A stretch of 59,090 nt of DNA, the filler included, from Candidatus Omnitrophota bacterium (GTDB lineage Bacteria; Omnitrophota; Gorgyraeia; JAGLLT01): assembly GCA_023140385.1 (NCBI GenBank). It is 3 parts of 3 records of this genome, joined end to end, with 100 filler letters (N's around TTAATTAATTAA, not from the genome) between each part and the next. Parts side by side here need not be neighbours in the genome. Positions count along the whole stretch, not along the records: positions 1 to 24,585 come from JAGLLT010000052.1; 2 more parts are not named here. One strand, written 5' to 3'. The notes under the pieces were generated by a model. The model was not told where the DNA came from, ran no database searches, and worked only from the letters and a program-made list of their open reading frames with translations. Both the position numbers and the translations under genes were made by a program. Shown one piece after another: positions 1 to 59,090 of this stretch (position 1 is the first letter of the stretch; every line of letters begins with the position of its first letter).

Positions 1-209
1 CCATCTACTTCCAAGCTTCCGTCTACAAAGAGGTCGCCGTCTGATGTGGCATTGTTTACAGTGTGAGTGCCGTCTGTTATCATAACGGGCCCGCCTGTGA
101 AGTAGGCGGGGTAGTTGGTAGAACCACCGGAAGCCTTCCCATAAACTCCATAATTAGTTCCAAGGCCTGCTGCCCAACTATACACTCCATAACAAGGAAC
201 AGAACTATG
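1..209. repeat. Intragenic repeat module B, copy 2 (near-identical to 2158-2366)
   Basis: 5 mismatches in 209 bp by manual alignment; offset 2157 bp = 719 codons, in frame. Confidence 0.95.
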
Positions 210-3200
210 ATCACTGTCAACAGTGATATTTTGTCCATAAAGAGTATAAGCGGAACAAGCAGAGGTCGCATCATCATTCACTGATATACTTGAACCATAA
301 AGCGAACCATTGCTTTTAGCATTTGTTGATGTACTGTCAACATCTACAAAGCTACCATACACAGTCGCAGTAAGACTTCCATCGTCTGTATGATTAAGGT
401 CAAGATACATACCATAACCTGCGCTGTCAGCTATAGTTTGAAGAATGTTTACTTTTCTTATTGAAGTAGGTGCAACTCCTATTCCTACTATTCCTTCAAC
501 CCTTAAATTATTATCTCCTGCTTCTGTGGTAGAGCCAACGGTTAACCCACCATCAAGTAACAGGTCATCGCCCGCGGGCGTAATCGTCAGATCGCCAACC
601 CCGGTAGTTATTGCGCCGGAAGCAGTATCCGCGGCACTGCCTAAAGCGAGAGTCGCCGCATTAGCGCTATTGTCAGAGTTTATCGTAAACGTATCAGCCG
701 TGGTGCCTGTGAGCGCGCTTTCGCCTGATACAGTTGCAGTGAGAGTGCCGCCTACAGTTAAATCCCCGTCAAGGAGAACATTGCCGGCATCTACCCATAA
801 AGCATAGGGGTTGGTGATGGTCATGTTTGTGCCTGCGGCAGGAGCATCGGCGATATATAGGGTGGCGGCGTCAGTAATGGTAACGGCATTTGTGCCGGCT
901 AAGGTGGGTTGAGCAAAGGAGCTTACCGCACCTGTCGCGCGTGTGCCGGCATCGCCTGTGTCTGTGAAGGTAGCCGCAGCCCCTTGATACTGAATACCCG
1001 CTGTAAGCCATGAAGCGGCCGAGACATCGCCGGAGATAATAGTCGGCATTTGAATATCGAAACCGAGGATGTTAGTGTCTTCTCTGGTAAGCTCGAAATA
1101 ATCTGTTACGTCATTTACTTGCCATCTAATCCATTTTCTTGTTGCTGCTGCTGTTATCCAGCCATATTGATTAATACTTCTATTTTCTCCTGAAGCACAA
1201 TTTGAAAAATAATAAACTGGGCCTTGTGCGCTTAACATTAAGTGTAATGAAGAGGCATCTTTCGCAAAGTTGCATTGGTTTGCAGGAGAATCTATATTCG
1301 CAGTTCCTGAACCACTTATATATAAATCTAAGTAAACGTCGCCATCAACACTATCTATCCTGCCAATTTTAAGTTTTTTACCTATTACATCTCCCATATC
1401 GCCAGTACTAAATAAAACAACATCCCCACCAGCACTCGGATAAATCTTATAATCACCTTGTCCTATATCTGTTACAAAATCAGTCTGATTATGATAAAAT
1501 TCCCCATAATCTAAAGCCTGAGTAGCATCACTGGAATAAATTCTAAATACTGGGTTGGCACTTGTTGATAGGGGGGAGCGGTTGGCGTTAGCCATGTCAG
1601 CTTGTTCCATAATGGATATATAACCTGAATAATCAGTACTTCCAACTAACGTTCCAATCTGTAAATTGTCATTACCTGTCGGTTCCCAACCGACTCTTAC
1701 ATCTCTACCATTACCAAAACCTAAGGTATAACTATCCCTAAGTTTTAGAGATATGTCATTAAAATCAGCTAAAAATACACCAGTTCCAGATCCTATAATT
1801 ACATTATTTTCCGTAGTCTCAAAATCTAACGTCAAATTCTCATTATTCGTCCCCCCAATCCCAGCCATAGTAAAAACCCCAGAAGCTCCGCTTAAACTTA
1901 CTCCTGTTGAGCCTCCTAGTTGGGAGATACCATATCCACTTTGTATCTGTAAATTAGCGTTATCTAAAATAACATCATTCCCAGCGGGGTCTAAGGTTAA
2001 GTCGCCCACAGTTGTAGCTATAGTACCTGTTCCTGTGCCTGCGCCTCCTAATGTAAGTGTAGTCACAACATCTGTTGTGTTGTCAGAGTTTATCGTAAAT
2101 GTATCTGCTGTTGTACCTGTCAATGCAGAGCCGCCTGATACTGTCCCATATATTGCCCCATCTACTTCCAAGCTTCCGTCTACAAAGAGGTCGCCGTCTG
2201 ATGTGGCATTGTTTACAGTGTGAGTGCCGTCTGTTATCATAACGGGCCCGCCTGTGAAGTAGGCGGGGTAATTTGTCGAACCACCGGAAGCCTTCCCATA
2301 AACTCCATAATTAGTTCCAAGGCCTCCCGCCCAACTATACACTCCATAACAAGGAACAGAACTATGGTCGCTATCGGCATAGGCATTTATTCCCCTTACT
2401 CCCCAGCCAGTACATGCTACAGTAGCATCATCCCGCGCCCATACATCAATTCCCATTAGGGTCCCAGTTTCCTTTACTGCGGCAGAAGTAGCATCCGCCA
2501 TCACATAAAAACCCCTCATATTGCCAGAACCAACACCTGTATAGGTATTATCATAGTCTATATAACAGCCGCTTGTATTTTTTCCGCTAAAATCACCATC
2601 AACAACAAGCGAATAAGATGTACTTGGTGATGTTCCAATTCCAACAATTCCATTAAGCGTAACGCTATCAGCCGCTATCTGAATCAGGTCAGTATCAGCG
2701 GTTAACCCTATATCTCCACCGTCAATAATAAGGTCGCCGACTATATCAAGACCAGCACTGTCAAATCTTCCTGCTTCTACTCCTCTTGGTTTAAACACAA
2801 TAGCATTATCATCAGTAGTAGGAGCTGAACCTGCTCCAGTATTTGCCCCAGTTGATATAATAAAATCATCTGTTATCCAAGCAAGCGAACCCCATTGGTT
2901 GTTTGAAGTGTCGGGAGATAAATCGGAATGGATATATAATGTTGGGTTGGTTTGAACTACGTGGTCATAGTTTTTATTAAAAACAGTCCTGTTAGCTATA
3001 ATAATCTGATTGCCTGTTTCATCTAACGTAGCAAATATAACTTGGTCATTTTCTATATCTGCAAAAAGCCTAAATGCTTCTGTTCCTGCATAATTAAAAT
3101 CAAAAGTCCCATATTGAGAACTAAAATCTAAATTTCCATTGCCAACTACTATATTAAAATTATTCTGGTCATGATAAAATTCACCATAATCCAAAGCCTG

Positions 3201-4835
3201 AGTAGCATCACTTGAATAAATCCTAAATACTGGGTCGGCTGAGGTTCCAGAAGAGGAACGGTTGGCGTTGCCCATGTCGGCATATTTCATTAAACTAAAA
3301 TATCCAGATTGGTCAGCACTGCCACAAGCAATTCCAAGTTGAAGATTATCATTACCCTCTGTAACCCACTTTAAACTAGAGTCACTTCCTGAACCTCCAT
3401 ATTTATTACCAAAACCATCTTCAAAATTGAAACTCAAATACGACCACATCCTATTTAGACCAGATGTGCTATTCCATACAGCATAATTAGCGCCACTTTC
3501 AAAACTCAATGTTACATTCTCGTTATGCGTATTCCCGATCCCCGCCAAAGTCAACACTCCTGAAGCTCCGCTTAAACTTACTCCTGTGCTTCCTCCGAGT
3601 TGGGAGATACCGTAACCGCTTTGAATATTCAAATTAGCATTATCCAGAATAACATCATTTCCTGCTGGGTCTAAAGTTAAGTCGCCTGCAGTCGTAGCCA
3701 CCTTGCCTGATGCGCCTCCGAAGGTAAGTATGCCCGGGTCGGCGTCTCCGTCTGAGTCAATGGTAAATGTATTCGCTGATGTACCGCTTATATCCGCGCC
3801 GGTTCCTGTTATTATGCCGGCGGCGGTTACATTTCCATCGGCATCAACATTGAATTTGGATGAACCGGCAACTTGCAAATTTAAAAGATTGCCTGTAAAA
3901 CCGCTGGCCGCGTTACCGGCAAGCAGAGTGCCGTTCGCGGAACCGGAAAAAAATCCGGCAGTCGCTCCATCCCAGGCGGAAGAACCAACTGAAATAAGAC
4001 CGTAGTTTGCTGAATTAATGCCGTTGTAAACTTGAAAATAGCTTGTACTATCTCTTTGCAGGTCTAATAGTTTATCGGCTGTACCTGGGGCGGATGTTTC
4101 GGTAACATTAAGTTTAAGAGCGGTATAATTTCCGGAAGTTGCCTTATTTATAACAGCAGATAAGTCATAGGCGGCTTCATTGCCTGTCGCGGCAGAACGG
4201 GTCAAAGTACTTGTAAGCCCGTAGCCGGAGGCCGGGTTCAGGCTAAGATTGGTTGTCGAGCTCGTTATGGCGGCTGTTATAACTCCGCCGTCCGCGTAGA
4301 TGCTGTCATCAACTTCCAGGGCGCCGGATACAAAAAGGTCATCGTTTAAAGAAATATGGCCGGCTGTACCGGCATCACCGATTATAGTATATGCCATAGT
4401 TGGTAGAAAGGTCAGATTTGTACCCGAAACCGTCTTTATATTACCCACATATAAATTTAACCAGGCAATTGAGGGCGAGCCCAAATCGTCTGTTGAGTCT
4501 GTGTCAGAAACTATACTTGAACCTGAAATTATGCCATTTAAGGCGGTGAGGGCGTCAGAAACTATTAGGCCTGACTCTAAATAGGCGGCGCCGTCAACTT
4601 CAAGGGTTCCGGTAATGTACAAATCATCGTTTGAGCCGGCATAAGAGTTCGTACCTGTCCCGTCACCAATCTGAACATTACCTCCTTCGCCCGGGCAGAT
4701 AACCAGATCTTCATTTGCCGTCGTTGTAATATCAACCGGCACACCATCGAATTCTAAAGTGCCGGCACGCGCGCAGTAAATACATAGAAAAGTTATACCG
4801 GTTATCACAATTAATAGCATAATTAATTTTTTCAT
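1..4835 (-). CDS. Giant secreted, repetitive Gly/Thr/Asp/Ser-rich fibre/adhesin-like protein (3' end lies beyond the window; >=1611 aa)
   Basis: Hand translation from ATG at 4835 (SD AGGAGAGG upstream): MKKLIMLLIVITGITFLCIYCARA-GTLEFDGVPVDITTT... No stop seen down to position 1 (...DGDLFVDGSLEVDG). Sec-type signal peptide ending A-R-A; internal repeats. Probably absent from the ORF track because its stop is outside the window. Confidence 0.9.
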   Translation of the reverse strand, partial: MKKLIMLLIVITGITFLCIYCARAGTLEFDGVPVDITTTANEDLVICPGEGGNVQIGDGTGTNSYAGSNDDLYITGTLEVDGAAYLESGLIVSDALTALNGIISGSSIVSDTDSTDDLGSPSIAWLNLYVGNIKTVSGTNLTFLPTMAYTIIGDAGTAGHISLNDDLFVSGALEVDDSIYADGGVITAAITSSTTNLSLNPASGYGLTSTLTRSAATGNEAAYDLSAVINKATSGNYTALKLNVTETSAPGTADKLLDLQRDSTSYFQVYNGINSANYGLISVGSSAWDGATAGFFSGSANGTLLAGNAASGFTGNLLNLQVAGSSKFNVDADGNVTAAGIITGTGADISGTSANTFTIDSDGDADPGILTFGGASGKVATTAGDLTLDPAGNDVILDNANLNIQSGYGISQLGGSTGVSLSGASGVLTLAGIGNTHNENVTLSFESGANYAVWNSTSGLNRMWSYLSFNFEDGFGNKYGGSGSDSSLKWVTEGNDNLQLGIACGSADQSGYFSLMKYADMGNANRSSSGTSADPVFRIYSSDATQALDYGEFYHDQNNFNIVVGNGNLDFSSQYGTFDFNYAGTEAFRLFADIENDQVIFATLDETGNQIIIANRTVFNKNYDHVVQTNPTLYIHSDLSPDTSNNQWGSLAWITDDFIISTGANTGAGSAPTTDDNAIVFKPRGVEAGRFDSAGLDIVGDLIIDGGDIGLTADTDLIQIAADSVTLNGIVGIGTSPSTSYSLVVDGDFSGKNTSGCYIDYDNTYTGVGSGNMRGFYVMADATSAAVKETGTLMGIDVWARDDATVACTGWGVRGINAYADSDHSSVPCYGVYSWAGGLGTNYGVYGKASGGSTNYPAYFTGGPVMITDGTHTVNNATSDGDLFVDGSLEVDGAIYGTVSGGSALTGTTADTFTINSDNTTDVVTTLTLGGAGTGTGTIATTVGDLTLDPAGNDVILDNANLQIQSGYGISQLGGSTGVSLSGASGVFTMAGIGGTNNENLTLDFETTENNVIIGSGTGVFLADFNDISLKLRDSYTLGFGNGRDVRVGWEPTGNDNLQIGTLVGSTDYSGYISIMEQADMANANRSPLSTSANPVFRIYSSDATQALDYGEFYHNQTDFVTDIGQGDYKIYPSAGGDVVLFSTGDMGDVIGKKLKIGRIDSVDGDVYLDLYISGSGTANIDSPANQCNFAKDASSLHLMLSAQGPVYYFSNCASGENRSINQYGWITAAATRKWIRWQVNDVTDYFELTREDTNILGFDIQMPTIISGDVSAASWLTAGIQYQGAAATFTDTGDAGTRATGAVSSFAQPTLAGTNAVTITDAATLYIADAPAAGTNMTITNPYALWVDAGNVLLDGDLTVGGTLTATVSGESALTGTTADTFTINSDNSANAATLALGSAADTASGAITTGVGDLTITPAGDDLLLDGGLTVGSTTEAGDNNLRVEGIVGIGVAPTSIRKVNILQTIADSAGYGMYLDLNHTDDGSLTATVYGSFVDVDSTSTNAKSNGSLYGSSISVNDDATSACSAYTLYGQNITVDSDHSSVPCYGVYSWAAGLGTNYGVYGKASGGSTNYPAYFTGGPVMITDGTHTVNNATSDGDLFVDGSLEVD
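1490..2010. repeat. Intragenic repeat module A, copy 2 (diverged copy of 3170-3690)
   Basis: Offset 1680 bp = 560 codons; shared peptides GDLTLDPAGNDVILDNANL.IQSGYGISQLGGSTGVSLSGASGV and PVFRIYSSDATQALDYGEFYH. Confidence 0.9.
2158..2366. repeat. Intragenic repeat module B, copy 1
   Basis: Matches 1-209; encodes HSSVPCYGVYSWAGGLGTNYGVYGKASGGSTNYPAYFTGGPVMITDGTHTVNNATSDGDLFVDGSLEVDG. Confidence 0.95.
3170..3690. repeat. Intragenic repeat module A, copy 1
   Basis: Aligns with 1490-2010, with many synonymous changes and a variable middle. Confidence 0.9.
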
Positions 4836-4864
4836 TGTCCCTCTCCTATATTTTTTTATAAAAT

Positions 4865-6583
4865 TTAGGCATTTTCCGTTACCCGCAGTAATTCTGAGAC
4901 AGAAGCATTTCCGGCGATAACATTTTCTAAGCCTGCCTGAGTTAAAGTCTTCATCCCGGCTTTACGCGCCTCTTCTCTTAAAATGGCATCAGAAGCCTTC
5001 CGAGTAATCATTTCCTTTATCTTATCATTGGGAATTAAGAGTTCATAAATACCGCTTCTGCCAATGTAGCCGCGCTCGTTACATTTTGAACAGCCGGTTT
5101 CCTTATAGAATGTATATTTTTTATCCGCCTTGGTTTTATCCAGTTTAACCTCAAGGAGTAACTGCGGGGATGGCTTATATGATTGCTTGCAATGCGGGCA
5201 AAGAATACGGAGAAGACGTTGAGCTAAAATACCAACAAGTGATGAGGCAACCAAAAATGGCTCAACTCCCATATCGATAAGGCGTGTAGCCGCCGAGGTC
5301 GCGTCATTAGTATGTAACGTAGTAAAAACCAGGTGCCCGGTTAAAGCGGCATGGATCGCGATATCCGCGGTCTCTTTATCTCGTATCTCACCAATCATAA
5401 TGATATCAGGATCTTGTCTTAATATTGAACGCAAGCCGGTAGCAAAGGTAAGGCCGGCTTTTACGTTTACCTGGGACTGACGAATATGAGGAATTTCATA
5501 TTCTACCGGATCTTCAAGTGTAATAACGTTTTTTTCTACACTGTTTATCTGGCTCAAAGCCGCGTAGAGGGTTGTGGTCTTTCCGCTTCCCGTGGGGCCG
5601 GTGACTAAAATAATACCATAGGGGCGGTGAATAAGCCGTGAAAAGGCTTTCAGGTTCGCGGAAGAAAAACCTAATTGTTCAAGATTGAGTATGCCTTGTG
5701 AACGGTCAAGTATTCTAATTGCTAAATTCTCACCATAAATAGTAGGAAAAGTAGAAACCCTTAAATCTATATCCCTTCCTGAAATTGACATTTGAATACG
5801 GCCATCCTGAGGAAGGCGTTTTTCGGCAATATCCATGTTTGCCATAATTTTAATTCTGGAAATAACCGCGGCTTGACTTACCAGAGGAAACTCAGAAATC
5901 GGATACAAAAGCCCATCAATCCGATAGCGGCATTCGTATTTATTACGCTGAGGCTCTAAATGTATATCTGAAGCGCTCATTTCTACAGCATGAGCAATAA
6001 ATTCATTAACCATCTCCACTACTGGAGCAAGACTGGCAGCATGTTTTAAAGACGCGACTTCTTCAGTGGGGGTTTCGGTTTTTGAAGAAATAGAAGGGCC
6101 CTTTGAAACAAAAATTCCTGATGAAGCAAGAACTTGACCTTCTTTTGTTTTGTGATGCTTTTCTTCTATGGCATCGCGAATAGCGGAAGGACAACCAAAA
6201 ACCGCCTTTATCCTCAATCCCGAAACTTCCTGTAGTTCATCTATTACTTTTACATCTAAGGGGTTGGCCATCGCTACAGTAAGAGTATTTTGACTGATAA
6301 AAAGAGGAAGGGCTTTTAGCCGAGTTGCCATCCTTTCGGGAACGAGGGCTAAAGCCTTTGGTTCAACATTAATCTCCGATAAATCCACAAAGGCAAAACC
6401 TAATTGCTGGCTTAAACATTTGGCAACTTGTTCTTCAGTAGCAGCTCCCCGAGCAACCAGAATCTCTCCAATAAAACGACCGCTTCGACTTTGTTCCTGA
6501 AGAGCTTCATTAAGGTCATTAGGAGTAATTATACCTTCGTTTGTAAGAATCTGGCCTACTTTTCTTTGCTCTTGATTTTCCAT
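4865..6583 (-). CDS. pilB: GspE/PilB family secretion/pilus assembly ATPase
   Basis: Walker A GPTGSGKTT, RQDPDIIMIGEIRD, TGHLVFTTLH, CPHC/CSKC zinc motif, MshEN-like N-terminus. Confidence 0.93.
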   Translation of the reverse strand: MENQEQRKVGQILTNEGIITPNDLNEALQEQSRSGRFIGEILVARGAATEEQVAKCLSQQLGFAFVDLSEINVEPKALALVPERMATRLKALPLFISQNTLTVAMANPLDVKVIDELQEVSGLRIKAVFGCPSAIRDAIEEKHHKTKEGQVLASSGIFVSKGPSISSKTETPTEEVASLKHAASLAPVVEMVNEFIAHAVEMSASDIHLEPQRNKYECRYRIDGLLYPISEFPLVSQAAVISRIKIMANMDIAEKRLPQDGRIQMSISGRDIDLRVSTFPTIYGENLAIRILDRSQGILNLEQLGFSSANLKAFSRLIHRPYGIILVTGPTGSGKTTTLYAALSQINSVEKNVITLEDPVEYEIPHIRQSQVNVKAGLTFATGLRSILRQDPDIIMIGEIRDKETADIAIHAALTGHLVFTTLHTNDATSAATRLIDMGVEPFLVASSLVGILAQRLLRILCPHCKQSYKPSPQLLLEVKLDKTKADKKYTFYKETGCSKCNERGYIGRSGIYELLIPNDKIKEMITRKASDAILREEARKAGMKTLTQAGLENVIAGNASVSELLRVTENA

Positions 6584-6604
6584 ATTTTGATTTTTTTAAA
6601 AAAG

Positions 6605-6979
6605 TTACAATGGTTTATAGTGTAGCTGTACTCTCTTTTCAACATTACCCACATTGCCGACAGAAGTAATTATAGAGTACGCGTAGTTTATCTCAACTCT
6701 ATAGGTTCCTTCTCCCAAACTTATCGGGCCAATGGTTTGCTTAACGTCCGCGCCTTCTTTTGCTTGAGTCCGCATTGTCTTGACAGCCTGTGCGATGCCT
6801 GCCTCAGCTAAGTATAATGCCTTCGCGTCATCAGCTATGGTACGACTAGAAACATCCACCGCCAGAAGAGAAACAGCTAAAGTCGCGCCTATTAATCCAA
6901 TCGTTAATAAGATTATGAGCACACTAAGTAACGCGACTCCTTTTTTTGGTATTGGATATGTTAATTTTTTTAGATTCAT
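6605..6979 (-). CDS. PilX/GspK-like minor (pseudo)pilin
   Basis: KKG|VALLSVLIILL prepilin-like helix lacking E5; ALYLAEAGI motif typical of the PilX N-terminus. Confidence 0.75.
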   Translation of the reverse strand: MNLKKLTYPIPKKGVALLSVLIILLTIGLIGATLAVSLLAVDVSSRTIADDAKALYLAEAGIAQAVKTMRTQAKEGADVKQTIGPISLGEGTYRVEINYAYSIITSVGNVGNVEKRVQLHYKPL

Positions 6980-6991
6980 CTTTTTATCAAT

Positions 6992-7450
6992 TTAATTCAC
7001 AGGTCTAATTTCTGTCCAGGTCATATCCTCTATTAGAGTAACTAAAACTATTATTGGCTCGTCTTGCTTCTCCTGGCGAAAAACACTTACGCGCACTTCT
7101 ACGGGATCGGAATTCACAATAACTTCTCTCTTAATCCGCCAGCACAGTTTATTCATCTCTAATGGTGCTTCATCAAGGGGCGGATAAACTAAACTGCCTG
7201 TCTTTTTTAACTGTTCCTTTGTAAAATTTAAATTCTTTATTCTTTCCATCTCCCACTTGGCTAAATTAGTAGCCGTAATAAGTTCCTGGCAAGAGGCAGT
7301 ACAATATAAGGAATGAGAGAACAGCTGCATAACCGGTACAAATAAAAGCCCTAATATCGCTAAAGTAATTAGAAGTTCGATAAAACTAAACCCTGTCGTA
7401 AAATTTTTTTTTACCACTTCGACGGCATTTCTCCCTCTGCCTTGCCCCAT
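6992..7450 (-). CDS. PilV/GspI-like minor (pseudo)pilin (true start possibly GTG at 7417)
   Basis: G|FSFIELLITLAIL type III signal/N-methylation motif. Confidence 0.8.
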   Translation of the reverse strand: MGQGRGRNAVEVVKKNFTTGFSFIELLITLAILGLLFVPVMQLFSHSLYCTASCQELITATNLAKWEMERIKNLNFTKEQLKKTGSLVYPPLDEAPLEMNKLCWRIKREVIVNSDPVEVRVSVFRQEKQDEPIIVLVTLIEDMTWTEIRPVN

Positions 7451-7911
7451 TTTGAATCAAGAGGCTCATCCCAATTTATTATAACCAATGCTTTATCTAC
7501 ATAATAAACCCACCCCCCGGTAGAACTCAAAGACTCTTCAAGGTTTTGATTTATAATTTCAGCAAAACCTTCCCGGCAAGAGATAAATTCCAAAGGAATA
7601 GAGTCTAAGTACGGCTTTTCTATTCCCAAATCATTATAGGTCACTTCCAATAATTCCTCTAACTCATCCGGATAACGCCCTTCCTTGGTACGAAAAAGAC
7701 TAATACGAGTCCGCAGGGTACTTAAGTTTGTTTTACTGGCAGCAAGGCGCGCTTCAGTATCAAAGCCAATAAAATTGGGAATTATCGTAGCCGCCAATAT
7801 CGCGATGATGGAAATAACGATAAGAAGTTCAAGAAGAGTAAAAGCGTTAGAAGCGGATATACGCGGATACCTACGCGGATATACACAGACTTTTTGCGCG
7901 AGCTGCATCAT
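7411..7911 (-). CDS. gspG: GspG-like major (pseudo)pilin
   Basis: A|FTLLELLIVISIIAILAATIIP with E5 and P22, followed by GRYP..LEEL. Confidence 0.8.
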   Translation of the reverse strand: MMQLAQKVCVYPRRYPRISASNAFTLLELLIVISIIAILAATIIPNFIGFDTEARLAASKTNLSTLRTRISLFRTKEGRYPDELEELLEVTYNDLGIEKPYLDSIPLEFISCREGFAEIINQNLEESLSSTGGWVYYVDKALVIINWDEPLDSKWGKAEGEMPSKW

Positions 7912-7952
7912 AAATCCTCCGTTTAAGTTCTAATTTTTTACTGCCGTTATAA

Positions 7953-9164
7953 TTATCCACGAAATACTTTAATCAAATTAAAAATGGGTAACAAAACGGA
8001 TAACGCGATAAAAGCCACCATGGCTCCCATTACCAAAAGCATAAGTGGTTCAAGCAAGACGGTTAAATTTTTTATAGTATATTCTACCTCCGGCTCATAA
8101 AGCAAAGCTACCTCTTCAAGCATCTGGTCCAGCTTTCCACTCTTCTCACCTGTAGAAATCATTTGTACTACCATTGGAGAGAAAAAAGTGCTTGCTTTAA
8201 ACGGCTCTACTAAAGAATGGCCTTCGGTTAAATTAATTCTTATATTTTGTATTGACTGGCGAATTACTACATTAGTAACGGTCTTTTCCACCACAGTTAG
8301 AGCCTGCAGTAACGGAATGCCGACACTGGTTAAGGTTGAAAGTGTTCGCGCAAAGCGGGCGATTTGTATTTTAGTATATATCTTTCCAAAAAAAGGCAGC
8401 CCCAAAAGCCATCGATGGAAGCGATAATTTCCATCCGTTGTCTTTATATAATTTTTAAAACACCAAAACGCGAAAATTAAACCGGCCAGTATAAAAAACC
8501 AGAACCGGCGCAATATCCAGCTTATACCCAGAATAATCCGGGTAACAACAGGAAGCGACGCGCCTGAAGCGCGAAATACCACTATAAATTTAGGTAAAAC
8601 CCCCACTACCAATAAATTTACCACTAAAAACGCGACCGCCATCAAAACCACCGGATAAATTAATGCTGACTTAATGCGAGTCTGTAATTCCAACTCCTTG
8701 GTTCCTAACTTAGCCAATCTATATAAAACTTCATCTAACATTCCACCCGTCTCACCAACCCTCGCCATATTGACAGAAAGTTCAGAAAAAACTTTTGGAT
8801 ATTTAGAAAGGGCATCTGAAAAACTTTCACCGGAATGTATATAGCGGCTTATATTCTTCAAAATTACCTTAAATTTTTTATTGGTTGTTTGCTCGCAAAT
8901 AGCCTCTAAGCTGGGCAAAAGGGCTGTGCCCGAACGAAGCAGAGTAGCTAATTGCCGTGCAAAGATATTAACATCCCGTTTTTCTACTCGCTTAAAACGA
9001 CTAAAAATATCACCTAAAGAGAAAGAAGATTCTTGGGGTTTTAACTCAATGACACTACAGCCCATACTGTCTAAATGAGCGACAATCCCCTGTTCGCTTT
9101 CACCCTCCAGAGTGCCTGAAATTAATTTCCCTTGCTTATCGCGCGCCTTATAGATATATTTCAT
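7953..9164 (-). CDS. pilC: GspF/PilC inner-membrane platform protein
   Basis: RQLATLLRSG, VGETGGMLD, SALIYP, GEKSGKLD, LLEP motifs; three TM segments. Confidence 0.93.
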   Translation of the reverse strand: MKYIYKARDKQGKLISGTLEGESEQGIVAHLDSMGCSVIELKPQESSFSLGDIFSRFKRVEKRDVNIFARQLATLLRSGTALLPSLEAICEQTTNKKFKVILKNISRYIHSGESFSDALSKYPKVFSELSVNMARVGETGGMLDEVLYRLAKLGTKELELQTRIKSALIYPVVLMAVAFLVVNLLVVGVLPKFIVVFRASGASLPVVTRIILGISWILRRFWFFILAGLIFAFWCFKNYIKTTDGNYRFHRWLLGLPFFGKIYTKIQIARFARTLSTLTSVGIPLLQALTVVEKTVTNVVIRQSIQNIRINLTEGHSLVEPFKASTFFSPMVVQMISTGEKSGKLDQMLEEVALLYEPEVEYTIKNLTVLLEPLMLLVMGAMVAFIALSVLLPIFNLIKVFRG

Positions 9165-9169
9165 AATTT

Positions 9170-10933
9170 CTAATGGGTAATATTATTTGTTCCGCTTTTA
9201 TTTATCAAGGCTCTCTGCTTGCTATATTTTTCAACTTTTTTATATAATTTTTTAGCGCGGAGACAAAAAGGACTGTCCGGATAATCTGAAATTAATCGGC
9301 TTAAACATTCCTTTGTCCGCTTATTATCTCTACAGTACTTATAATAAATCAAACTGGCACGATATAAAGCCTCAGGCGCTCTATAACTGTCAGGAAATTC
9401 TACATAGATATGCTCATAAAAACTTAATGCCTGATTCTTTCGAAAACCCTTATCTTTTCTTCTGCTCTCTAAGCCCCAACCTTTGTCTAAATCTCTCGCG
9501 CTTTTAAATATTTGTTCTACTATAGTAAGCTGCCCCGTCCTTTCTATATGTACCAAAACTCCTTCTTGCTCAATTTGCTTACGACTTAACGTCTTCTTTT
9601 CCTGGCGGGAAAGTAGAATTTTAGGCGTAATAAAAACAGCTAATTCCTTTCGCTCCTTATTTCTTTCACTGCGTGAGAATAAAAGTCCCAAAACAGGAAT
9701 GTCGCCTAAAATAGGAATTTTCTCTTTTGTAAATTCATCTCCCTGCTTAATCAGTCCGGCAATAATCAACGTTTCTCCTTCTTTTATACGCACAGTGGTA
9801 TCGGCCTCACGCGTGGTAATTCTCGGACCGGCATCTAAAGAAGCATATAAAGAAGAAACCTCTGGATGAACACGCATAGTAATATATCCATCTTCATTTA
9901 TCTGAGGAACTACCCGCAAAGTAACACCGATATCCACAAACTTGGTGGTTTCGGTTGTTCCGGTAGCGGTTTGAGTACGCTCTTTATAGGGATACCTCTC
10001 ACCAATAACAATACGCGCTTCCTGATTGTTTAAAACGGCTATAGTGGGAGAAGCCAGGAGATTAGCCTTTCCATCTTTGACTAAGGCATCAAGGGTACCG
10101 GTAATGGTCAGGTCCAATAAAGCGAGGGTATCCAGGGTAAACTGACCGCCGGTGAGAGAGGAAGATTGTTCGCTCATATCCAAAGTGCCTTTTAGTCTTT
10201 CCTCATAAGCCTTTTGTTTTCGGGTAAAAATTCCGTGTCCCGGATTAAAATCCGCGTCCCATTTTATACCAAACATAGCTAAATCCGTTGAGGTAATATC
10301 AACAATCTTTGCCTCGATAAGCACCTGTTGAGGGGCAATATCTATTTTTTTAAGAAGCTTTATAACTTTTTGGATATTTCGCGTAAAATCCGTAATAATA
10401 AGAGCATTAGATAACTCATCTATCTTAATATCTCCTTTTTCAGAAATAACCTTTTTTAAAATATTCTGCGCCTCACCTGACTGAATATATTTTAAACGTA
10501 TTACCTCGGAGGTTAAGTTCACAACTTTTGTATCGCCTTTAGAAACATACATAATGCCGTCGCGGATAGTGTAGGCTAAACCATTTATGGTTAGCATTGC
10601 CTCTAAGGCCTTCCCTACGGTGATGTTTTTTAGGTTCACAGTTACCTTCCCCTTTACATCCGGAGAGGCAATAATATTTACATCATAAGTCCAGGAAAGA
10701 GAGCGTAAAATATTGCATAAATCCGCGTCTTTATAATCCAGATCTATCACTTGCTCAAGTTTATCTTCAATGCTGATGTTTTCTGTTTCAGAAACTTCAG
10801 CGGTAACAGAAATCTCAGAGGTGGATTCTTCCGACCAAATAGGCGTTTGAATAAATATCAAATCACCCATTAAAAGCCCAATCAAAATTAACCGCGTCAT
10901 ATACCTGAGCTTGTGTATTTTTTGGTATATCAT
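9170..10933 (-). CDS. pilQ: Secretin (PilQ/GspD family) with C-terminal TPR extension
   Basis: N0/N3-like domains, QVLIEAKIV, LASPTIAVLNNQEA, KIPILGDIPVLGLLF, ELAVFITPKI; extra ~140 aa with FPDSYRAPEALY / YPDSPF. Confidence 0.9.
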   Translation of the reverse strand: MIYQKIHKLRYMTRLILIGLLMGDLIFIQTPIWSEESTSEISVTAEVSETENISIEDKLEQVIDLDYKDADLCNILRSLSWTYDVNIIASPDVKGKVTVNLKNITVGKALEAMLTINGLAYTIRDGIMYVSKGDTKVVNLTSEVIRLKYIQSGEAQNILKKVISEKGDIKIDELSNALIITDFTRNIQKVIKLLKKIDIAPQQVLIEAKIVDITSTDLAMFGIKWDADFNPGHGIFTRKQKAYEERLKGTLDMSEQSSSLTGGQFTLDTLALLDLTITGTLDALVKDGKANLLASPTIAVLNNQEARIVIGERYPYKERTQTATGTTETTKFVDIGVTLRVVPQINEDGYITMRVHPEVSSLYASLDAGPRITTREADTTVRIKEGETLIIAGLIKQGDEFTKEKIPILGDIPVLGLLFSRSERNKERKELAVFITPKILLSRQEKKTLSRKQIEQEGVLVHIERTGQLTIVEQIFKSARDLDKGWGLESRRKDKGFRKNQALSFYEHIYVEFPDSYRAPEALYRASLIYYKYCRDNKRTKECLSRLISDYPDSPFCLRAKKLYKKVEKYSKQRALINKSGTNNITH

Positions 10934-10975
10934 TACTTTATCTCCCGGTTATTCGAAATAGTACACATTGTTTAC

Positions 10976-11830
10976 TCACCTCTCAATTTCAAGTGTGCAT
11001 TCCTCCGCGTCGTCAGTCAAGATCACACCTTCAGGAAGTATTTGTATTATTTTAAAATTACCTATTTGACTGCCTATTTTTACCACCTCTCCATTTATAA
11101 TAGCGGTAGATTTTTCTGCGTTATACGTTATACCTTCTAATTTTAACTCCTTTTTTTTCTCTTTTATGAAATTTTTTGACTTTGAAATAAATATATCTCT
11201 GGTATCAGAAGTTATCTCTAAAACATCTTTTGCTATAAGCTGCTCCACAGAAGAAAAATTTGTTAAAAGGCTGGAAAATATCATTCGGCCGGAAACTTCC
11301 TTATTGCCCGAAGAAGAGTTTGAAAGTTCTATTTCCTCAATTTTTAGAAAGGGCGAGATACTCTCCAGCCTTTTAATATAATTTATTACCTCTTTATAAA
11401 CTGCGTTAAATTCAACTTCAATAAAAATCCGGGAATAATTATCATTTATTTCTATTTTCTTGCGTAGAGAAAGTAACTTAACTTTTTCTTTTGCCTGCCG
11501 GCTAAACTCTGCCAAAAGTTGAGCAATATTTCCCGTAGCCGGAAGCGCACTTCTTATCCGGCCTATCTGACTAAGGAGATTTTCGCATTCTTCATCTAAC
11601 ATCGCTGTCTTTCCCTTTTGCTTATCCAAACTGGGAATTTTAGCTTTAAGGCCCTTTAGGCGACTACGAAATCTTTCTGACTGGCCTTTATAACGTTTTA
11701 TCCCGCGGGATAAAGGCTTATAAATTGTTTGTGAATAAACGTTAAATCCAATAAAAGCGATAAAGGCAACGACTAATATCTTTTCCCTGTATTTTAACTT
11801 TTTAAAAGAAATTAAAACTTTATCTATCAT
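10976..11830 (-). CDS. PilO/GspM-like protein fused to a C-terminal PilP/GspC/GspB-like beta domain
   Basis: REK..TM, coiled coil, LP...IAQLL, YIKRLES; C-terminal LKLEGITY..AIINGEVVKIG..IIQILPEGVIL; position in cluster. Confidence 0.7.
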   Translation of the reverse strand: MIDKVLISFKKLKYREKILVVAFIAFIGFNVYSQTIYKPLSRGIKRYKGQSERFRSRLKGLKAKIPSLDKQKGKTAMLDEECENLLSQIGRIRSALPATGNIAQLLAEFSRQAKEKVKLLSLRKKIEINDNYSRIFIEVEFNAVYKEVINYIKRLESISPFLKIEEIELSNSSSGNKEVSGRMIFSSLLTNFSSVEQLIAKDVLEITSDTRDIFISKSKNFIKEKKKELKLEGITYNAEKSTAIINGEVVKIGSQIGNFKIIQILPEGVILTDDAEECTLEIER

Positions 11831-13674
11831 CTTCTTATCTCGGCAACTACTTCAAAAGTATAAATTTCACTCTTGGATTCCTTCTCACTACTGATAAAAC
11901 TAGCTCCGGAAAATTCATCTTTTGCTTTTAGGGCGTCTACCAGCTGCATCACCACATTTATATCCTGCGTAGAACCTATGATGTTCAACTTTCCCTCTTC
12001 ATACTTTAACTTTGTGACCCAAACATCCTCCGGCAATAATAAAGAAGTAATAAAAAGAATATTAGAAATTTCTTCCGGCCTTCGCGCCCCATCCTCAAGA
12101 AACTTTAACTCTTCCTTCAATAGAATCTTCTTATCCAAAATTTCAGATTCTATTTTAGCTAAATCTAACTGTTCGAGATTGCGGTCGTTAAGTGTTATCT
12201 TTGCCTTTTCCGTTTCCATCCTTAAAAAATTCATCTTTGATTTTGAAAGAGCCAACTTCGCTACCTGAAAACCGACAAGAATCATAAAAAGACAGCTAAT
12301 CGCGACTGTCACTGCAACTGCTCTTTTTTTCCTAAAAATCTCCCTGAAAATCTTACTGGACTTTTTTGATTCGGCAGATATAAAGTTGAGACATTGTGAT
12401 TTGTCCGTTTTTGAGCTTACGGCTAAAGCCGCGCATACTGTAAAATTAGAGTCATGTTGAATGAGAGCTTTATTCTTTTGAGTGAGAGTTTCGGAAATAC
12501 CAAATAAATCAAAAGGATTGACTACTTCTACGGGCACGCCCAATTTTAAACCTAAAAAGCTGTTTAAATTTTTAAGGGTGGCTCCTTTCCCTGATAAGAT
12601 CAGACGGTCAAACTTAATAACCTGAGACTGGCTAACCTGATAAGAAAAATATTTGAATGAGTGCTCAATATCCACTACCAGATTTTCTAAATGTGAAACT
12701 ATGGCGTAATAAATTTTAGCAGATTCACTCTGCGTCTTTTCTGAGGATTTGTTTTCTAAAAAAGGTGAGGGTTTTTTATCTACTGACCAATAAATAAGGC
12801 CATGCTGTTTGAGCGCTTCTTTCGCGTTCTCTATGCTTATATTCAAGGATTTAGAAACTGTATTGGCTAAATGTTCAAAATTAAAGTTAAGCTGTCTTAA
12901 GAAAAGCGCCTTTCCATTTTTTTCAATAATCAGCGAACTTTCATCGACACCTAAATCAAGCCATAAAGCTACCTCCTCCGTTTCAGCCGGCCGTCTAAAG
13001 AATCTACTCAAGTTAATTAGACTAAGCTGACTAATCTCTAAAGAAAACAATTTCAGGCCTACAGCGTTAAATAATTGAGATTTTTGGGCAATTATTTTAT
13101 AAGGCGCGCAGGCGCACAACAATCTGATTCCCGGTGATACCGCTGTTTTTTGCTCATCGGTGTCCAACTTTAAAAATTTGAAATTTATTTCCTCCATATT
13201 CAAATCAAAGGGTCTAATTTGAGCAAGTTTGTATTGTAACGCGGTGTTAAGTTCTGACTCAGGCATAGAAGGGAAAGTTACGTTGTAAATCCGGATATCA
13301 TTAACAGAAAGCCCTATTACGCAATCCTGAGTAATATTATTGCGTTTAACTATCTTTTGAAGCGCATCTTTTTGATAGGTCAAATGATTAACTTCTAAAG
13401 CTATAGAGTATTTCTCTTCATCTATTGCTACAATTTCCAATTCACCTTTTGGATTCTCGGCCAATTGCAGGAATTTAATACTTTGAGAATTTATATCTAT
13501 TGCCGGCGGCAAAGCCGTTAAGGACTGCGATTTTTTAGCCTTTAAGGACAGTATGGTTTTGGGAGGACGTTTAAAATTAGTAAAAAGAGCGGAAACCTTG
13601 CCCTTAGCCGTGTGAGGCCTTCCAAATATCTCTTTCACGATATTCTTGTTATGCTGGGCTTTGTTTTTATTCAT
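11827..13674 (-). CDS. PilM-PilN fusion (GspL-like architecture)
   Basis: Actin-like PilM part (AIDINSQSIK, WLDLG, LILSGKGA, VEVVNPF), then LNF motif, TM, coiled coil and PilN LPEDVWVTKL. Confidence 0.8.
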   Translation of the reverse strand: MNKNKAQHNKNIVKEIFGRPHTAKGKVSALFTNFKRPPKTILSLKAKKSQSLTALPPAIDINSQSIKFLQLAENPKGELEIVAIDEEKYSIALEVNHLTYQKDALQKIVKRNNITQDCVIGLSVNDIRIYNVTFPSMPESELNTALQYKLAQIRPFDLNMEEINFKFLKLDTDEQKTAVSPGIRLLCACAPYKIIAQKSQLFNAVGLKLFSLEISQLSLINLSRFFRRPAETEEVALWLDLGVDESSLIIEKNGKALFLRQLNFNFEHLANTVSKSLNISIENAKEALKQHGLIYWSVDKKPSPFLENKSSEKTQSESAKIYYAIVSHLENLVVDIEHSFKYFSYQVSQSQVIKFDRLILSGKGATLKNLNSFLGLKLGVPVEVVNPFDLFGISETLTQKNKALIQHDSNFTVCAALAVSSKTDKSQCLNFISAESKKSSKIFREIFRKKRAVAVTVAISCLFMILVGFQVAKLALSKSKMNFLRMETEKAKITLNDRNLEQLDLAKIESEILDKKILLKEELKFLEDGARRPEEISNILFITSLLLPEDVWVTKLKYEEGKLNIIGSTQDINVVMQLVDALKAKDEFSGASFISSEKESKSEIYTFEVVAEIRR

Positions 13675-14570
13675 TGGGCATTAATTGAGTCAGGCCGGGT
13701 TAATAAAATTACATCTTCGGTTAGCGCGAGATAATCCTCCGCGCCATGTGATTTAGGAGCGTATTCAAATATAGATTTTTTATTTAAGGATGCCTCAGCC
13801 AATTTTATAGTCCTTCGGATAACAGTACTAAAAACCTTGTCTTTAAAATAGTCTTTTATCTGCTGAAGTATATCTTTATTCATCTTTGCTCTTGAATCAA
13901 ACAAGGTGGGCAATATACCTAAAATCTCCAATTGGGAATTTAGCCGCTCTCGTACAAGTTCTATGGTTGAAAAGAGTTCTTTCATGCCTTCTAATGAAAA
14001 ATAATGCGTCTGAATAGGAACAAGTACAGATTGGGCTGCCACCAATCCGTTTATAGTTAAAAGGTTTAGCGAAGGAGAGCAATCTATTATAATGTAGTCA
14101 TAACTTTTAATTTGTGTTTTCAACGTTCTATAAATAGCAGTTCTTAAAAGCCCCTCCCGCTCAGATAAATCAGCTATCTTGAGCTGCGCGCCGGTAAGTA
14201 ATGAGACGGCGGGGATAATATCCAGATTCTTTATGTATGTTGGTATAATTACACGTTCGGATTCTAAATTACTCACTAAAATATCATAGACTGAATAAAT
14301 TAAATTATCTACATTTATTCCAATGCCAAATGAGGCATGCGCCTGAGCATCTAAATCTATCATAAGAACTTTAAACCCTTTTTTCGCTAAACACGAAGAG
14401 AGATTTATGGAAGTAGTTGTTTTCCCGCATCCTCCCTTTTGGTTAACAATAGAAATAATTACCGTTTTGGCCTTAGATTTTTCTGGTGACGAATAGAATT
14501 TTTCAGGTATGTGAGGCTGGGGAACTTGGGTATTTTTTTTATTAAAAATTGCTTTTAAATCTTCAAACAT
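13671..14570 (-). CDS. parA: ParA/Soj family ATPase (orphan, no parB nearby)
   Basis: NQKGGCGKTTT deviant Walker A, IDLDAQ, YIIIDCSPSL. Confidence 0.9.
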   Translation of the reverse strand: MFEDLKAIFNKKNTQVPQPHIPEKFYSSPEKSKAKTVIISIVNQKGGCGKTTTSINLSSCLAKKGFKVLMIDLDAQAHASFGIGINVDNLIYSVYDILVSNLESERVIIPTYIKNLDIIPAVSLLTGAQLKIADLSEREGLLRTAIYRTLKTQIKSYDYIIIDCSPSLNLLTINGLVAAQSVLVPIQTHYFSLEGMKELFSTIELVRERLNSQLEILGILPTLFDSRAKMNKDILQQIKDYFKDKVFSTVIRRTIKLAEASLNKKSIFEYAPKSHGAEDYLALTEDVILLTRPDSINAQ

Positions 14571-14733
14571 TTTAATTCCACTCCTTAGAATTAAACCCTT
14601 CTTTTAACGTTTCACGAAGACATAAATGCGGGGTATAGAATAATACTTATATTACTATATAATGTATAGCACAAAAAGCTCAATTAATCAATGGGCGGTA
14701 GTATTATTTTTTTGATAGCACAATATATTGGGG

Positions 14734-15633
14734 TTAAGCCTTGCTAAGGTAATTCTGCATGTCGGTGGGTAGTTCAACCTCAAACTCAACGTACTTTTTT
14801 GTTGCGGGGTGCGTAAAACCCAGCTTTGTTGAATGAAGCATCTGCCGCGGCGCGCCCTTTATTACGCCGTACTTTCTATCGCCTAATATCGGATAGCCTA
14901 TATGCTTAAGGTGGACTCGTATCTGATGTGTCCTTCCGGTCCTAAGGTCAAGCTCCAGGAGAGTAGCTCCTTTAAATCTCTTTATAACTTTGTAAATGGT
15001 TACCGCGTCTCTTTTTGAATTATAGTCCACCATCATCTTTTGCCTTACACGGGAAGACCTTCCGATGGGCGCGTTTATCAGGCCGCCATCCAACTGCACC
15101 TCACCGAAAACCAAAACCATATACCCCCGCTTAACCTCCCGCTCCTTAAATTGCCTGACTAACTCATTGTGGGTATCATTGTCCTTGGCTATCACCATAA
15201 GGCCGGAGGTATCCTTGTCCAGCCGGTGGACTATGCCGGGCTTTAAGTCACCGGCCACGCTTGACAACCGCGGAAAGCGATATAAAAGAGCGTTAATTAG
15301 AGTGTGTTTCATTGAAATAGAAGAAGGATGAACAATTATACCGGCAGATTTATTAATCACGGCCAGACAGCCGTCTTCATAAACCACATCCAGTTCAATC
15401 TTTTCTGCCCGCGGAAGACTGTCTTCTTCAGGCATAAAAGAAATTGCAATACTTTCGCCCTCTTTAAGAATATGCCGGGATTTAACGGGATTGCTGTCAA
15501 GAAGAATTAACTTTTCGTTAATTAACTTTTGGATAGCAGAACGCGAACATCTTTTATCCAGTACTTCAACCAGATACTGATCAATGCGCCCGCCGGCACT
15601 TTCTGAAGTAATCTTAAATTTCTTTTTTTCCAT
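14734..15633 (-). CDS. rluD: RluA-family 23S rRNA pseudouridine synthase
   Basis: S4 domain, GIVHRLDKDTSG, TGRTHQIRVH. Confidence 0.92.
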   Translation of the reverse strand: MEKKKFKITSESAGGRIDQYLVEVLDKRCSRSAIQKLINEKLILLDSNPVKSRHILKEGESIAISFMPEEDSLPRAEKIELDVVYEDGCLAVINKSAGIIVHPSSISMKHTLINALLYRFPRLSSVAGDLKPGIVHRLDKDTSGLMVIAKDNDTHNELVRQFKEREVKRGYMVLVFGEVQLDGGLINAPIGRSSRVRQKMMVDYNSKRDAVTIYKVIKRFKGATLLELDLRTGRTHQIRVHLKHIGYPILGDRKYGVIKGAPRQMLHSTKLGFTHPATKKYVEFEVELPTDMQNYLSKA

Positions 15634-16360
15634 ATGTCGCCTGATACAAATATAAAACTCCTGCCAGTAAAACGAAAGAAAGGTTAATCAGCTGAGTAGC
15701 CGTTAAGCCGAAGAGAACTCCTGGCAAGTCGCCCCTTAAGAAATCTATAAAGAACCTTATAAACCCATAAAATAAAAAGTAAAGCGCGAATATTTTTCCC
15801 CTAAACCTTTTTCTCGACGATAGAATATTAAGTACAACAAATACAGCCAGCCAGCTGGCCGAATAGTACAACTGCGTAGGATGAACGTAAGCCTCCCTGC
15901 CGGGAAACAGTACGCCCAGGGCGCAATCTGTCTCTCTGCCGTAACAACAGCCGTTTAAAAAACACCCTATGCGTCCGAGAAACTGGCCCAGAGCCACATA
16001 AGGCACAACAAAGTCAGCCGTCTTAAGAAAACTTATCTTTTTCTTTTTTAGATACCAAAAGCCGCATAAACCTGCCAGCACCACTCCGCCCTGATAGGCC
16101 AGGCCTCCGTGATGAAGCATAATTATTTCCCGGGGGTAGGCTGTGTAATAGCCAAGATTTAATCCAACGTGCAGTAAACGTCCGCCGATAATACCGGAAA
16201 TCAACAGGCATACAGACAGATCTAAAATTATGTCAGGATTAAGCCCGGCTTTTTTAGAACGCGCGGCCATTAGAGAGACGGCTGTCAAGAAAGCTAAAGA
16301 GAGCATCACGCCGTAGGAATAAATGGTCAGAGGGCCTATCCTAAAGATTACCGGGTGCAT
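15614..16360 (-). CDS. lgt: Prolipoprotein diacylglyceryl transferase
   Basis: YSYG, GRIGCFLNGCCYG, HPTQLY; adjacent to lspA. Confidence 0.92.
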   Translation of the reverse strand: MHPVIFRIGPLTIYSYGVMLSLAFLTAVSLMAARSKKAGLNPDIILDLSVCLLISGIIGGRLLHVGLNLGYYTAYPREIIMLHHGGLAYQGGVVLAGLCGFWYLKKKKISFLKTADFVVPYVALGQFLGRIGCFLNGCCYGRETDCALGVLFPGREAYVHPTQLYYSASWLAVFVVLNILSSRKRFRGKIFALYFLFYGFIRFFIDFLRGDLPGVLFGLTATQLINLSFVLLAGVLYLYQATYGKKEI

Positions 16361-16806
16361 CCGCTTAGCATCCCCTTACCTTTTTCGCTTCCGAGTATAG
16401 ATATTATAAGAACCGCCGTCCCAACCGTTATGGCACTGTCGGCAATATTGAAAACGGGCCAAAATCTGAAATCAATGTAATCAACCACGTACCCCACCCT
16501 TACGCGATCAATCAGATTGCTCGCGGCCCCGGAGAGAATAAGAGCAAAACAGATTTTGAATAAAAGATTTTTTTTAGCTGATTGAACCATAAGGACGCTT
16601 ATGGCCGCTATAGCCAGCAGGCTCAAAATAACAAAGAAAGTATTGTTGCCGGCAAACAAGCCAAAGGCTGTCCCTGTATTATGCACTATCCTTATGTCAA
16701 AAACGCCGCAGTTGATAAAACTGCCGCCTGTTAACCGCAGAGTGAAAAAGTATTTTGCCGCCTGATCAAAGACTATTATTGCTATGACAGTCAATAAAAA
16801 AAGCAT
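16348..16806 (-). CDS. lspA: Lipoprotein signal peptidase II
   Basis: NTGTAFG, SNLIDR, VVDYID, FNIADSAI. Confidence 0.95.
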   Translation of the reverse strand: MLFLLTVIAIIVFDQAAKYFFTLRLTGGSFINCGVFDIRIVHNTGTAFGLFAGNNTFFVILSLLAIAAISVLMVQSAKKNLLFKICFALILSGAASNLIDRVRVGYVVDYIDFRFWPVFNIADSAITVGTAVLIISILGSEKGKGMLSGCTR

Positions 16807-16807
16807 A

Positions 16808-17203
16808 CTATTTATTAACGCTTTCTTCTTCTTCCTGATGTTTTATACACAGCTCCGCGTAAGGCACAGCCTTTAATCTTTTTTCAGGAAGCTTCTTGCC
16901 GCATTTAATACAGTATCCGTACGTTTTATCTTCTATGCGTTTTAAGGCCTCGTCAATTCTATTAAGAACTTTTTGCTCATTGCCTACCAGGCTAAGTGAA
17001 AAATCCCTGTCATAGTTGTCGGTAGCCAAATCAGCCATATGAAGGGTGTGGCTTGAAAGGTTGCCGGATGATTCTCTAAGTGTCTTATTCAAAGCTTCAT
17101 CACCCAGATGCTGAATCTGGCTTGAAATCTCACCCCTCTGCCTATCTAATAGTTTCCTAAAAACGATTAGCTTTTCTTTTTTCATTCTCTCTGTCTTTGG
17201 CAT
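16808..17203 (-). CDS. dksA: DksA/TraR family zinc-finger protein
   Basis: HMADLATD coiled-coil tip, YGYCIKCG..RLKAVPYAELC. Confidence 0.85.
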   Translation of the reverse strand: MPKTERMKKEKLIVFRKLLDRQRGEISSQIQHLGDEALNKTLRESSGNLSSHTLHMADLATDNYDRDFSLSLVGNEQKVLNRIDEALKRIEDKTYGYCIKCGKKLPEKRLKAVPYAELCIKHQEEEESVNK

Positions 17204-20094
17204 TATAATTCCCCTTTTTCGATCTCCCTCTCTTTAAGTTCCCTTACGGCTCCGGCACATCTGAGGCACAGCTCTTTATGAGTTTCGTCCTGTCCCACAC
17301 TATCAACGTAGCGCCAGCAGCGCGGACACCTGGAAGCGCTTGATTTTTCCACTAAAACCGCCGCGCCTGCCACCTCCGGAGAAGATACACCGTCTTGCGG
17401 CAATTTATCAACCTTTTTAATGTAAACTTTTGAAACAATAAAGATATCGGCCAACTCTTTTATGAAAGAGTTAAGAAACTCAAACCTCTCCCGGCTAGCG
17501 GCATAGAGAATAACTTCAGCTTCCAGGGCGTTACCGATAACTTTATCACCGCGCTTGAGTTCCAGAGATTTCAAAACCAGCTCACGGACATTAAGCAGCT
17601 CCCGCCACCTACCCCTTATTTCTTCGTTTCTCCATCTCGCCTCAACCCCGCCGGCGTCAATTCTGCTTAAAAAGACGCTCTCTTCTTTCGTCTCGCCCGG
17701 CAGGTACGACCAAATTTCCTCCGCGCTAAAGCTGAGTATGGGAGCGATAAGTTTGACGAGTAATGCTGATATGCTCCATAAAACCGTCTGCGCGGAACGC
17801 CTGCCTGCTGATTTTTTGCCCCAGGTATACAATCTATCTTTAAGTACGTCAAGGTAAAATGAGGACATATCCACAGTGCAAAAGTTATAAATTCTCTGGG
17901 CGGCCTTATGAAACTGAAATGATTCGTAAAATTCCAGGCATTCATCATAAAGCCTTTTAGCGGTATCAAGCGCCCACTTGTCTATTTCAAATAATTCATC
18001 ATACTCTACCTTATCTCTATCAACTTCAAAATCGTAAATATTGCCCAGGGTAAATCTTATCGTGTTTCTTATTTTGCGGTAAGCGTCGGTCACCCTGGCC
18101 AGTATTTCTTCCGAAAGATTCACATCGTTATTATAATCGCTTGAAGCCGCCCAAAGCCTTAAAATATCCACCCCCAGCTTTTTTATCAAATCGTCAGGCG
18201 ACATAGCATTGCCCAGAGATTTGGACATTTTTTTGCCTTCGCCGTCAACGATAAATCCGTGAGTTAAAACTTTTTTATAAGGCGTCCCGCCTTCAATAGC
18301 CATAGCTGTCAATAAAGATGTTTGAAACCATCCTCTGTGCTGGTCACTGCCTTCTAAATAGAGGTCGGCCGGATAGCTAAGGCCTTCTCTTTGCCTTAAA
18401 ACAGCCTGATGGCTGACGCCGGAATCAAACCAGACGTCCAGAATATCATACTCCTTTACGAAGTTGCTGTGAGAACATCCGGGGCATTTTGTACCGGCCG
18501 GCAGAAGCTCCTCCGCCTCCTTCTCAAACCAAACTCCCAAACTCTCCGCCCTAACTATTTCAACCAGATAATCTATAGCCTGCGGGTCAAGTAAAGGCCT
18601 GCGGCAGTCCCGGCAGTAAAATACGGGGATAGGCACACCCCAGTACCTCTGCCGCGAAAGGCACCAATCGGGCCTGTTTTCAACCATTGACAAAATTCTT
18701 GCCTTACTGCCCGGGGGCAGCCATTCTACCTTATTAGAAATTTCATTAACTGCCTTTTCTCTGAGGCCCTGATGGTCAATCTTCATAAACCACTGTTCTG
18801 TGGCCCTAAAGATAATCGGCTTTTTGCATCTCCAACAGTGCGGGTAGGAGTGAACTATATCTTCTTTTAACAACAGCCTTCCTACCTCTTTCAGTCTTCT
18901 GATTATTGCCTCATTTCCGGCTGTTACATTCATACCGGAAAATTCACCCACACTGCCGTCAAAAACTCCCCTGCCGTCAACCGGCATAATAAACTCTAAA
19001 TCTTTATAATCCCTTTTATGCTTAAGCCACGTCTCATAGTCATCCTGGCCGTGGCCGGGAGCCAAATGAACACAGCCGGTTCCTTCTTCACCCGAAACAT
19101 ACTCTGCCGGTAAAATAACTGACTGGCGGCTAAAAAGGGGGTGTTCACATCTCAGGCCCGCGAAGGCACTGCCGCTATTAACCTCTTTTACCTTTTGATA
19201 GTCTTCCATCTTTAATTTCTTGGATAAAGCCGGAAGAAGAGCGTCGGCCAAAATCCAGAGCTCATTATTAACCATCACAAGACTATACTTTAAAGCGGGA
19301 CTTAAGGCTATACCAATGTTGGCCAGCAATGTCCAGGGAGTCGTCGTCCAGACAATAAAATAAATCTCTTTGCTTCCGACCGCCTCAATGCCCGAAAGTC
19401 CGGCTTTTTCAGCCAGTTGTTTTTTATCTTCGGGGGCAAGTTTAAACTTAACAAATATAGACGGGCTCGTGCGTTCATCGTATTCAACTTCGGCCTCCGC
19501 CAAAGCTGTTTCACAGTGATAACACCAGTTAACCGGCTTTCTGCCCTTGTAAATAAAATCCTTTTTCACCAGCTCTGAAAAGGACTTGATAATTTGCGCT
19601 TCGTAGTTATTGTTTAGTGTCAGATATGGATTATCCCAGTCGGCAAATATACCCAGTCTTTCAAATTCTTTTTTTTGAATGTTGACGTGTTTTAAGGCGT
19701 ATTTTCTGGCCTTCTTTCTAAACACTCCGCGGGATATTTCATCCTTTGTCATACCCAGCTCTTTAAAAAGCTGATGCTCAACCGGAAGCCCGTGGCAGTC
19801 CCAACCCGGTATATAGGGACAGCTATAACCGCGCATTGTTTTGTATTTCAAGATAATATCCTTCAGAACCTTATTTAGCACATGTCCCATATGAATATGC
19901 CCATTGGCATAAGGAGGGCCGTCATGGAGAACATATCTGGGCCTGTCGCCGGATGACGTCAGGATGGCTTTGTAAATATCCATTTCTTGCCAACGCTTCA
20001 AAATCTCAGGCTCCCTTTGAGGTAAATTGGCTCTCATAGGCAGTTGAGTCTGGGGCAGATTCAAGGTATCTTTGTAGTTAGGTTTTTTTTCCAT
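17203..20094 (-). CDS. ileS: Isoleucyl-tRNA synthetase (type 1)
   Basis: HDGPPYANG, HMGH, KMSKS, C-terminal CPRCWR. Confidence 0.97.
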   Translation of the reverse strand: MEKKPNYKDTLNLPQTQLPMRANLPQREPEILKRWQEMDIYKAILTSSGDRPRYVLHDGPPYANGHIHMGHVLNKVLKDIILKYKTMRGYSCPYIPGWDCHGLPVEHQLFKELGMTKDEISRGVFRKKARKYALKHVNIQKKEFERLGIFADWDNPYLTLNNNYEAQIIKSFSELVKKDFIYKGRKPVNWCYHCETALAEAEVEYDERTSPSIFVKFKLAPEDKKQLAEKAGLSGIEAVGSKEIYFIVWTTTPWTLLANIGIALSPALKYSLVMVNNELWILADALLPALSKKLKMEDYQKVKEVNSGSAFAGLRCEHPLFSRQSVILPAEYVSGEEGTGCVHLAPGHGQDDYETWLKHKRDYKDLEFIMPVDGRGVFDGSVGEFSGMNVTAGNEAIIRRLKEVGRLLLKEDIVHSYPHCWRCKKPIIFRATEQWFMKIDHQGLREKAVNEISNKVEWLPPGSKARILSMVENRPDWCLSRQRYWGVPIPVFYCRDCRRPLLDPQAIDYLVEIVRAESLGVWFEKEAEELLPAGTKCPGCSHSNFVKEYDILDVWFDSGVSHQAVLRQREGLSYPADLYLEGSDQHRGWFQTSLLTAMAIEGGTPYKKVLTHGFIVDGEGKKMSKSLGNAMSPDDLIKKLGVDILRLWAASSDYNNDVNLSEEILARVTDAYRKIRNTIRFTLGNIYDFEVDRDKVEYDELFEIDKWALDTAKRLYDECLEFYESFQFHKAAQRIYNFCTVDMSSFYLDVLKDRLYTWGKKSAGRRSAQTVLWSISALLVKLIAPILSFSAEEIWSYLPGETKEESVFLSRIDAGGVEARWRNEEIRGRWRELLNVRELVLKSLELKRGDKVIGNALEAEVILYAASRERFEFLNSFIKELADIFIVSKVYIKKVDKLPQDGVSSPEVAGAAVLVEKSSASRCPRCWRYVDSVGQDETHKELCLRCAGAVRELKEREIEKGEL

Positions 20095-20096
20095 TC

Positions 20097-20906
20097 TTAC
20101 TTTGACAGCTTCTTTGAGCGCTTTACAGCCGCCTTTATTCCCTCTTTTAAAATCTTATCTAACTTAGAGCTTTCATAAACCTTTAGAGCGGCCTCTGTCG
20201 TTCCGCCTTTTGAGGCAACCATTTTTATGAGCTTATCAAAGTCCATATTCTTTTCAGATAGAAGAAAAACAGTTGATAAAACCGTCTCAAAAATAAGCCG
20301 CCGCGCCTTTTTTTTACTCAGGCCTTCCTCTAAAGCGGCGGCCGCCAGAGCCTTGCATATATAAGCTATATAAGCCGGCCCACTGCCGGACAACGCCGTT
20401 ACCGCGTCCATCTGCTTCTCGCTGACCTCCTCGACTTTACCAACAGCACAAAATATAGCTCTTACCGCCTTCTTTGCTTTTATATCTACTCCTCCTCCAA
20501 AACATACGGCGGTCACACTTTTCTCTTTTAGACAGCCAATATTAGGCATTGCTCTTACTACAGAGGTTTTCAGAAGGTATTTTTTTATATGTTTTGTCGT
20601 AATTCCGGCCGCTATCGATATAATCAGCTTCCCGTAGCCGGGCAACTCTTTGATTTCAGCTAAAACGGCATCAATATCCTGCGGCTTAACCGACAAAACC
20701 ACAATATCACACCGCTCAAGAAGCTCTTTATTGTCCTGGACCTGCCCAACTTTTAAAAGTCCCGCCTTCTTCAACCTTTTCCTCTTATCCTTCTCGCTTA
20801 TATAAACATCCCCGGCCCTAACCGCCCCCGAGCCAATAAGCCCTCCAATGATAGCAGTCGCCATATTCCCGGCGCCAATAAAGCCTATCTTCTTATTTTT
20901 AAGCAT
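20097..20906 (-). CDS. proC: Pyrroline-5-carboxylate reductase
   Basis: GFIGAGNM, RAMPN, SGSGPAY, SKGGTT. Confidence 0.95.
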   Translation of the reverse strand: MLKNKKIGFIGAGNMATAIIGGLIGSGAVRAGDVYISEKDKRKRLKKAGLLKVGQVQDNKELLERCDIVVLSVKPQDIDAVLAEIKELPGYGKLIISIAAGITTKHIKKYLLKTSVVRAMPNIGCLKEKSVTAVCFGGGVDIKAKKAVRAIFCAVGKVEEVSEKQMDAVTALSGSGPAYIAYICKALAAAALEEGLSKKKARRLIFETVLSTVFLLSEKNMDFDKLIKMVASKGGTTEAALKVYESSKLDKILKEGIKAAVKRSKKLSK

Positions 20907-21041
20907 AATATCCTTCTTATTAAGTCAGAATTTACCCCCGTTAGCCTATCACAAAAAAGCACATCCTGTCAATTAAAATTTGGAGTTAGTAGGGTCATGG
21001 TAGGATTACAATAAGGAACAAGAGCTATTTTAGTTACTGCT

Positions 21042-21518
21042 TTAATGAGATTTCACTTTTTTAAGAAGCTTAACAAATCTTTGCGCGCCGCGCCGGCAAT
21101 TATCTTCGCATCTTTTATCAACCTTGCCAACAGCCACAGCCCCATAGTGGTCTCCCTGAAAATCCCCCTGGATAATCATTCCGTGAATTAACATAGCCTG
21201 CAAGATACTCAAGATGGTGGTTTCGTTTCCACCGGCTAAGTTTGCCGCGGAGGAAAAAGCGGCTCCAATTATCCCGTCCAACTCACCATGAAAAGCTACA
21301 CTTTTGTCTAATAATTCTTTTATCTGCGCGGCCATGGTTCCGTAATACGTGGGAGAACCAATAATGATACCATCGTATTCCAGTAATTGACTGGCCTCTA
21401 TTTCGGACACGGAAGAAATATCAGCATCCGCGCCGCTTTTTTTTATCTCGTCAGCAATTACCTCAGCCATCCTCTTAGTTGTCCCGCCCCGGGAATAATA
21501 AATAACCGCTACTTTCAT
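21042..21518 (-). CDS. WrbA-like flavodoxin / NAD(P)H:quinone oxidoreductase (start likely MKVAVIYYS at 21518; ORF extends to 21605)
   Basis: YYSRGGTT, GSPTYYG, GGNETT; SD GGGGG before ATG. Confidence 0.85.
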   Translation of the reverse strand: MKVAVIYYSRGGTTKRMAEVIADEIKKSGADADISSVSEIEASQLLEYDGIIIGSPTYYGTMAAQIKELLDKSVAFHGELDGIIGAAFSSAANLAGGNETTILSILQAMLIHGMIIQGDFQGDHYGAVAVGKVDKRCEDNCRRGAQRFVKLLKKVKSH

Positions 21519-21626
21519 TTTCGCATCCCCCTGTAATTTACGCGAAAAACATTGCTTTAACGCAATCTCTCCACATTTATCTTCAAACTCTACACCTTTT
21601 GCCATCCTAACTCAGTTCAGAGGAAT

Positions 21627-23723
21627 CTACTGTTCAAGTGAATAATAGTAGCTGACCGCTTTATTTTCACTGTAAACTGATTTGGACGCGCTGGCTTTCA
21701 ACTCTTTAATCCCATCAATGATAGGATGAACGGCTTCATCTATATACAACTTTATAACTTCGAATTGTTTTTTATTTGCTTTTTTTTGGTCTTTAAGTCT
21801 GGCAAATTCTACTTCAGCTTTTTTTAGCTCTTCTTCAATCTTTTTCAATTCTTCATTTTTCGCCTTCAATTTTTTACCTAAAGCCGCGATCTCTTCCCGC
21901 TCAGGGCTCGCGCTTTCATCATTATTTAAATCTTTCATTTTTCTATATAGACTATCAGCTTTCTTATCAAGATCGGCCGCTTCCCGCCTTATATCTCTCA
22001 CATCTTTTTTAAACTTTTCAATACCGGCTTCAGCTTGACTTACCTTCCCTTCAAAAGCGGCACTGCTTGTAAATTTTGCCATATCGTAACCTTTATCTAC
22101 TAAGGTATCTACCTTATTTAAAACGGCAGTAAATTGGATAAAAGATATACCATTGCTTTCATCCTTAAAATTGACACCCATCTTATTCAAATCCTTATTA
22201 GCCAAAATAGATTTGGATTTATCCGCGGATATCTCCATGCTTTTTTCAATAAGCTTATAATTATTTGAAATTATTAAATAATCTTTAAAGAACGCGTATC
22301 CCGGCTGGAGGTTAGCGCCAAAAGGCAGCGCCACGTATTCAATTTTAGTGCCCTTGACCGTCTTAGTGCTCAAATCAATATTGAAATCTTTTAATAACGC
22401 CTTAATGAACTCTTCCATTTTGGCTTTATCCTTTATGCCGCATAAAACCGTGACTTCCGGTAAAGGAACCAACCCTTCCGCGTCAAAGTCATTTATTATA
22501 ATAGCCATATCACTGCCCAGGGCCGGAAACAGTTGATTTTCTATATCTATGCCCACCTTCTCTTCAAATTGATTTATTAATTCATCTATGGCCGCTTTTT
22601 GCTGATCTTTCTCTATATCTTTTCCTATTTGAGTGAATGCCTGATTTTCCCCTATCTGCTCTTTAAGCCCCTGCCAGTATTGCTCGAAATTTAATGTAAA
22701 CCAAAAAAACGCCAGGCAATTTTTGGGGACTAAATTTAAAGCCTTGCTTACGACAGGCCTTTGAGCAAAAATACTCTTATGTATAATATTTAACTTATTA
22801 TTATCAAATAAGACAACCGATTTTGCCTCATTAACTTTTCCAATAGTAGAAGCATCACCATACGATTTTAACCCTTGCATTGATTTGCTCATCTGTTGTT
22901 TAAGCGCGGAAGAAAATTCAGGCCTGTCGCTATCTAAATCGTTTGTAGAGCAAAAGTTTACCAAGGCCATAACATCATATATAAAATCAACATAACCTTT
23001 GTAGTCCATATACGTGTAAGTGTCGGCGCCGGAAGGCAAATTATCCATAGTCTCTTTGTAAATAGCTTCCTGAGCAAGCGAACTTTTCTCCCCTTTCGCG
23101 ACCTTTATACATTCCTGAACTGTATTTTTATCTAAGGCAAGAATCATCAAATTCTCAATTTCCGCGAAAAAAAGACTGATTTCGTCGGTAATTACAATTG
23201 TCGTAACTTTGTGCTCGAGAAATTTATCGCTTTCTATCACTATTTCTTCACCAATGCCTTTAAAAATTCCTGTAAATAAATTAACTACTTTTGCTCCACT
23301 CTTAATCCGCGTCACCAGGACAATAGATGATTTCAACCGCTCCCAACCGTCAGCCTGCTCAATGGTTGCCCTTGGCGGATACACCGCTAACAGAATCTCT
23401 TTGCCAAAATAATCATCCAGGAGAAGCTCTACCAACAAACTTTCACTCATATCTTTATATTTTCTGTACTCTTTTATCACATCCTCAGGCACATCACTTT
23501 CTTTTAAAAGATGTTCGATGTCTATGCCCTCTAAATTCTTCCACAATTTTGACGATGCAAAATAGTTTATTATTTTATCGGCATTTTTTAAATGTACATA
23601 ACAAACAGGTTTTTGAGGTAAAATTTCCACTATATTCTTTTTAGATGTTTCAACATACCAAAAATAAGTAATGGCGCTTAAGGTTAAAACAATCAATATC
23701 ACAATTAGAAAAATCTTTTTCAT
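21627..23723 (-). CDS. Exported/membrane-anchored DUF3352-like protein with a long C-terminal coiled coil
   Basis: MKK + hydrophobic helix (SD GGGAGG), two duplicated alpha/beta units, ~90 aa charged heptad region. Confidence 0.6.
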   Translation of the reverse strand: MKKIFLIVILIVLTLSAITYFWYVETSKKNIVEILPQKPVCYVHLKNADKIINYFASSKLWKNLEGIDIEHLLKESDVPEDVIKEYRKYKDMSESLLVELLLDDYFGKEILLAVYPPRATIEQADGWERLKSSIVLVTRIKSGAKVVNLFTGIFKGIGEEIVIESDKFLEHKVTTIVITDEISLFFAEIENLMILALDKNTVQECIKVAKGEKSSLAQEAIYKETMDNLPSGADTYTYMDYKGYVDFIYDVMALVNFCSTNDLDSDRPEFSSALKQQMSKSMQGLKSYGDASTIGKVNEAKSVVLFDNNKLNIIHKSIFAQRPVVSKALNLVPKNCLAFFWFTLNFEQYWQGLKEQIGENQAFTQIGKDIEKDQQKAAIDELINQFEEKVGIDIENQLFPALGSDMAIIINDFDAEGLVPLPEVTVLCGIKDKAKMEEFIKALLKDFNIDLSTKTVKGTKIEYVALPFGANLQPGYAFFKDYLIISNNYKLIEKSMEISADKSKSILANKDLNKMGVNFKDESNGISFIQFTAVLNKVDTLVDKGYDMAKFTSSAAFEGKVSQAEAGIEKFKKDVRDIRREAADLDKKADSLYRKMKDLNNDESASPEREEIAALGKKLKAKNEELKKIEEELKKAEVEFARLKDQKKANKKQFEVIKLYIDEAVHPIIDGIKELKASASKSVYSENKAVSYYYSLEQ

Positions 23724-23872
23724 TTCTACCTCCCGCGTAAAAATTAAAATACAAAACTTAATACAAAAAAACAAGCTATATTATAATATTACATATATAC
23801 TATTTTTACAAGCAAATTAATATATGGTGGGGGGAAGGAAATAACCAGTTCACCGGTTGGCGGGTTGGCGGG

Positions 23873-24193
23873 TTATAAATAATTAAATATCCGTTTTATC
23901 GGGGTACGTAGGGGAGGGCCTTGCGTCCTCCCGTAAATTTGTCCGATTTTTGATAATTCTATTTTGTTTTTATAACGGGCATCCGTTTGTAGGGACAACC
24001 CTTGTGATTGTCCATTATTTGACATTTTATAATTTTTATAACGGGAGGACGCAAGGCCCTCCCCTACGTTTTTATTGTATTTACCGAATATAATTTCTCT
24101 ATTTCTCGAACCGATGGTTATAAAATAATACCCATTATTCGCGTAATCATAATTTTTTAATCGGATTTGTTTTCTGGACATTAATTTTTGCAT
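23873..24193 (-). pseudogene. Truncated REP-associated tyrosine transposase (RAYT) N-terminal fragment, integron-cassette-like
   Basis: RKQIRLKNYDY..GYYFITI RAYT N-terminus; HUH and catalytic Tyr regions missing; contains GTAG REPs. Confidence 0.8.
23906..24069. repeat. GTAG-type REP inverted pair (29 bp perfect arms) enclosing a third REP
   Basis: acgtaggggagggccttgcgtcctcccgt (23906-23934) and its reverse complement (24041-24069); gtagggacaacccttgtgattgtcc at 23989-24013. Confidence 0.9.
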
Positions 24194-24202
24194 TTTATTT
24201 GT

Positions 24203-24263
24203 CTATAACGACTGATTTCACCTGCCCCGACGCTTCGGGGTCAGGTGGAATGATTTGTTAGCT
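24203..24263 (-). mobile_element. Integron attC site (61 bp)
   Basis: Minus strand: AGCTAAC-N5-ATTCCACC TGACCCCGA AGCG TCGGGGCA GGTGAAA-N6-GTTATAG, with extra C and A (extrahelical G and T on the bottom strand). Confidence 0.85.
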
Positions 24264-24585
24264 TTTTCTGTTTCTTAAAATCTCTCAAACCTCGCACTGA
24301 TGCAACATCATTTAAGACAGTGTCTTGCCACCCTGATTTGACATCTTTCCTTGAATCGAACCTTTGTATGTATGGTTTGATGTCAAGCAAAGGTGTGCCA
24401 TCTAATATATCAAGATCTCTGACATAAAGAATATTATCTTCAATTCTATCCAACCGCACAAGACTCATCCCTAATTTATTGGGACGGTGTGGAGCGCGTG
24501 TAGCAAAAATACCATGTTCACGATCTGACAGATACGGCTTTAAACGTAAACACGTTTTCCGTGAATGATCGAAATAATAGAACAA
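24241..24585 (-). CDS. tsaA: TrmO/TsaA tRNA m6t6A37 methyltransferase family, 5' truncated by the gap
   Basis: GIFATRAPHRPNKLGMS, LDILDGTPLLDIKPY. Confidence 0.85.
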   Translation of the reverse strand: MFYYFDHSRKTCLRLKPYLSDREHGIFATRAPHRPNKLGMSLVRLDRIEDNILYVRDLDILDGTPLLDIKPYIQRFDSRKDVKSGWQDTVLNDVASVRGLRDFKKQKKLTNHST

Positions 24586-24685
24586 NNNNNNNNNNNNNNN
24601 NNNNNNNNNNNNNNNNNNNNNNNNNNNNNTTAATTAATTAANNNNNNNNNNNNNNNNNNNNNNNNNNNNNNNNNNNNNNNNNNNN
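24586..24685. other. Assembly gap with artificial TTAATTAATTAA stop linker
   Basis: N44-TTAATTAATTAA-N44. Confidence 0.97.
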
Positions 24686-25018
24686 ATCGACTACCCATTC
24701 GGCTAATTCTGACATTGTAGCTTTCTGAGCACCTTCAAAATAAGGCTGATTTTTGTAAATTCCACACCGCGCCATACATGTTCCACACACTTTGACTGAT
24801 ACGCCCTTGGCAATTAAATCTTTTAATATTTGCGATAAATCTTGATCATATCCTTCTGGTGGATTACACACTTCACGTGCCATATCAACAGAATCATTCA
24901 TCAAGAATATTCTTACTTCTTGTTCCGTCTCCAGCAATTTTCCCGCAAGACGCAATCCATTCCATGTGACATCCGTGTTATCATAAGGTTGACGGTTGAA
25001 GATAATTAGTATTTTCAT
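24686..25018 (-). CDS. DsrE/DsrF-like (YchN-type) protein, 3' end lost in the gap
   Basis: PY....WNGLRLA, IFLMNDSV, VCGTCMARCG. Confidence 0.85.
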
Positions 25019-25037
25019 TATTTCCCCTTTTATTTAT

Positions 25038-25102
25038 AGCTAACGTTGGCATCAGCGGCGTTTTCGCGCGGTGAAAATGTTCGCTGGATGAAATAGTTAT
25101 AG
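25038..25102 (-). mobile_element. Integron attC site (65 bp)
   Basis: Minus strand: CTATAAC-N5-CATCCAGC...GCTGATG-N5-GTTAGCT; L'' has the extra C; the RAYT stop codon TAA lies in R''. Confidence 0.85.
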
Positions 25103-25624
25103 GTTTATTAAATTATCAATATCCTGTTCCCAATTAACCGGGTTATTGGCGATATATTCACGAATCGCGTCCAATGATCTGTCATTTCGTATAATATGGT
25201 CATGATAATTGCGCTGCCATATTTTTTTGCCTGGTGTATTTTGCGATTCGTTTATTTGTTTTGTTGTTTGATATTTGAAATACGCAATAATATTGCCTAT
25301 TGTAGGGGCGGGGTCATCCCGCCCGATTATTTTATTATTATCCGGGCGGGATGACCCCGCCCCTACAATATTTATTATTCCATGGATATGATTGGGCATT
25401 ATTGCATATTCATCAATTAATGCATGGCCATATTTTTCAAATATTTTTTGCCACCATAAATCAATCATATTTCCCACGGCATTTAATATCATTTGATCAT
25501 TTTTAATTGTGCCGAATAATTGTTGCCGATTTTCTGTGCAAATCGTTATGAAATATTGCGCCGGCGTTGAATAATTATGTTGGGGAATTCGATTTGTATT
25601 TCGGCGGGTATATGTTTTTGGCAT
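25097..25624 (-). CDS. REP-associated tyrosine transposase (RAYT, Y1 HUH family), apparently intact, in an integron cassette
   Basis: YFITICT, MPNHIH (HUH), WQRNYHDHIIR, YIANNP. Confidence 0.9.
   Translation of the reverse strand: MPKTYTRRNTNRIPQHNYSTPAQYFITICTENRQQLFGTIKNDQMILNAVGNMIDLWWQKIFEKYGHALIDEYAIMPNHIHGIINIVGAGSSRPDNNKIIGRDDPAPTIGNIIAYFKYQTTKQINESQNTPGKKIWQRNYHDHIIRNDRSLDAIREYIANNPVNWEQDIDNLINL
25298..25370. repeat. In-frame REP doublet (28 bp perfect inverted arms, 17 bp spacer) inside the RAYT gene
   Basis: tattgtaggggcggggtcatcccgcccg ... cgggcgggatgaccccgcccctacaata. Confidence 0.92.
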
Positions 25625-25766
25625 TTTGTTTGATTTTATTATTTATTTTACCTAACATTTAACATGCAGAATACGTATTTTTTGGGTATTTAATAGCGTG
25701 TACATATAATACATCGCAAATGTACTATCTTCAAGCTTATTGCCTATGGTCATATTATTTGAGTTG

Positions 25767-26168
25767 TTAGTCTAATTTTTTGCCGGCATCAACGCCCGGT
25801 TTTATGGTGTAGATTTCTTTTAATTTAATCTCTACTACACCTTTGGGAATCGTTTCGGGTTTTTTTGTTTGTATGAATTTTTTGCCTTCTTCGTAAATTT
25901 CCCCTTTTGTATAGTAAGCGGCTTCTCCTTTAATCTTATATGCCTCTCCCGTTTCCGAATTCCAGAAAGAGATGCAAACGTTGCTGTTTTCCAGGAGGTT
26001 TTCTTTGCTCATCTTCATATAATTATCCACCAATATAATTGTTTCATCACCAACAATCTTTTTCCAAAATACAGGAACGACATTTGGATTTCCCTGCTTG
26101 TCTGCTGTGCCAAAAGTAATTAAAGGCTCTTTCTCGAACAAATCCTTCACTTTACCTGAAATTATCAT
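25767..26168 (-). CDS. Pyridoxamine 5'-phosphate oxidase-like FMN-binding protein
   Basis: GTADKQGNPNVVP, DNYMKMSKENLLEN, YKIKG, IYTIKPG. Confidence 0.85.
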   Translation of the reverse strand: MIISGKVKDLFEKEPLITFGTADKQGNPNVVPVFWKKIVGDETIILVDNYMKMSKENLLENSNVCISFWNSETGEAYKIKGEAAYYTKGEIYEEGKKFIQTKKPETIPKGVVEIKLKEIYTIKPGVDAGKKLD

Positions 26169-26220
26169 ATTAAACTCCCTTTCTATTAAATTTTAAAACT
26201 TTAAACAACGTCCCCTAAAC

Positions 26221-27447
26221 TTAAAAGTAGTCACTGAATAAATCCGCGGTTTTTTCTTTAATAAAGGCAAGTGGTTTCAGCCTGGCGGCTGTTTGAGGAG
26301 AAGCGGTTTCTTTTATGAGGGCGTATTTTGCCAGGCCGAGGCAATTGGACCAAATGGGAGAGTTCAGGGCCTTGCTTATCTGGAAACCGCGCGGTGACCC
26401 CAGCCGGACAGGTAAAACAAAGGTTTTCTGCGCCACTTCTATCATTGAATCCAACAAGGCCGTCCCGCCCGTCAAAACAATTCCGCAGGGAGCGCTCTGA
26501 AGACAGTCCATCTCTTCCAACTTGGCTTCAACTCTGCTCAATATCTTATCCAGGCTGCGCTTAACAGCTTCATTTATTTCATTCTTATTGATAACTTTAA
26601 CGTTTCCGTTGGAGTCCTTCAAGACTACCTCTTCCACCGCCTCTTCACTGCCAACCAGGGCACAGCCATATCTTTTTTTTATCTCCTCCGCGTATGATGC
26701 GGAAACCTTCAGCCTCTTTGAAATGCTTTCGGTAATATCGTCTCCGCCCTTAGGAATCACAGCAAGTTTTTTCAGTTTTTCTTCGTGGAAAAAAGCTATC
26801 TCCGTCAGGCCGGCTCCAATATCTATCAAAACAACTCCTGTTTTCCTCTCCTCCTCTTCCAGGACAGAATAAAATGGCGGCAGGCCGGAGGTTACCATTT
26901 CCTTTATTTGATAACCGGCTTGATTAACGCTTCTTTTTAAATTTTTTATGTAGTTCGAAATTCCTGTTACAACCAACAGGTCAACTTCAATTTTTCTGGC
27001 ATGCATCTTAAGAGGGTTGATAATACCCTTGTGCTCATCTATAATGTAATCACGAACCAGGGTATGTAAAGGCATCCTGTCCAAAGCAATCCCGTGAACG
27101 TGAGCGGAAGAAATTACGCTCCGGACATCTTTTTTTAAAACAACTCCCCTGTTATTTGATATCATAACCGCCCCATGGCAATTACCGGTGTCGAGGTGGC
27201 TCCCGCTGACGTTAATATATATTGAATCCGAACTGTCCCCGGCCCCTTTTTTCAACTCCTTTAAGAGATCTTTCAGGATACCGGCCGTTGCCCCAATATC
27301 CACCACCAGGCCTTTTTTTAACCCGCCGCCTTCAATAAGATGGCTGGCAAGTACTTCTATTTGTCCGTTTTTAACTTCAGCAATAACCCCGCAGGCCTTT
27401 GAATCTGATAAATCAACCGCCGTCACCGTTTTTTTTCTTTTAAACAT
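26221..27447 (-). CDS. ftsA: Cell division protein FtsA
   Basis: Actin fold, LIDIGAGLT, GGDDIT, VLTGGTA, C-terminal amphipathic helix. Confidence 0.93.
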   Translation of the reverse strand: MFKRKKTVTAVDLSDSKACGVIAEVKNGQIEVLASHLIEGGGLKKGLVVDIGATAGILKDLLKELKKGAGDSSDSIYINVSGSHLDTGNCHGAVMISNNRGVVLKKDVRSVISSAHVHGIALDRMPLHTLVRDYIIDEHKGIINPLKMHARKIEVDLLVVTGISNYIKNLKRSVNQAGYQIKEMVTSGLPPFYSVLEEEERKTGVVLIDIGAGLTEIAFFHEEKLKKLAVIPKGGDDITESISKRLKVSASYAEEIKKRYGCALVGSEEAVEEVVLKDSNGNVKVINKNEINEAVKRSLDKILSRVEAKLEEMDCLQSAPCGIVLTGGTALLDSMIEVAQKTFVLPVRLGSPRGFQISKALNSPIWSNCLGLAKYALIKETASPQTAARLKPLAFIKEKTADLFSDYF

Positions 27448-27448
27448 A

Positions 27449-28258
27449 TTAATAATGCCCCACTACTATATCTTCAAATCTTAAATCAATATATTTAATT
27501 CCCTCAAGCTTATCGCTGGATAGGTGCCTGCTTAAATTATCCAGCTTCCGCCTGAAAGAGTCCCTGCCCAGTTTAATCTCTACCGTCGCGTCAATAAAAA
27601 AGATGTAGTTGCGATGACTGCTGACGTCTATTTCTGTAATGTTATACTTATCCAACAAACCCGTTTCAATTAACAGTGCCAAGAGGCCGAGCGCGTCCCG
27701 CAGTCTTTGAGAACCGCATACCTCCAGTTTAGCTTTAGATATTCTGGAGCTTCTTACCCCCTTAATCACAACAAGGCCGCCAAGAGGCATATCCTCTGAA
27801 CAGCCCAACACAAAAGCCTCCCCATCTACTCTGTAAAAAACGCCTCCAGCCTCCACCTCTGCCACCGGCTGACGCCTCTTTATGGCAACTATTAAAGTAG
27901 AAGGAAGCTCTTTTCTTACCTCCACGCTTTTTAAATCAGGATGAATTTCCTTAATATGCCGGGCTATCCGCGCCGGGTTTAGTTTAATAATGTTAACCGG
28001 CAAATCAATATCACAGTATTGGGGGGCTTCACGGGTATCCAGGGACTCACCTGTAATTTTTATAGTGGTTACGTCAAAGTACGGCCAGCTTGACAGGCAG
28101 TCAAAAAATAACTTTAGGCTATAAAAGATAAGCCCCGCGACTACCAAAAAAACACCCAGTTTCATAAAGGCCTTTATAAATGGATTATCTTTTACCTTCT
28201 CAATGTCCTTCTTGCTTTTTTTGCGCTTTTTATTTTTTTTGGACAAATCCGCCTTCAT
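27449..28258 (-). CDS. ftsQ: Cell division protein FtsQ/DivIB
   Basis: Basic N-terminus, TM, POTRA domain, YIDLRF; between ddl and ftsA. Confidence 0.88.
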   Translation of the reverse strand: MKADLSKKNKKRKKSKKDIEKVKDNPFIKAFMKLGVFLVVAGLIFYSLKLFFDCLSSWPYFDVTTIKITGESLDTREAPQYCDIDLPVNIIKLNPARIARHIKEIHPDLKSVEVRKELPSTLIVAIKRRQPVAEVEAGGVFYRVDGEAFVLGCSEDMPLGGLVVIKGVRSSRISKAKLEVCGSQRLRDALGLLALLIETGLLDKYNITEIDVSSHRNYIFFIDATVEIKLGRDSFRRKLDNLSRHLSSDKLEGIKYIDLRFEDIVVGHY

Positions 28259-28277
28259 CTCTAACCCGTCTCCTTCT

Positions 28278-29231
28278 TTAAATACCCAATAATGTAGGGG
28301 CGACCCTTGTGGTTGCCCGTGCGGAATTTAGTATCTTTTCACATAAATCTTCAAAGGTTATCCCGGCTGACTTCGCGGCCTTAGGCAGAAGACTCTGAGC
28401 CGTAAGGCCGGGGATTGTATTCACCTCCAGCGTAAAGAGCCGGTTGTCAGCCGAAAGACGCATATCCACCCTGGAAAAAAAACAGCATCCCAGGGCATTG
28501 TGAGTCCTTATCGCGAGCGCCTGAGCCCGGAGATAAACATCTTTGTCAATAGCGGCAGGCACCAGATATTCGGTAGAGCCGTCTTCATACTTTGCCTGAT
28601 AATCATAAAATTTACTCTTGGGAACCACCTCGACAACCGGAAGCGGCTTATCATCAAGAATACCGATATGAATCTCCCTGCCATCTATATACTCTTCCAC
28701 TACAACCTCAAAATCAAAGGCATAAGCCTTTTTCAATCCATCCTTTAGCCCGTCACTCTCTGCCACCATTGAAACCCCGATACTTGAACCCTGCCTGGAC
28801 GGTTTAACAATAAGAGGCAGGCTCAATCCGCAAAGAGAAGAAGGATATTCATTATTTTTAAAGGTCCTGTAAGGCGGCGTGGGAATACCTTTTTCTTCCA
28901 TTACCTTTTTTGATTTTATCTTATCCATTGCCAGAGCAGAGGCCTGCCAGCCAGAACCCGTATAGGGCATCTTCATATCTTCCAGAATTTTCTGAACTGT
29001 TCCGTCCTCTCCAAAGCCCCCGTGAAGCGCGATAAAAACAACCTCAACACCCGCCGCGTTAAGCAGGCGCGGGGCATCATTTTCATCTTTAATATCCAGA
29101 GGCATAACATCATACCCTCTTCGCTTAAGGGCTTCACAAACACCTCTGCCTGAAACCAGCGAAACCTCCCTTTCAGAGGAAGAGCCGCCCATTAAAACAC
29201 CTATCCTTTTAAAACTTTTCTTTTCTCTCAT
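28278..29231 (-). CDS. ddl: D-alanine-D-alanine ligase
   Basis: GGSSSEREVS, LHGGFGEDG, EVNTIPG. Confidence 0.95.
   Translation of the reverse strand: MREKKSFKRIGVLMGGSSSEREVSLVSGRGVCEALKRRGYDVMPLDIKDENDAPRLLNAAGVEVVFIALHGGFGEDGTVQKILEDMKMPYTGSGWQASALAMDKIKSKKVMEEKGIPTPPYRTFKNNEYPSSLCGLSLPLIVKPSRQGSSIGVSMVAESDGLKDGLKKAYAFDFEVVVEEYIDGREIHIGILDDKPLPVVEVVPKSKFYDYQAKYEDGSTEYLVPAAIDKDVYLRAQALAIRTHNALGCCFFSRVDMRLSADNRLFTLEVNTIPGLTAQSLLPKAAKSAGITFEDLCEKILNSARATTRVAPTLLGI
28294..28320 (+). repeat. Solitary GTAG REP within the ddl 3' end
   Basis: gtaggggcgacccttgtggttgcccgt, similar to the REP at 23989-24013. Confidence 0.75.
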
Positions 29232-30138
29232 CGGCCTGTACAATTTCTATTTCTGTTTCAAGTTTTACGCCGTAAAGCCTATTTATCTTATCCTGAACAT
29301 AACTAATTAGCCGGCAGACATCATTAAAGGTAGCCCGGCCTCCGTTAACGATAAAGTTAGCATGCTTGCTTGATATCCGGGCATCACCTATGCCAAACCC
29401 TTTAAGGCCGGCCTTTTCTATTAAGCGGCCGCTCTCATTTCCCTCACCGGGTGGATTCTTAAAAATGCACCCCGCGCTGGCACAATCCAAAGGCTGCCTC
29501 TTCTTCCTGTCTTCTAAAAAACGCCTTCTTGCGGCTAATATATCCTCTTTTTTAGTTTTATTGAGCCTGAGAACAGCTTCAACTATTACACACTCCTTTA
29601 GTCCTCCGTCTCTATAGCTAAAGCTCAACTCATCCTGCCTCAAGACCTTCACTGCCCCCTGACAGGTTACCACCTTCACCTCTTTGACCAAATCGCCTAT
29701 ACATTTATCTCTAACGCCGGCATTCATATAGAGTGCCCCGCCGAGACTTCCAGGAATTCCCGCCAGAAATTCAAGGCCGCCCAGAGAATGCTTAGAGGCC
29801 TTACTTATGAGGGCGTCCAGTGTAAGTCCCGCCCTCGCCCTCAGTTCATCACCCTCAATCGCGGCCTTTTTAAAATAATCTGATTGCAAACTAAGGAATA
29901 CTTTATCAATTTTTTCATCGGAAATCAGCAAATTACTGCCTCTTCCGATAACAAAAAATTTCGACCTTTCCTGCCTCAGCCCCTCAATAACGCGGACAGA
30001 CTCCTCCAGGTCAAACAGTTCAATCCATAGCGGAACTCGCCCGCCAATCCCGAAGGTCGTGTACTTTGAGGCGTCTTCATCAACTAAAATTCTGCTTTTT
30101 AAGTCTTTCGACCAACTCACTGGAAACTTTTCCGACAT
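29209..30138 (-). CDS. murB: UDP-N-acetylmuramate dehydrogenase (start possibly GTG at 30120)
   Basis: GRGSNLL, GIPGSLGG..MNAG, SAGCIFKNP, HANF. Confidence 0.95.
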   Translation of the reverse strand: MSEKFPVSWSKDLKSRILVDEDASKYTTFGIGGRVPLWIELFDLEESVRVIEGLRQERSKFFVIGRGSNLLISDEKIDKVFLSLQSDYFKKAAIEGDELRARAGLTLDALISKASKHSLGGLEFLAGIPGSLGGALYMNAGVRDKCIGDLVKEVKVVTCQGAVKVLRQDELSFSYRDGGLKECVIVEAVLRLNKTKKEDILAARRRFLEDRKKRQPLDCASAGCIFKNPPGEGNESGRLIEKAGLKGFGIGDARISSKHANFIVNGGRATFNDVCRLISYVQDKINRLYGVKLETEIEIVQADERKEKF

Positions 30139-31465
30139 CCCCCGCCCCCATAATTAAAACAACGTCTTCAGGCCTGACTATCTTTATTATATGATTTACT
30201 ATCTGATCTAACGAAATAAGGGAGACTTCATGGTGCTTCTTTTCTATTAAACCTTCATAAATAAGACGGGAGGTTATACCTTTGATGGGTTTTTCGCTGG
30301 CAGGATAAATGTCGGTCAGGACAACATAATCGGCATCCGACAAAGAGTCGGAAAATAAATCCTTCAAGTGCATTGTCCTTGAATATTTATGCGGTTGAAA
30401 GACGGCAATTATTCTTTTTGGATTTAAACCGGAGGCCGCTTTTAATGTCACGCGTATCTCTGTTGGATGATGGGCGTAATCTTCAATCACCGTTATCTCA
30501 TTTACCCTCCCCTTTATCTCAAATCTTCTACTGGCTCCACTATATGAGGCAAGCGCCTTTTTAACATCTTCTTTATCTACTCCGATTTTCAACGCGACAG
30601 CTATGGCGGCTAGGGCATTAAGTACATTATGTCTGCCGGGGATGTTTAACAAAAAACGCCCCATAGAGCCGTCTTTAAAAAAACAGTCAAATTCAGTTTG
30701 GCATCCCATGTATTTAACATTGCAGGCTCTAACATCACAACTTTCATTAAATCCATAGGCGGCAGCCTCTCCCTTGTATTCCGATAAAACCTCCATAAGA
30801 TTTTTTTCATCACCGCAGATAAACAGACAGCCGCCTTTTTTTGTATTTGCCGCGAACTTCCGATAAGCCTCCATAATCTCTTCCAGGCCTCCATAGAAGT
30901 CCAGGTGCTCCCGCTCAATATTGGTTATCACGGAATAAACCGGCCTCAAATGTAAAAAAGAGCCATCGCTTTCATCGGCTTCGGCCACAAAGTACCTGCC
31001 TTTGCTGAAAAGCGCGTTGCCCCCCAAAGAGTGCACTTCAGCGCCCACAGCAACACTGAGCTCTATGCCCGAGACAAAAAGGATGTGAGAGATTAAAGAG
31101 GAGGTAGTCGTCTTGCCATGCGTCCCCGCTACCGCGATGCCGGTCTTTTCATTCAAAAGTTCAGCCAGCAGTTCGCCTCTCTGAATGAGGATAATATTTC
31201 TGTCTCTAACGGCTTTAAGCTCCTCATTATCATGACCGATGCAGGAAGAACAAACTGCTAAGTCCACGTCTTTTAGGTTGCCCACTCTGTGCCCTATGTG
31301 GATATCGGCGCCCATTGCCGCCAATTTGTCGATTAAGCGGGAACTTTTTAAATCAGAACCGCTTACCTCATAACCTCCCTGAATAAGCAGTTGGGCCAGG
31401 CCGCTCATACCTATGCCGCCTATGCCCACAAAGTGTATCTTCTTTTTATCTACCAGTATTCCCAT
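30080..31465 (-). CDS. murC: UDP-N-acetylmuramate-L-alanine ligase
   Basis: GIGGIGMSG, GTHGKTTT, EADESD, DYAHHP. Confidence 0.96.
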   Translation of the reverse strand: MGILVDKKKIHFVGIGGIGMSGLAQLLIQGGYEVSGSDLKSSRLIDKLAAMGADIHIGHRVGNLKDVDLAVCSSCIGHDNEELKAVRDRNIILIQRGELLAELLNEKTGIAVAGTHGKTTTSSLISHILFVSGIELSVAVGAEVHSLGGNALFSKGRYFVAEADESDGSFLHLRPVYSVITNIEREHLDFYGGLEEIMEAYRKFAANTKKGGCLFICGDEKNLMEVLSEYKGEAAAYGFNESCDVRACNVKYMGCQTEFDCFFKDGSMGRFLLNIPGRHNVLNALAAIAVALKIGVDKEDVKKALASYSGASRRFEIKGRVNEITVIEDYAHHPTEIRVTLKAASGLNPKRIIAVFQPHKYSRTMHLKDLFSDSLSDADYVVLTDIYPASEKPIKGITSRLIYEGLIEKKHHEVSLISLDQIVNHIIKIVRPEDVVLIMGAGDVGKVSSELVERLKKQNFS

Positions 31466-32567
31466 TGCTTTTTTTCAGAACCTCAAAAATGACTTTAGTT
31501 AACTTCTCATTAGCGTCAAAACTGCCTAACCTTTTGCTATTTTGACTCATAGCTTGTAATTTACGCTTATCGAGGATAAGCTCCAGAAGCGCGCTTCTGA
31601 ATTTATCTTCATCCAGGCCTTCCTGATTGAATACAATAGCCGCTTTATTCTCTTCTATATAGCGGGCATTTTCCCCCTGATGCCCCCCCGCGTAAGGATA
31701 AGGTATTAATATTGACGGCTTCCCCATCGCTGTTAACTCTGCTAAAGACGCTCCTCCCGCCCTAGCCACAGCTAAATCACAGGCAGAAAGGGCATATTCC
31801 ATTTTGTCAAGAAAACTAAAAATCTTTACCTGCCTAAACTCAATATTATCATATCGGCGGCGAACAAACTCATAGCCCCGCTCCCCGGCTAAATGTATTA
31901 TCTGCATCTTGTTTATTATGGCCGGCTTAAAAGCGTTGATAGCGTTAATTATCAGCCGGTTAATAAAGTCCGCTCCCTGACTGCCTCCCATAACGAGAAT
32001 AGTAACTCTGTCCGCTCTTAGCCCGAAAAAATCCAGCGCCTCTTTCCTCGAGACCTTCCTCAACTCTTCTTTTAGGGGGTATCCGGTAAAAACGGTTTTA
32101 GCGCCAAAGTACTTTTCGCTCCGGCAAAAAGAAACAGCCGCCTTATCGGCCGCCCTCAAAAGCAGGGCATTCGCCTTACCAGGTATAACATTTTGTTCGT
32201 GAAGTATAACCCGCGCCTTATTGAACCTGATACAATTTGCCAACACCACAGGCACCGTAGAATAACTGCCAAAGGCCGTTATTATATCGGGGTTAAATTT
32301 GTTTATTATTATAACAGATTTAATAAAACTTTGTAAAAATTTTACGAGGAATGTTATATATCCAAAACTTACTCTTAAGGGCAGCGGCCCGGCCGGAATC
32401 GTATGGGCCTTAAAACCCTTCTCATTGAGAAGCCGCGAGAAGTTTATGTTGGCGCTGATAACAAACTCAATATCAACATCTTCATAGTTGTTTTTCAGAT
32501 AAACTGACAGATTGATAGCATTGGTTATATGCCCTCCCGTCGCGCCCGCCGCCATCAATATTTTCAT
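31446..32567 (-). CDS. murG: MurG glycosyltransferase
   Basis: GATGGHI, HEQN, GGSQGA, HQGENA. Confidence 0.95.
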   Translation of the reverse strand: MKILMAAGATGGHITNAINLSVYLKNNYEDVDIEFVISANINFSRLLNEKGFKAHTIPAGPLPLRVSFGYITFLVKFLQSFIKSVIIINKFNPDIITAFGSYSTVPVVLANCIRFNKARVILHEQNVIPGKANALLLRAADKAAVSFCRSEKYFGAKTVFTGYPLKEELRKVSRKEALDFFGLRADRVTILVMGGSQGADFINRLIINAINAFKPAIINKMQIIHLAGERGYEFVRRRYDNIEFRQVKIFSFLDKMEYALSACDLAVARAGGASLAELTAMGKPSILIPYPYAGGHQGENARYIEENKAAIVFNQEGLDEDKFRSALLELILDKRKLQAMSQNSKRLGSFDANEKLTKVIFEVLKKSNGNTGR

Positions 32568-33664
32568 ATTCGCTCCTTCTCTCTGGATACATTGAGTAGA
32601 AGAGCGACAGCCGCCATATTAAAAACCAGAGAAGAGCCGCCATAGCTTAAAAATGGAAGAGGCAGCCCTTTGGTCGGCAAAAAACCGGTACTGGTGCCAA
32701 TGTGAACTATCGCCTGAAGGCTTATAAGGGAAACAACCCCCAATATCAGAAGTTTAGAAAAAGAGCTTCTAACCTGAAACGCTATTAAGGCCGCGAAAAA
32801 AATAAACATCGCGAAGAGAAGTATTACCGCCCCCGCCCCCAAAAAACCCAGTTCTTCGCCTATAATAGAAAAAATAAAGTCTGTGTGGGCTGCCGGCAGA
32901 TAATACAGTTTCTGCTGGCCGCCGCCCAATCCAACTCCGAAGAGCCCTCCTGACCCCAGGGCTATTAGAGATTGAACCAACTGATAACCGGCATCCGCCT
33001 TGTGCTTCCAGGGGTTAATAAAAGAAATAATTCTTCTTACACGGTATGGCTTATTTATAATCAGGTAAGTAAATGCCGGAACGGCCAAAAGAACTAAAGA
33101 AAAAATGTATTTTATTCTGGCGCCTCCGGCAAAGAGCATAAATATAGCCACTGCAAAGATAAGCACGGCTGTACCTAAATCAGGCTGTAACAGTATCAGA
33201 CCGAAGCAAAGTAGAACCACAAGCATGGGCGGCAAAAAACCATAAGTTAAACTTTTTATTTTCTCCCGCTTGCGCGACATAAAATCCGCCAGATACAAAA
33301 TAATCGCCACTTTTACAAACTCTGACGGCTGAAAGTTAAAAAATACAAGATGAAACCACCTCTGAGCGCCGCTTACTCTTCGGCCTAAAGATGGAATCAG
33401 CACCAGGATGAGCAGGCAAATAGAACATATAACGCAGGGCTTTGAAAACCGCTTCAATGTCTCAATATCCAAAAGCATAATGAAAAAGCTTATAACCAGA
33501 CCGACCAAGATAAAGACAAGGTGGCGCTGAAAAAAGTAAGCGCTGCTGCCATAATACTCATAGGCCATTAGGGCTGTTGAGTTATAAACCATAACCAGGC
33601 CTAAAGAAATAAGTATCACGCAAATTATAAATATTGAAATCCGATTTTGCCTTAAGGTCATCAT
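32564..33664 (-). CDS. ftsW: SEDS peptidoglycan polymerase FtsW
   Basis: GAQRW, QPSEFVK, QPDLG, HTDFIF, SYGGSS. Confidence 0.95.
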   Translation of the reverse strand: MMTLRQNRISIFIICVILISLGLVMVYNSTALMAYEYYGSSAYFFQRHLVFILVGLVISFFIMLLDIETLKRFSKPCVICSICLLILVLIPSLGRRVSGAQRWFHLVFFNFQPSEFVKVAIILYLADFMSRKREKIKSLTYGFLPPMLVVLLCFGLILLQPDLGTAVLIFAVAIFMLFAGGARIKYIFSLVLLAVPAFTYLIINKPYRVRRIISFINPWKHKADAGYQLVQSLIALGSGGLFGVGLGGGQQKLYYLPAAHTDFIFSIIGEELGFLGAGAVILLFAMFIFFAALIAFQVRSSFSKLLILGVVSLISLQAIVHIGTSTGFLPTKGLPLPFLSYGGSSLVFNMAAVALLLNVSREKERI

Positions 33665-33666
33665 AG

Positions 33667-35013
33667 CTAACTATTAATCTTTTTTACAATTTCTTTAAAC
33701 AGCCTACCCCTATCTTTGTAATCTTCAAACATATCAAAACTGGCGCACATCGGAGACAATAGAACACAATCACCCCGCGCCGCCAATCCTTTTGAGAGCC
33801 TAAGAGCCTCTTCCAGACTGTCTGCCGTCATAACAGATTTAATATCTTTCAGGGCGGCCTTTAATTTTTTTCTTGCTTCACCCAGCAAGATTACAGTCTT
33901 TACTTTCTCTAAAAAATCAAAGTTCACCTTTGAGAAGTCCGTATCTTTATCCTGCCCCCCGGCTATTAACAGCACAGGGCAGTCTAAGCTCATCAACGCC
34001 TGGCGGGTTGCCGCTACATTAGTCGCCTTTGAGTCATTTATATAGCTAATACCGTTAAAGACGCCCACAGGCTCAATCCGGTGCTCCAGCCCCTTAAAGT
34101 TTTTCTGAACCTTAAGAAGCGCCTTTATATCAACCTCATAAGCCAGTGTCAGGGCGGTCAAGAAGAGAAAGTTCTCCATTGACTTTATGGCCGTCAGGTT
34201 TACCTCTGAGCTATGAATGACCCTCTCCCGCCCTTTAGCGCGCCGCCTGACAACAAACCCCGCCTCATCTATATAAACATCGGCTTTGCTTTTAGAAGAT
34301 ACGAGGATAACCTTTGACTTTATTTCGTCAAGCGAAAATTTGCTTTCAACGTCTTCTTTGCGAAGAATGGTAAAACTGTCTTGTTTTTGATTTTCAAATA
34401 TCCTGGCCTTAGCCTGAAAATACTCTTTAAGATTTTTATGGCGATCCAAATGATCGGTATCCGCGTTTAATATCATACTTACCCTGGGAGAAAACTTTTC
34501 AATGTACTCCAGCTGAAAAGAACTCACCTCCAAAACCACCACGTCATCCTTCTTTAGTGATAAGACAACATCGCAAAAAGGCCGGCCGATATTTCCGCAA
34601 AGGACGGGAACGGAAACTATTTTTTCCAGCATCCGGTTAATCAAATGACAGGTTGTAGTCTTTCCGTTGGTGCCGGTGACGGCAATAATGGGCGCGGGGC
34701 AATTAAGGTAGCCAAGTTCTATCTCACTGATTACCGGTATCTTTAAAAGCTTTGCCTCTTTGAGAAGTTCGTTCTCCGCGGAAACCCCGGGGCTTACCAC
34801 AACCAGGGTACAACCTTTAATAAAATCTTTTGTGTGCTTTCCCGTTTCAACAAGGCTTATGCCCGCGTCCTTCAGAGAGGCGGCGCGCCTTTTAACCGCT
34901 TCGCTGTCGCGGTTATCAGATACACGAACTTCGGCGCCCAGCCTTTTTAAGAGGCGGGCGGCGCTTAAGCCGCTCTCACCTAAACCGATTACTGCCGCGT
35001 TGAGTGATGTCAT
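33667..35013 (-). CDS. murD: MurD ligase (ORF extends to 35073; start near 35013 likely)
   Basis: GTNGKTT, EVSSFQL, NDSKATN, SPMCASFD. Confidence 0.93.
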   Translation of the reverse strand: MTSLNAAVIGLGESGLSAARLLKRLGAEVRVSDNRDSEAVKRRAASLKDAGISLVETGKHTKDFIKGCTLVVVSPGVSAENELLKEAKLLKIPVISEIELGYLNCPAPIIAVTGTNGKTTTCHLINRMLEKIVSVPVLCGNIGRPFCDVVLSLKKDDVVVLEVSSFQLEYIEKFSPRVSMILNADTDHLDRHKNLKEYFQAKARIFENQKQDSFTILRKEDVESKFSLDEIKSKVILVSSKSKADVYIDEAGFVVRRRAKGRERVIHSSEVNLTAIKSMENFLFLTALTLAYEVDIKALLKVQKNFKGLEHRIEPVGVFNGISYINDSKATNVAATRQALMSLDCPVLLIAGGQDKDTDFSKVNFDFLEKVKTVILLGEARKKLKAALKDIKSVMTADSLEEALRLSKGLAARGDCVLLSPMCASFDMFEDYKDRGRLFKEIVKKINS

Positions 35014-35015
35014 AT

Positions 35016-36104
35016 CTATCTTAATTTTAGGGTTGCCAGGCTTAATAGAGCCAGGATAATCGCGATCAGCCACAGACGGACGGTTATCTTTGGTTCATCC
35101 CATCCCTTTAACTGCAGATGATGATGAAGCGGCGCTACCAGAAACATCCTTTTACCTCTTAGCTTAAAGGAGGTTACCTGAAGAATGACGGATAAGGCCT
35201 CAGCTACAAATATCCCGCCCACAATCAAAAGCAGCAGTTCCTTCTTAATAAAAATTGCTACGATTCCTATAGCTCCCCCAAGCGCCAAAGAACCGGTGTC
35301 CCCCATAAAGATTGTTGCCGGGTAGGAGTTAAACCAGAGAAAACCAAGCCCGGCGCCGATAATACATGAACAAAAGACGGTTAACTCTCCTGCTTTCGGA
35401 ATAAAGGGTATTTGCAGATAATTGCTGATTACCGCGTGGCCTGTTACATAGCTGTAACCGGCATAAGTCAGAGCCGCTATCACCACACAGCCTATGGCCA
35501 GGCCGTCAAGTCCATCAGTCAGGTTCACGGCGTTTGACGAACCTACTATGACTACTATGGCGAATAAAATATAAAATATGCCTAAGTCAATCAGGCAATT
35601 TTTACAAAAAGGAATATCCAGTTTTGTACTTATATCCGGGTGATAAAAAACATAAAGCCCTATAAGCAGGCCCAGGATTATTTGGCCGATAAGCTTTGTT
35701 GTCACAGCCAGGCCGCTTGATTTTTTTTTAACTAACTTCAGATAATCATCTAAAAAACCCAACAAGCCAAACCAAACGGTCGCGGTCAGCGCTATTAAAA
35801 TATATGAGTTTTTTAAGTCGGCCCATAACAAGGTAGGTACAATAATAGCAAAGAGAATAATCAGCCCCCCCATACTTGGTATATGCTGTTTCTGCTGGTG
35901 TAAAGGAATAAGCCCGGGGCAGCTGCTGGTTCTGACATTCTGCCAAATTTGAAGATTAGCGAGTCTATCTATTACGTAGCGGCCGATAAATAAACTGATA
36001 AAAAAGGCGGTGACCGCGGCAATTGCCGATCTAAAAGTAATGTACTTGAGAACATTAAAACCAAACCATATATCTCTTAAGGGGTATAACAATTTATAAA
36101 GCAT
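35016..36104 (-). CDS. mraY: Phospho-MurNAc-pentapeptide transferase
   Basis: PSMGG, DDYLK, NLTDGLDGL, FMGDTGS, APLHHH. Confidence 0.96.
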   Translation of the reverse strand: MLYKLLYPLRDIWFGFNVLKYITFRSAIAAVTAFFISLFIGRYVIDRLANLQIWQNVRTSSCPGLIPLHQQKQHIPSMGGLIILFAIIVPTLLWADLKNSYILIALTATVWFGLLGFLDDYLKLVKKKSSGLAVTTKLIGQIILGLLIGLYVFYHPDISTKLDIPFCKNCLIDLGIFYILFAIVVIVGSSNAVNLTDGLDGLAIGCVVIAALTYAGYSYVTGHAVISNYLQIPFIPKAGELTVFCSCIIGAGLGFLWFNSYPATIFMGDTGSLALGGAIGIVAIFIKKELLLLIVGGIFVAEALSVILQVTSFKLRGKRMFLVAPLHHHLQLKGWDEPKITVRLWLIAIILALLSLATLKLR

Positions 36105-37456
36105 CGCGCGATCTCCTCTGCCTTCATTAATCTGGAACCCTTTAATAAAACCACATCTTTGGGGCGGGCTATTTTATTTAATATCTCAACCGCTTCTTTT
36201 TTGGTCCGGGCATGAGTGGCCCTTGCTTTTTTCATACCTTTATCTAGGGCAGAAGTATAAATGAACTTCGCGTCCCTGCCCAGAGTAATTAAAAAGTCCA
36301 CCTCAGAAGCGGCTACAAGACGGCCTATCTCCTGATGGAACTTTTTACTGCCTGCTCCAAGTTCCAACATATCACAACAAACCATAATAGATCTTCCCTT
36401 TTTAGGAAGGGCGCACAAAGTTTTAACTGCCTGAGCTACTGATTCTGGATTGGCGTTGTAGGCGTCGTTAATCACCTCTACACCGCCCACTCTCATTCTC
36501 TCCATACGCATAGGAGACGGCTTAAAACCATTGAGGCTTGTTTTTATATTGTCATAACTAATTTTAAAAAATCTGGAGACGGCAATAGCTGCCAGGGCAT
36601 TGTATATGTTAAACTCACCGACAAGATTAAGCGTTATCTCATACCTGCCATTTAGTTTAAAGAGTATCTTATTCTTCCTCAGCCTGATATCGCCGGCCAT
36701 AAAGTCGCTTTTTTCCTTTATGCCAAAGGTAACCTTTTTGCCTTTAAAGTTTCTAAAAAGGGGTTTAAGATTTTTATCATCATTATTTAAAACAGCCGTC
36801 TTTTTACCCTTTAAGGTTTCAATCAGCTCCCACTTGGTTCTGGCAATACTGCTTACATCTTTAAAATGCTTCAGGTGGACGGGATGAACGCAGGTGATAA
36901 CCCCTACGTCTGCCAGGGCAATGCCATTAAGCATCTTAATCTCTCCCCGGTGATTCATTCCCATTTCCAGAACAGCGACTTCATCATCTTCTTTAAGCCT
37001 GAGCAAAGTAAGCGGCAGGCCAAACTCATTATTTAGAGTACCTATATTCTTAAGCACCTTATAGGAGGTGCTGAGAATTTTAGCGGCCATATCCTTGGTG
37101 GTCGTTTTACCGCAGGAACCGGTTACGGCTACAAGCGGCATCTTACACAATTGTCTCTTTAAGCGGGCAATCTGCCCCAGGGCACTGGTAGTATCAGCCA
37201 CCTTTATCAAAACCGAACCGGCGGTCTTATCTTTTATCCCTTTTAGCCGGCTGACAATAAAAAATCTAACACCTTTTTGATAAGCTTCATCAATAAAGTT
37301 ATGGCCGTCAAATCTGCGGCCCTTAATAGCCATAAACGCTTCCCGCCCGTCTATGTTCCTTGAGTCAATGCTAAAATCTTCAACCTTCTCCTCCGGCCTG
37401 CCCGATATCAGCTCTCCGCCAACAGCCTTTAAAATCCGCCTGACACTTAATTTCAT
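36077..37456 (-). CDS. murF: MurF ligase
   Basis: TGSCGKTTTK, EMGMNH, NDAYNANP, KGSR. Confidence 0.95.
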   Translation of the reverse strand: MKLSVRRILKAVGGELISGRPEEKVEDFSIDSRNIDGREAFMAIKGRRFDGHNFIDEAYQKGVRFFIVSRLKGIKDKTAGSVLIKVADTTSALGQIARLKRQLCKMPLVAVTGSCGKTTTKDMAAKILSTSYKVLKNIGTLNNEFGLPLTLLRLKEDDEVAVLEMGMNHRGEIKMLNGIALADVGVITCVHPVHLKHFKDVSSIARTKWELIETLKGKKTAVLNNDDKNLKPLFRNFKGKKVTFGIKEKSDFMAGDIRLRKNKILFKLNGRYEITLNLVGEFNIYNALAAIAVSRFFKISYDNIKTSLNGFKPSPMRMERMRVGGVEVINDAYNANPESVAQAVKTLCALPKKGRSIMVCCDMLELGAGSKKFHQEIGRLVAASEVDFLITLGRDAKFIYTSALDKGMKKARATHARTKKEAVEILNKIARPKDVVLLKGSRLMKAEEIARCFINCYTP

Positions 37457-37462
37457 AATATC

Positions 37463-38929
37463 CTATCTTTTTCTCAGTATTTTCTTCGCCGCCTCTACAT
37501 CATCAAAGGGCATAGTCCGGTTTTTAAAAATTTGCGTTTTTTCATGGCCTTTGCCGGCTATTAAGACTACGTCGTTTTTTTGAGCGGATTTAAAGGCCGT
37601 CTCTATTGCCTTCCTTCTGCCGGCCATGAATTTATACTTTTTAAAACCAGCCTCCGAAAAGCCGGCTCTTATGTCTTTAAAAATAGCAAGCGGTTTTTCC
37701 CTTCTTGGATTATCGTTGGTAACAATTACCAGATCGCTGTACATGGCGGCAGCCTTTGCCATTTTGGGCCGTTTAGTTCTGTCTCGATCGCCGCCGCAGC
37801 CAAAAACAGTGATTACTTTGCCTCTATCGCCCACCATCTCTCTTAAGAATCCCAAAACCTTCTCTAAGGCATCCGGCGTATGGGCGTAATCAACAAATAC
37901 CTTGAATTGCTGCCTCTCATTTACCCTCTCAAGCCTGCCCGGAACCTTCTTTAGCTTCTCTATTCCCCGCTTAACGTTAACCGGGCTAATACCCTCGGAA
38001 CAGGCCCAGGAGGCCGCGGCTAATATATTGTAAACATTGTGCATACCTGTCAGCCGGCTATTAACAGCCAGGTTAGCTGAAGGCGTCTTAATCAAAAATT
38101 CACTTTTATTCAGGCCTATTTTTATATCCACGGCTTTAAAATCGGCTTTGTTAAAAACGGCGTAGGTTACAAGCCGCGCCGCGCTTGCCTTTTTCAACTG
38201 CTCAAACACCTTATCGTCTCTATTGATAACAGCTATACCTCCGGCCGGTAAACCTTCAAACAGCCTCAATTTAGCCGCCAGATAATTCTTCATATTTTTG
38301 TGGTAGTCAAGATGGTCACGGGATAAATTACTAAAGATAGCCGCCTGAAAGTTCAAATCCTGAACGCGCCTCTGATCAAGCGCGTGTGAAGAGACCTCCA
38401 TAACTGAATATCCGATAGAGCGCTCTTTCATCTCATTCAGTAAACTGTGAAGCTTTATGGCTCCCGGCGTCGTATTTTTAAGCCCTTTAAATCCGGCGCC
38501 GGCCAATCTATATCCCAGGGTACCTATAACCGCCGTTTCATATCCGGCCTCAGTTAAAATACTGTTAATAAGAAGAGATATAGTTGTTTTGCCGTTTGTT
38601 CCCGTTATGCCTATTAGCTTGAGCTTCTCATTCTTTTTATAAAAATTGCCGAGCAGCACTCCCAGGGCATCTCTTGAATTATCAACTATTATCTTAATAA
38701 CTGATGGGGGGCAGTCAAAATCCTTCTCACTAATAACCGCCCTGACTCCCCTCGAAACAGCTTCCGCTATATAATTATGCCCATCGGTACTCCTGCCTCT
38801 GAGTGCCGCGAAAAGACAGTTTTTCTTTATCTCTTTTGAATTACAGCTCAAACTTTCTATATTAGCGTTAGGCAGAGTATCTTTATTTTCGCATTTAACC
38901 CCAATGAGTAACTTATGAAGCTTTGGCAT
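37463..38929 (-). CDS. murE: MurE ligase (DAP-type DNPR motif)
   Basis: GTNGKTT, DYAHTPD, GCGGDRD, NDNPR, AGKGHE. Confidence 0.96.
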   Translation of the reverse strand: MPKLHKLLIGVKCENKDTLPNANIESLSCNSKEIKKNCLFAALRGRSTDGHNYIAEAVSRGVRAVISEKDFDCPPSVIKIIVDNSRDALGVLLGNFYKKNEKLKLIGITGTNGKTTISLLINSILTEAGYETAVIGTLGYRLAGAGFKGLKNTTPGAIKLHSLLNEMKERSIGYSVMEVSSHALDQRRVQDLNFQAAIFSNLSRDHLDYHKNMKNYLAAKLRLFEGLPAGGIAVINRDDKVFEQLKKASAARLVTYAVFNKADFKAVDIKIGLNKSEFLIKTPSANLAVNSRLTGMHNVYNILAAASWACSEGISPVNVKRGIEKLKKVPGRLERVNERQQFKVFVDYAHTPDALEKVLGFLREMVGDRGKVITVFGCGGDRDRTKRPKMAKAAAMYSDLVIVTNDNPRREKPLAIFKDIRAGFSEAGFKKYKFMAGRRKAIETAFKSAQKNDVVLIAGKGHEKTQIFKNRTMPFDDVEAAKKILRKR

Positions 38930-38933
38930 ATTT

Positions 38934-40619
38934 TTAATTTAACCCGCTATTTTCTATATAATTGAGTACCTCTTGGGCTGCCGCTTTAAAGACAGGCGCT
39001 GAAACATGGCCTCCGTAATAGACCGGCCGCGGCTCATCCACCACAACTATCATGGCTATCTTAGGATTTTCTACCGGTAAAAATCCGGCAAAGACGGCAA
39101 TAAACTTCCCGCGCGAATATCCCCCCTTAGGGCTTACCTTTTGGGCGGTTCCGGTTTTGCCGGCTGCCGTATAGCCCTTCACCTTTGCCCTTTTGCCGGT
39201 TCCCCCTTCGACGACGGCGGCTAAAATCTCCTTTAACTGACTGCTCGTTTTTTCACCAAAAATTCTCGGGCCGCGTTCAGGCTTAAACTCCTTTAAGCAT
39301 TCATCCCGCTTGTCAGTAATGCGCTTAACCAGATGAGGCCTAACCAACCGGCCCTCGTTGGCTACCGCTGACATAGCGCGCAGCATCTGCAGGGCGGTTA
39401 CGGCAATCTCCTGGCCCATAGGAATAGCTGAAATTGATATCTTTGACCATTGCTCCGGAGGCCTGATTATTCCGTTTTCTTCCAACGGCAGGTCAATGCC
39501 GGTTACATTTCCAAACCCAAAATGTTTAATGTACTGATAAAGCATATCCTTCTTGAGTCTCTGGGCAACCTTAACAGTCCCAATGTTGGATGAGTATTTA
39601 ATAACCTCCTTAAAAGTAAGTTCTTTATACGGTTTGTGGTCATGAAGCGTATGGCGGTGAATTCTGTAGGCGCCGTTTTCGCAGTAAATTTTATCCTCGG
39701 GCGAAATAATGCCTTCTTCCAGGGCGCCGGCGGCAGTTACTATTTTAAAAACAGAGCCGGGTTCAAAAATATCACACACAGCTCTATTCCTGCGCGCGTC
39801 AGAACTGCTTTTAGCAAAAGAGTTAGGATTGAATGTCGGCCTGTTAGCCATAGCCAGAATCTCACCGGTTGACGGATCCATAATAATTATGATGGCAGCC
39901 TTAGCTTTGTACTTTTTATAGACCGCCTCTAACTCTCTTTCAGCGATATGCTGGATATACTTATCAATCGTCAGGATTATATCATAACCGTCCATGGGGC
40001 TGCTGATAAGCTGCTCTTTGGACTCAATGCGCCTGCCTTTGGCATCCCTGGATATAATAGTTAAACCTGCCGCGCCCTTCAGGTAATCATTATAGTATAA
40101 TTCTAAACCTTCCAGGCCATCGTTGTCAATGCCTACAAAGCCTAAAATATGAGAGGCCAAAATCTGATCCGGATAAAAACGCTTACTTTCCTTAATTAAG
40201 CCCAGCGCTCCTATACCAAGCTCATCAAGGCCTTTAGCGTTTTCTTCACTGATATACCTCTTTATCCAGACAAAGGCCTTGTCTTTCCTAAGCAGCCTTA
40301 AAACTTTATCGCTGTCTAAATCAAAAAAGACGGCTAATTTATCTGCCGCCCCCTGCTTATCTTTAATCTTGCGCGGATTGGCATAGCAGGAGGAAACATT
40401 AAAACTGACAGCCAGCTCCCTCATCTTTCGGTCATATATACGGCCTCTTTGGGGAGGAATTTTGTAATAAAATCTATGCTGCTTATCAGCCAGGAGGCTG
40501 AACTGTTCTGACTTTATTATTTGCAGATAGAATACGCGCCCGATAAATATAAATAACGGGAGCAATAAAAAGAAGATATATATTATTAGAGAGCGAAAAT
40601 TGCAGCGTCTTTCATACAC
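38934..40619 (-). CDS. ftsI: Class B penicillin-binding protein FtsI
   Basis: RGRIYDR, EPGSVFK, SSN, KTGTAQ. Confidence 0.93.
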   Translation of the reverse strand: MYERRCNFRSLIIYIFFLLLPLFIFIGRVFYLQIIKSEQFSLLADKQHRFYYKIPPQRGRIYDRKMRELAVSFNVSSCYANPRKIKDKQGAADKLAVFFDLDSDKVLRLLRKDKAFVWIKRYISEENAKGLDELGIGALGLIKESKRFYPDQILASHILGFVGIDNDGLEGLELYYNDYLKGAAGLTIISRDAKGRRIESKEQLISSPMDGYDIILTIDKYIQHIAERELEAVYKKYKAKAAIIIIMDPSTGEILAMANRPTFNPNSFAKSSSDARRNRAVCDIFEPGSVFKIVTAAGALEEGIISPEDKIYCENGAYRIHRHTLHDHKPYKELTFKEVIKYSSNIGTVKVAQRLKKDMLYQYIKHFGFGNVTGIDLPLEENGIIRPPEQWSKISISAIPMGQEIAVTALQMLRAMSAVANEGRLVRPHLVKRITDKRDECLKEFKPERGPRIFGEKTSSQLKEILAAVVEGGTGKRAKVKGYTAAGKTGTAQKVSPKGGYSRGKFIAVFAGFLPVENPKIAMIVVVDEPRPVYYGGHVSAPVFKAAAQEVLNYIENSGLN

Positions 40620-40669
40620 AATTTAATTAATCGTTTCCTGACAATCGCGGCCAGCTTATAGCGGGCCTA

Positions 40670-41038
40670 TCATTCCTCTATAGGCTCAGCTTCCGCTTTA
40701 CGGTTTATATCAAACAGGCTAAAGATGCTTCTTTTGGATGCTTCAAGAGACTCATCGGATAAACTTAGCGCCTTAGCCAAATATACTATTTGCTCTCTAT
40801 CCGGAATACACAGAACAACATCTTCTGAAAGCAGTTCTCTTTCTAAATTTGAGGGTGACTTTAGCGTAGACGCATTATAAGCCAAATTGTTATTTTCGTC
40901 AAGAAGCCTTTCAATCACCGTTTGACTGTTATCTATCTCATAACTCAAACTTAATAAAGCGCTTTGCTGGCTGATATAATAAAGACATATGCCGGTTACA
41001 AAAAAAATAACTATTAGAAATTTTCCCAGTGGCTTCAT
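40670..41038 (-). CDS. ftsL: FtsL-like cell division protein
   Basis: TM + coiled coil, LKSPSNLE; between rsmH and ftsI. Confidence 0.7.
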   Translation of the reverse strand: MKPLGKFLIVIFFVTGICLYYISQQSALLSLSYEIDNSQTVIERLLDENNNLAYNASTLKSPSNLERELLSEDVVLCIPDREQIVYLAKALSLSDESLEASKRSIFSLFDINRKAEAEPIEE

Positions 41039-41042
41039 TTGT

Positions 41043-41927
41043 TTATCCTATCTTTTCCGCCGCCCTCAACTTGGCGCTTCTTGAGCGGGGATTTTCTTTT
41101 CTTTCCTGAGGTCCGGACCTCAGGGGTTTTTTAGTTAAAACCTTAAGGATAGACTCTCTGGCCAAGTCCCTGAATTTATTTTTTACAATTCTGTCCTCCA
41201 GCGACTGAAACGACAGAACACATATCCTTGAACCGCCCCTTAAAAGGCCCACCGCTTTATTTAAGCTTATTTGCAAAGCCTCAAGTTCGTTATTTACGGC
41301 TATTCTAAAGGCCTGAAAAGTTCGAGTCGCCGGATGTATTTTCTCACGCCGCCTGCCGCGCGGCAAAGCCCCACTGACAATATCTGCCAGAGCTTTGGTA
41401 GAAGATATAAAATGTTCCTTTCTTTTTTCCACTATTAAAGAAGCTATCCTTCGGGAATAGCGTTCCTCTCCGTATTTAAAGATAATTCTGCTAATCTCCT
41501 CTTTGGGAAGGTTATTAACTAAATCAAAGGCGCTTAGCTGTCCGTTTTTATCCATCCTCATATCCAACGGGCCATCCCGCAAAAAGCTAAATCCCCTCTC
41601 AGAACTATCAAGCTGAAAAGAAGATACGCCTAAATCATAAAGAACAGCGTCTATCTCTTTTATATTTAATTGCCCGAGAATAGTATCTATATCTTTAAAG
41701 TTTCCGTATACCAATTTACAGTTTTTTTCATAACCCTTTAACCTTCGGCGGGCTAGCTCCAGTATTTCCTCATCCTGGTCAATACCAATTAATCGTCCTG
41801 CCGGAGCTATCTGCTTTAGGATATTTATACTGTGGCCGCCCGCTCCCACCGTACAATCTACAACGATATTTCCCGGCTTTAAGCTAAGATACTCACTTAT
41901 CTCTTCTGTCATAACAGGCCTGTGCAC
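41043..41927 (-). CDS. rsmH: 16S rRNA m4C1402 methyltransferase
   Basis: HRPVM, DCTVGAGGHS, DLGVSS, LDMRM, NPRSRSAKLR. Confidence 0.96.
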   Translation of the reverse strand: MHRPVMTEEISEYLSLKPGNIVVDCTVGAGGHSINILKQIAPAGRLIGIDQDEEILELARRRLKGYEKNCKLVYGNFKDIDTILGQLNIKEIDAVLYDLGVSSFQLDSSERGFSFLRDGPLDMRMDKNGQLSAFDLVNNLPKEEISRIIFKYGEERYSRRIASLIVEKRKEHFISSTKALADIVSGALPRGRRREKIHPATRTFQAFRIAVNNELEALQISLNKAVGLLRGGSRICVLSFQSLEDRIVKNKFRDLARESILKVLTKKPLRSGPQERKENPRSRSAKLRAAEKIG

Positions 41928-41954
41928 GTGCTTTAAGACCCTTTCTTGCGCTTT

Positions 41955-42155
41955 TTACTTGATGTTCAATAGTGTATCTACCCACCTGGAAGCATTTGAT
42001 GACTTGACCATTTTCAATGTGAAGGTATTAAAGTGCAAATTATCCTTCTCATCGTACAATGCCCTTTTCTTTCTAAAAACTTCCATTGGTATCCCTAATT
42101 CAGAGAATTCAAAATGCTTGGATGTGTCAATATAAACGCGAACGCTCTCTCTCAT
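41955..42155 (-). CDS. Small hypothetical protein (66 aa from ATG 42155; 69 aa from GTG 42164)
   Basis: Fills the mraZ-rsmH spacer on the operon strand; SD GGGGGTG upstream of the ATG. Confidence 0.6.
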   Translation of the reverse strand: MRESVRVYIDTSKHFEFSELGIPMEVFRKKRALYDEKDNLHFNTFTLKMVKSSNASRWVDTLLNIK

Positions 42156-42173
42156 TTCCTTCACCCCCTTTTC

Positions 42174-42623
42174 TTAAAACTTATCGGGAGGGTCTATCAA
42201 CTCTTCGGCAATGTCTTCAAAAGAGCTCTGTGTATTTTTATAATACTCTTTCCAGACCCCCTCGTCCCATATTTCAAACCTGTTGGAAACACCGACAATT
42301 ATAACCTCTTTTTTAATCTGGGCATACTCCTTGAGATATTTGGGTATGAGAATCCTGCCCTGCTTATCGAGGGATGCTTCACAAGCTCCTGAAAAATAAA
42401 GACGGTTAAATTTTCGTGAATCTCTTTTGGTAAACGGTAGGGATCTAAATTTGTGCTCTTGCGCTTTCCATTCTTCTTCAACAAAAACAAAAAGGCATTT
42501 ATCTAACCCGCGGGTAACATATAACTTATCAATATAATTCTCTTTTGTCAGTAGGCGAAACTTGGCAGGAATAATAAGCCGCCCCTTGCGGTCAATTGTA
42601 TGCTTATACTCCCCATAGAACAT
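42174..42623 (-). CDS. mraZ: Transcriptional regulator MraZ
   Basis: MFYGEY..IDRKGRL, LDKQGRI, FEIW. Confidence 0.96.
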   Translation of the reverse strand: MFYGEYKHTIDRKGRLIIPAKFRLLTKENYIDKLYVTRGLDKCLFVFVEEEWKAQEHKFRSLPFTKRDSRKFNRLYFSGACEASLDKQGRILIPKYLKEYAQIKKEVIIVGVSNRFEIWDEGVWKEYYKNTQSSFEDIAEELIDPPDKF

Positions 42624-42630
42624 TTGATAT

Positions 42631-42688
42631 CCCCCACTTTACTCCACTACATACCACGAAGTATACCCTACACACCCTTTTATGTCAA
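42631..42688 (-). promoter_or_regulatory. dcw promoter (TTGACA-17-TATACT) followed by three GTGG MraZ-binding repeats at 10-bp spacing
   Basis: -35 at 42683-42688, -10 at 42660-42665; CCAC at 42634, 42644, 42654. Confidence 0.85.
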
Positions 42689-42801
42689 GGATAAAATATA
42701 CTTTTTTTGTTTAAACACAATAAGTTGTGGAAAATAGAAAAAATGGCCAATATGTAGGGGAAACTAAAAAATGGGAAGCTTTCCTGATTATGATGCAGAG
42801 A

Positions 42802-43227
42802 TTATGAGGTGTGCTCGTCCACGGCCAATGTAGCCAATCTGTCCGCTTCTTTATTCAAATGCCGCTTTATATGAACAATCTTAACCTCATCTAAGGCATC
42901 TATCAGATGCCTGGCCTGAATATAGAGGGGTTTCAGATTATCGCTCTTGACCTTGTATTGACCGCTTAACTGCCTGGCTACAAGCTCGCTATCCGTTTTT
43001 ATGGTTATCGCCGCGGCTTTAAGAATAAAGGCTTCGGAAAGAGCAAGATTTATGGCGCTATACTCAGCCACATTATTACTTGCCTTACCGATATACTTGG
43101 AAATTCTCTTTATGCATCTTCCGTCATCGTCGTAAACTACTACACCAATACCGGCATGCCCGGGATTTCCCTGGCTGGCGCCGTCTACAAAAAAAATAAT
43201 TTTTTGGGAAGGGAGTGGCTTTATCAA
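42802..43227 (-). CDS. rnhA: Ribonuclease HI family protein
   Basis: VDGASQGNPGHAG, NNVAEY, TDSELV, NKEADRLA. Confidence 0.9.
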   Translation of the reverse strand: MIKPLPSQKIIFFVDGASQGNPGHAGIGVVVYDDDGRCIKRISKYIGKASNNVAEYSAINLALSEAFILKAAAITIKTDSELVARQLSGQYKVKSDNLKPLYIQARHLIDALDEVKIVHIKRHLNKEADRLATLAVDEHTS

Positions 43228-43935
43228 TTATTCCTCAATATAGAGTATGCGGGAACAGTTCTCGCAGGCAATAAGGTTTTTACCCAGCTTAACCTCGTGA
43301 ATTGACTGAGGGCGAAGATTCATAAAACAACCCTGACAAGCTGAATCTCTAACGGCAACTATAGCCCGCTGGCCTCTCTTGTTTTGAAGTATCTTTTCAT
43401 ACCTGCTAAGCACGGGTTTTTCTATGGTTGAGGCAATCTTACTTCTTTCGTCTTTTAAGCTTTCGTACTCCTTGTCAAGCTCAGCCATCTTATTGCTTAC
43501 CGCAACCACGCGCTCGTCCAAAAGTTTCTTCCTTTCCTTAAGGTCATTCTTTTTTTCTTCTATGGCGGCTTCCATTTTATCAATCTCATCCAGGATATTA
43601 AGAATCTCTTCCTCGACTAATGAGCTGTCCGCCCTGGTAGAACTTATCTCGTTTTCAAGCGCCCGATACTCATCATTTTTCTTTACCTGATAGAGCTGGC
43701 CCTGCAGCTTCTTTATCTGCGCCTCCTTGCTCTCCAACTCCACCTCTTTATCTTTCCCCTTAACCTGCATGCCCTTTTTCTCTTCTTTAAGCCCGTTTAT
43801 CTGACTTTGGACATCTTCATAAATCAGTTTTTCAGCGTCCACCTCTCGCGGCAATCTTATTTTTTCATCTTCAATTTCAATAATCTTAGAGTCGTAATTC
43901 TGAAGCTTTACCAGTTTTTTGATTTGCTCTTCCAT
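43228..43935 (-). CDS. C4 zinc-ribbon coiled-coil protein (DUF164/CT398-like); start at 43935 because the longer ORF overlaps tRNA-Val
   Basis: LVKLQNYD, long coiled coil, CQGC...CENCSRILY. Confidence 0.88.
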   Translation of the reverse strand: MEEQIKKLVKLQNYDSKIIEIEDEKIRLPREVDAEKLIYEDVQSQINGLKEEKKGMQVKGKDKEVELESKEAQIKKLQGQLYQVKKNDEYRALENEISSTRADSSLVEEEILNILDEIDKMEAAIEEKKNDLKERKKLLDERVVAVSNKMAELDKEYESLKDERSKIASTIEKPVLSRYEKILQNKRGQRAIVAVRDSACQGCFMNLRPQSIHEVKLGKNLIACENCSRILYIEE

Positions 43936-43964
43936 AAATTTAAAACCCTTTTTTATAATCATTT

Positions 43965-44041
43965 TGGTGGGCGATGCAGGACTCGAACCTGCTACTTCCA
44001 CGATGTGAACGTGGCACTCTAACCAAATGAGCTAATCGCCC
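43965..44041 (-). tRNA. tRNA-Val (CAC)
   Basis: GGGCGATTAGCTCA...CCACG TT CAC AT CGTGG...GGTTCGAGTCC...CGCCCACCA. Confidence 0.95.
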
Positions 44042-44068
44042 TCCTTCGCTAAAGCTACGGCGGGCAGG

Positions 44069-44131
44069 CCCGCTTTCACTATTAACTATTACGTAAACCC
44101 GCTTTCACTATCAACTATTACGTAAACCCGC
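44069..44131. repeat. 29-bp tandem repeat (2.2 copies) in the tRNA spacer
   Basis: cccgctttcactat(t/c)aactattacgtaaa twice, then cccgc. Confidence 0.9.
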
Positions 44132-44212
44132 CTGCTTCGCTGTTAGCTATGGCGGATAAATAGCTCCAAAGAATCGCTGGCCTGCCAGCCATAGCTCCAA
44201 AGGAGCGACGGC

Positions 44213-44289
44213 TGGTGGGCCCACCAGGACTTGAACCTGGGACCTACTGATTATGAGTCAGCCGCTCTAACCAACTGAGCTATGGGCCC
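44213..44289 (-). tRNA. tRNA with CAT anticodon, most likely tRNA-Ile2 (lysidine)
   Basis: GGGCCCATAGCTCAGTTGGTTAGAGC..GACTCATAATC..CCCACCA; paired 1-72; no initiator GGG/CCC anticodon stem. Confidence 0.88.
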
Positions 44290-44354
44290 GATAAGTAACC
44301 TTTCGTTATTATACAAAGATAATACGAAAAAGCAATAAAAAAATTCTTCTCCCC

Positions 44355-46058
44355 TTATTTGTCTTCGGGAGGATTGCTTATCATCTCGATGAACTTTTCC
44401 GGTAAGTCATAACCTAACTCAACAAGCCTGTCCGCGGATTGACGGGCCAGGCCGCTCTTGCCCTGCCGCATATAGAAAAGAGCCAGGTTGTAATGAGCAA
44501 GGGCGTAATCCGGCTTAAGCTTAATGGCCTCTTTAGAGGCAGCGACCGCCTTTTTAAGTTCGCCGGTCAAAGAATAAGCTATGGCCAGGTTATTATAACT
44601 ATTAACGTAAGTCTTATTTAATTCGATGGACTTCCTGAACGACACTATAGCTTTCTCATATCTGCCCAGTGAGTTATAGGCATTGCCCAGATTATAGTAG
44701 GCGAAGCTGTAGTCCGGTTTTAACTCTATAGCCCTCTTACAAGAAGCTATCGCCTCTTTATATCTGCCTCTTTGAGAATATTCATTACCCAGGGTGCTAT
44801 ATAACCTATGGCTTGAGGGGGCGCATCTCAGTGTTCTTTTATAAAAAGTAAGAGCATCTTTCCAGTAATCACATTGTTTCACAGTTAAACAACCGTAAAA
44901 AAATAACAGTCCGGTTATGACGACAGCCATTAAAACACCGCATCTTCTTTTTCTATAAAGACGCGTTAAAATCCACCCGCTAATTAAAAAGAAGCCCACA
45001 GACGGCAGGTACAGCCAGTGCTCAGCCATATAAGAGTTAATCGGATAAAAATTGGAAACCGGCAGCAAGGCCGCCAAAAACCAGAAAAGGGCGAAAGAAA
45101 TTAGCTTATTACTCCCTCTCTTACTAAAGGCGTAAACCACTAATAACAAGAAGATAATAAAGCCTAATATTACCTGAAGCTGAGCAGGATAAAATAGTTT
45201 AATCCCATACTCCATATGAAGATTAAGCGGTAAGAAAAGTAAACTTACATAACTTCCCAGAGCGGCAAAAAACCCCGGCACCCTCTGAAGTAAGGTGGTG
45301 GACGCGTAGTTAGAAGCTAAAGGAACGCTGAACTTTAAAACTGTCATCCTTAAAAAGACATACGCGGCGGTAGTGCCCAACATAACAATTAACACTCTTT
45401 TATTAATCTTTCGGCCAAATATGTAGGAATAAAGAATGATTAAAAGCGGTAGGATTAAACTGCTTTCCCTTGATAACAAAGCCAAAATATAAAAAACAAA
45501 AATAAGGATTTCAGAAAAAAAATTTTTTTTCTTTTCAAGCTTCGCGTAAAAAATGAAACTAAGCAGTATAAATAGGGCTGATAGGGGATCCGCCCTTCCT
45601 GAAATATAACAAACAGCCTCCGTATGAATCGGATGAACCGCGAATAACAGTCCGGTTATTAAAGAAAGAAGCCGGTCATCAAAAAGAATAGTTACAAACC
45701 AATAAACAGCCAAAGCCGTTAAAATATGCAATAATATATTCGTTAGATGAAAACCAAAATGATTGAGCCCCCACAAAGAATAATCAAACATATAAGTCAG
45801 TATCTGAAGCGGGCGGTAAGCAAGGTATAAATCTCCTGAACCGCCGGCTAAACTTTCCGTAAAAATATTCGGGAGGCAGGATAAGTCTCTTATATAAGTA
45901 TTGTTTTTCACCAAATGATTGTCATCCCATATAAACCGGCCATCCAGGGAGTCTAAATAAACAAAAGATCCCGCCAGCATTATTAAAACAACCGATAGCA
46001 GAACGATTATTTTCAAAGGAACAACTTTTCTTTGCGTAAAACTATCAACCTTTTTCAT
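44355..46058 (-). CDS. TMTC-like GT-C membrane protein with C-terminal TPRs
   Basis: FIWDD, YRPL, HPIHTEAV..ISGR, AEHWLYLPS, about 4 TPRs. Confidence 0.85.
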   Translation of the reverse strand: MKKVDSFTQRKVVPLKIIVLLSVVLIMLAGSFVYLDSLDGRFIWDDNHLVKNNTYIRDLSCLPNIFTESLAGGSGDLYLAYRPLQILTYMFDYSLWGLNHFGFHLTNILLHILTALAVYWFVTILFDDRLLSLITGLLFAVHPIHTEAVCYISGRADPLSALFILLSFIFYAKLEKKKNFFSEILIFVFYILALLSRESSLILPLLIILYSYIFGRKINKRVLIVMLGTTAAYVFLRMTVLKFSVPLASNYASTTLLQRVPGFFAALGSYVSLLFLPLNLHMEYGIKLFYPAQLQVILGFIIFLLLVVYAFSKRGSNKLISFALFWFLAALLPVSNFYPINSYMAEHWLYLPSVGFFLISGWILTRLYRKRRCGVLMAVVITGLLFFYGCLTVKQCDYWKDALTFYKRTLRCAPSSHRLYSTLGNEYSQRGRYKEAIASCKRAIELKPDYSFAYYNLGNAYNSLGRYEKAIVSFRKSIELNKTYVNSYNNLAIAYSLTGELKKAVAASKEAIKLKPDYALAHYNLALFYMRQGKSGLARQSADRLVELGYDLPEKFIEMISNPPEDK

Positions 46059-46147
46059 ATAGGTCTTTCTTCTTTAAAATCATACGTCAAAGTATACATT
46101 CTCTCCGGCAACAATACAACAGCAAAAGAATGCTTGAAAGAATGTTC

Positions 46148-46176
46148 TTGACCTTACTCTTCCAAAACACTATTAT
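46148..46176 (+). promoter_or_regulatory. Sigma70 promoter TTGACC-17-TATTAT, 7 nt before the ATG at 46184
   Basis: Consensus match; no SD between the -10 and the ATG. Confidence 0.55.
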
Positions 46177-46183
46177 ATATTAA

Positions 46184-47605
46184 ATGAAAAAAGCAAAAAA
46201 CGTTTCAACTCTGCTTATCTTGTCTATGATTGTCGTTAGCGCGTTTCTTGGCCGATGGACCGGATATAATGCTCCCCACAAATTTACCTTTGATGAAGGC
46301 TTATACGTGAGGATGGGTCTTCAGCTCAAAGAGAATCCTCTTAATTACACCTCGCAATCAGTTTATAACCGCTATCAGAAACAGGGAGGAAGATTACCTG
46401 ACTACCTGAGGATGCCCTTATTTAAACATCCTCCTCTTTACTCCTACTTAATATCCCTCTTTTACTTCATATTCGGCGCGGCTTACAAAACAGCTTTTAT
46501 GGTTTCTCTGGCCGGCGGCCTGGCCACAATAATTATCACCTTTTTAGTCGCGGCTTACATCTTTAATAAAGACACGGGATTACTGGCAGCCCTTCTTGTA
46601 TCTATTGACCCTGTAAATTGGCTATGCTCAGAAAAAATATGGATAGACACAACATTAACAGCGCTTATCTGGTTAACTCTGCTATTTTTAATCAAGGCGA
46701 TATTGAGCAACAAAAGTAAATTTTTCTTTCTGGCAGGTATTACTACGGGCTTGGCACTTCTGACCAAATATTCAGCTTTAATAATTTTTCCTATCGGTTT
46801 AAGTTGGGCGCTATTATACAACTATAAACTAATAAAAACAAAGCGTTTCTGGTCATGGATACTGATAAGCCTGCTCTTATTTCTACCCTGGATAATTTGG
46901 AATTTCATAATATACGGCGCTGACTTTTTCCCCATTATGATTACCGGCCAGGGAGACTTAAAATTAAATTTCTACAATCTTTTTACGTTCTGGATCTTAA
47001 TCTCTTCGTCTGCTGCCGCTTTTTTAACGTATCACTTCCTGCGTAATAAGACGTTCAAAGAGCGACTGCTAAATAAAATAAGCCCTGCTAAAGCGGGCAG
47101 AATCGGTGCCGTTATATTCTTGGTACTTTTGTTTTCAAATCCATATATGCTAAAAGGCCTATGCGGAATGCTAAATGCTATCTATGTTCCCTCTAGCGGC
47201 TGGGCATTTGCTTTTTTTTCAAAAGAGACCCGCCTTTTCTATTTTAAAAGACTGATTGAGCTTTCTCCTTTTTATATAATATCTTTTCTTAGCCTGCCTT
47301 TCATACCAGCCTTGCGGTCAAAACAATCTTCTCTCTTTATCGCCGCTTTCTGGATAATGCTTATCTTTTCTCTGCATCGCAACTTTCAATCAAGGTACAT
47401 TCTGCCTGCTACCCCGGCTCTTTTAATAATCGCCAGCGGTGCAATATTAAAAATAATAGAAAAAATAAAAAGTTACTCCTCCCCTTCACAACTTAAAATC
47501 TCAATCGTCCGCGTCTCACTCACTGTTTTCTTAATATACTGCTTTTTAAAAACCATCTTCATAAATTTATGCCTCAGCCTTCCCAATAGATCCTGCTACT
47601 TCTAA
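46184..47605 (+). CDS. ArnT/PMT (GT39/GT83-like) GT-C glycosyltransferase
   Basis: FDEGLY, KHPPLY, GLALLTKY, RYILP; multi-TM. Confidence 0.85.
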   Translation: MKKAKNVSTLLILSMIVVSAFLGRWTGYNAPHKFTFDEGLYVRMGLQLKENPLNYTSQSVYNRYQKQGGRLPDYLRMPLFKHPPLYSYLISLFYFIFGAAYKTAFMVSLAGGLATIIITFLVAAYIFNKDTGLLAALLVSIDPVNWLCSEKIWIDTTLTALIWLTLLFLIKAILSNKSKFFFLAGITTGLALLTKYSALIIFPIGLSWALLYNYKLIKTKRFWSWILISLLLFLPWIIWNFIIYGADFFPIMITGQGDLKLNFYNLFTFWILISSSAAAFLTYHFLRNKTFKERLLNKISPAKAGRIGAVIFLVLLFSNPYMLKGLCGMLNAIYVPSSGWAFAFFSKETRLFYFKRLIELSPFYIISFLSLPFIPALRSKQSSLFIAAFWIMLIFSLHRNFQSRYILPATPALLIIASGAILKIIEKIKSYSSPSQLKISIVRVSLTVFLIYCFLKTIFINLCLSLPNRSCYF

Positions 47606-47610
47606 TAGGC

Positions 47611-47647
47611 AAAAAATCCCCCACGAAACTGCTTGTGGGGGATTAAA
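47611..47647 (-). terminator. Intrinsic terminator after rpoD (possibly bidirectional)
   Basis: aatcccccac / gtgggggatt stem with a T-run on the minus strand, between convergent genes. Confidence 0.8.
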
Positions 47648-47665
47648 TACGGTTAAAACAACTTT

Positions 47666-49249
47666 TTAGTAATTCATCATCTCAAGAAAGTTCTTAAGCT
47701 TTCTGCTTCTTGTTGGATGCCTCAACTTTCTTAGAGCCTTTGCCTCAATCTGCCTTACTCTTTCTCTCGTAACCTTAAAGATAGAGCCCACCTCTTCCAG
47801 AGTTCTGGGACAGCCATCCTTTATTCCAAAGCGCAGTTCCAACACCTGCTTCTCTCTGTCGGTCAACGTGTCAAGCACATTTTCCATCTGCTCCCTTAAC
47901 ATCGTCTGAGCGGTAGCCGACGCGGGAGAAACGGCAGCCTTATCTTCAATAAAATCTCCAAAATGAGTATCACCTTCATCGCCTATAGGAGTCTCAAGAG
48001 ATATAGGCTGCTGGGCGATTTTCAAAATGCCTCTCACCTTTTCAATGGACATCTGCATTTCCTGAGCAAGCTCTTCCGGAGCCGGTTCTTTTCCGTTACG
48101 CTGAACCAGATACCTTGAAATTCGGATAAGCTTGTTTATTGTCTCTGTCATATGAACGGGAATTCGTATTGTTCTGGCTTGATCGGCAATAGCTCTCGTA
48201 ATTGCCTGCCTTATCCACCAGGTAGCGTAAGTAGAAAACTTATAACCCTTATGATAGTCAAATTTTTCCACCGCTTTAATCAAACCGATATTCCCCTCCT
48301 GAATCAGATCAAGAAAAGACAGGCCTCTATTGGTATATTTTTTAGCAATACTAACCACCAATCTCAAATTAGCCGCGACCATAGACTTTTTAGCGGTATT
48401 ATAATCAACCTCCCGCCGCCTTATGGCCTTTAGCTTTTCTCTTATGTTATCACTTTTCTCTCCCAACTCTTTTAACAGCTGGCGCCTTTCTCTCTTCAAC
48501 TCTCTTGTCTCATCCAAAGCCCTTATGGACTTTGCTTTTTCCCTCCGCTTTATCCTGGCATCCGTCTTAATTAACTGGTCCGTGATAAATTTTAATTTAT
48601 TAGACAGCTCTTCAATAACCGATATATTCAGACTAAACTTCTCTAAAACCGCCGCGATATTTTCTTCTTTCTTTGTTGCCCTCAGTCTTCTAACCAGAGT
48701 TTGAATTTTTTTGTAAAATTTATTTCCTTTGACATCCGGCAAATCACTAAAGTACTCCTCCGGATTTACCTCTTTTTTTACAATTTTGACAGCCAGTTTA
48801 AGAACTTCATTTTTGGCTATCATCGTACCGAATATTACCATTTTAAACTTATACGCTGACAACTCTATTTCCTTAGCCAGCCGGATTTCCTCTTCACGGC
48901 TTAACAAAGAAATTTGCCCCATCTCCCTTAAATACATCCGGACAGGATCCTCGAGCTGGGATAGGCGTGAAAGAACCACCGGCCTTTTGCCCTTTTTTTC
49001 TTCCTCCTTTCGCCTTGCCAAATCTTCCTCTATCTCCTTGGCTCCTTCAGAATCTACTATCTGAATATCCACCTCGCCTAAAGAGGTAAAGATGTCATCT
49101 ATCTCCTCGGAGGAAACAACATTCTCGGGAAGAATTTCATTGACCTGATCATAGGTAAGATAGCCCTTCTCTTTACCAAGGGCTATAAGCCTTTCTAAGG
49201 TCTTATGTCTTTCTTCTTTTGCTTTTTTTATTTTTTGATTTTTTGCCAT
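47666..49249 (-). CDS. rpoD: RNA polymerase primary sigma factor
   Basis: Region 1.1, [45 protein letters not shown]. Confidence 0.97.
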
Positions 49250-49256
49250 AACTATA

Positions 49257-51044
49257 TTACTTTACGCTCCTGGCGAACTTTTTTCGTTCGTTTACTAATT
49301 GGGCGAACTCTACGGTCAATTTAAAAGTGCGCTCCGAGATTTTTTCTCCCTGAGCTTTTCTCTGGGCGGCTTTTAATTCTTTAATTTTTTTGTCAATGTT
49401 TCTTCTCTTTATGGTCCTAATGCAGTCGTTTAAGTTTTTTGCAGCATCCGTTATTTCAGGAGTATCTACAGAAATAGAAGAAATAAGGCGCGCCGCTTCG
49501 TTGCCGCCCATAGCGTCAATTAAGCGTGAAGGACATATCTCCTTGCCTTTCTCGGCAAAGTCAAAAATCAACTCGACAATCTTCCTCATACCGTCACTTT
49601 CAAAATCAACCGGCCGCAAAGCGTTTCTTACTTCCTTAATCAGGTTATTATCCTCAAGCATTAATACGAATAAAATCTTCTCCGCCATATCCACACGCGA
49701 ATCCTGAGATATTTTTTTAATCTCGTTTTTATCATAACTGTAATTAACATTCTTTATTTTTTTTAACTCGCTTAAAATGTCAGTCCCCGCAACTTCTAAA
49801 ACATCTGCCAGTTTCCTTACATAAGCCGACTTCAAAACAGCATTATCTACTCGGGCAAGGGTGGGCAGTAACTCTGCCGCTATCCCGGCTTTACCTTCCG
49901 GATCTTGAGCTTTATACTTTAAACGCAACAGATTAACTTTATAATCAAAAAAGTCGGGAGCATTTTTAACAATTTTCTCGTACTCCTCAGCCCCCTTTTC
50001 CAAAAGATACTTGTCGGGGTCAAAGCCGGCCGGCATTACGGCAATTTTAGGAATTATGCCTTCAGATATCAGCAGATCCAGCCCTCTTAAAGAGGCGGTT
50101 TCTCCTGCCTGATCAGCATCAAAAATTAATATAACGTTTTTAGTATATCTTTTAAGAGCCCTTATCTGCCACTCCGTAAGGGCCGTTCCTAAGGGGGCAA
50201 CAGCCTCTTTGAATCCGTTTTCGTGACAGCGTATGCAATCGGTATAGCCCTCTACTATAATCGCCCTGTCTTTGCTAATAATCTCCCGCTTGGCTAAATT
50301 TAACCCATATAGATTTTTTCCTTTATTAAAAACAGGAGTATCAGAACTATTAAGGTACTTAGGTATCTGCTTTTCCTCAAGAGCCCTTGCTCCGAAACCT
50401 ATAACTTTATCATACAAATTAAAGATGGGAAACATCACCCTATTTCTAAACCTGTCGCAGTATCCACCGCCGCCTTTCGGAGATATCAAACCAGCCTTCT
50501 CAATCATCTCTACACTAAAGTCTTTATGCCTGAGATAGTCATAAAGAGCGGTCCAGTTATTTGGAGCGTATCCCAGTTTAAAATCTAAAAGCGTTTTTTG
50601 GGTAAAACCCCTCTCTTTCAGGTAATCCCTGGAGTGAGAAGCATCTAATGACTCATTTAGATGGCCGCTAAAAAAATCTGCCGCGGCTTCATTAATTTTA
50701 TACAACTGATTAAAAAGCGACTGCATTTTTTTGTCAGCGCCAAACTGCCTGGGTATATTCACGCCGGCCTTCTCAGCAATTTTCCCGGCCGCCTCTGAAA
50801 AGTCAAGATGTTCATACTTCATAACAAAATTAAACACATTGCCGCCTTCACCACAGCCAAAACAGTGGTATATCTGCTTGGCGGGGCTAATCATAAAAGA
50901 AGGAGTTTTTTCGTTATGAAACGGACAAAGCGCCTTATAATTAGCGCCGCTTTTTTTCAGCGGAATATACTCAGAAATAACGGCAACAATGTCAGTCCGA
51001 GACCTTATCTCTTCTAATATATCTTGCGCGATATACTCAGCCAT
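49257..51044 (-). CDS. dnaG: DNA primase
   Basis: [32 protein letters not shown]. Confidence 0.96.
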
Positions 51045-51050
51045 AATTCT

Positions 51051-52004
51051 TTATCTCTTAAACCTCCTAAAACCCGAACAACACTCAATCTTTATTTTGC
51101 ATTTTTTCTCCAATTTATCCAGAAGGAGATTAATTCCCAGCGTATCACTTGATATATGGCCGGCAATTATCATATTCAAGTTAGCTTCTTTGGCCTTCTT
51201 TAAATGCTCTTCTGAAAAGTGCATGCCGACAATCGTCCCTACGCCCGCTCCGGCAAGACTTTTAAAAATTTCGCTTGAACCCTCAGTTCCACCGGTCATA
51301 TCAATAAGAACTCTACCCGCCCGGCTTTGTTTTCTCCCGCTTATAATCGCCGGCCCCGCGCCGCGGCCGGAGGCTTCTTTATACTCCGGAATTTTCTTTA
51401 AAATATCTATTATATCGCCTAAAGTGTCGGCCTTTTTTTTATCAAAAATTTTCTGCAAAAAACTGGCAACATGATTGTCGGTCGGGGTATGACAGCACAT
51501 AAACGGAATATCCAGGAGTTTTGCCGCGTCAACGGCTCTCGTATGGTTTACAGGCATAACACTTCTTGCGACCTTCTCTATCCTTTCCTGAAACAAATTT
51601 TCCGCGGGTACCTCAGGAACACCAAATTTAGCCAGAATATCAACCTGCATATTCATAACCTTATAAAACCCCGCTAAAGCCCTACCCTCCGGATGATGAG
51701 CTATCACCAAATCGATAACCTTACCCTTTTGCCTCAACCTATCCGCCAATAATAATTCCCCTATTTCCATATCAACACCGATAATGATACCTTTAATCTC
51801 CTTATCCGCGTCGCCGTACAGAATACGGGTATCGGCATAAGGATTTTCAAGAGACTCTTTATCAAATTCTGCTTTTGCCCCGGGTTTTAGGTCGTCATAA
51901 GTCTTTTTCGCCCGAGAGAGCTCCTTCTTCACCTTTTGCTCTCCCCGCGGATCCTCCTTAACCCCCTCTTTGACTACAAAATCATATAACTCTTTAAGTT
52001 TCAT
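51051..52004 (-). CDS. NIF3/YbgI-like dinuclear metal protein
   Basis: IAHHPEG, CHTPTDN, GHISSD. Confidence 0.8.
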   Translation of the reverse strand: MKLKELYDFVVKEGVKEDPRGEQKVKKELSRAKKTYDDLKPGAKAEFDKESLENPYADTRILYGDADKEIKGIIIGVDMEIGELLLADRLRQKGKVIDLVIAHHPEGRALAGFYKVMNMQVDILAKFGVPEVPAENLFQERIEKVARSVMPVNHTRAVDAAKLLDIPFMCCHTPTDNHVASFLQKIFDKKKADTLGDIIDILKKIPEYKEASGRGAGPAIISGRKQSRAGRVLIDMTGGTEGSSEIFKSLAGAGVGTIVGMHFSEEHLKKAKEANLNMIIAGHISSDTLGINLLLDKLEKKCKIKIECCSGFRRFKR

Positions 52005-52822
52005 CCACTCTCTCCTTCAATTAATCCATTAATACCGTCAACAAACATATTAACAGCTCTTTCTTTATCAATCTTTTCACAAAACTTAATAGTATTACCT
52101 GCCTCCATATTATCAAAAACCCTGCCTTTGTCCTTTTTAATATCAACGTCCAGGCTTAAATCCTTATAACTCACAACCTCGCCATCCACAACAGCACACA
52201 TAGCCAGAACATCGGGCAAATATATGCCGTCTCTCTCCTTGTATCTTTTATGGTAATCAAGGGTGTAATCAAACATACTGTGTATAAAACGCGAGAGAGG
52301 CGAATCCTTTTTGCGCCTTATGCGCTTCAATAAGTCCCTGGTAAATAAAATTTGCCTGGTTAAATCCAGACACACCAATCTGACGGGAATTTTACTGTTT
52401 AAAACAACCTTTGCCGCCTCAGGATCCTGGTAAAAATTAAACTCCGCTTCGTTGGTAGCATTACCTGGAGTAAATACAGAACCCCCCATTATTAGTATTT
52501 CTTTTATGCTATCTTTAATTACCGGTTCTTCTATTAAAATCCGCGCGATATTTGTCAAAGGCCCGAGAGCCACGAAGAGATCGATTTCACCTTCAGTAAC
52601 CGCGCGCCTAATGACTTCATCAGCGGTTTCTACTCCGGACACTGTCCCGCTTAACTCTAAATTCGTATTGCCCAGGCCGTCAACTCCATGAACAAATCTC
52701 TGCTTATACGGTTCGGCGCTCAAGGAGTTCGCGGCGCCTTTACCCAAAAGAGGCATCTTTTTCATTCCACAGACTGAAAAGATCCTTCTGATATTATCAC
52801 ACGCCTTATCCACATCTACATT
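52001..52822 (-). CDS. Inosine/uridine-preferring nucleoside hydrolase, 5' truncated by the gap
   Basis: VHGVDGLG, LGPLTNIA, MGGS..GN..AEFNFYQDPEAA. Confidence 0.88.
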   Translation of the reverse strand, partial: NVDVDKACDNIRRIFSVCGMKKMPLLGKGAANSLSAEPYKQRFVHGVDGLGNTNLELSGTVSGVETADEVIRRAVTEGEIDLFVALGPLTNIARILIEEPVIKDSIKEILIMGGSVFTPGNATNEAEFNFYQDPEAAKVVLNSKIPVRLVCLDLTRQILFTRDLLKRIRRKKDSPLSRFIHSMFDYTLDYHKRYKERDGIYLPDVLAMCAVVDGEVVSYKDLSLDVDIKKDKGRVFDNMEAGNTIKFCEKIDKERAVNMFVDGINGLIEGESG

Positions 52823-52922
52823 NNNNNNNNNNNNNNNNNNNNNNNNNNNNNNNNNNNNNNNNNNNNTTAATTAATTAANNNNNNNNNNNNNNNNNNNNNN
52901 NNNNNNNNNNNNNNNNNNNNNN
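52823..52922. other. Assembly gap with artificial TTAATTAATTAA stop linker
   Basis: N44-TTAATTAATTAA-N44. Confidence 0.97.
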
Positions 52923-53015
52923 AAACAAATTACAACAAATACATCAACCCAGTTAAATGTCCAAAAAATTGACGGCAAAGCATTTCTCTCCTAAAAAGCC
53001 TTTAAGGGTACAAAA

Positions 53016-53044
53016 AATATACCACATAACAACCCTTTTGTCAA
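53016..53044 (-). promoter_or_regulatory. Sigma70 promoter TTGACA-17-TATATT (extended -10)
   Basis: Consensus match in the intergenic region downstream of mtaB. Confidence 0.6.
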
Positions 53045-53103
53045 GAGAGCCTAAATAGACTCAAAAGATAAATGGCCGGGAAATTTCAGTAAAAAATGGT
53101 TAA

Positions 53104-54369
53104 TTATACGCCGGCAATAACTTCAGCAAAGACACTATTACCGCTTAGGCCGGTTATTTTGGCAGGAACTATAGAACCTTTGTGGTGGTTTTTAGCATTT
53201 TTAAGTAGAACTCTTATGTAGTTATCCGAGTAACCGCACAAAAGATTTGAAATCTTATCAGGCATTTCCTCAACCAAGACCTCAACCCTTTTACCCGCGA
53301 ACCTCCTCTTGTATCTCACAGCGGATTCTGCCGATACCTCTTGTAGCAAAAGGGCTCTTTTTCTTTTCGTGTCAGGGGCTACTTTATCTTTATACTTAAA
53401 GGCCGCTGTCTTTTCCCTGTCACTATAGGTAAATATGTGTATCTTGACAAAGTCGTACTTCTCAATTAACTCCAGCGTATTTTTAAAACAGTTATCATCT
53501 TCACCCGGAAAACCGCAAATAAAATCAGCTGACAGTCCAATATTAGGAGCCTCTCTTTTTAGCCTTTCAAGCAAATTCTGAAGCAGTTTTCTGTCGTATC
53601 TTCTATTCATCAACTTAAGCACATTATCATCTGCCGATTGAACGGATATATGAAGATGGCCGCAAAGCTTATCAGAGCTTTTAATCAAATTAATTAAGGC
53701 TGTATCTATATCCTGAGGGTCAATTGAACTCAATCTCAATCGTCCCAGGCTTTTTATTGACATGAGCCCTTCTATTAAAGACACCAGCCCCTTCCCGGTG
53801 TCTCTACCGAAAAACCCAATGTTGATACCCGTTAGAATAATTTCTTTATAGCCGGCTCGGCATAAGTTCCCCACCTCTCTTTCTATCTCGCCCGCGTCCC
53901 TGCTTCCGGCTCTGCCCCGTGTAAAAGGAACTATGCAGTAAGAGCAAAAATTGTTACACCCATCCTCTATTTTAACAAAGGCTTTATCTCTATTCGAAAA
54001 GGCGGTAATCACGTCAACCGGCCTGCTGCGATTACCACCGTTTACAAGTGAAAAAATTTTACTTTTATTCAGGTTTCGAACGAACAAACTTACCCCTTCT
54101 ATCTTATTAACCGCGCTAAACTCATTATCAACCGCGCAGCCGGTAACAATAACCCTGGCTTGAGGATTCTTCCGGATAATCCGTGTAATTACCCTCTTTG
54201 ACTTTCCGTCACTCTTTTTGGTAACGGTGCAGGTATTTACTACGCACACTCCGGCCTCCTTCTCATCCGAAACTTCAAGGTAACCGTTAGCGCTAAAACT
54301 TTCCCTTAAAAGCTGAGTCTCATATTGATTTACCTTACAGCCGATAGTCTTAAATAAACAGGTTTTCAT
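53104..54369 (-). CDS. mtaB: tRNA t6A37 methylthiotransferase (radical SAM)
   Basis: TIGCKVNQYET, NTCTVT, GCNNFCSYC, TRAM domain; follows rsmE. Confidence 0.92.
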   Translation of the reverse strand: MKTCLFKTIGCKVNQYETQLLRESFSANGYLEVSDEKEAGVCVVNTCTVTKKSDGKSKRVITRIIRKNPQARVIVTGCAVDNEFSAVNKIEGVSLFVRNLNKSKIFSLVNGGNRSRPVDVITAFSNRDKAFVKIEDGCNNFCSYCIVPFTRGRAGSRDAGEIEREVGNLCRAGYKEIILTGINIGFFGRDTGKGLVSLIEGLMSIKSLGRLRLSSIDPQDIDTALINLIKSSDKLCGHLHISVQSADDNVLKLMNRRYDRKLLQNLLERLKREAPNIGLSADFICGFPGEDDNCFKNTLELIEKYDFVKIHIFTYSDREKTAAFKYKDKVAPDTKRKRALLLQEVSAESAVRYKRRFAGKRVEVLVEEMPDKISNLLCGYSDNYIRVLLKNAKNHHKGSIVPAKITGLSGNSVFAEVIAGV

Positions 54370-54370
54370 A

Positions 54371-55105
54371 TTAATCGTAAAAAAAATTCATTGCCGACAT
54401 AACGTATATGGCGGCGGTTTCTGTACGCAGTACCCTTTCTCCAAAATAAACCGGAGAAATTTTACTCTCTTTTGCCAGTTCAACCTCGCTCTTGCTAAAA
54501 CCGCCTTCAGGCCCAATCAAAAAAAGCACTCTATCTTTCCTCCCCGGCTTCTTATCTTTAAGGGCCCTCTTAAAAGTACAGCCCGTTTCACTGACACAGC
54601 CGATAAAGGCCGCGCTAAAAGATTCCGACAGTTTAACAACTTCCTTAAAAACAGTTGCCCTGCTGATCGCGGGAATCTTTATTCTACCCGACTGCTTGGA
54701 GGCACCCTTGGCAATCTCAAGCCATCTTTTTATCTTTTTACCTTCATCTTTGTTATCAGGCAAAACAACGTTTCTCTCCGTCTTCATCGGGATAATTTCT
54801 TTTACCCCCAGCTCTGTGCACTTCTGAACAATAAAGTCCATCTTTTTTCCTTTAGGCAGGCCTATGGCAATGGAAATATTGAGTTCACTTTCCGTCCGCA
54901 TTCTGGCCGCTTTTATAATTCTAACCACAACTGACTTAAGCGCAGCTGAGATTATAATACCTCTATACTCCTTTACACCGTCAAAAACCACCACCTCATC
55001 ATCCGGCCTAAGACGCATAACCTTATAAATATGCCGAGCTTCATCGCCATCAAGATAGATAGAGCCCTCTCTGACTTTTTCGGGAGGGCAGTAAAACCTA
55101 CTCAC
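54371..55105 (-). CDS. rsmE: 16S rRNA m3U1498 methyltransferase
   Basis: HIYKVMR, QKCTELG, IGPEGGFS, VLRTETA. Confidence 0.95.
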   Translation of the reverse strand: MSRFYCPPEKVREGSIYLDGDEARHIYKVMRLRPDDEVVVFDGVKEYRGIIISAALKSVVVRIIKAARMRTESELNISIAIGLPKGKKMDFIVQKCTELGVKEIIPMKTERNVVLPDNKDEGKKIKRWLEIAKGASKQSGRIKIPAISRATVFKEVVKLSESFSAAFIGCVSETGCTFKRALKDKKPGRKDRVLFLIGPEGGFSKSEVELAKESKISPVYFGERVLRTETAAIYVMSAMNFFYD

Positions 55106-55655
55106 TTTTTACCTCGCTTTCAGAAAAAACCTCAGCCGAAAAAACGTAAATTTCCGTCCTTTCATCCTTCCAGGCATCCTTGGCAAGCCCCGCTTTATAG
55201 CAGGTTTGCTCTAAAAAAGTGTCTCTGTCCCAACTGTATTCAGCGGCTACTTGCGGCAGAAGCAGGCCCGAATTAAAACCTTTCTTTAAAAAAACACCGT
55301 GTAAACCGGGCTTAACTTCAACGGGACTGCCCACTTTTTCAAGCGCGGATAAAACCGATACCTCGATTTCTATCTCCTCAAATTCTTTTTCCGTCAGGGC
55401 GGGAAAGCGGGGGTCATAAAAAGCAGCCTGGATACCCATTTCAGTAATGGTTTTATAGAGCGGCATATCACCAACCACCCTGCCGATACAACCCCGAAGA
55501 CTGCCCTTTATTTTAAGTGTTACAAAAGCACCCAACTCCCTGTTTAACACCTCATCATCTATCTCAAAAGACACCCTTTTTTTATCTTTTAAATACTCTT
55601 TGATTGAGCTTCTGATAATATCAATTAAAACTTTCTTCTGATTGATGTTCAACAT
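55098..55655 (-). CDS. AmmeMemoRadiSam system protein A (AMMECR1)
   Basis: GAFVTL, LRGCIG, DPRF, LLLPQV. Confidence 0.92.
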   Translation of the reverse strand: MLNINQKKVLIDIIRSSIKEYLKDKKRVSFEIDDEVLNRELGAFVTLKIKGSLRGCIGRVVGDMPLYKTITEMGIQAAFYDPRFPALTEKEFEEIEIEVSVLSALEKVGSPVEVKPGLHGVFLKKGFNSGLLLPQVAAEYSWDRDTFLEQTCYKAGLAKDAWKDERTEIYVFSAEVFSESEVKSE

Positions 55656-55677
55656 TGTTTACCCTTTTTACAATTCA

Positions 55678-56124
55678 CTATTTTATAATCTTTATCTGTG
55701 AGGGAGAGTTTAAAATAATCTCGGGACTCCCATTATACTCTTTAATCGTACCTGTTACCCGCACCTTTTTATTTTTGCAGTGATTCTCGGGACATTCAGG
55801 AAATCTATCAAAAGCAGAACGAAATATCACCGCTGTAAAGTACCTTTTGTAGTCAGGGTGAAAGTTTAAAAAACAGGCCTTGCCGGAATTATACGTCTTT
55901 ACTATTTTGCCTTCTATCGTAACGTTTTGGCCGTAATATTTACCGGCATCCCTCCAGCCTATCACTTTCCCGCTCTTTTGTCCCTGATACGAAGGAACCT
56001 CCGTCTTCTGATAACTGCCGTCTCCGGAATCTTTTAATACGGTAAACCTGGCCGTTACCAGCACCAGGATAATTCCCAGAAAAAAGGACCCTGCCTTCTT
56101 ATAAAAATCAATATTTGAGCTCAC
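55678..56124 (-). CDS. Membrane-anchored OB-fold protein
   Basis: N-terminal TM; VTIEGKIV, FLNF, VRVTGTIKEYNGSPEII. Confidence 0.7.
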   Translation of the reverse strand: MSSNIDFYKKAGSFFLGIILVLVTARFTVLKDSGDGSYQKTEVPSYQGQKSGKVIGWRDAGKYYGQNVTIEGKIVKTYNSGKACFLNFHPDYKRYFTAVIFRSAFDRFPECPENHCKNKKVRVTGTIKEYNGSPEIILNSPSQIKIIK

Positions 56125-56159
56125 CGCTAAGCCCCCTTTTTTTGATTACCACTCAAAAA

Positions 56160-56795
56160 TTACTTTTCGTATTTATCAATTAACCTGTCAAGCTGGATAT
56201 CAAATTTTCTTTTGCCTTCCTCACTTAGCTTATTAAACCTCTCAACTATGCCTGTCAGGCGGGCGCAGGATAAATTATAAGACCAGAGGCCTCTTTGTTC
56301 TTCTCTTGCCGCATCCTGCAGTTTTAGAAATCTACTCTTCTTTCTAAAAGGAAACCTCGTTAGAACGTAAGCATAACCCCTCTTAATAAGCTCCTCATTA
56401 AGCATACGCCCGTCTTTTAAATAGACGTAAGCCAGCGTTCTTCCATACTTACCCTTTCTTTCTTCATCATACTCAAGCCGCGCCTCAAAGCCCTCACAAA
56501 GCTGTTTGACAAATTCATACGCCTCCTGGCTAAAAACCTGTACCGGCACTTCGGGATGGTGTGACTCAGGAGCATCAATACCAATTAACCTCACGACCTC
56601 GCCGCCAGCCAGCTTGATAGTATCCCCGTCAATTACCTTCTCAACTTCATAAAAGATAACCTTATCCGGAGTGAAAACCGGAGATTCATCCTGGACGGGT
56701 TTAATCAAAGAAAAGACAATCAGCGCGCCAACAACAATACCGGCTGCCACATAGCTAAGGATAGATTTTTTATTCCCGTCTAAACCCATATTCAC
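56160..56795 (-). CDS. Membrane-anchored thermonuclease (SNase family)
   Basis: VIDGDTI, VRLIGIDAPE, YGRTLAYV, RGLW. Confidence 0.92.
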   Translation of the reverse strand: MNMGLDGNKKSILSYVAAGIVVGALIVFSLIKPVQDESPVFTPDKVIFYEVEKVIDGDTIKLAGGEVVRLIGIDAPESHHPEVPVQVFSQEAYEFVKQLCEGFEARLEYDEERKGKYGRTLAYVYLKDGRMLNEELIKRGYAYVLTRFPFRKKSRFLKLQDAAREEQRGLWSYNLSCARLTGIVERFNKLSEEGKRKFDIQLDRLIDKYEK

Positions 56796-56807
56796 CCCTT
56801 TTACGTT

Positions 56808-56942
56808 TAAAAACTCTAAGCTCTAAACTCTAAATTCTAAACAAATTTTAAACTCAAAATCAAAATGTTCTAAACTGTTTTGAATTTTGTATTTTGGACA
56901 TTTGGATTTGTTTAGTGTTTAGGATTTAGTATTTAGGATTTC
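56808..56942. repeat. Inverted arrays of degenerate heptamers (CTCTAAA/TCTAAA vs TTTAGGA/TTTAGTA)
   Basis: aaactctaagctctaaactctaaattctaaacaa ... tttgtttagtgtttaggatttagtatttaggattt. Confidence 0.8.
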
Positions 56943-56966
56943 CTCCCCCTTGCATGATATGTATTG

Positions 56967-58022
56967 TCAAAAGGGAAACCGCACGGCGCCCTCTATCCAT
57001 TTGCCGCTTTTCTCCTTTTTCAATCTCAAAAATAACTCCCCGTTTTTAATGAATCTCTTCTTAAAGCAGACTTCAAAGCCCCCTCCTTTGCTGACGCTAT
57101 CCTTGACTTTAAAGGTGAGGTCGTTATTTTTATTAAAGAAAAAGGTACTTTCAAAAATAAAGGATTTGTATCTACCGCTTCTCTGGTTTAACTGAAAAGC
57201 CAACAGCAGATCCCTGCTTACCTTCCATTTCCCAAAAAATTCAATATCTCTCGTTATCCTCTTTTTTCTGTCCGCGGCAGTCCTGTACTCAATGCCTACC
57301 TGATACCTCAGCTTACCCTCAGCCGCCCTTTGATTAGGCGTCTTCATGCAGGCCCGAAAAGTAAAGGCTGATTTCTTAAAGCCTTTTAGCTGATAGACTA
57401 ATTTGCTTCCTTTTATCTGCCAGTTTCCTTTAAAAATAAGAGTTTTTGTTTCGTTTATTTTTGTTTTTAGGTTTTTCCTGACAAAACAGTAAATGAGCTG
57501 ATTATTACCGTTTACCTGCCAACCGCCCTCAAAGACCAACTTCCCCAGAGTTGAGCCCTCTTCTTTTTCCCTGCGGATCATCAAGACAAGGCGATTACTC
57601 TTATCCGCCTGCCAAAAACCTCGTAAGCGAATGTCGTTGAGCTGTTTTTTACCTGGGGTGATTCTCCTCCTCAATCTAAAGTTCAAACCTCTGGCGTCCA
57701 CTTTGACGATTTCACCCGTCAGGCTAAGCGTATCGCCAAAGACCTGATTACTTGAACTATCAAGAACTAACTTCAGATTGTGTTTTTTATCAAAGTTCCA
57801 CCTTCCCGAAAAGGTAATTTTGCGGCAAGACAACCCATCCCCTGCTTCTTTATCCTTTGAGCTTATATAATAACTAAGTTTATTTTTATCAGCTTTAAAA
57901 TAGCCTTTCACAACTCTCTTTTTTCTAAGCGGCGAGGTCAAAGCAAACGGCCTGCTTAAAACAAGGCGGTTTAACTCATCAACCTCATATCTAATCTTCT
58001 GAGAAACCTTTGTTTTTTTCAT
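56967..58022 (-). CDS. Highly basic beta-rich hypothetical protein with repeated (F/L)xGxW motifs
   Basis: 351-357 aa ORF on the operon strand. Confidence 0.75.
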   Translation of the reverse strand: MKKTKVSQKIRYEVDELNRLVLSRPFALTSPLRKKRVVKGYFKADKNKLSYYISSKDKEAGDGLSCRKITFSGRWNFDKKHNLKLVLDSSSNQVFGDTLSLTGEIVKVDARGLNFRLRRRITPGKKQLNDIRLRGFWQADKSNRLVLMIRREKEEGSTLGKLVFEGGWQVNGNNQLIYCFVRKNLKTKINETKTLIFKGNWQIKGSKLVYQLKGFKKSAFTFRACMKTPNQRAAEGKLRYQVGIEYRTAADRKKRITRDIEFFGKWKVSRDLLLAFQLNQRSGRYKSFIFESTFFFNKNNDLTFKVKDSVSKGGGFEVCFKKRFIKNGELFLRLKKEKSGKWIEGAVRFPF

Positions 58023-58044
58023 CCTTCCCGTTCTCCGCAAAAAA

Positions 58045-58112
58045 ATCCCGGAAGGCTCCGGGATCTAATCCCCCCTGCGTGTTTTCGCCAGAAAACAAGG
58101 GGGGGGATATAT
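58045..58112. repeat. Hairpin repeat, copy 1 (small hairpin plus ~44 bp CCCCCTGCGTGTTTTC...GAAAACAAG.GGGG unit)
   Basis: Matches 58425-58517. Confidence 0.85.
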
Positions 58113-58125
58113 GCTATGGTAACAA

Positions 58126-58401
58126 TCAACTAAAGTTATAATGTTTTCTTACAGCTTCTTTAATATCCCAAACACATTTAAGCCCTTTCGGAAAAACGAC
58201 CAAGTCGCCGGCTCCAAACTCAACCGCTTCATTTCCTTCAGGTTCAACCACAACACGGCCTTCTAAGAGATAACAGGTCTCGGCGCTGTCATAAAACCAG
58301 TCAAACCTCGAAACCTCCTTTTCCCACACCGGCCAGTTAAATACACCCATTTCATCAAGCCTCGCTTTATCAGGACTATGCTCAACCAACACCTTCTCCA
58401 T
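58126..58401 (-). CDS. Cupin (DUF861/EutQ-like)
   Basis: WPVWEKE..FDW.Y..ETCYLLEG, GDLVVFPKG. Confidence 0.9.
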   Translation of the reverse strand: MEKVLVEHSPDKARLDEMGVFNWPVWEKEVSRFDWFYDSAETCYLLEGRVVVEPEGNEAVEFGAGDLVVFPKGLKCVWDIKEAVRKHYNFS

Positions 58402-58424
58402 TTTCTTTTCTCCTCAATGAAGAC

Positions 58425-58517
58425 ATCCCGACGCTTCGGGATAAGTCTGCCTGCCTGCCGGTAGGCAGGAATTGATCCCCCCTGCGTGTTTTCTTCAGAA
58501 AACAAGAGGGGATATAT
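58425..58517. repeat. Hairpin repeat, copy 2, with an inserted CCTGCCTGCCGGTAGGCAGG palindrome
   Basis: atcccgacgcttcgggat, cctgcctgccggtaggcagg, atcccccctgcgtgttttcttcagaaaacaagaggggatata. Confidence 0.85.
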
Positions 58518-58566
58518 ATACATTAACCCCAAAGCTTGAGCTAAAAAGCACTCCGTTTCAAATCCC

Positions 58567-58595
58567 AGTATACTCTTACAGCATAGCTATGTCAA
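58567..58595 (-). promoter_or_regulatory. Sigma70 promoter TTGACA-17-TATACT
   Basis: -35 at 58590-58595, -10 at 58567-58572. Confidence 0.7.
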
Positions 58596-58610
58596 TGTAG
58601 AGATTTTCAG

Positions 58611-59018
58611 TTACCAAAATAACCATCCTAACAGGCGCACAGTTTTATAGTATACCTTCGCGAATTTAAACTTATCTCTTTCTAAAATAAGATAAAACTC
58701 CCTGTCAACTTCTTTACGGCTGATAAACGGCTTCACATCTTTACTGAATTGATAAAATATATCATGAATTAAAGAGGCATAGTATGTTTTACTTTTTCCT
58801 GTCTCAAAATTCAAAACAGCTTCCGGTATTCCAAAATAAATATCCTTTATCTTAATTTTAGGACTACAGCCGTCCCAGGCATACCCTCTTCTGTTCCTGC
58901 CTCTCACAGTTACAGTCCCATCCTTTTCTAACTTAAACCACTCATTTTCAAACTCGCGGTCTTTTATAAAAGATTTATGCGCGTAATCTTCGTTTATACA
59001 ATATATGTATACACTCAT
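58611..59018 (-). CDS. DUF1353-like protein
   Basis: GYAWDG.S, ASLIHD.FYQ, RKEVDREF, YYKTVRLLG. Confidence 0.65.
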   Translation of the reverse strand: MSVYIYCINEDYAHKSFIKDREFENEWFKLEKDGTVTVRGRNRRGYAWDGCSPKIKIKDIYFGIPEAVLNFETGKSKTYYASLIHDIFYQFSKDVKPFISRKEVDREFYLILERDKFKFAKVYYKTVRLLGWLFW

Positions 59019-59090
59019 ATTTACTTCCTTATTTTATTATTTAACTGGTTCATCTAAAAATGGATCATCAATTTCCAAAAGAAGTTCCCA

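Follow-up and report, generated by a model that had tools for sequence, protein, structure and literature searches.

The window analyzed here, a stretch of 59,090 nucleotides joined from three parts of a Candidatus Omnitrophota genome, begins with a compact cluster in which a ParA ATPase and a set of type IV filament genes precede a very long secreted protein. The question raised by this locus is whether such a cluster encodes a secretion system, a pilus or something between the two, and what the long protein contributes to it. The sequence-only reading, made before any database search, had taken it for a minimal, T2SS-like exporter or filament dedicated to one giant attachment protein. Here, we examined the layout, components and distribution of the cluster and compared them with known systems.

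Layout of the cluster and its probable continuation on a second contig

Nine machine genes lie on the minus strand and are followed by a secreted, open ORF of more than 1611 aa (Table 1). From parA to the long ORF, successive gaps are -4, -4, 42, 5, 41, -40, 12, 21 and 29 bp. The tight, co-oriented gene order described before was thus confirmed in its coordinates and gaps (-40 to 42 bp), as was the Sec-signal protein of more than 1611 aa close behind pilB (4835 to <3, gap 29 bp); the count of ten machine genes had to be reduced to nine, the long ORF being the tenth co-oriented gene. The family of eight of the ten ORFs is backed by Pfam or NCBIfam. Neither gave a match for pilX or for the long ORF, and pilX was assigned by comparing profiles. 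Single contigs of runs X1 and X3 span the pilB-fibre junction with zero differences, and no terminator-like site was found in this gap. It should be noted that the counts of promoter and terminator sites were close to those in shuffled sequence (52 vs 38.4 +/- 6.8; 19 vs 13.9 +/- 3.2), and only the absence of a match at the pilB-fibre gap was used from them.

Table 1 Features of the cluster in the window
Feature	Position	Strand	Remarks
Soj-type orphan ParA ATPase, 299 aa	13671..14570	-	AAA_31, E 1.7e-56; first cluster gene
PilM-PilN fusion, 615 aa	11827..13674	-	PilM_2 and PilN over cut-off
PilM N-terminal extension, 58 residues	13501..13674	-	candidate ParA-binding peptide
PilO-PilP-like fusion, 284 aa	10976..11830	-	PilO and T2SSM_b over cut-off
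Secretin, 587 aa	9170..10933	-	STN, one Secretin_N, secretin domain, C-terminal TPR-like part
PilC/GspF/MshG platform protein, 403 aa	7953..9164	-	two T2SSF domains
Major pilin, GspG-like, ~143 aa mature	7411..7911	-	E. coli GspG best profile match
PilV/GspI/MshD-type minor pilin, 152 aa	6992..7450	-	N_methyl; GspI profile match 95.6%
PilX/MshP-type (PilK family) small minor pilin, 124 aa	6605..6979	-	without Glu5
Assembly ATPase PilB, 572 aa	4865..6583	-	T2SSE; N-terminal MshEN c-di-GMP-binding motif
Secreted mosaic fibre, 5' part, 1611 aa	3..4835	-	G/T/A/S/D/N-rich, internal repeats
Fibre Sec signal peptide, residues 1-24	4764..4835	-	hydropathy
Conserved fibre N-terminal domain, ~65-100 aa	4470..4763	-	candidate docking or export signal
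VGIGTxP-type capping-loop repeat, copy 1	2625..2645	-	one of 2 in window
VGIGTxP-type capping-loop repeat, copy 2	468..488	-	3 further copies on C9
209-bp internal repeat	1..209	.	assembly break point of fibre ORF

The contig carrying the cluster (C48) ends inside the 209-bp repeat, which cuts the long ORF; this repeat is 97.6% identical to 2158-2366 and 96% identical to 76265-76479 of another contig, C9. The end of C9 holds a 5'-open ORF of 1064 aa with fibre repeats (87% over 206 aa). Behind it come, in this order, a secreted protein of 757 aa, an ORF of 119 aa, a pilin of 418 aa and another secreted protein, of 151 aa. Because the repeats are common to both contigs and the gene order is identical in three other genomes (G016, G061 and G071), we infer by synteny that the cluster runs on from C48 into C9, a join that is not assembled. 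Logan contigs left this gap unclosed; their joints 215-488 and 1031-2141 agree with the arrangement present on C9, and joints near 1636 hint at extra unassembled repeat copies. Since the contig end had cut the locus, two earlier descriptions of it no longer apply: it is not self-contained, as C9 adds the fibre C-terminus, a tip protein and a beta-helix protein, and it does not have only three pilins, as the 418-aa protein is a fourth one of PilW type. The reported lack of PilT and prepilin peptidase is true of the locus but not of the genome, in which three PilT genes over the family cut-off and one prepilin peptidase are found elsewhere; the genome also has 9 PilB-like, 5 PilC-like and 7 secretin-like genes. 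The mreBCD genes further along C9 recall the surroundings of MSHA loci, but we rejected this as synteny because other genomes have different neighbours there.

Components of the machine and their affinities

The pilins and tip-side proteins point in two directions. The major pilin aligned with E. coli GspG over 91 columns (hhalign 98.7%), whereas MshA-type pilins aligned over 53-64 columns only; its score against the NCBIfam GspG model was 41 bits, below the cut-off of 89. The small PilX, on the other hand, had its best profile match in Aeromonas MshP (84%, E 7e-6) vs 3.7% for E. coli GspK. The modeled 418-aa pilin combines a GspJ/XcpW core (Z 9.1-10.7) with a galectin-like domain (Z 7-8, middling). 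The 757-aa protein contains DUF6701 over cut-off; its sole match among 72,556 plasmid-collection records was the DUF6701 gene of an Aeromonas msh locus (hhalign 95%, E 2.9e-8). Its model has a lectin-like domain, Ig-like domains and 16 disordered residues at the end, in line with a putative MshQ-like tip protein with a free C-terminal tail. The tails of its orthologues in L042, L044, L204 and G008 are without the W-R-E ending. Foldseek searches with the models of the 757-aa protein and the 418-aa pilin gave generic Ig or beta-sandwich matches only, and the ESM Atlas gave only leads of 0.89-0.91, which were set aside. The 151-aa protein is beta-helix-like.

The core genes belong to the type IV filament superfamily: an ATPase, a platform protein, class III pilins and a secretin were found, with the peptidase in trans. 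The PilM-PilN fusion has a GspL-like topology with one transmembrane segment around residue 450, and corresponds to two separate genes in other clades. The PilO-PilP-like fusion matched Aeromonas MshJ and E. coli GspM (91% each), with a weak T2SSB match at its C-terminus. For the ATPase, NF053729 was over its cut-off, and PilB (603 bits) and GspE (602 bits) were both under theirs. In quick tree searches with few references (Aeromonas, Acinetobacter, E. coli, Comamonas, Legionella and Manganitrophus loci), the ATPase and the secretin each formed a clade of their own, with the deep branches open, and the platform protein clade was sister to the single MshG reference, from Aeromonas (SH-aLRT 97). 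None of these three nested among canonical T4aP references, in support of the sequence-only reading.

ParA is a conserved component of the machine, as previously suggested, being kept in 46 of 54 loci, and its deviant Walker A motif was intact in 10 aligned orthologues. A plasmid-type partition role was rejected because no parB was found beside this parA and a chromosomal parAB pair is present elsewhere, on contig C24. The N-terminal extension of PilM was at least 53 aa long in all 46 parA-positive loci and shorter than 40 aa in five of the eight parA-negative ones; this association comprises 4 independent pairs (p 0.25), with the motif defined post hoc from the data. In cargo-positioning A/D ATPases, partners often work via their N-terminal region (PMC11407121), and the PilM extension may likewise be a ParA-binding peptide. 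If true, a Soj-type ParA acting on PilM would be a new cargo for ParA positioning systems.

A mosaic fibre kept with the machine

The long protein is probably at least 2675 aa in length when the C9 piece is included. A single N-terminal hydrophobic stretch with an Ala-x-Ala site lies ahead of the conserved domain, and position -1 of the signal peptide is Ala or Gly in 29 of 31 family members. The N-terminal domain has 17 invariant columns among 28 sequences; it had no match in the PDB, where the deposited MAT chains are C-terminal pieces. Similarly, the whole window fibre had no match in Pfam, NCBIfam, PHROG or PDB. However, a profile built from the five repeats of this organism retrieved five of 177,635 PDB sequences, all of them Bdellovibrio MATs (best E 6e-14). 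Orthologues range from ~300 to more than 4990 aa, with the constant N-terminal domain followed by variable modules; three of the six tested matched PHROG tail-fibre families. The orthologue of G215 has Peptidase_S74 at its C-terminus, which gives indirect support to a predicted homotrimer like that of the MATs. Similar fibre repeats are also present in large non-cluster proteins (G021 and G043). To judge from its MAT-like repeats, the long protein does look like an attachment fibre, as had been proposed. The bacterium is probably host-attached. The earlier link to the giant genes of Omnitrophota was misleading, because those giants are reported to have transmembrane regions and SecA domains and to lie by an RcpC-containing locus (10.1101/2023.11.21.568195). 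In contrast, neither the window protein and the C9 piece nor any of 31 orthologues has a hydrophobic 19-residue window past the signal peptide, no Pfam match was obtained, and some orthologues are only 300-1100 aa long, such as the 326-aa one of G137. For its assembled parts, we thus rejected the fibre as a transmembrane giant.

The major pilin had orthologues in 49 of 401 genomes of the phylum, and a metagenome scan with the pilin alignment kept 80 loci, of which 4 were close and the others generic pilins. Judged by sequence, the cluster encodes a type IV filament that is specific to a lineage of Omnitrophota. The fibre gene, whose N-terminal domain is single-copy, lies in or beside the cluster in 25 of the 26 other genomes possessing it, which bears out the claim that the secreted protein belongs to the machine. 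In one clade it sits between the minor pilins and pilB; in G119, G215, G221 and G290 it is flanked by the pilW/beta-helix gene and the mshQ-like gene/pilB. The exception is G158, in which the 5' part lies off-cluster between assembly gaps and a different gene follows pilB. Full-length orthologues of the 757-aa protein occur in 23 of 27 fibre-bearing genomes and in 30 of 401 overall; ~2 would be expected under independence, but kin are not independent. On the other hand, in 14 genomes of the class the pilin orthologue is present but nothing matched the fibre N-terminal domain. Therefore, the machine functions without the fibre and is not, as a family, strictly substrate-dedicated as had been thought. 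In several fibre-less clades, the MshQ-like protein is itself long instead (1513 and 2031 aa, and an 8624-aa open frame in G008), as if a long adhesin were built in.

Proposed mechanism and comparison with known systems

The reading that we prefer, to which we give about an even chance, is that a type IV filament machine specific to this Omnitrophota lineage has a variable adhesive fibre loaded on its tip and so brings it to the cell surface. The pilins would be cleaved by the sole prepilin peptidase of the genome, and the small PilX would have its sheet completed by the MshQ-like tail, in the way shown for PilY1 and modelled for MshQ-MshP. The fibre would trimerise in the periplasm and dock on the tip complex via its invariant N-terminal domain; a probably short, GspG-type filament would then push the tip with its load out by way of the secretin, so that the variable C-terminal end faces away from the cell and can attach to the surface of a host or prey. 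The motor would be gated by c-di-GMP, and nucleoid-bound ParA would place the machine via the PilM extension. The machines without a fibre, the off-cluster fibre part in G158, the fibre-like repeats of non-cluster proteins and the MshQ-like tails without W-R-E speak against this reading. More tentatively, the cluster may represent an undescribed, patchily distributed filament subtype of Omnitrophota, in which a T2SS-like endopilus and an MSHA-like tip form a dedicated exporter and anchor of a trimeric fibre that resembles phage tails and whose host-binding tips can be swapped, the beta-helix protein adapts the three-fold fibre to the asymmetric tip, and nucleoid-bound ParA reads the PilM peptide; we regard this fuller version as doubtful.

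The major pilin is closest to the GspG of T2SSs, and therefore a piston would fit it equally well as a display filament. In that case the folded fibre would be cargo that the pseudopilus drives out through the secretin, together with the MshQ-like protein, and the fibre would then be freed or be held on another surface component by its N-terminal domain. The GspL topology of the PilM-PilN fusion and the absence of PilT from the locus agree with it, as do the GspF and GspD models, top-scoring for the platform protein and secretin, yet under cut-off and for clades outside the few references. However, the large self-completing GspK of T2SSs is replaced here by a small MshP-like pilin, and the MshQ-like partner represents an in-trans tip design absent from T2SSs according to PMC13533445, in which the last PilK strand is supplied in trans by PilY1/MshQ and in cis in T2SSs. 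With PilB, PilC and the secretin also apart from the few GspE, GspF and GspD references of the quick trees, we consider the piston unlikely. The set of four pilins plus an MshQ-like tip protein is known from T4aP/MSHA pili and not from T2SSs, and the label of a minimal, T2SS-like machine does not hold. The cluster has the DUF6701 (MshQ) tip and small MshP of MSHA pili, the former gene being on C9 and joined by synteny, which raises the alternative of a long MSHA-like surface pilus that uses PilB for extension and one of the three PilT proteins for retraction, with the MshQ-like protein as adhesin and the fibre as an optional accessory. The MshG-like platform, the MshEN motor, the fibre-less machines and the reported action of PilT on MSHA pili (PMC9815625) speak for this pilus. 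Against it, the single major pilin is GspG-like, no AAA_22 (MshM) gene was found in the cluster, the secretin has Secretin_N rather than the Secretin_N_2 of MshL (TIGR02519, 158 bits vs cut-off 250), and in quick trees PilB and the secretin fall outside the MshE and MshL pairs; its probability is likewise low. As for a type IVa pilus, PilT and a beta-propeller PilY1 were not found in the cluster, the model of the tip protein having lectin-like and Ig-like domains.

It is also conceivable that the two are merely co-located or co-regulated, with the fibre leaving by another route and the operon being shared since both serve attachment. The off-cluster 5' part in G158 and the related repeats of unlinked proteins are in its favor, and PMC10769870 does not establish how Bdellovibrio MATs are exported. 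Nevertheless, the gene order has been rearranged several times with the fibre gene still in the cluster, and its product keeps the N-terminal domain while the remainder is swapped, making this explanation very improbable. In favor of the display filament, the fibre appears to resemble the cell-gripping fibres of phages and predatory bacteria, and the cluster suggests a route to the surface. If the fuller version given above is true, it would be a concrete outer-membrane route for MAT-type fibres, setting host range in an uncultured epibiont lineage. Since a MAT-type fibre is hard-wired in a type IV filament operon, the link is testable with defined partners, and the variable tips are candidate host-range determinants in a phylum that is almost uncultured. 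Our literature search, which most subscription journals lay outside, found no description of the locus, which the supplements of 10.1101/2023.11.21.568195, 10.64898/2026.06.07.730766 and PMC10066038 may list, nothing joining Omnitrophota and MshQ, and nothing on ParA and a PilM N-terminal peptide in type IV pilus positioning.

The machine joins a GspG-like major pilin to a tip set of MSHA type, with an orphan ParA added. Like T2SSs (Gsp/Xcp), it has GspI/GspJ-like minor pilins, a fusion of GspL type and a co-encoded Sec-exported protein, and its locus is without a retraction ATPase; unlike them, it is without a GspK-size tip pilin, GspH was not found, an MshQ-like tip protein is present, and the secretin has STN and one Secretin_N, with the ATPase and the secretin outside the GspE/GspD reference clades in the quick trees. 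With the MSHA pili of Vibrio and Aeromonas it shares PilM/N/O-like genes, secretin, MshEN ATPase and platform in one operon, PilIJK-type minor pilins, and, in some orthologous clusters, an optional TPR protein after the secretin. It differs from them in having ParA instead of the MshM-type AAA ATPase, a PilW with extra domains, and the added beta-helix protein and fibre. A GspG-like pilin with an in-trans tip protein thus lies between T2SSs and pili and bears on their divergence.

The orphan ATPase co-encoded with its cargo recalls the positioning ParA/MinD ATPases TadZ/CpaE, ParC and McdA (PMC11407121), but the pilus example there is the MinD-like TadZ, whereas the ATPase of this cluster is of the Soj type, with PilM's own extension as candidate partner. 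The fibre itself shares with the MATs of Bdellovibrio bacteriovorus, as characterized in PMC10769870, a signal peptide, a conserved N-terminal domain (beta-rich in the MATs), swappable tips, a mosaic phage-fibre-like body, the capping-loop repeat and, in some members, an S74 chaperone; in contrast, it occurs as one copy per genome in a type IV filament operon, and Bdellovibrio has 21. The same paper states MAT export and anchoring as open, and treats a connection with type IV pili as speculation only. The Omnitrophota giant genes described in 10.1101/2023.11.21.568195 and 10.64898/2026.06.07.730766 also encode, in the same phylum, large extracellular proteins with a proposed attachment role beside secretion or pilus genes. 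However, those proteins have many transmembrane regions and often SecA domains, reach tens of thousands of residues and are encoded next to RcpC and rotamase genes, whereas the fibre family of 0.3-5 kaa described here is free of transmembrane segments past the signal peptide.

Gene cluster and its continuation

The sequence-only reading had described ten co-oriented genes followed by one for a giant exported protein. Ten co-oriented open reading frames (ORFs) were found in place, nine for the machine (parA, a pilM-N fusion, pilO-P, secretin, pilC, a GspG-like pilin, pilV-like, pilX-like and pilB) and, as the tenth, the long fibre ORF. Spacing between neighbours ranges from -40 to 42 bp, and the long ORF starts 29 bp after pilB. 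Pfam and NCBIfam supported ParA, PilM plus PilN, PilO-like, secretin, PilC, two pilins and PilB with MshEN; neither matched the 124-aa ORF or the long ORF. The pilB-fibre junction was spanned by contigs from two sequencing runs (X1 and X3). Window position 1 is the end of contig C48, within a 209-bp repeat.

Another contig, C9, ends in a 5'-open 1064-aa ORF with modules common to the long ORF (87% over 206 aa). It is followed, at gaps of 19-48 bp, by genes for a 757-aa secreted protein, a 119-aa ORF (no homologue among the orthologous loci compared), a 418-aa pilin and a 151-aa secreted protein (the small gene). The order fibre, 757-aa gene, pilin and small gene recurred in two relatives, G016 and G061, with one and two ORFs, respectively, intervening after the fibre, and in a third, G071, the fibre was followed by the 757-aa gene. 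On the basis of the common modules and this gene order, C9 probably continues C48, and the predicted fibre would comprise at least 2675 aa. By this inferred join, the proposal of a self-contained, three-pilin cluster would have to be abandoned, as the 418-aa pilin and more genes follow on C9. The proposed absence of PilT and prepilin peptidase describes the cluster and not the 1.5-Mb genome, which contains many type IV filament loci (contigs C8, C9, C21, C30, C33 and C48) and encodes nine PilB-like ATPases, three PilT, five PilC-like and seven secretin-like proteins, as against a single prepilin peptidase. On C33, two secretins stand in tandem within a cluster that also includes an extended series of pilins.

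The cluster ParA is an ATPase of the Soj type with no accompanying parB; the parAB pair of the chromosome lies on C24. Once duplicates and loci lacking upstream DNA had been set aside, 54 loci, the window's among them, could be compared, and parA precedes pilM in 46 of these. All 46 had a PilM N-terminal extension of at least 53 aa and 38 a short motif, which was defined after viewing the sequences; among the eight parA-less loci, none had the motif and five had an extension of fewer than 40 residues. The extension was lost in locus L040 relative to its close sister L110. Because only four independent pairs were available (p 0.25), the ParA-extension association may be regarded as a lead. By eye, a portion of the extension is similar to the beginning of the ParB encoded in the same genome.

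Coordinates of individual features
Feature	Sequence	Position	Observation
Fibre ORF, 5' part	window	3..4835	1611 aa
Cluster ParA	window	13671-14570	first 12 residues conserved, amphipathic pattern; possible membrane/partner contact
Intergenic segment	window	43965-44237	several similar copies grouped at C33 85510-86189
Imperfect palindrome, ~50 bp	window	58068-58112; 58469-58518	two copies; recurs on seven or more further contigs (C15, C18, C19, C29, C33, C39, C47)
FGE-sulfatase-domain protein (G148)	L195; L053	11294-12655; 19616-20977	same gene; secreted, after pilB
Similar ORF (G028)	L196	14066-15454	downstream; in the slot that the fibre occupies in other genomes
Other secreted fibre-like proteins	L015; L016	3792-13442; 10669-16812	>2000 aa; internal repeats common to fibre

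Distribution and linkage in relatives

Kinship searches placed the relatives within the window's own class and phylum. Among 401 class genomes, and counting the source genome, fused PilM-N was matched in 23, the fibre N-terminal profile in 27 (one full match per genome, E 1e-22 or better; 12 further genomes with weaker, mostly partial matches were left uncounted) and a close orthologue of the 757-aa protein in 30, with partial matches in 17 more. Fibre and 757-aa gene occurred together in 23 genomes. The five other genomes of the source organism's family (83-95% complete) all gave no match. The major pilin had an orthologue in 49 of 401 phylum genomes.

The claimed association of fibre and cluster was upheld by synteny: each of the 26 full fibre matches outside the source genome was examined in its gene context, and in 25 the fibre lay within the cluster or next to it, separated by no more than one gene. 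In the exception, G158, the match sits between assembly gaps. In one clade the genes run pilin, pilX, pilV, pilW, small gene, fibre, 757-aa gene, pilB. Linkage in the opposite sense fails, as machine clusters without the fibre occur. Among 38 further loci fetched by pilin, six had the fibre and three were fibre-type by other genes; in the other 29, many of them cut by contig ends, the DNA examined contained no fibre and no small gene, and for 14 of the genomes concerned whole-genome search likewise gave no fibre match. Eight of 22 PilM-N-fusion genomes had no fibre match, their cluster contigs stopping ahead of the fibre slot in the DNA examined. Several fibre-less clusters carry a long MshQ-like protein instead (1513 and 2031 aa; in G008 a frame of 8624 aa), and in G066 the beginning of this protein is similar to the N-terminus encoded by the small gene (hhalign 81% over 37 columns).

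In fibre-less clades (L198, L199, L201, L203, L204, L221 and L222), pilW is often followed, by eye, by ECF sigma factor/anti-sigma-like ORFs, and such a pair sometimes precedes the long MshQ-like gene. Nine loci (L014, L018, L022, L023, L024, L040, L048, L110 and L192) have an ORF between secretin and pilC that is missing from the window cluster; three that were scanned (343-943 aa) contain a coiled coil, C-terminal TPRs and an N-terminal signal-like stretch.

Fibre and tip proteins

All fibre members have a signal peptide, then a conserved start, with 17 columns invariant across 28 sequences, and then diverging modules; past residue 500, no position aligns in more than five of 27 orthologues (range 0-5). 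Mature lengths range from ~300 to >4994 aa, some short members containing assembly gaps, and C-terminal ends differ, that of G215 being Peptidase_S74. No transmembrane segment after the signal peptide was found in 31 members. A profile from this organism's five VGIGTxP-type repeats matched five PDB sequences, all Bdellovibrio mosaic adhesive trimers (MATs) according to the data statement of PMC10769870, and the G061 orthologue directly matched three of them. Phage tail-fibre families were matched by three of six orthologues and by neither fibre piece of the window organism. The fibre-like proteins of L015 and L016 have a different N-terminus, one has YadA-head repeats, and they lie behind a small regulator-like gene with no pilus cluster.

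DUF6701 was found in the 757-aa protein, whose only match in 72,556 plasmid records was a DUF6701 gene in an Aeromonas locus with MSHA layout (unannotated; msh names were assigned here from domains and order). The model of this protein (pLDDT 81) shows Ig-like domains after a lectin-like N-domain, and its tail is unfolded. Extra domains are present in the 418-aa pilin, which belongs to the PilJ/PilW type. The 124-aa pilin, in which Glu5 is missing, is closest to MshP, and the major pilin best matches GspG. PMC13533445 reports that the last strand of PilK is supplied by the PilY1 C-terminus, that modelling predicts the same donation by MshQ, and that T2SS GspK has this strand in cis. Taken with this rule, the MshQ-like protein, MshP-like pilin and GspG-like major pilin point, as judged from sequence, to a pilus-like tip on a T2SS-like shaft. 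In quick trees, PilB, PilC and secretin of the cluster each fell into a single clade (SH-aLRT 99-100) that was separate both from the other paralogues in the genome and from the few references used; the PilC clade was sister to MshG (97), and deeper branching is tentative.

Mechanism and comparison with known systems

The mechanism that we consider most likely, at about an even chance, is tip loading: the invariant N-terminal domain would load the fibre on the tip complex, and the loaded fibre would be pushed through the secretin. Piston-type secretion, with the fibre anchored elsewhere, seems rather unlikely, and so does a long MSHA-like pilus to which the fibre is an accessory. That fibre and machine are merely co-located is very doubtful. 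Surface adhesion would be the machine's role under tip loading, piston and MSHA-like pilus alike. Because of the likeness to MATs and the lifestyle proposed for the phylum (PMC10066038), a role in host attachment may be inferred by analogy.

Large genes beside secretion/pilus genes have already been reported in Omnitrophota (10.1101/2023.11.21.568195; 10.64898/2026.06.07.730766); as described in the available parts of these reports, they differ from the fibre cluster in protein class and locus. Literature searches, supplements aside, found no account of this cluster. PMC10769870 describes MATs as a signal peptide, a conserved domain of ~130 aa and a mosaic trimeric fibre of unknown anchor; in its sequence layout the fibre agrees with this architecture, and it may likewise form a trimer. 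The cluster departs from each of T2SS, MSHA and T4aP in a defining test, and in its working it would resemble an MSHA-type tip carried by a GspG-type shaft.
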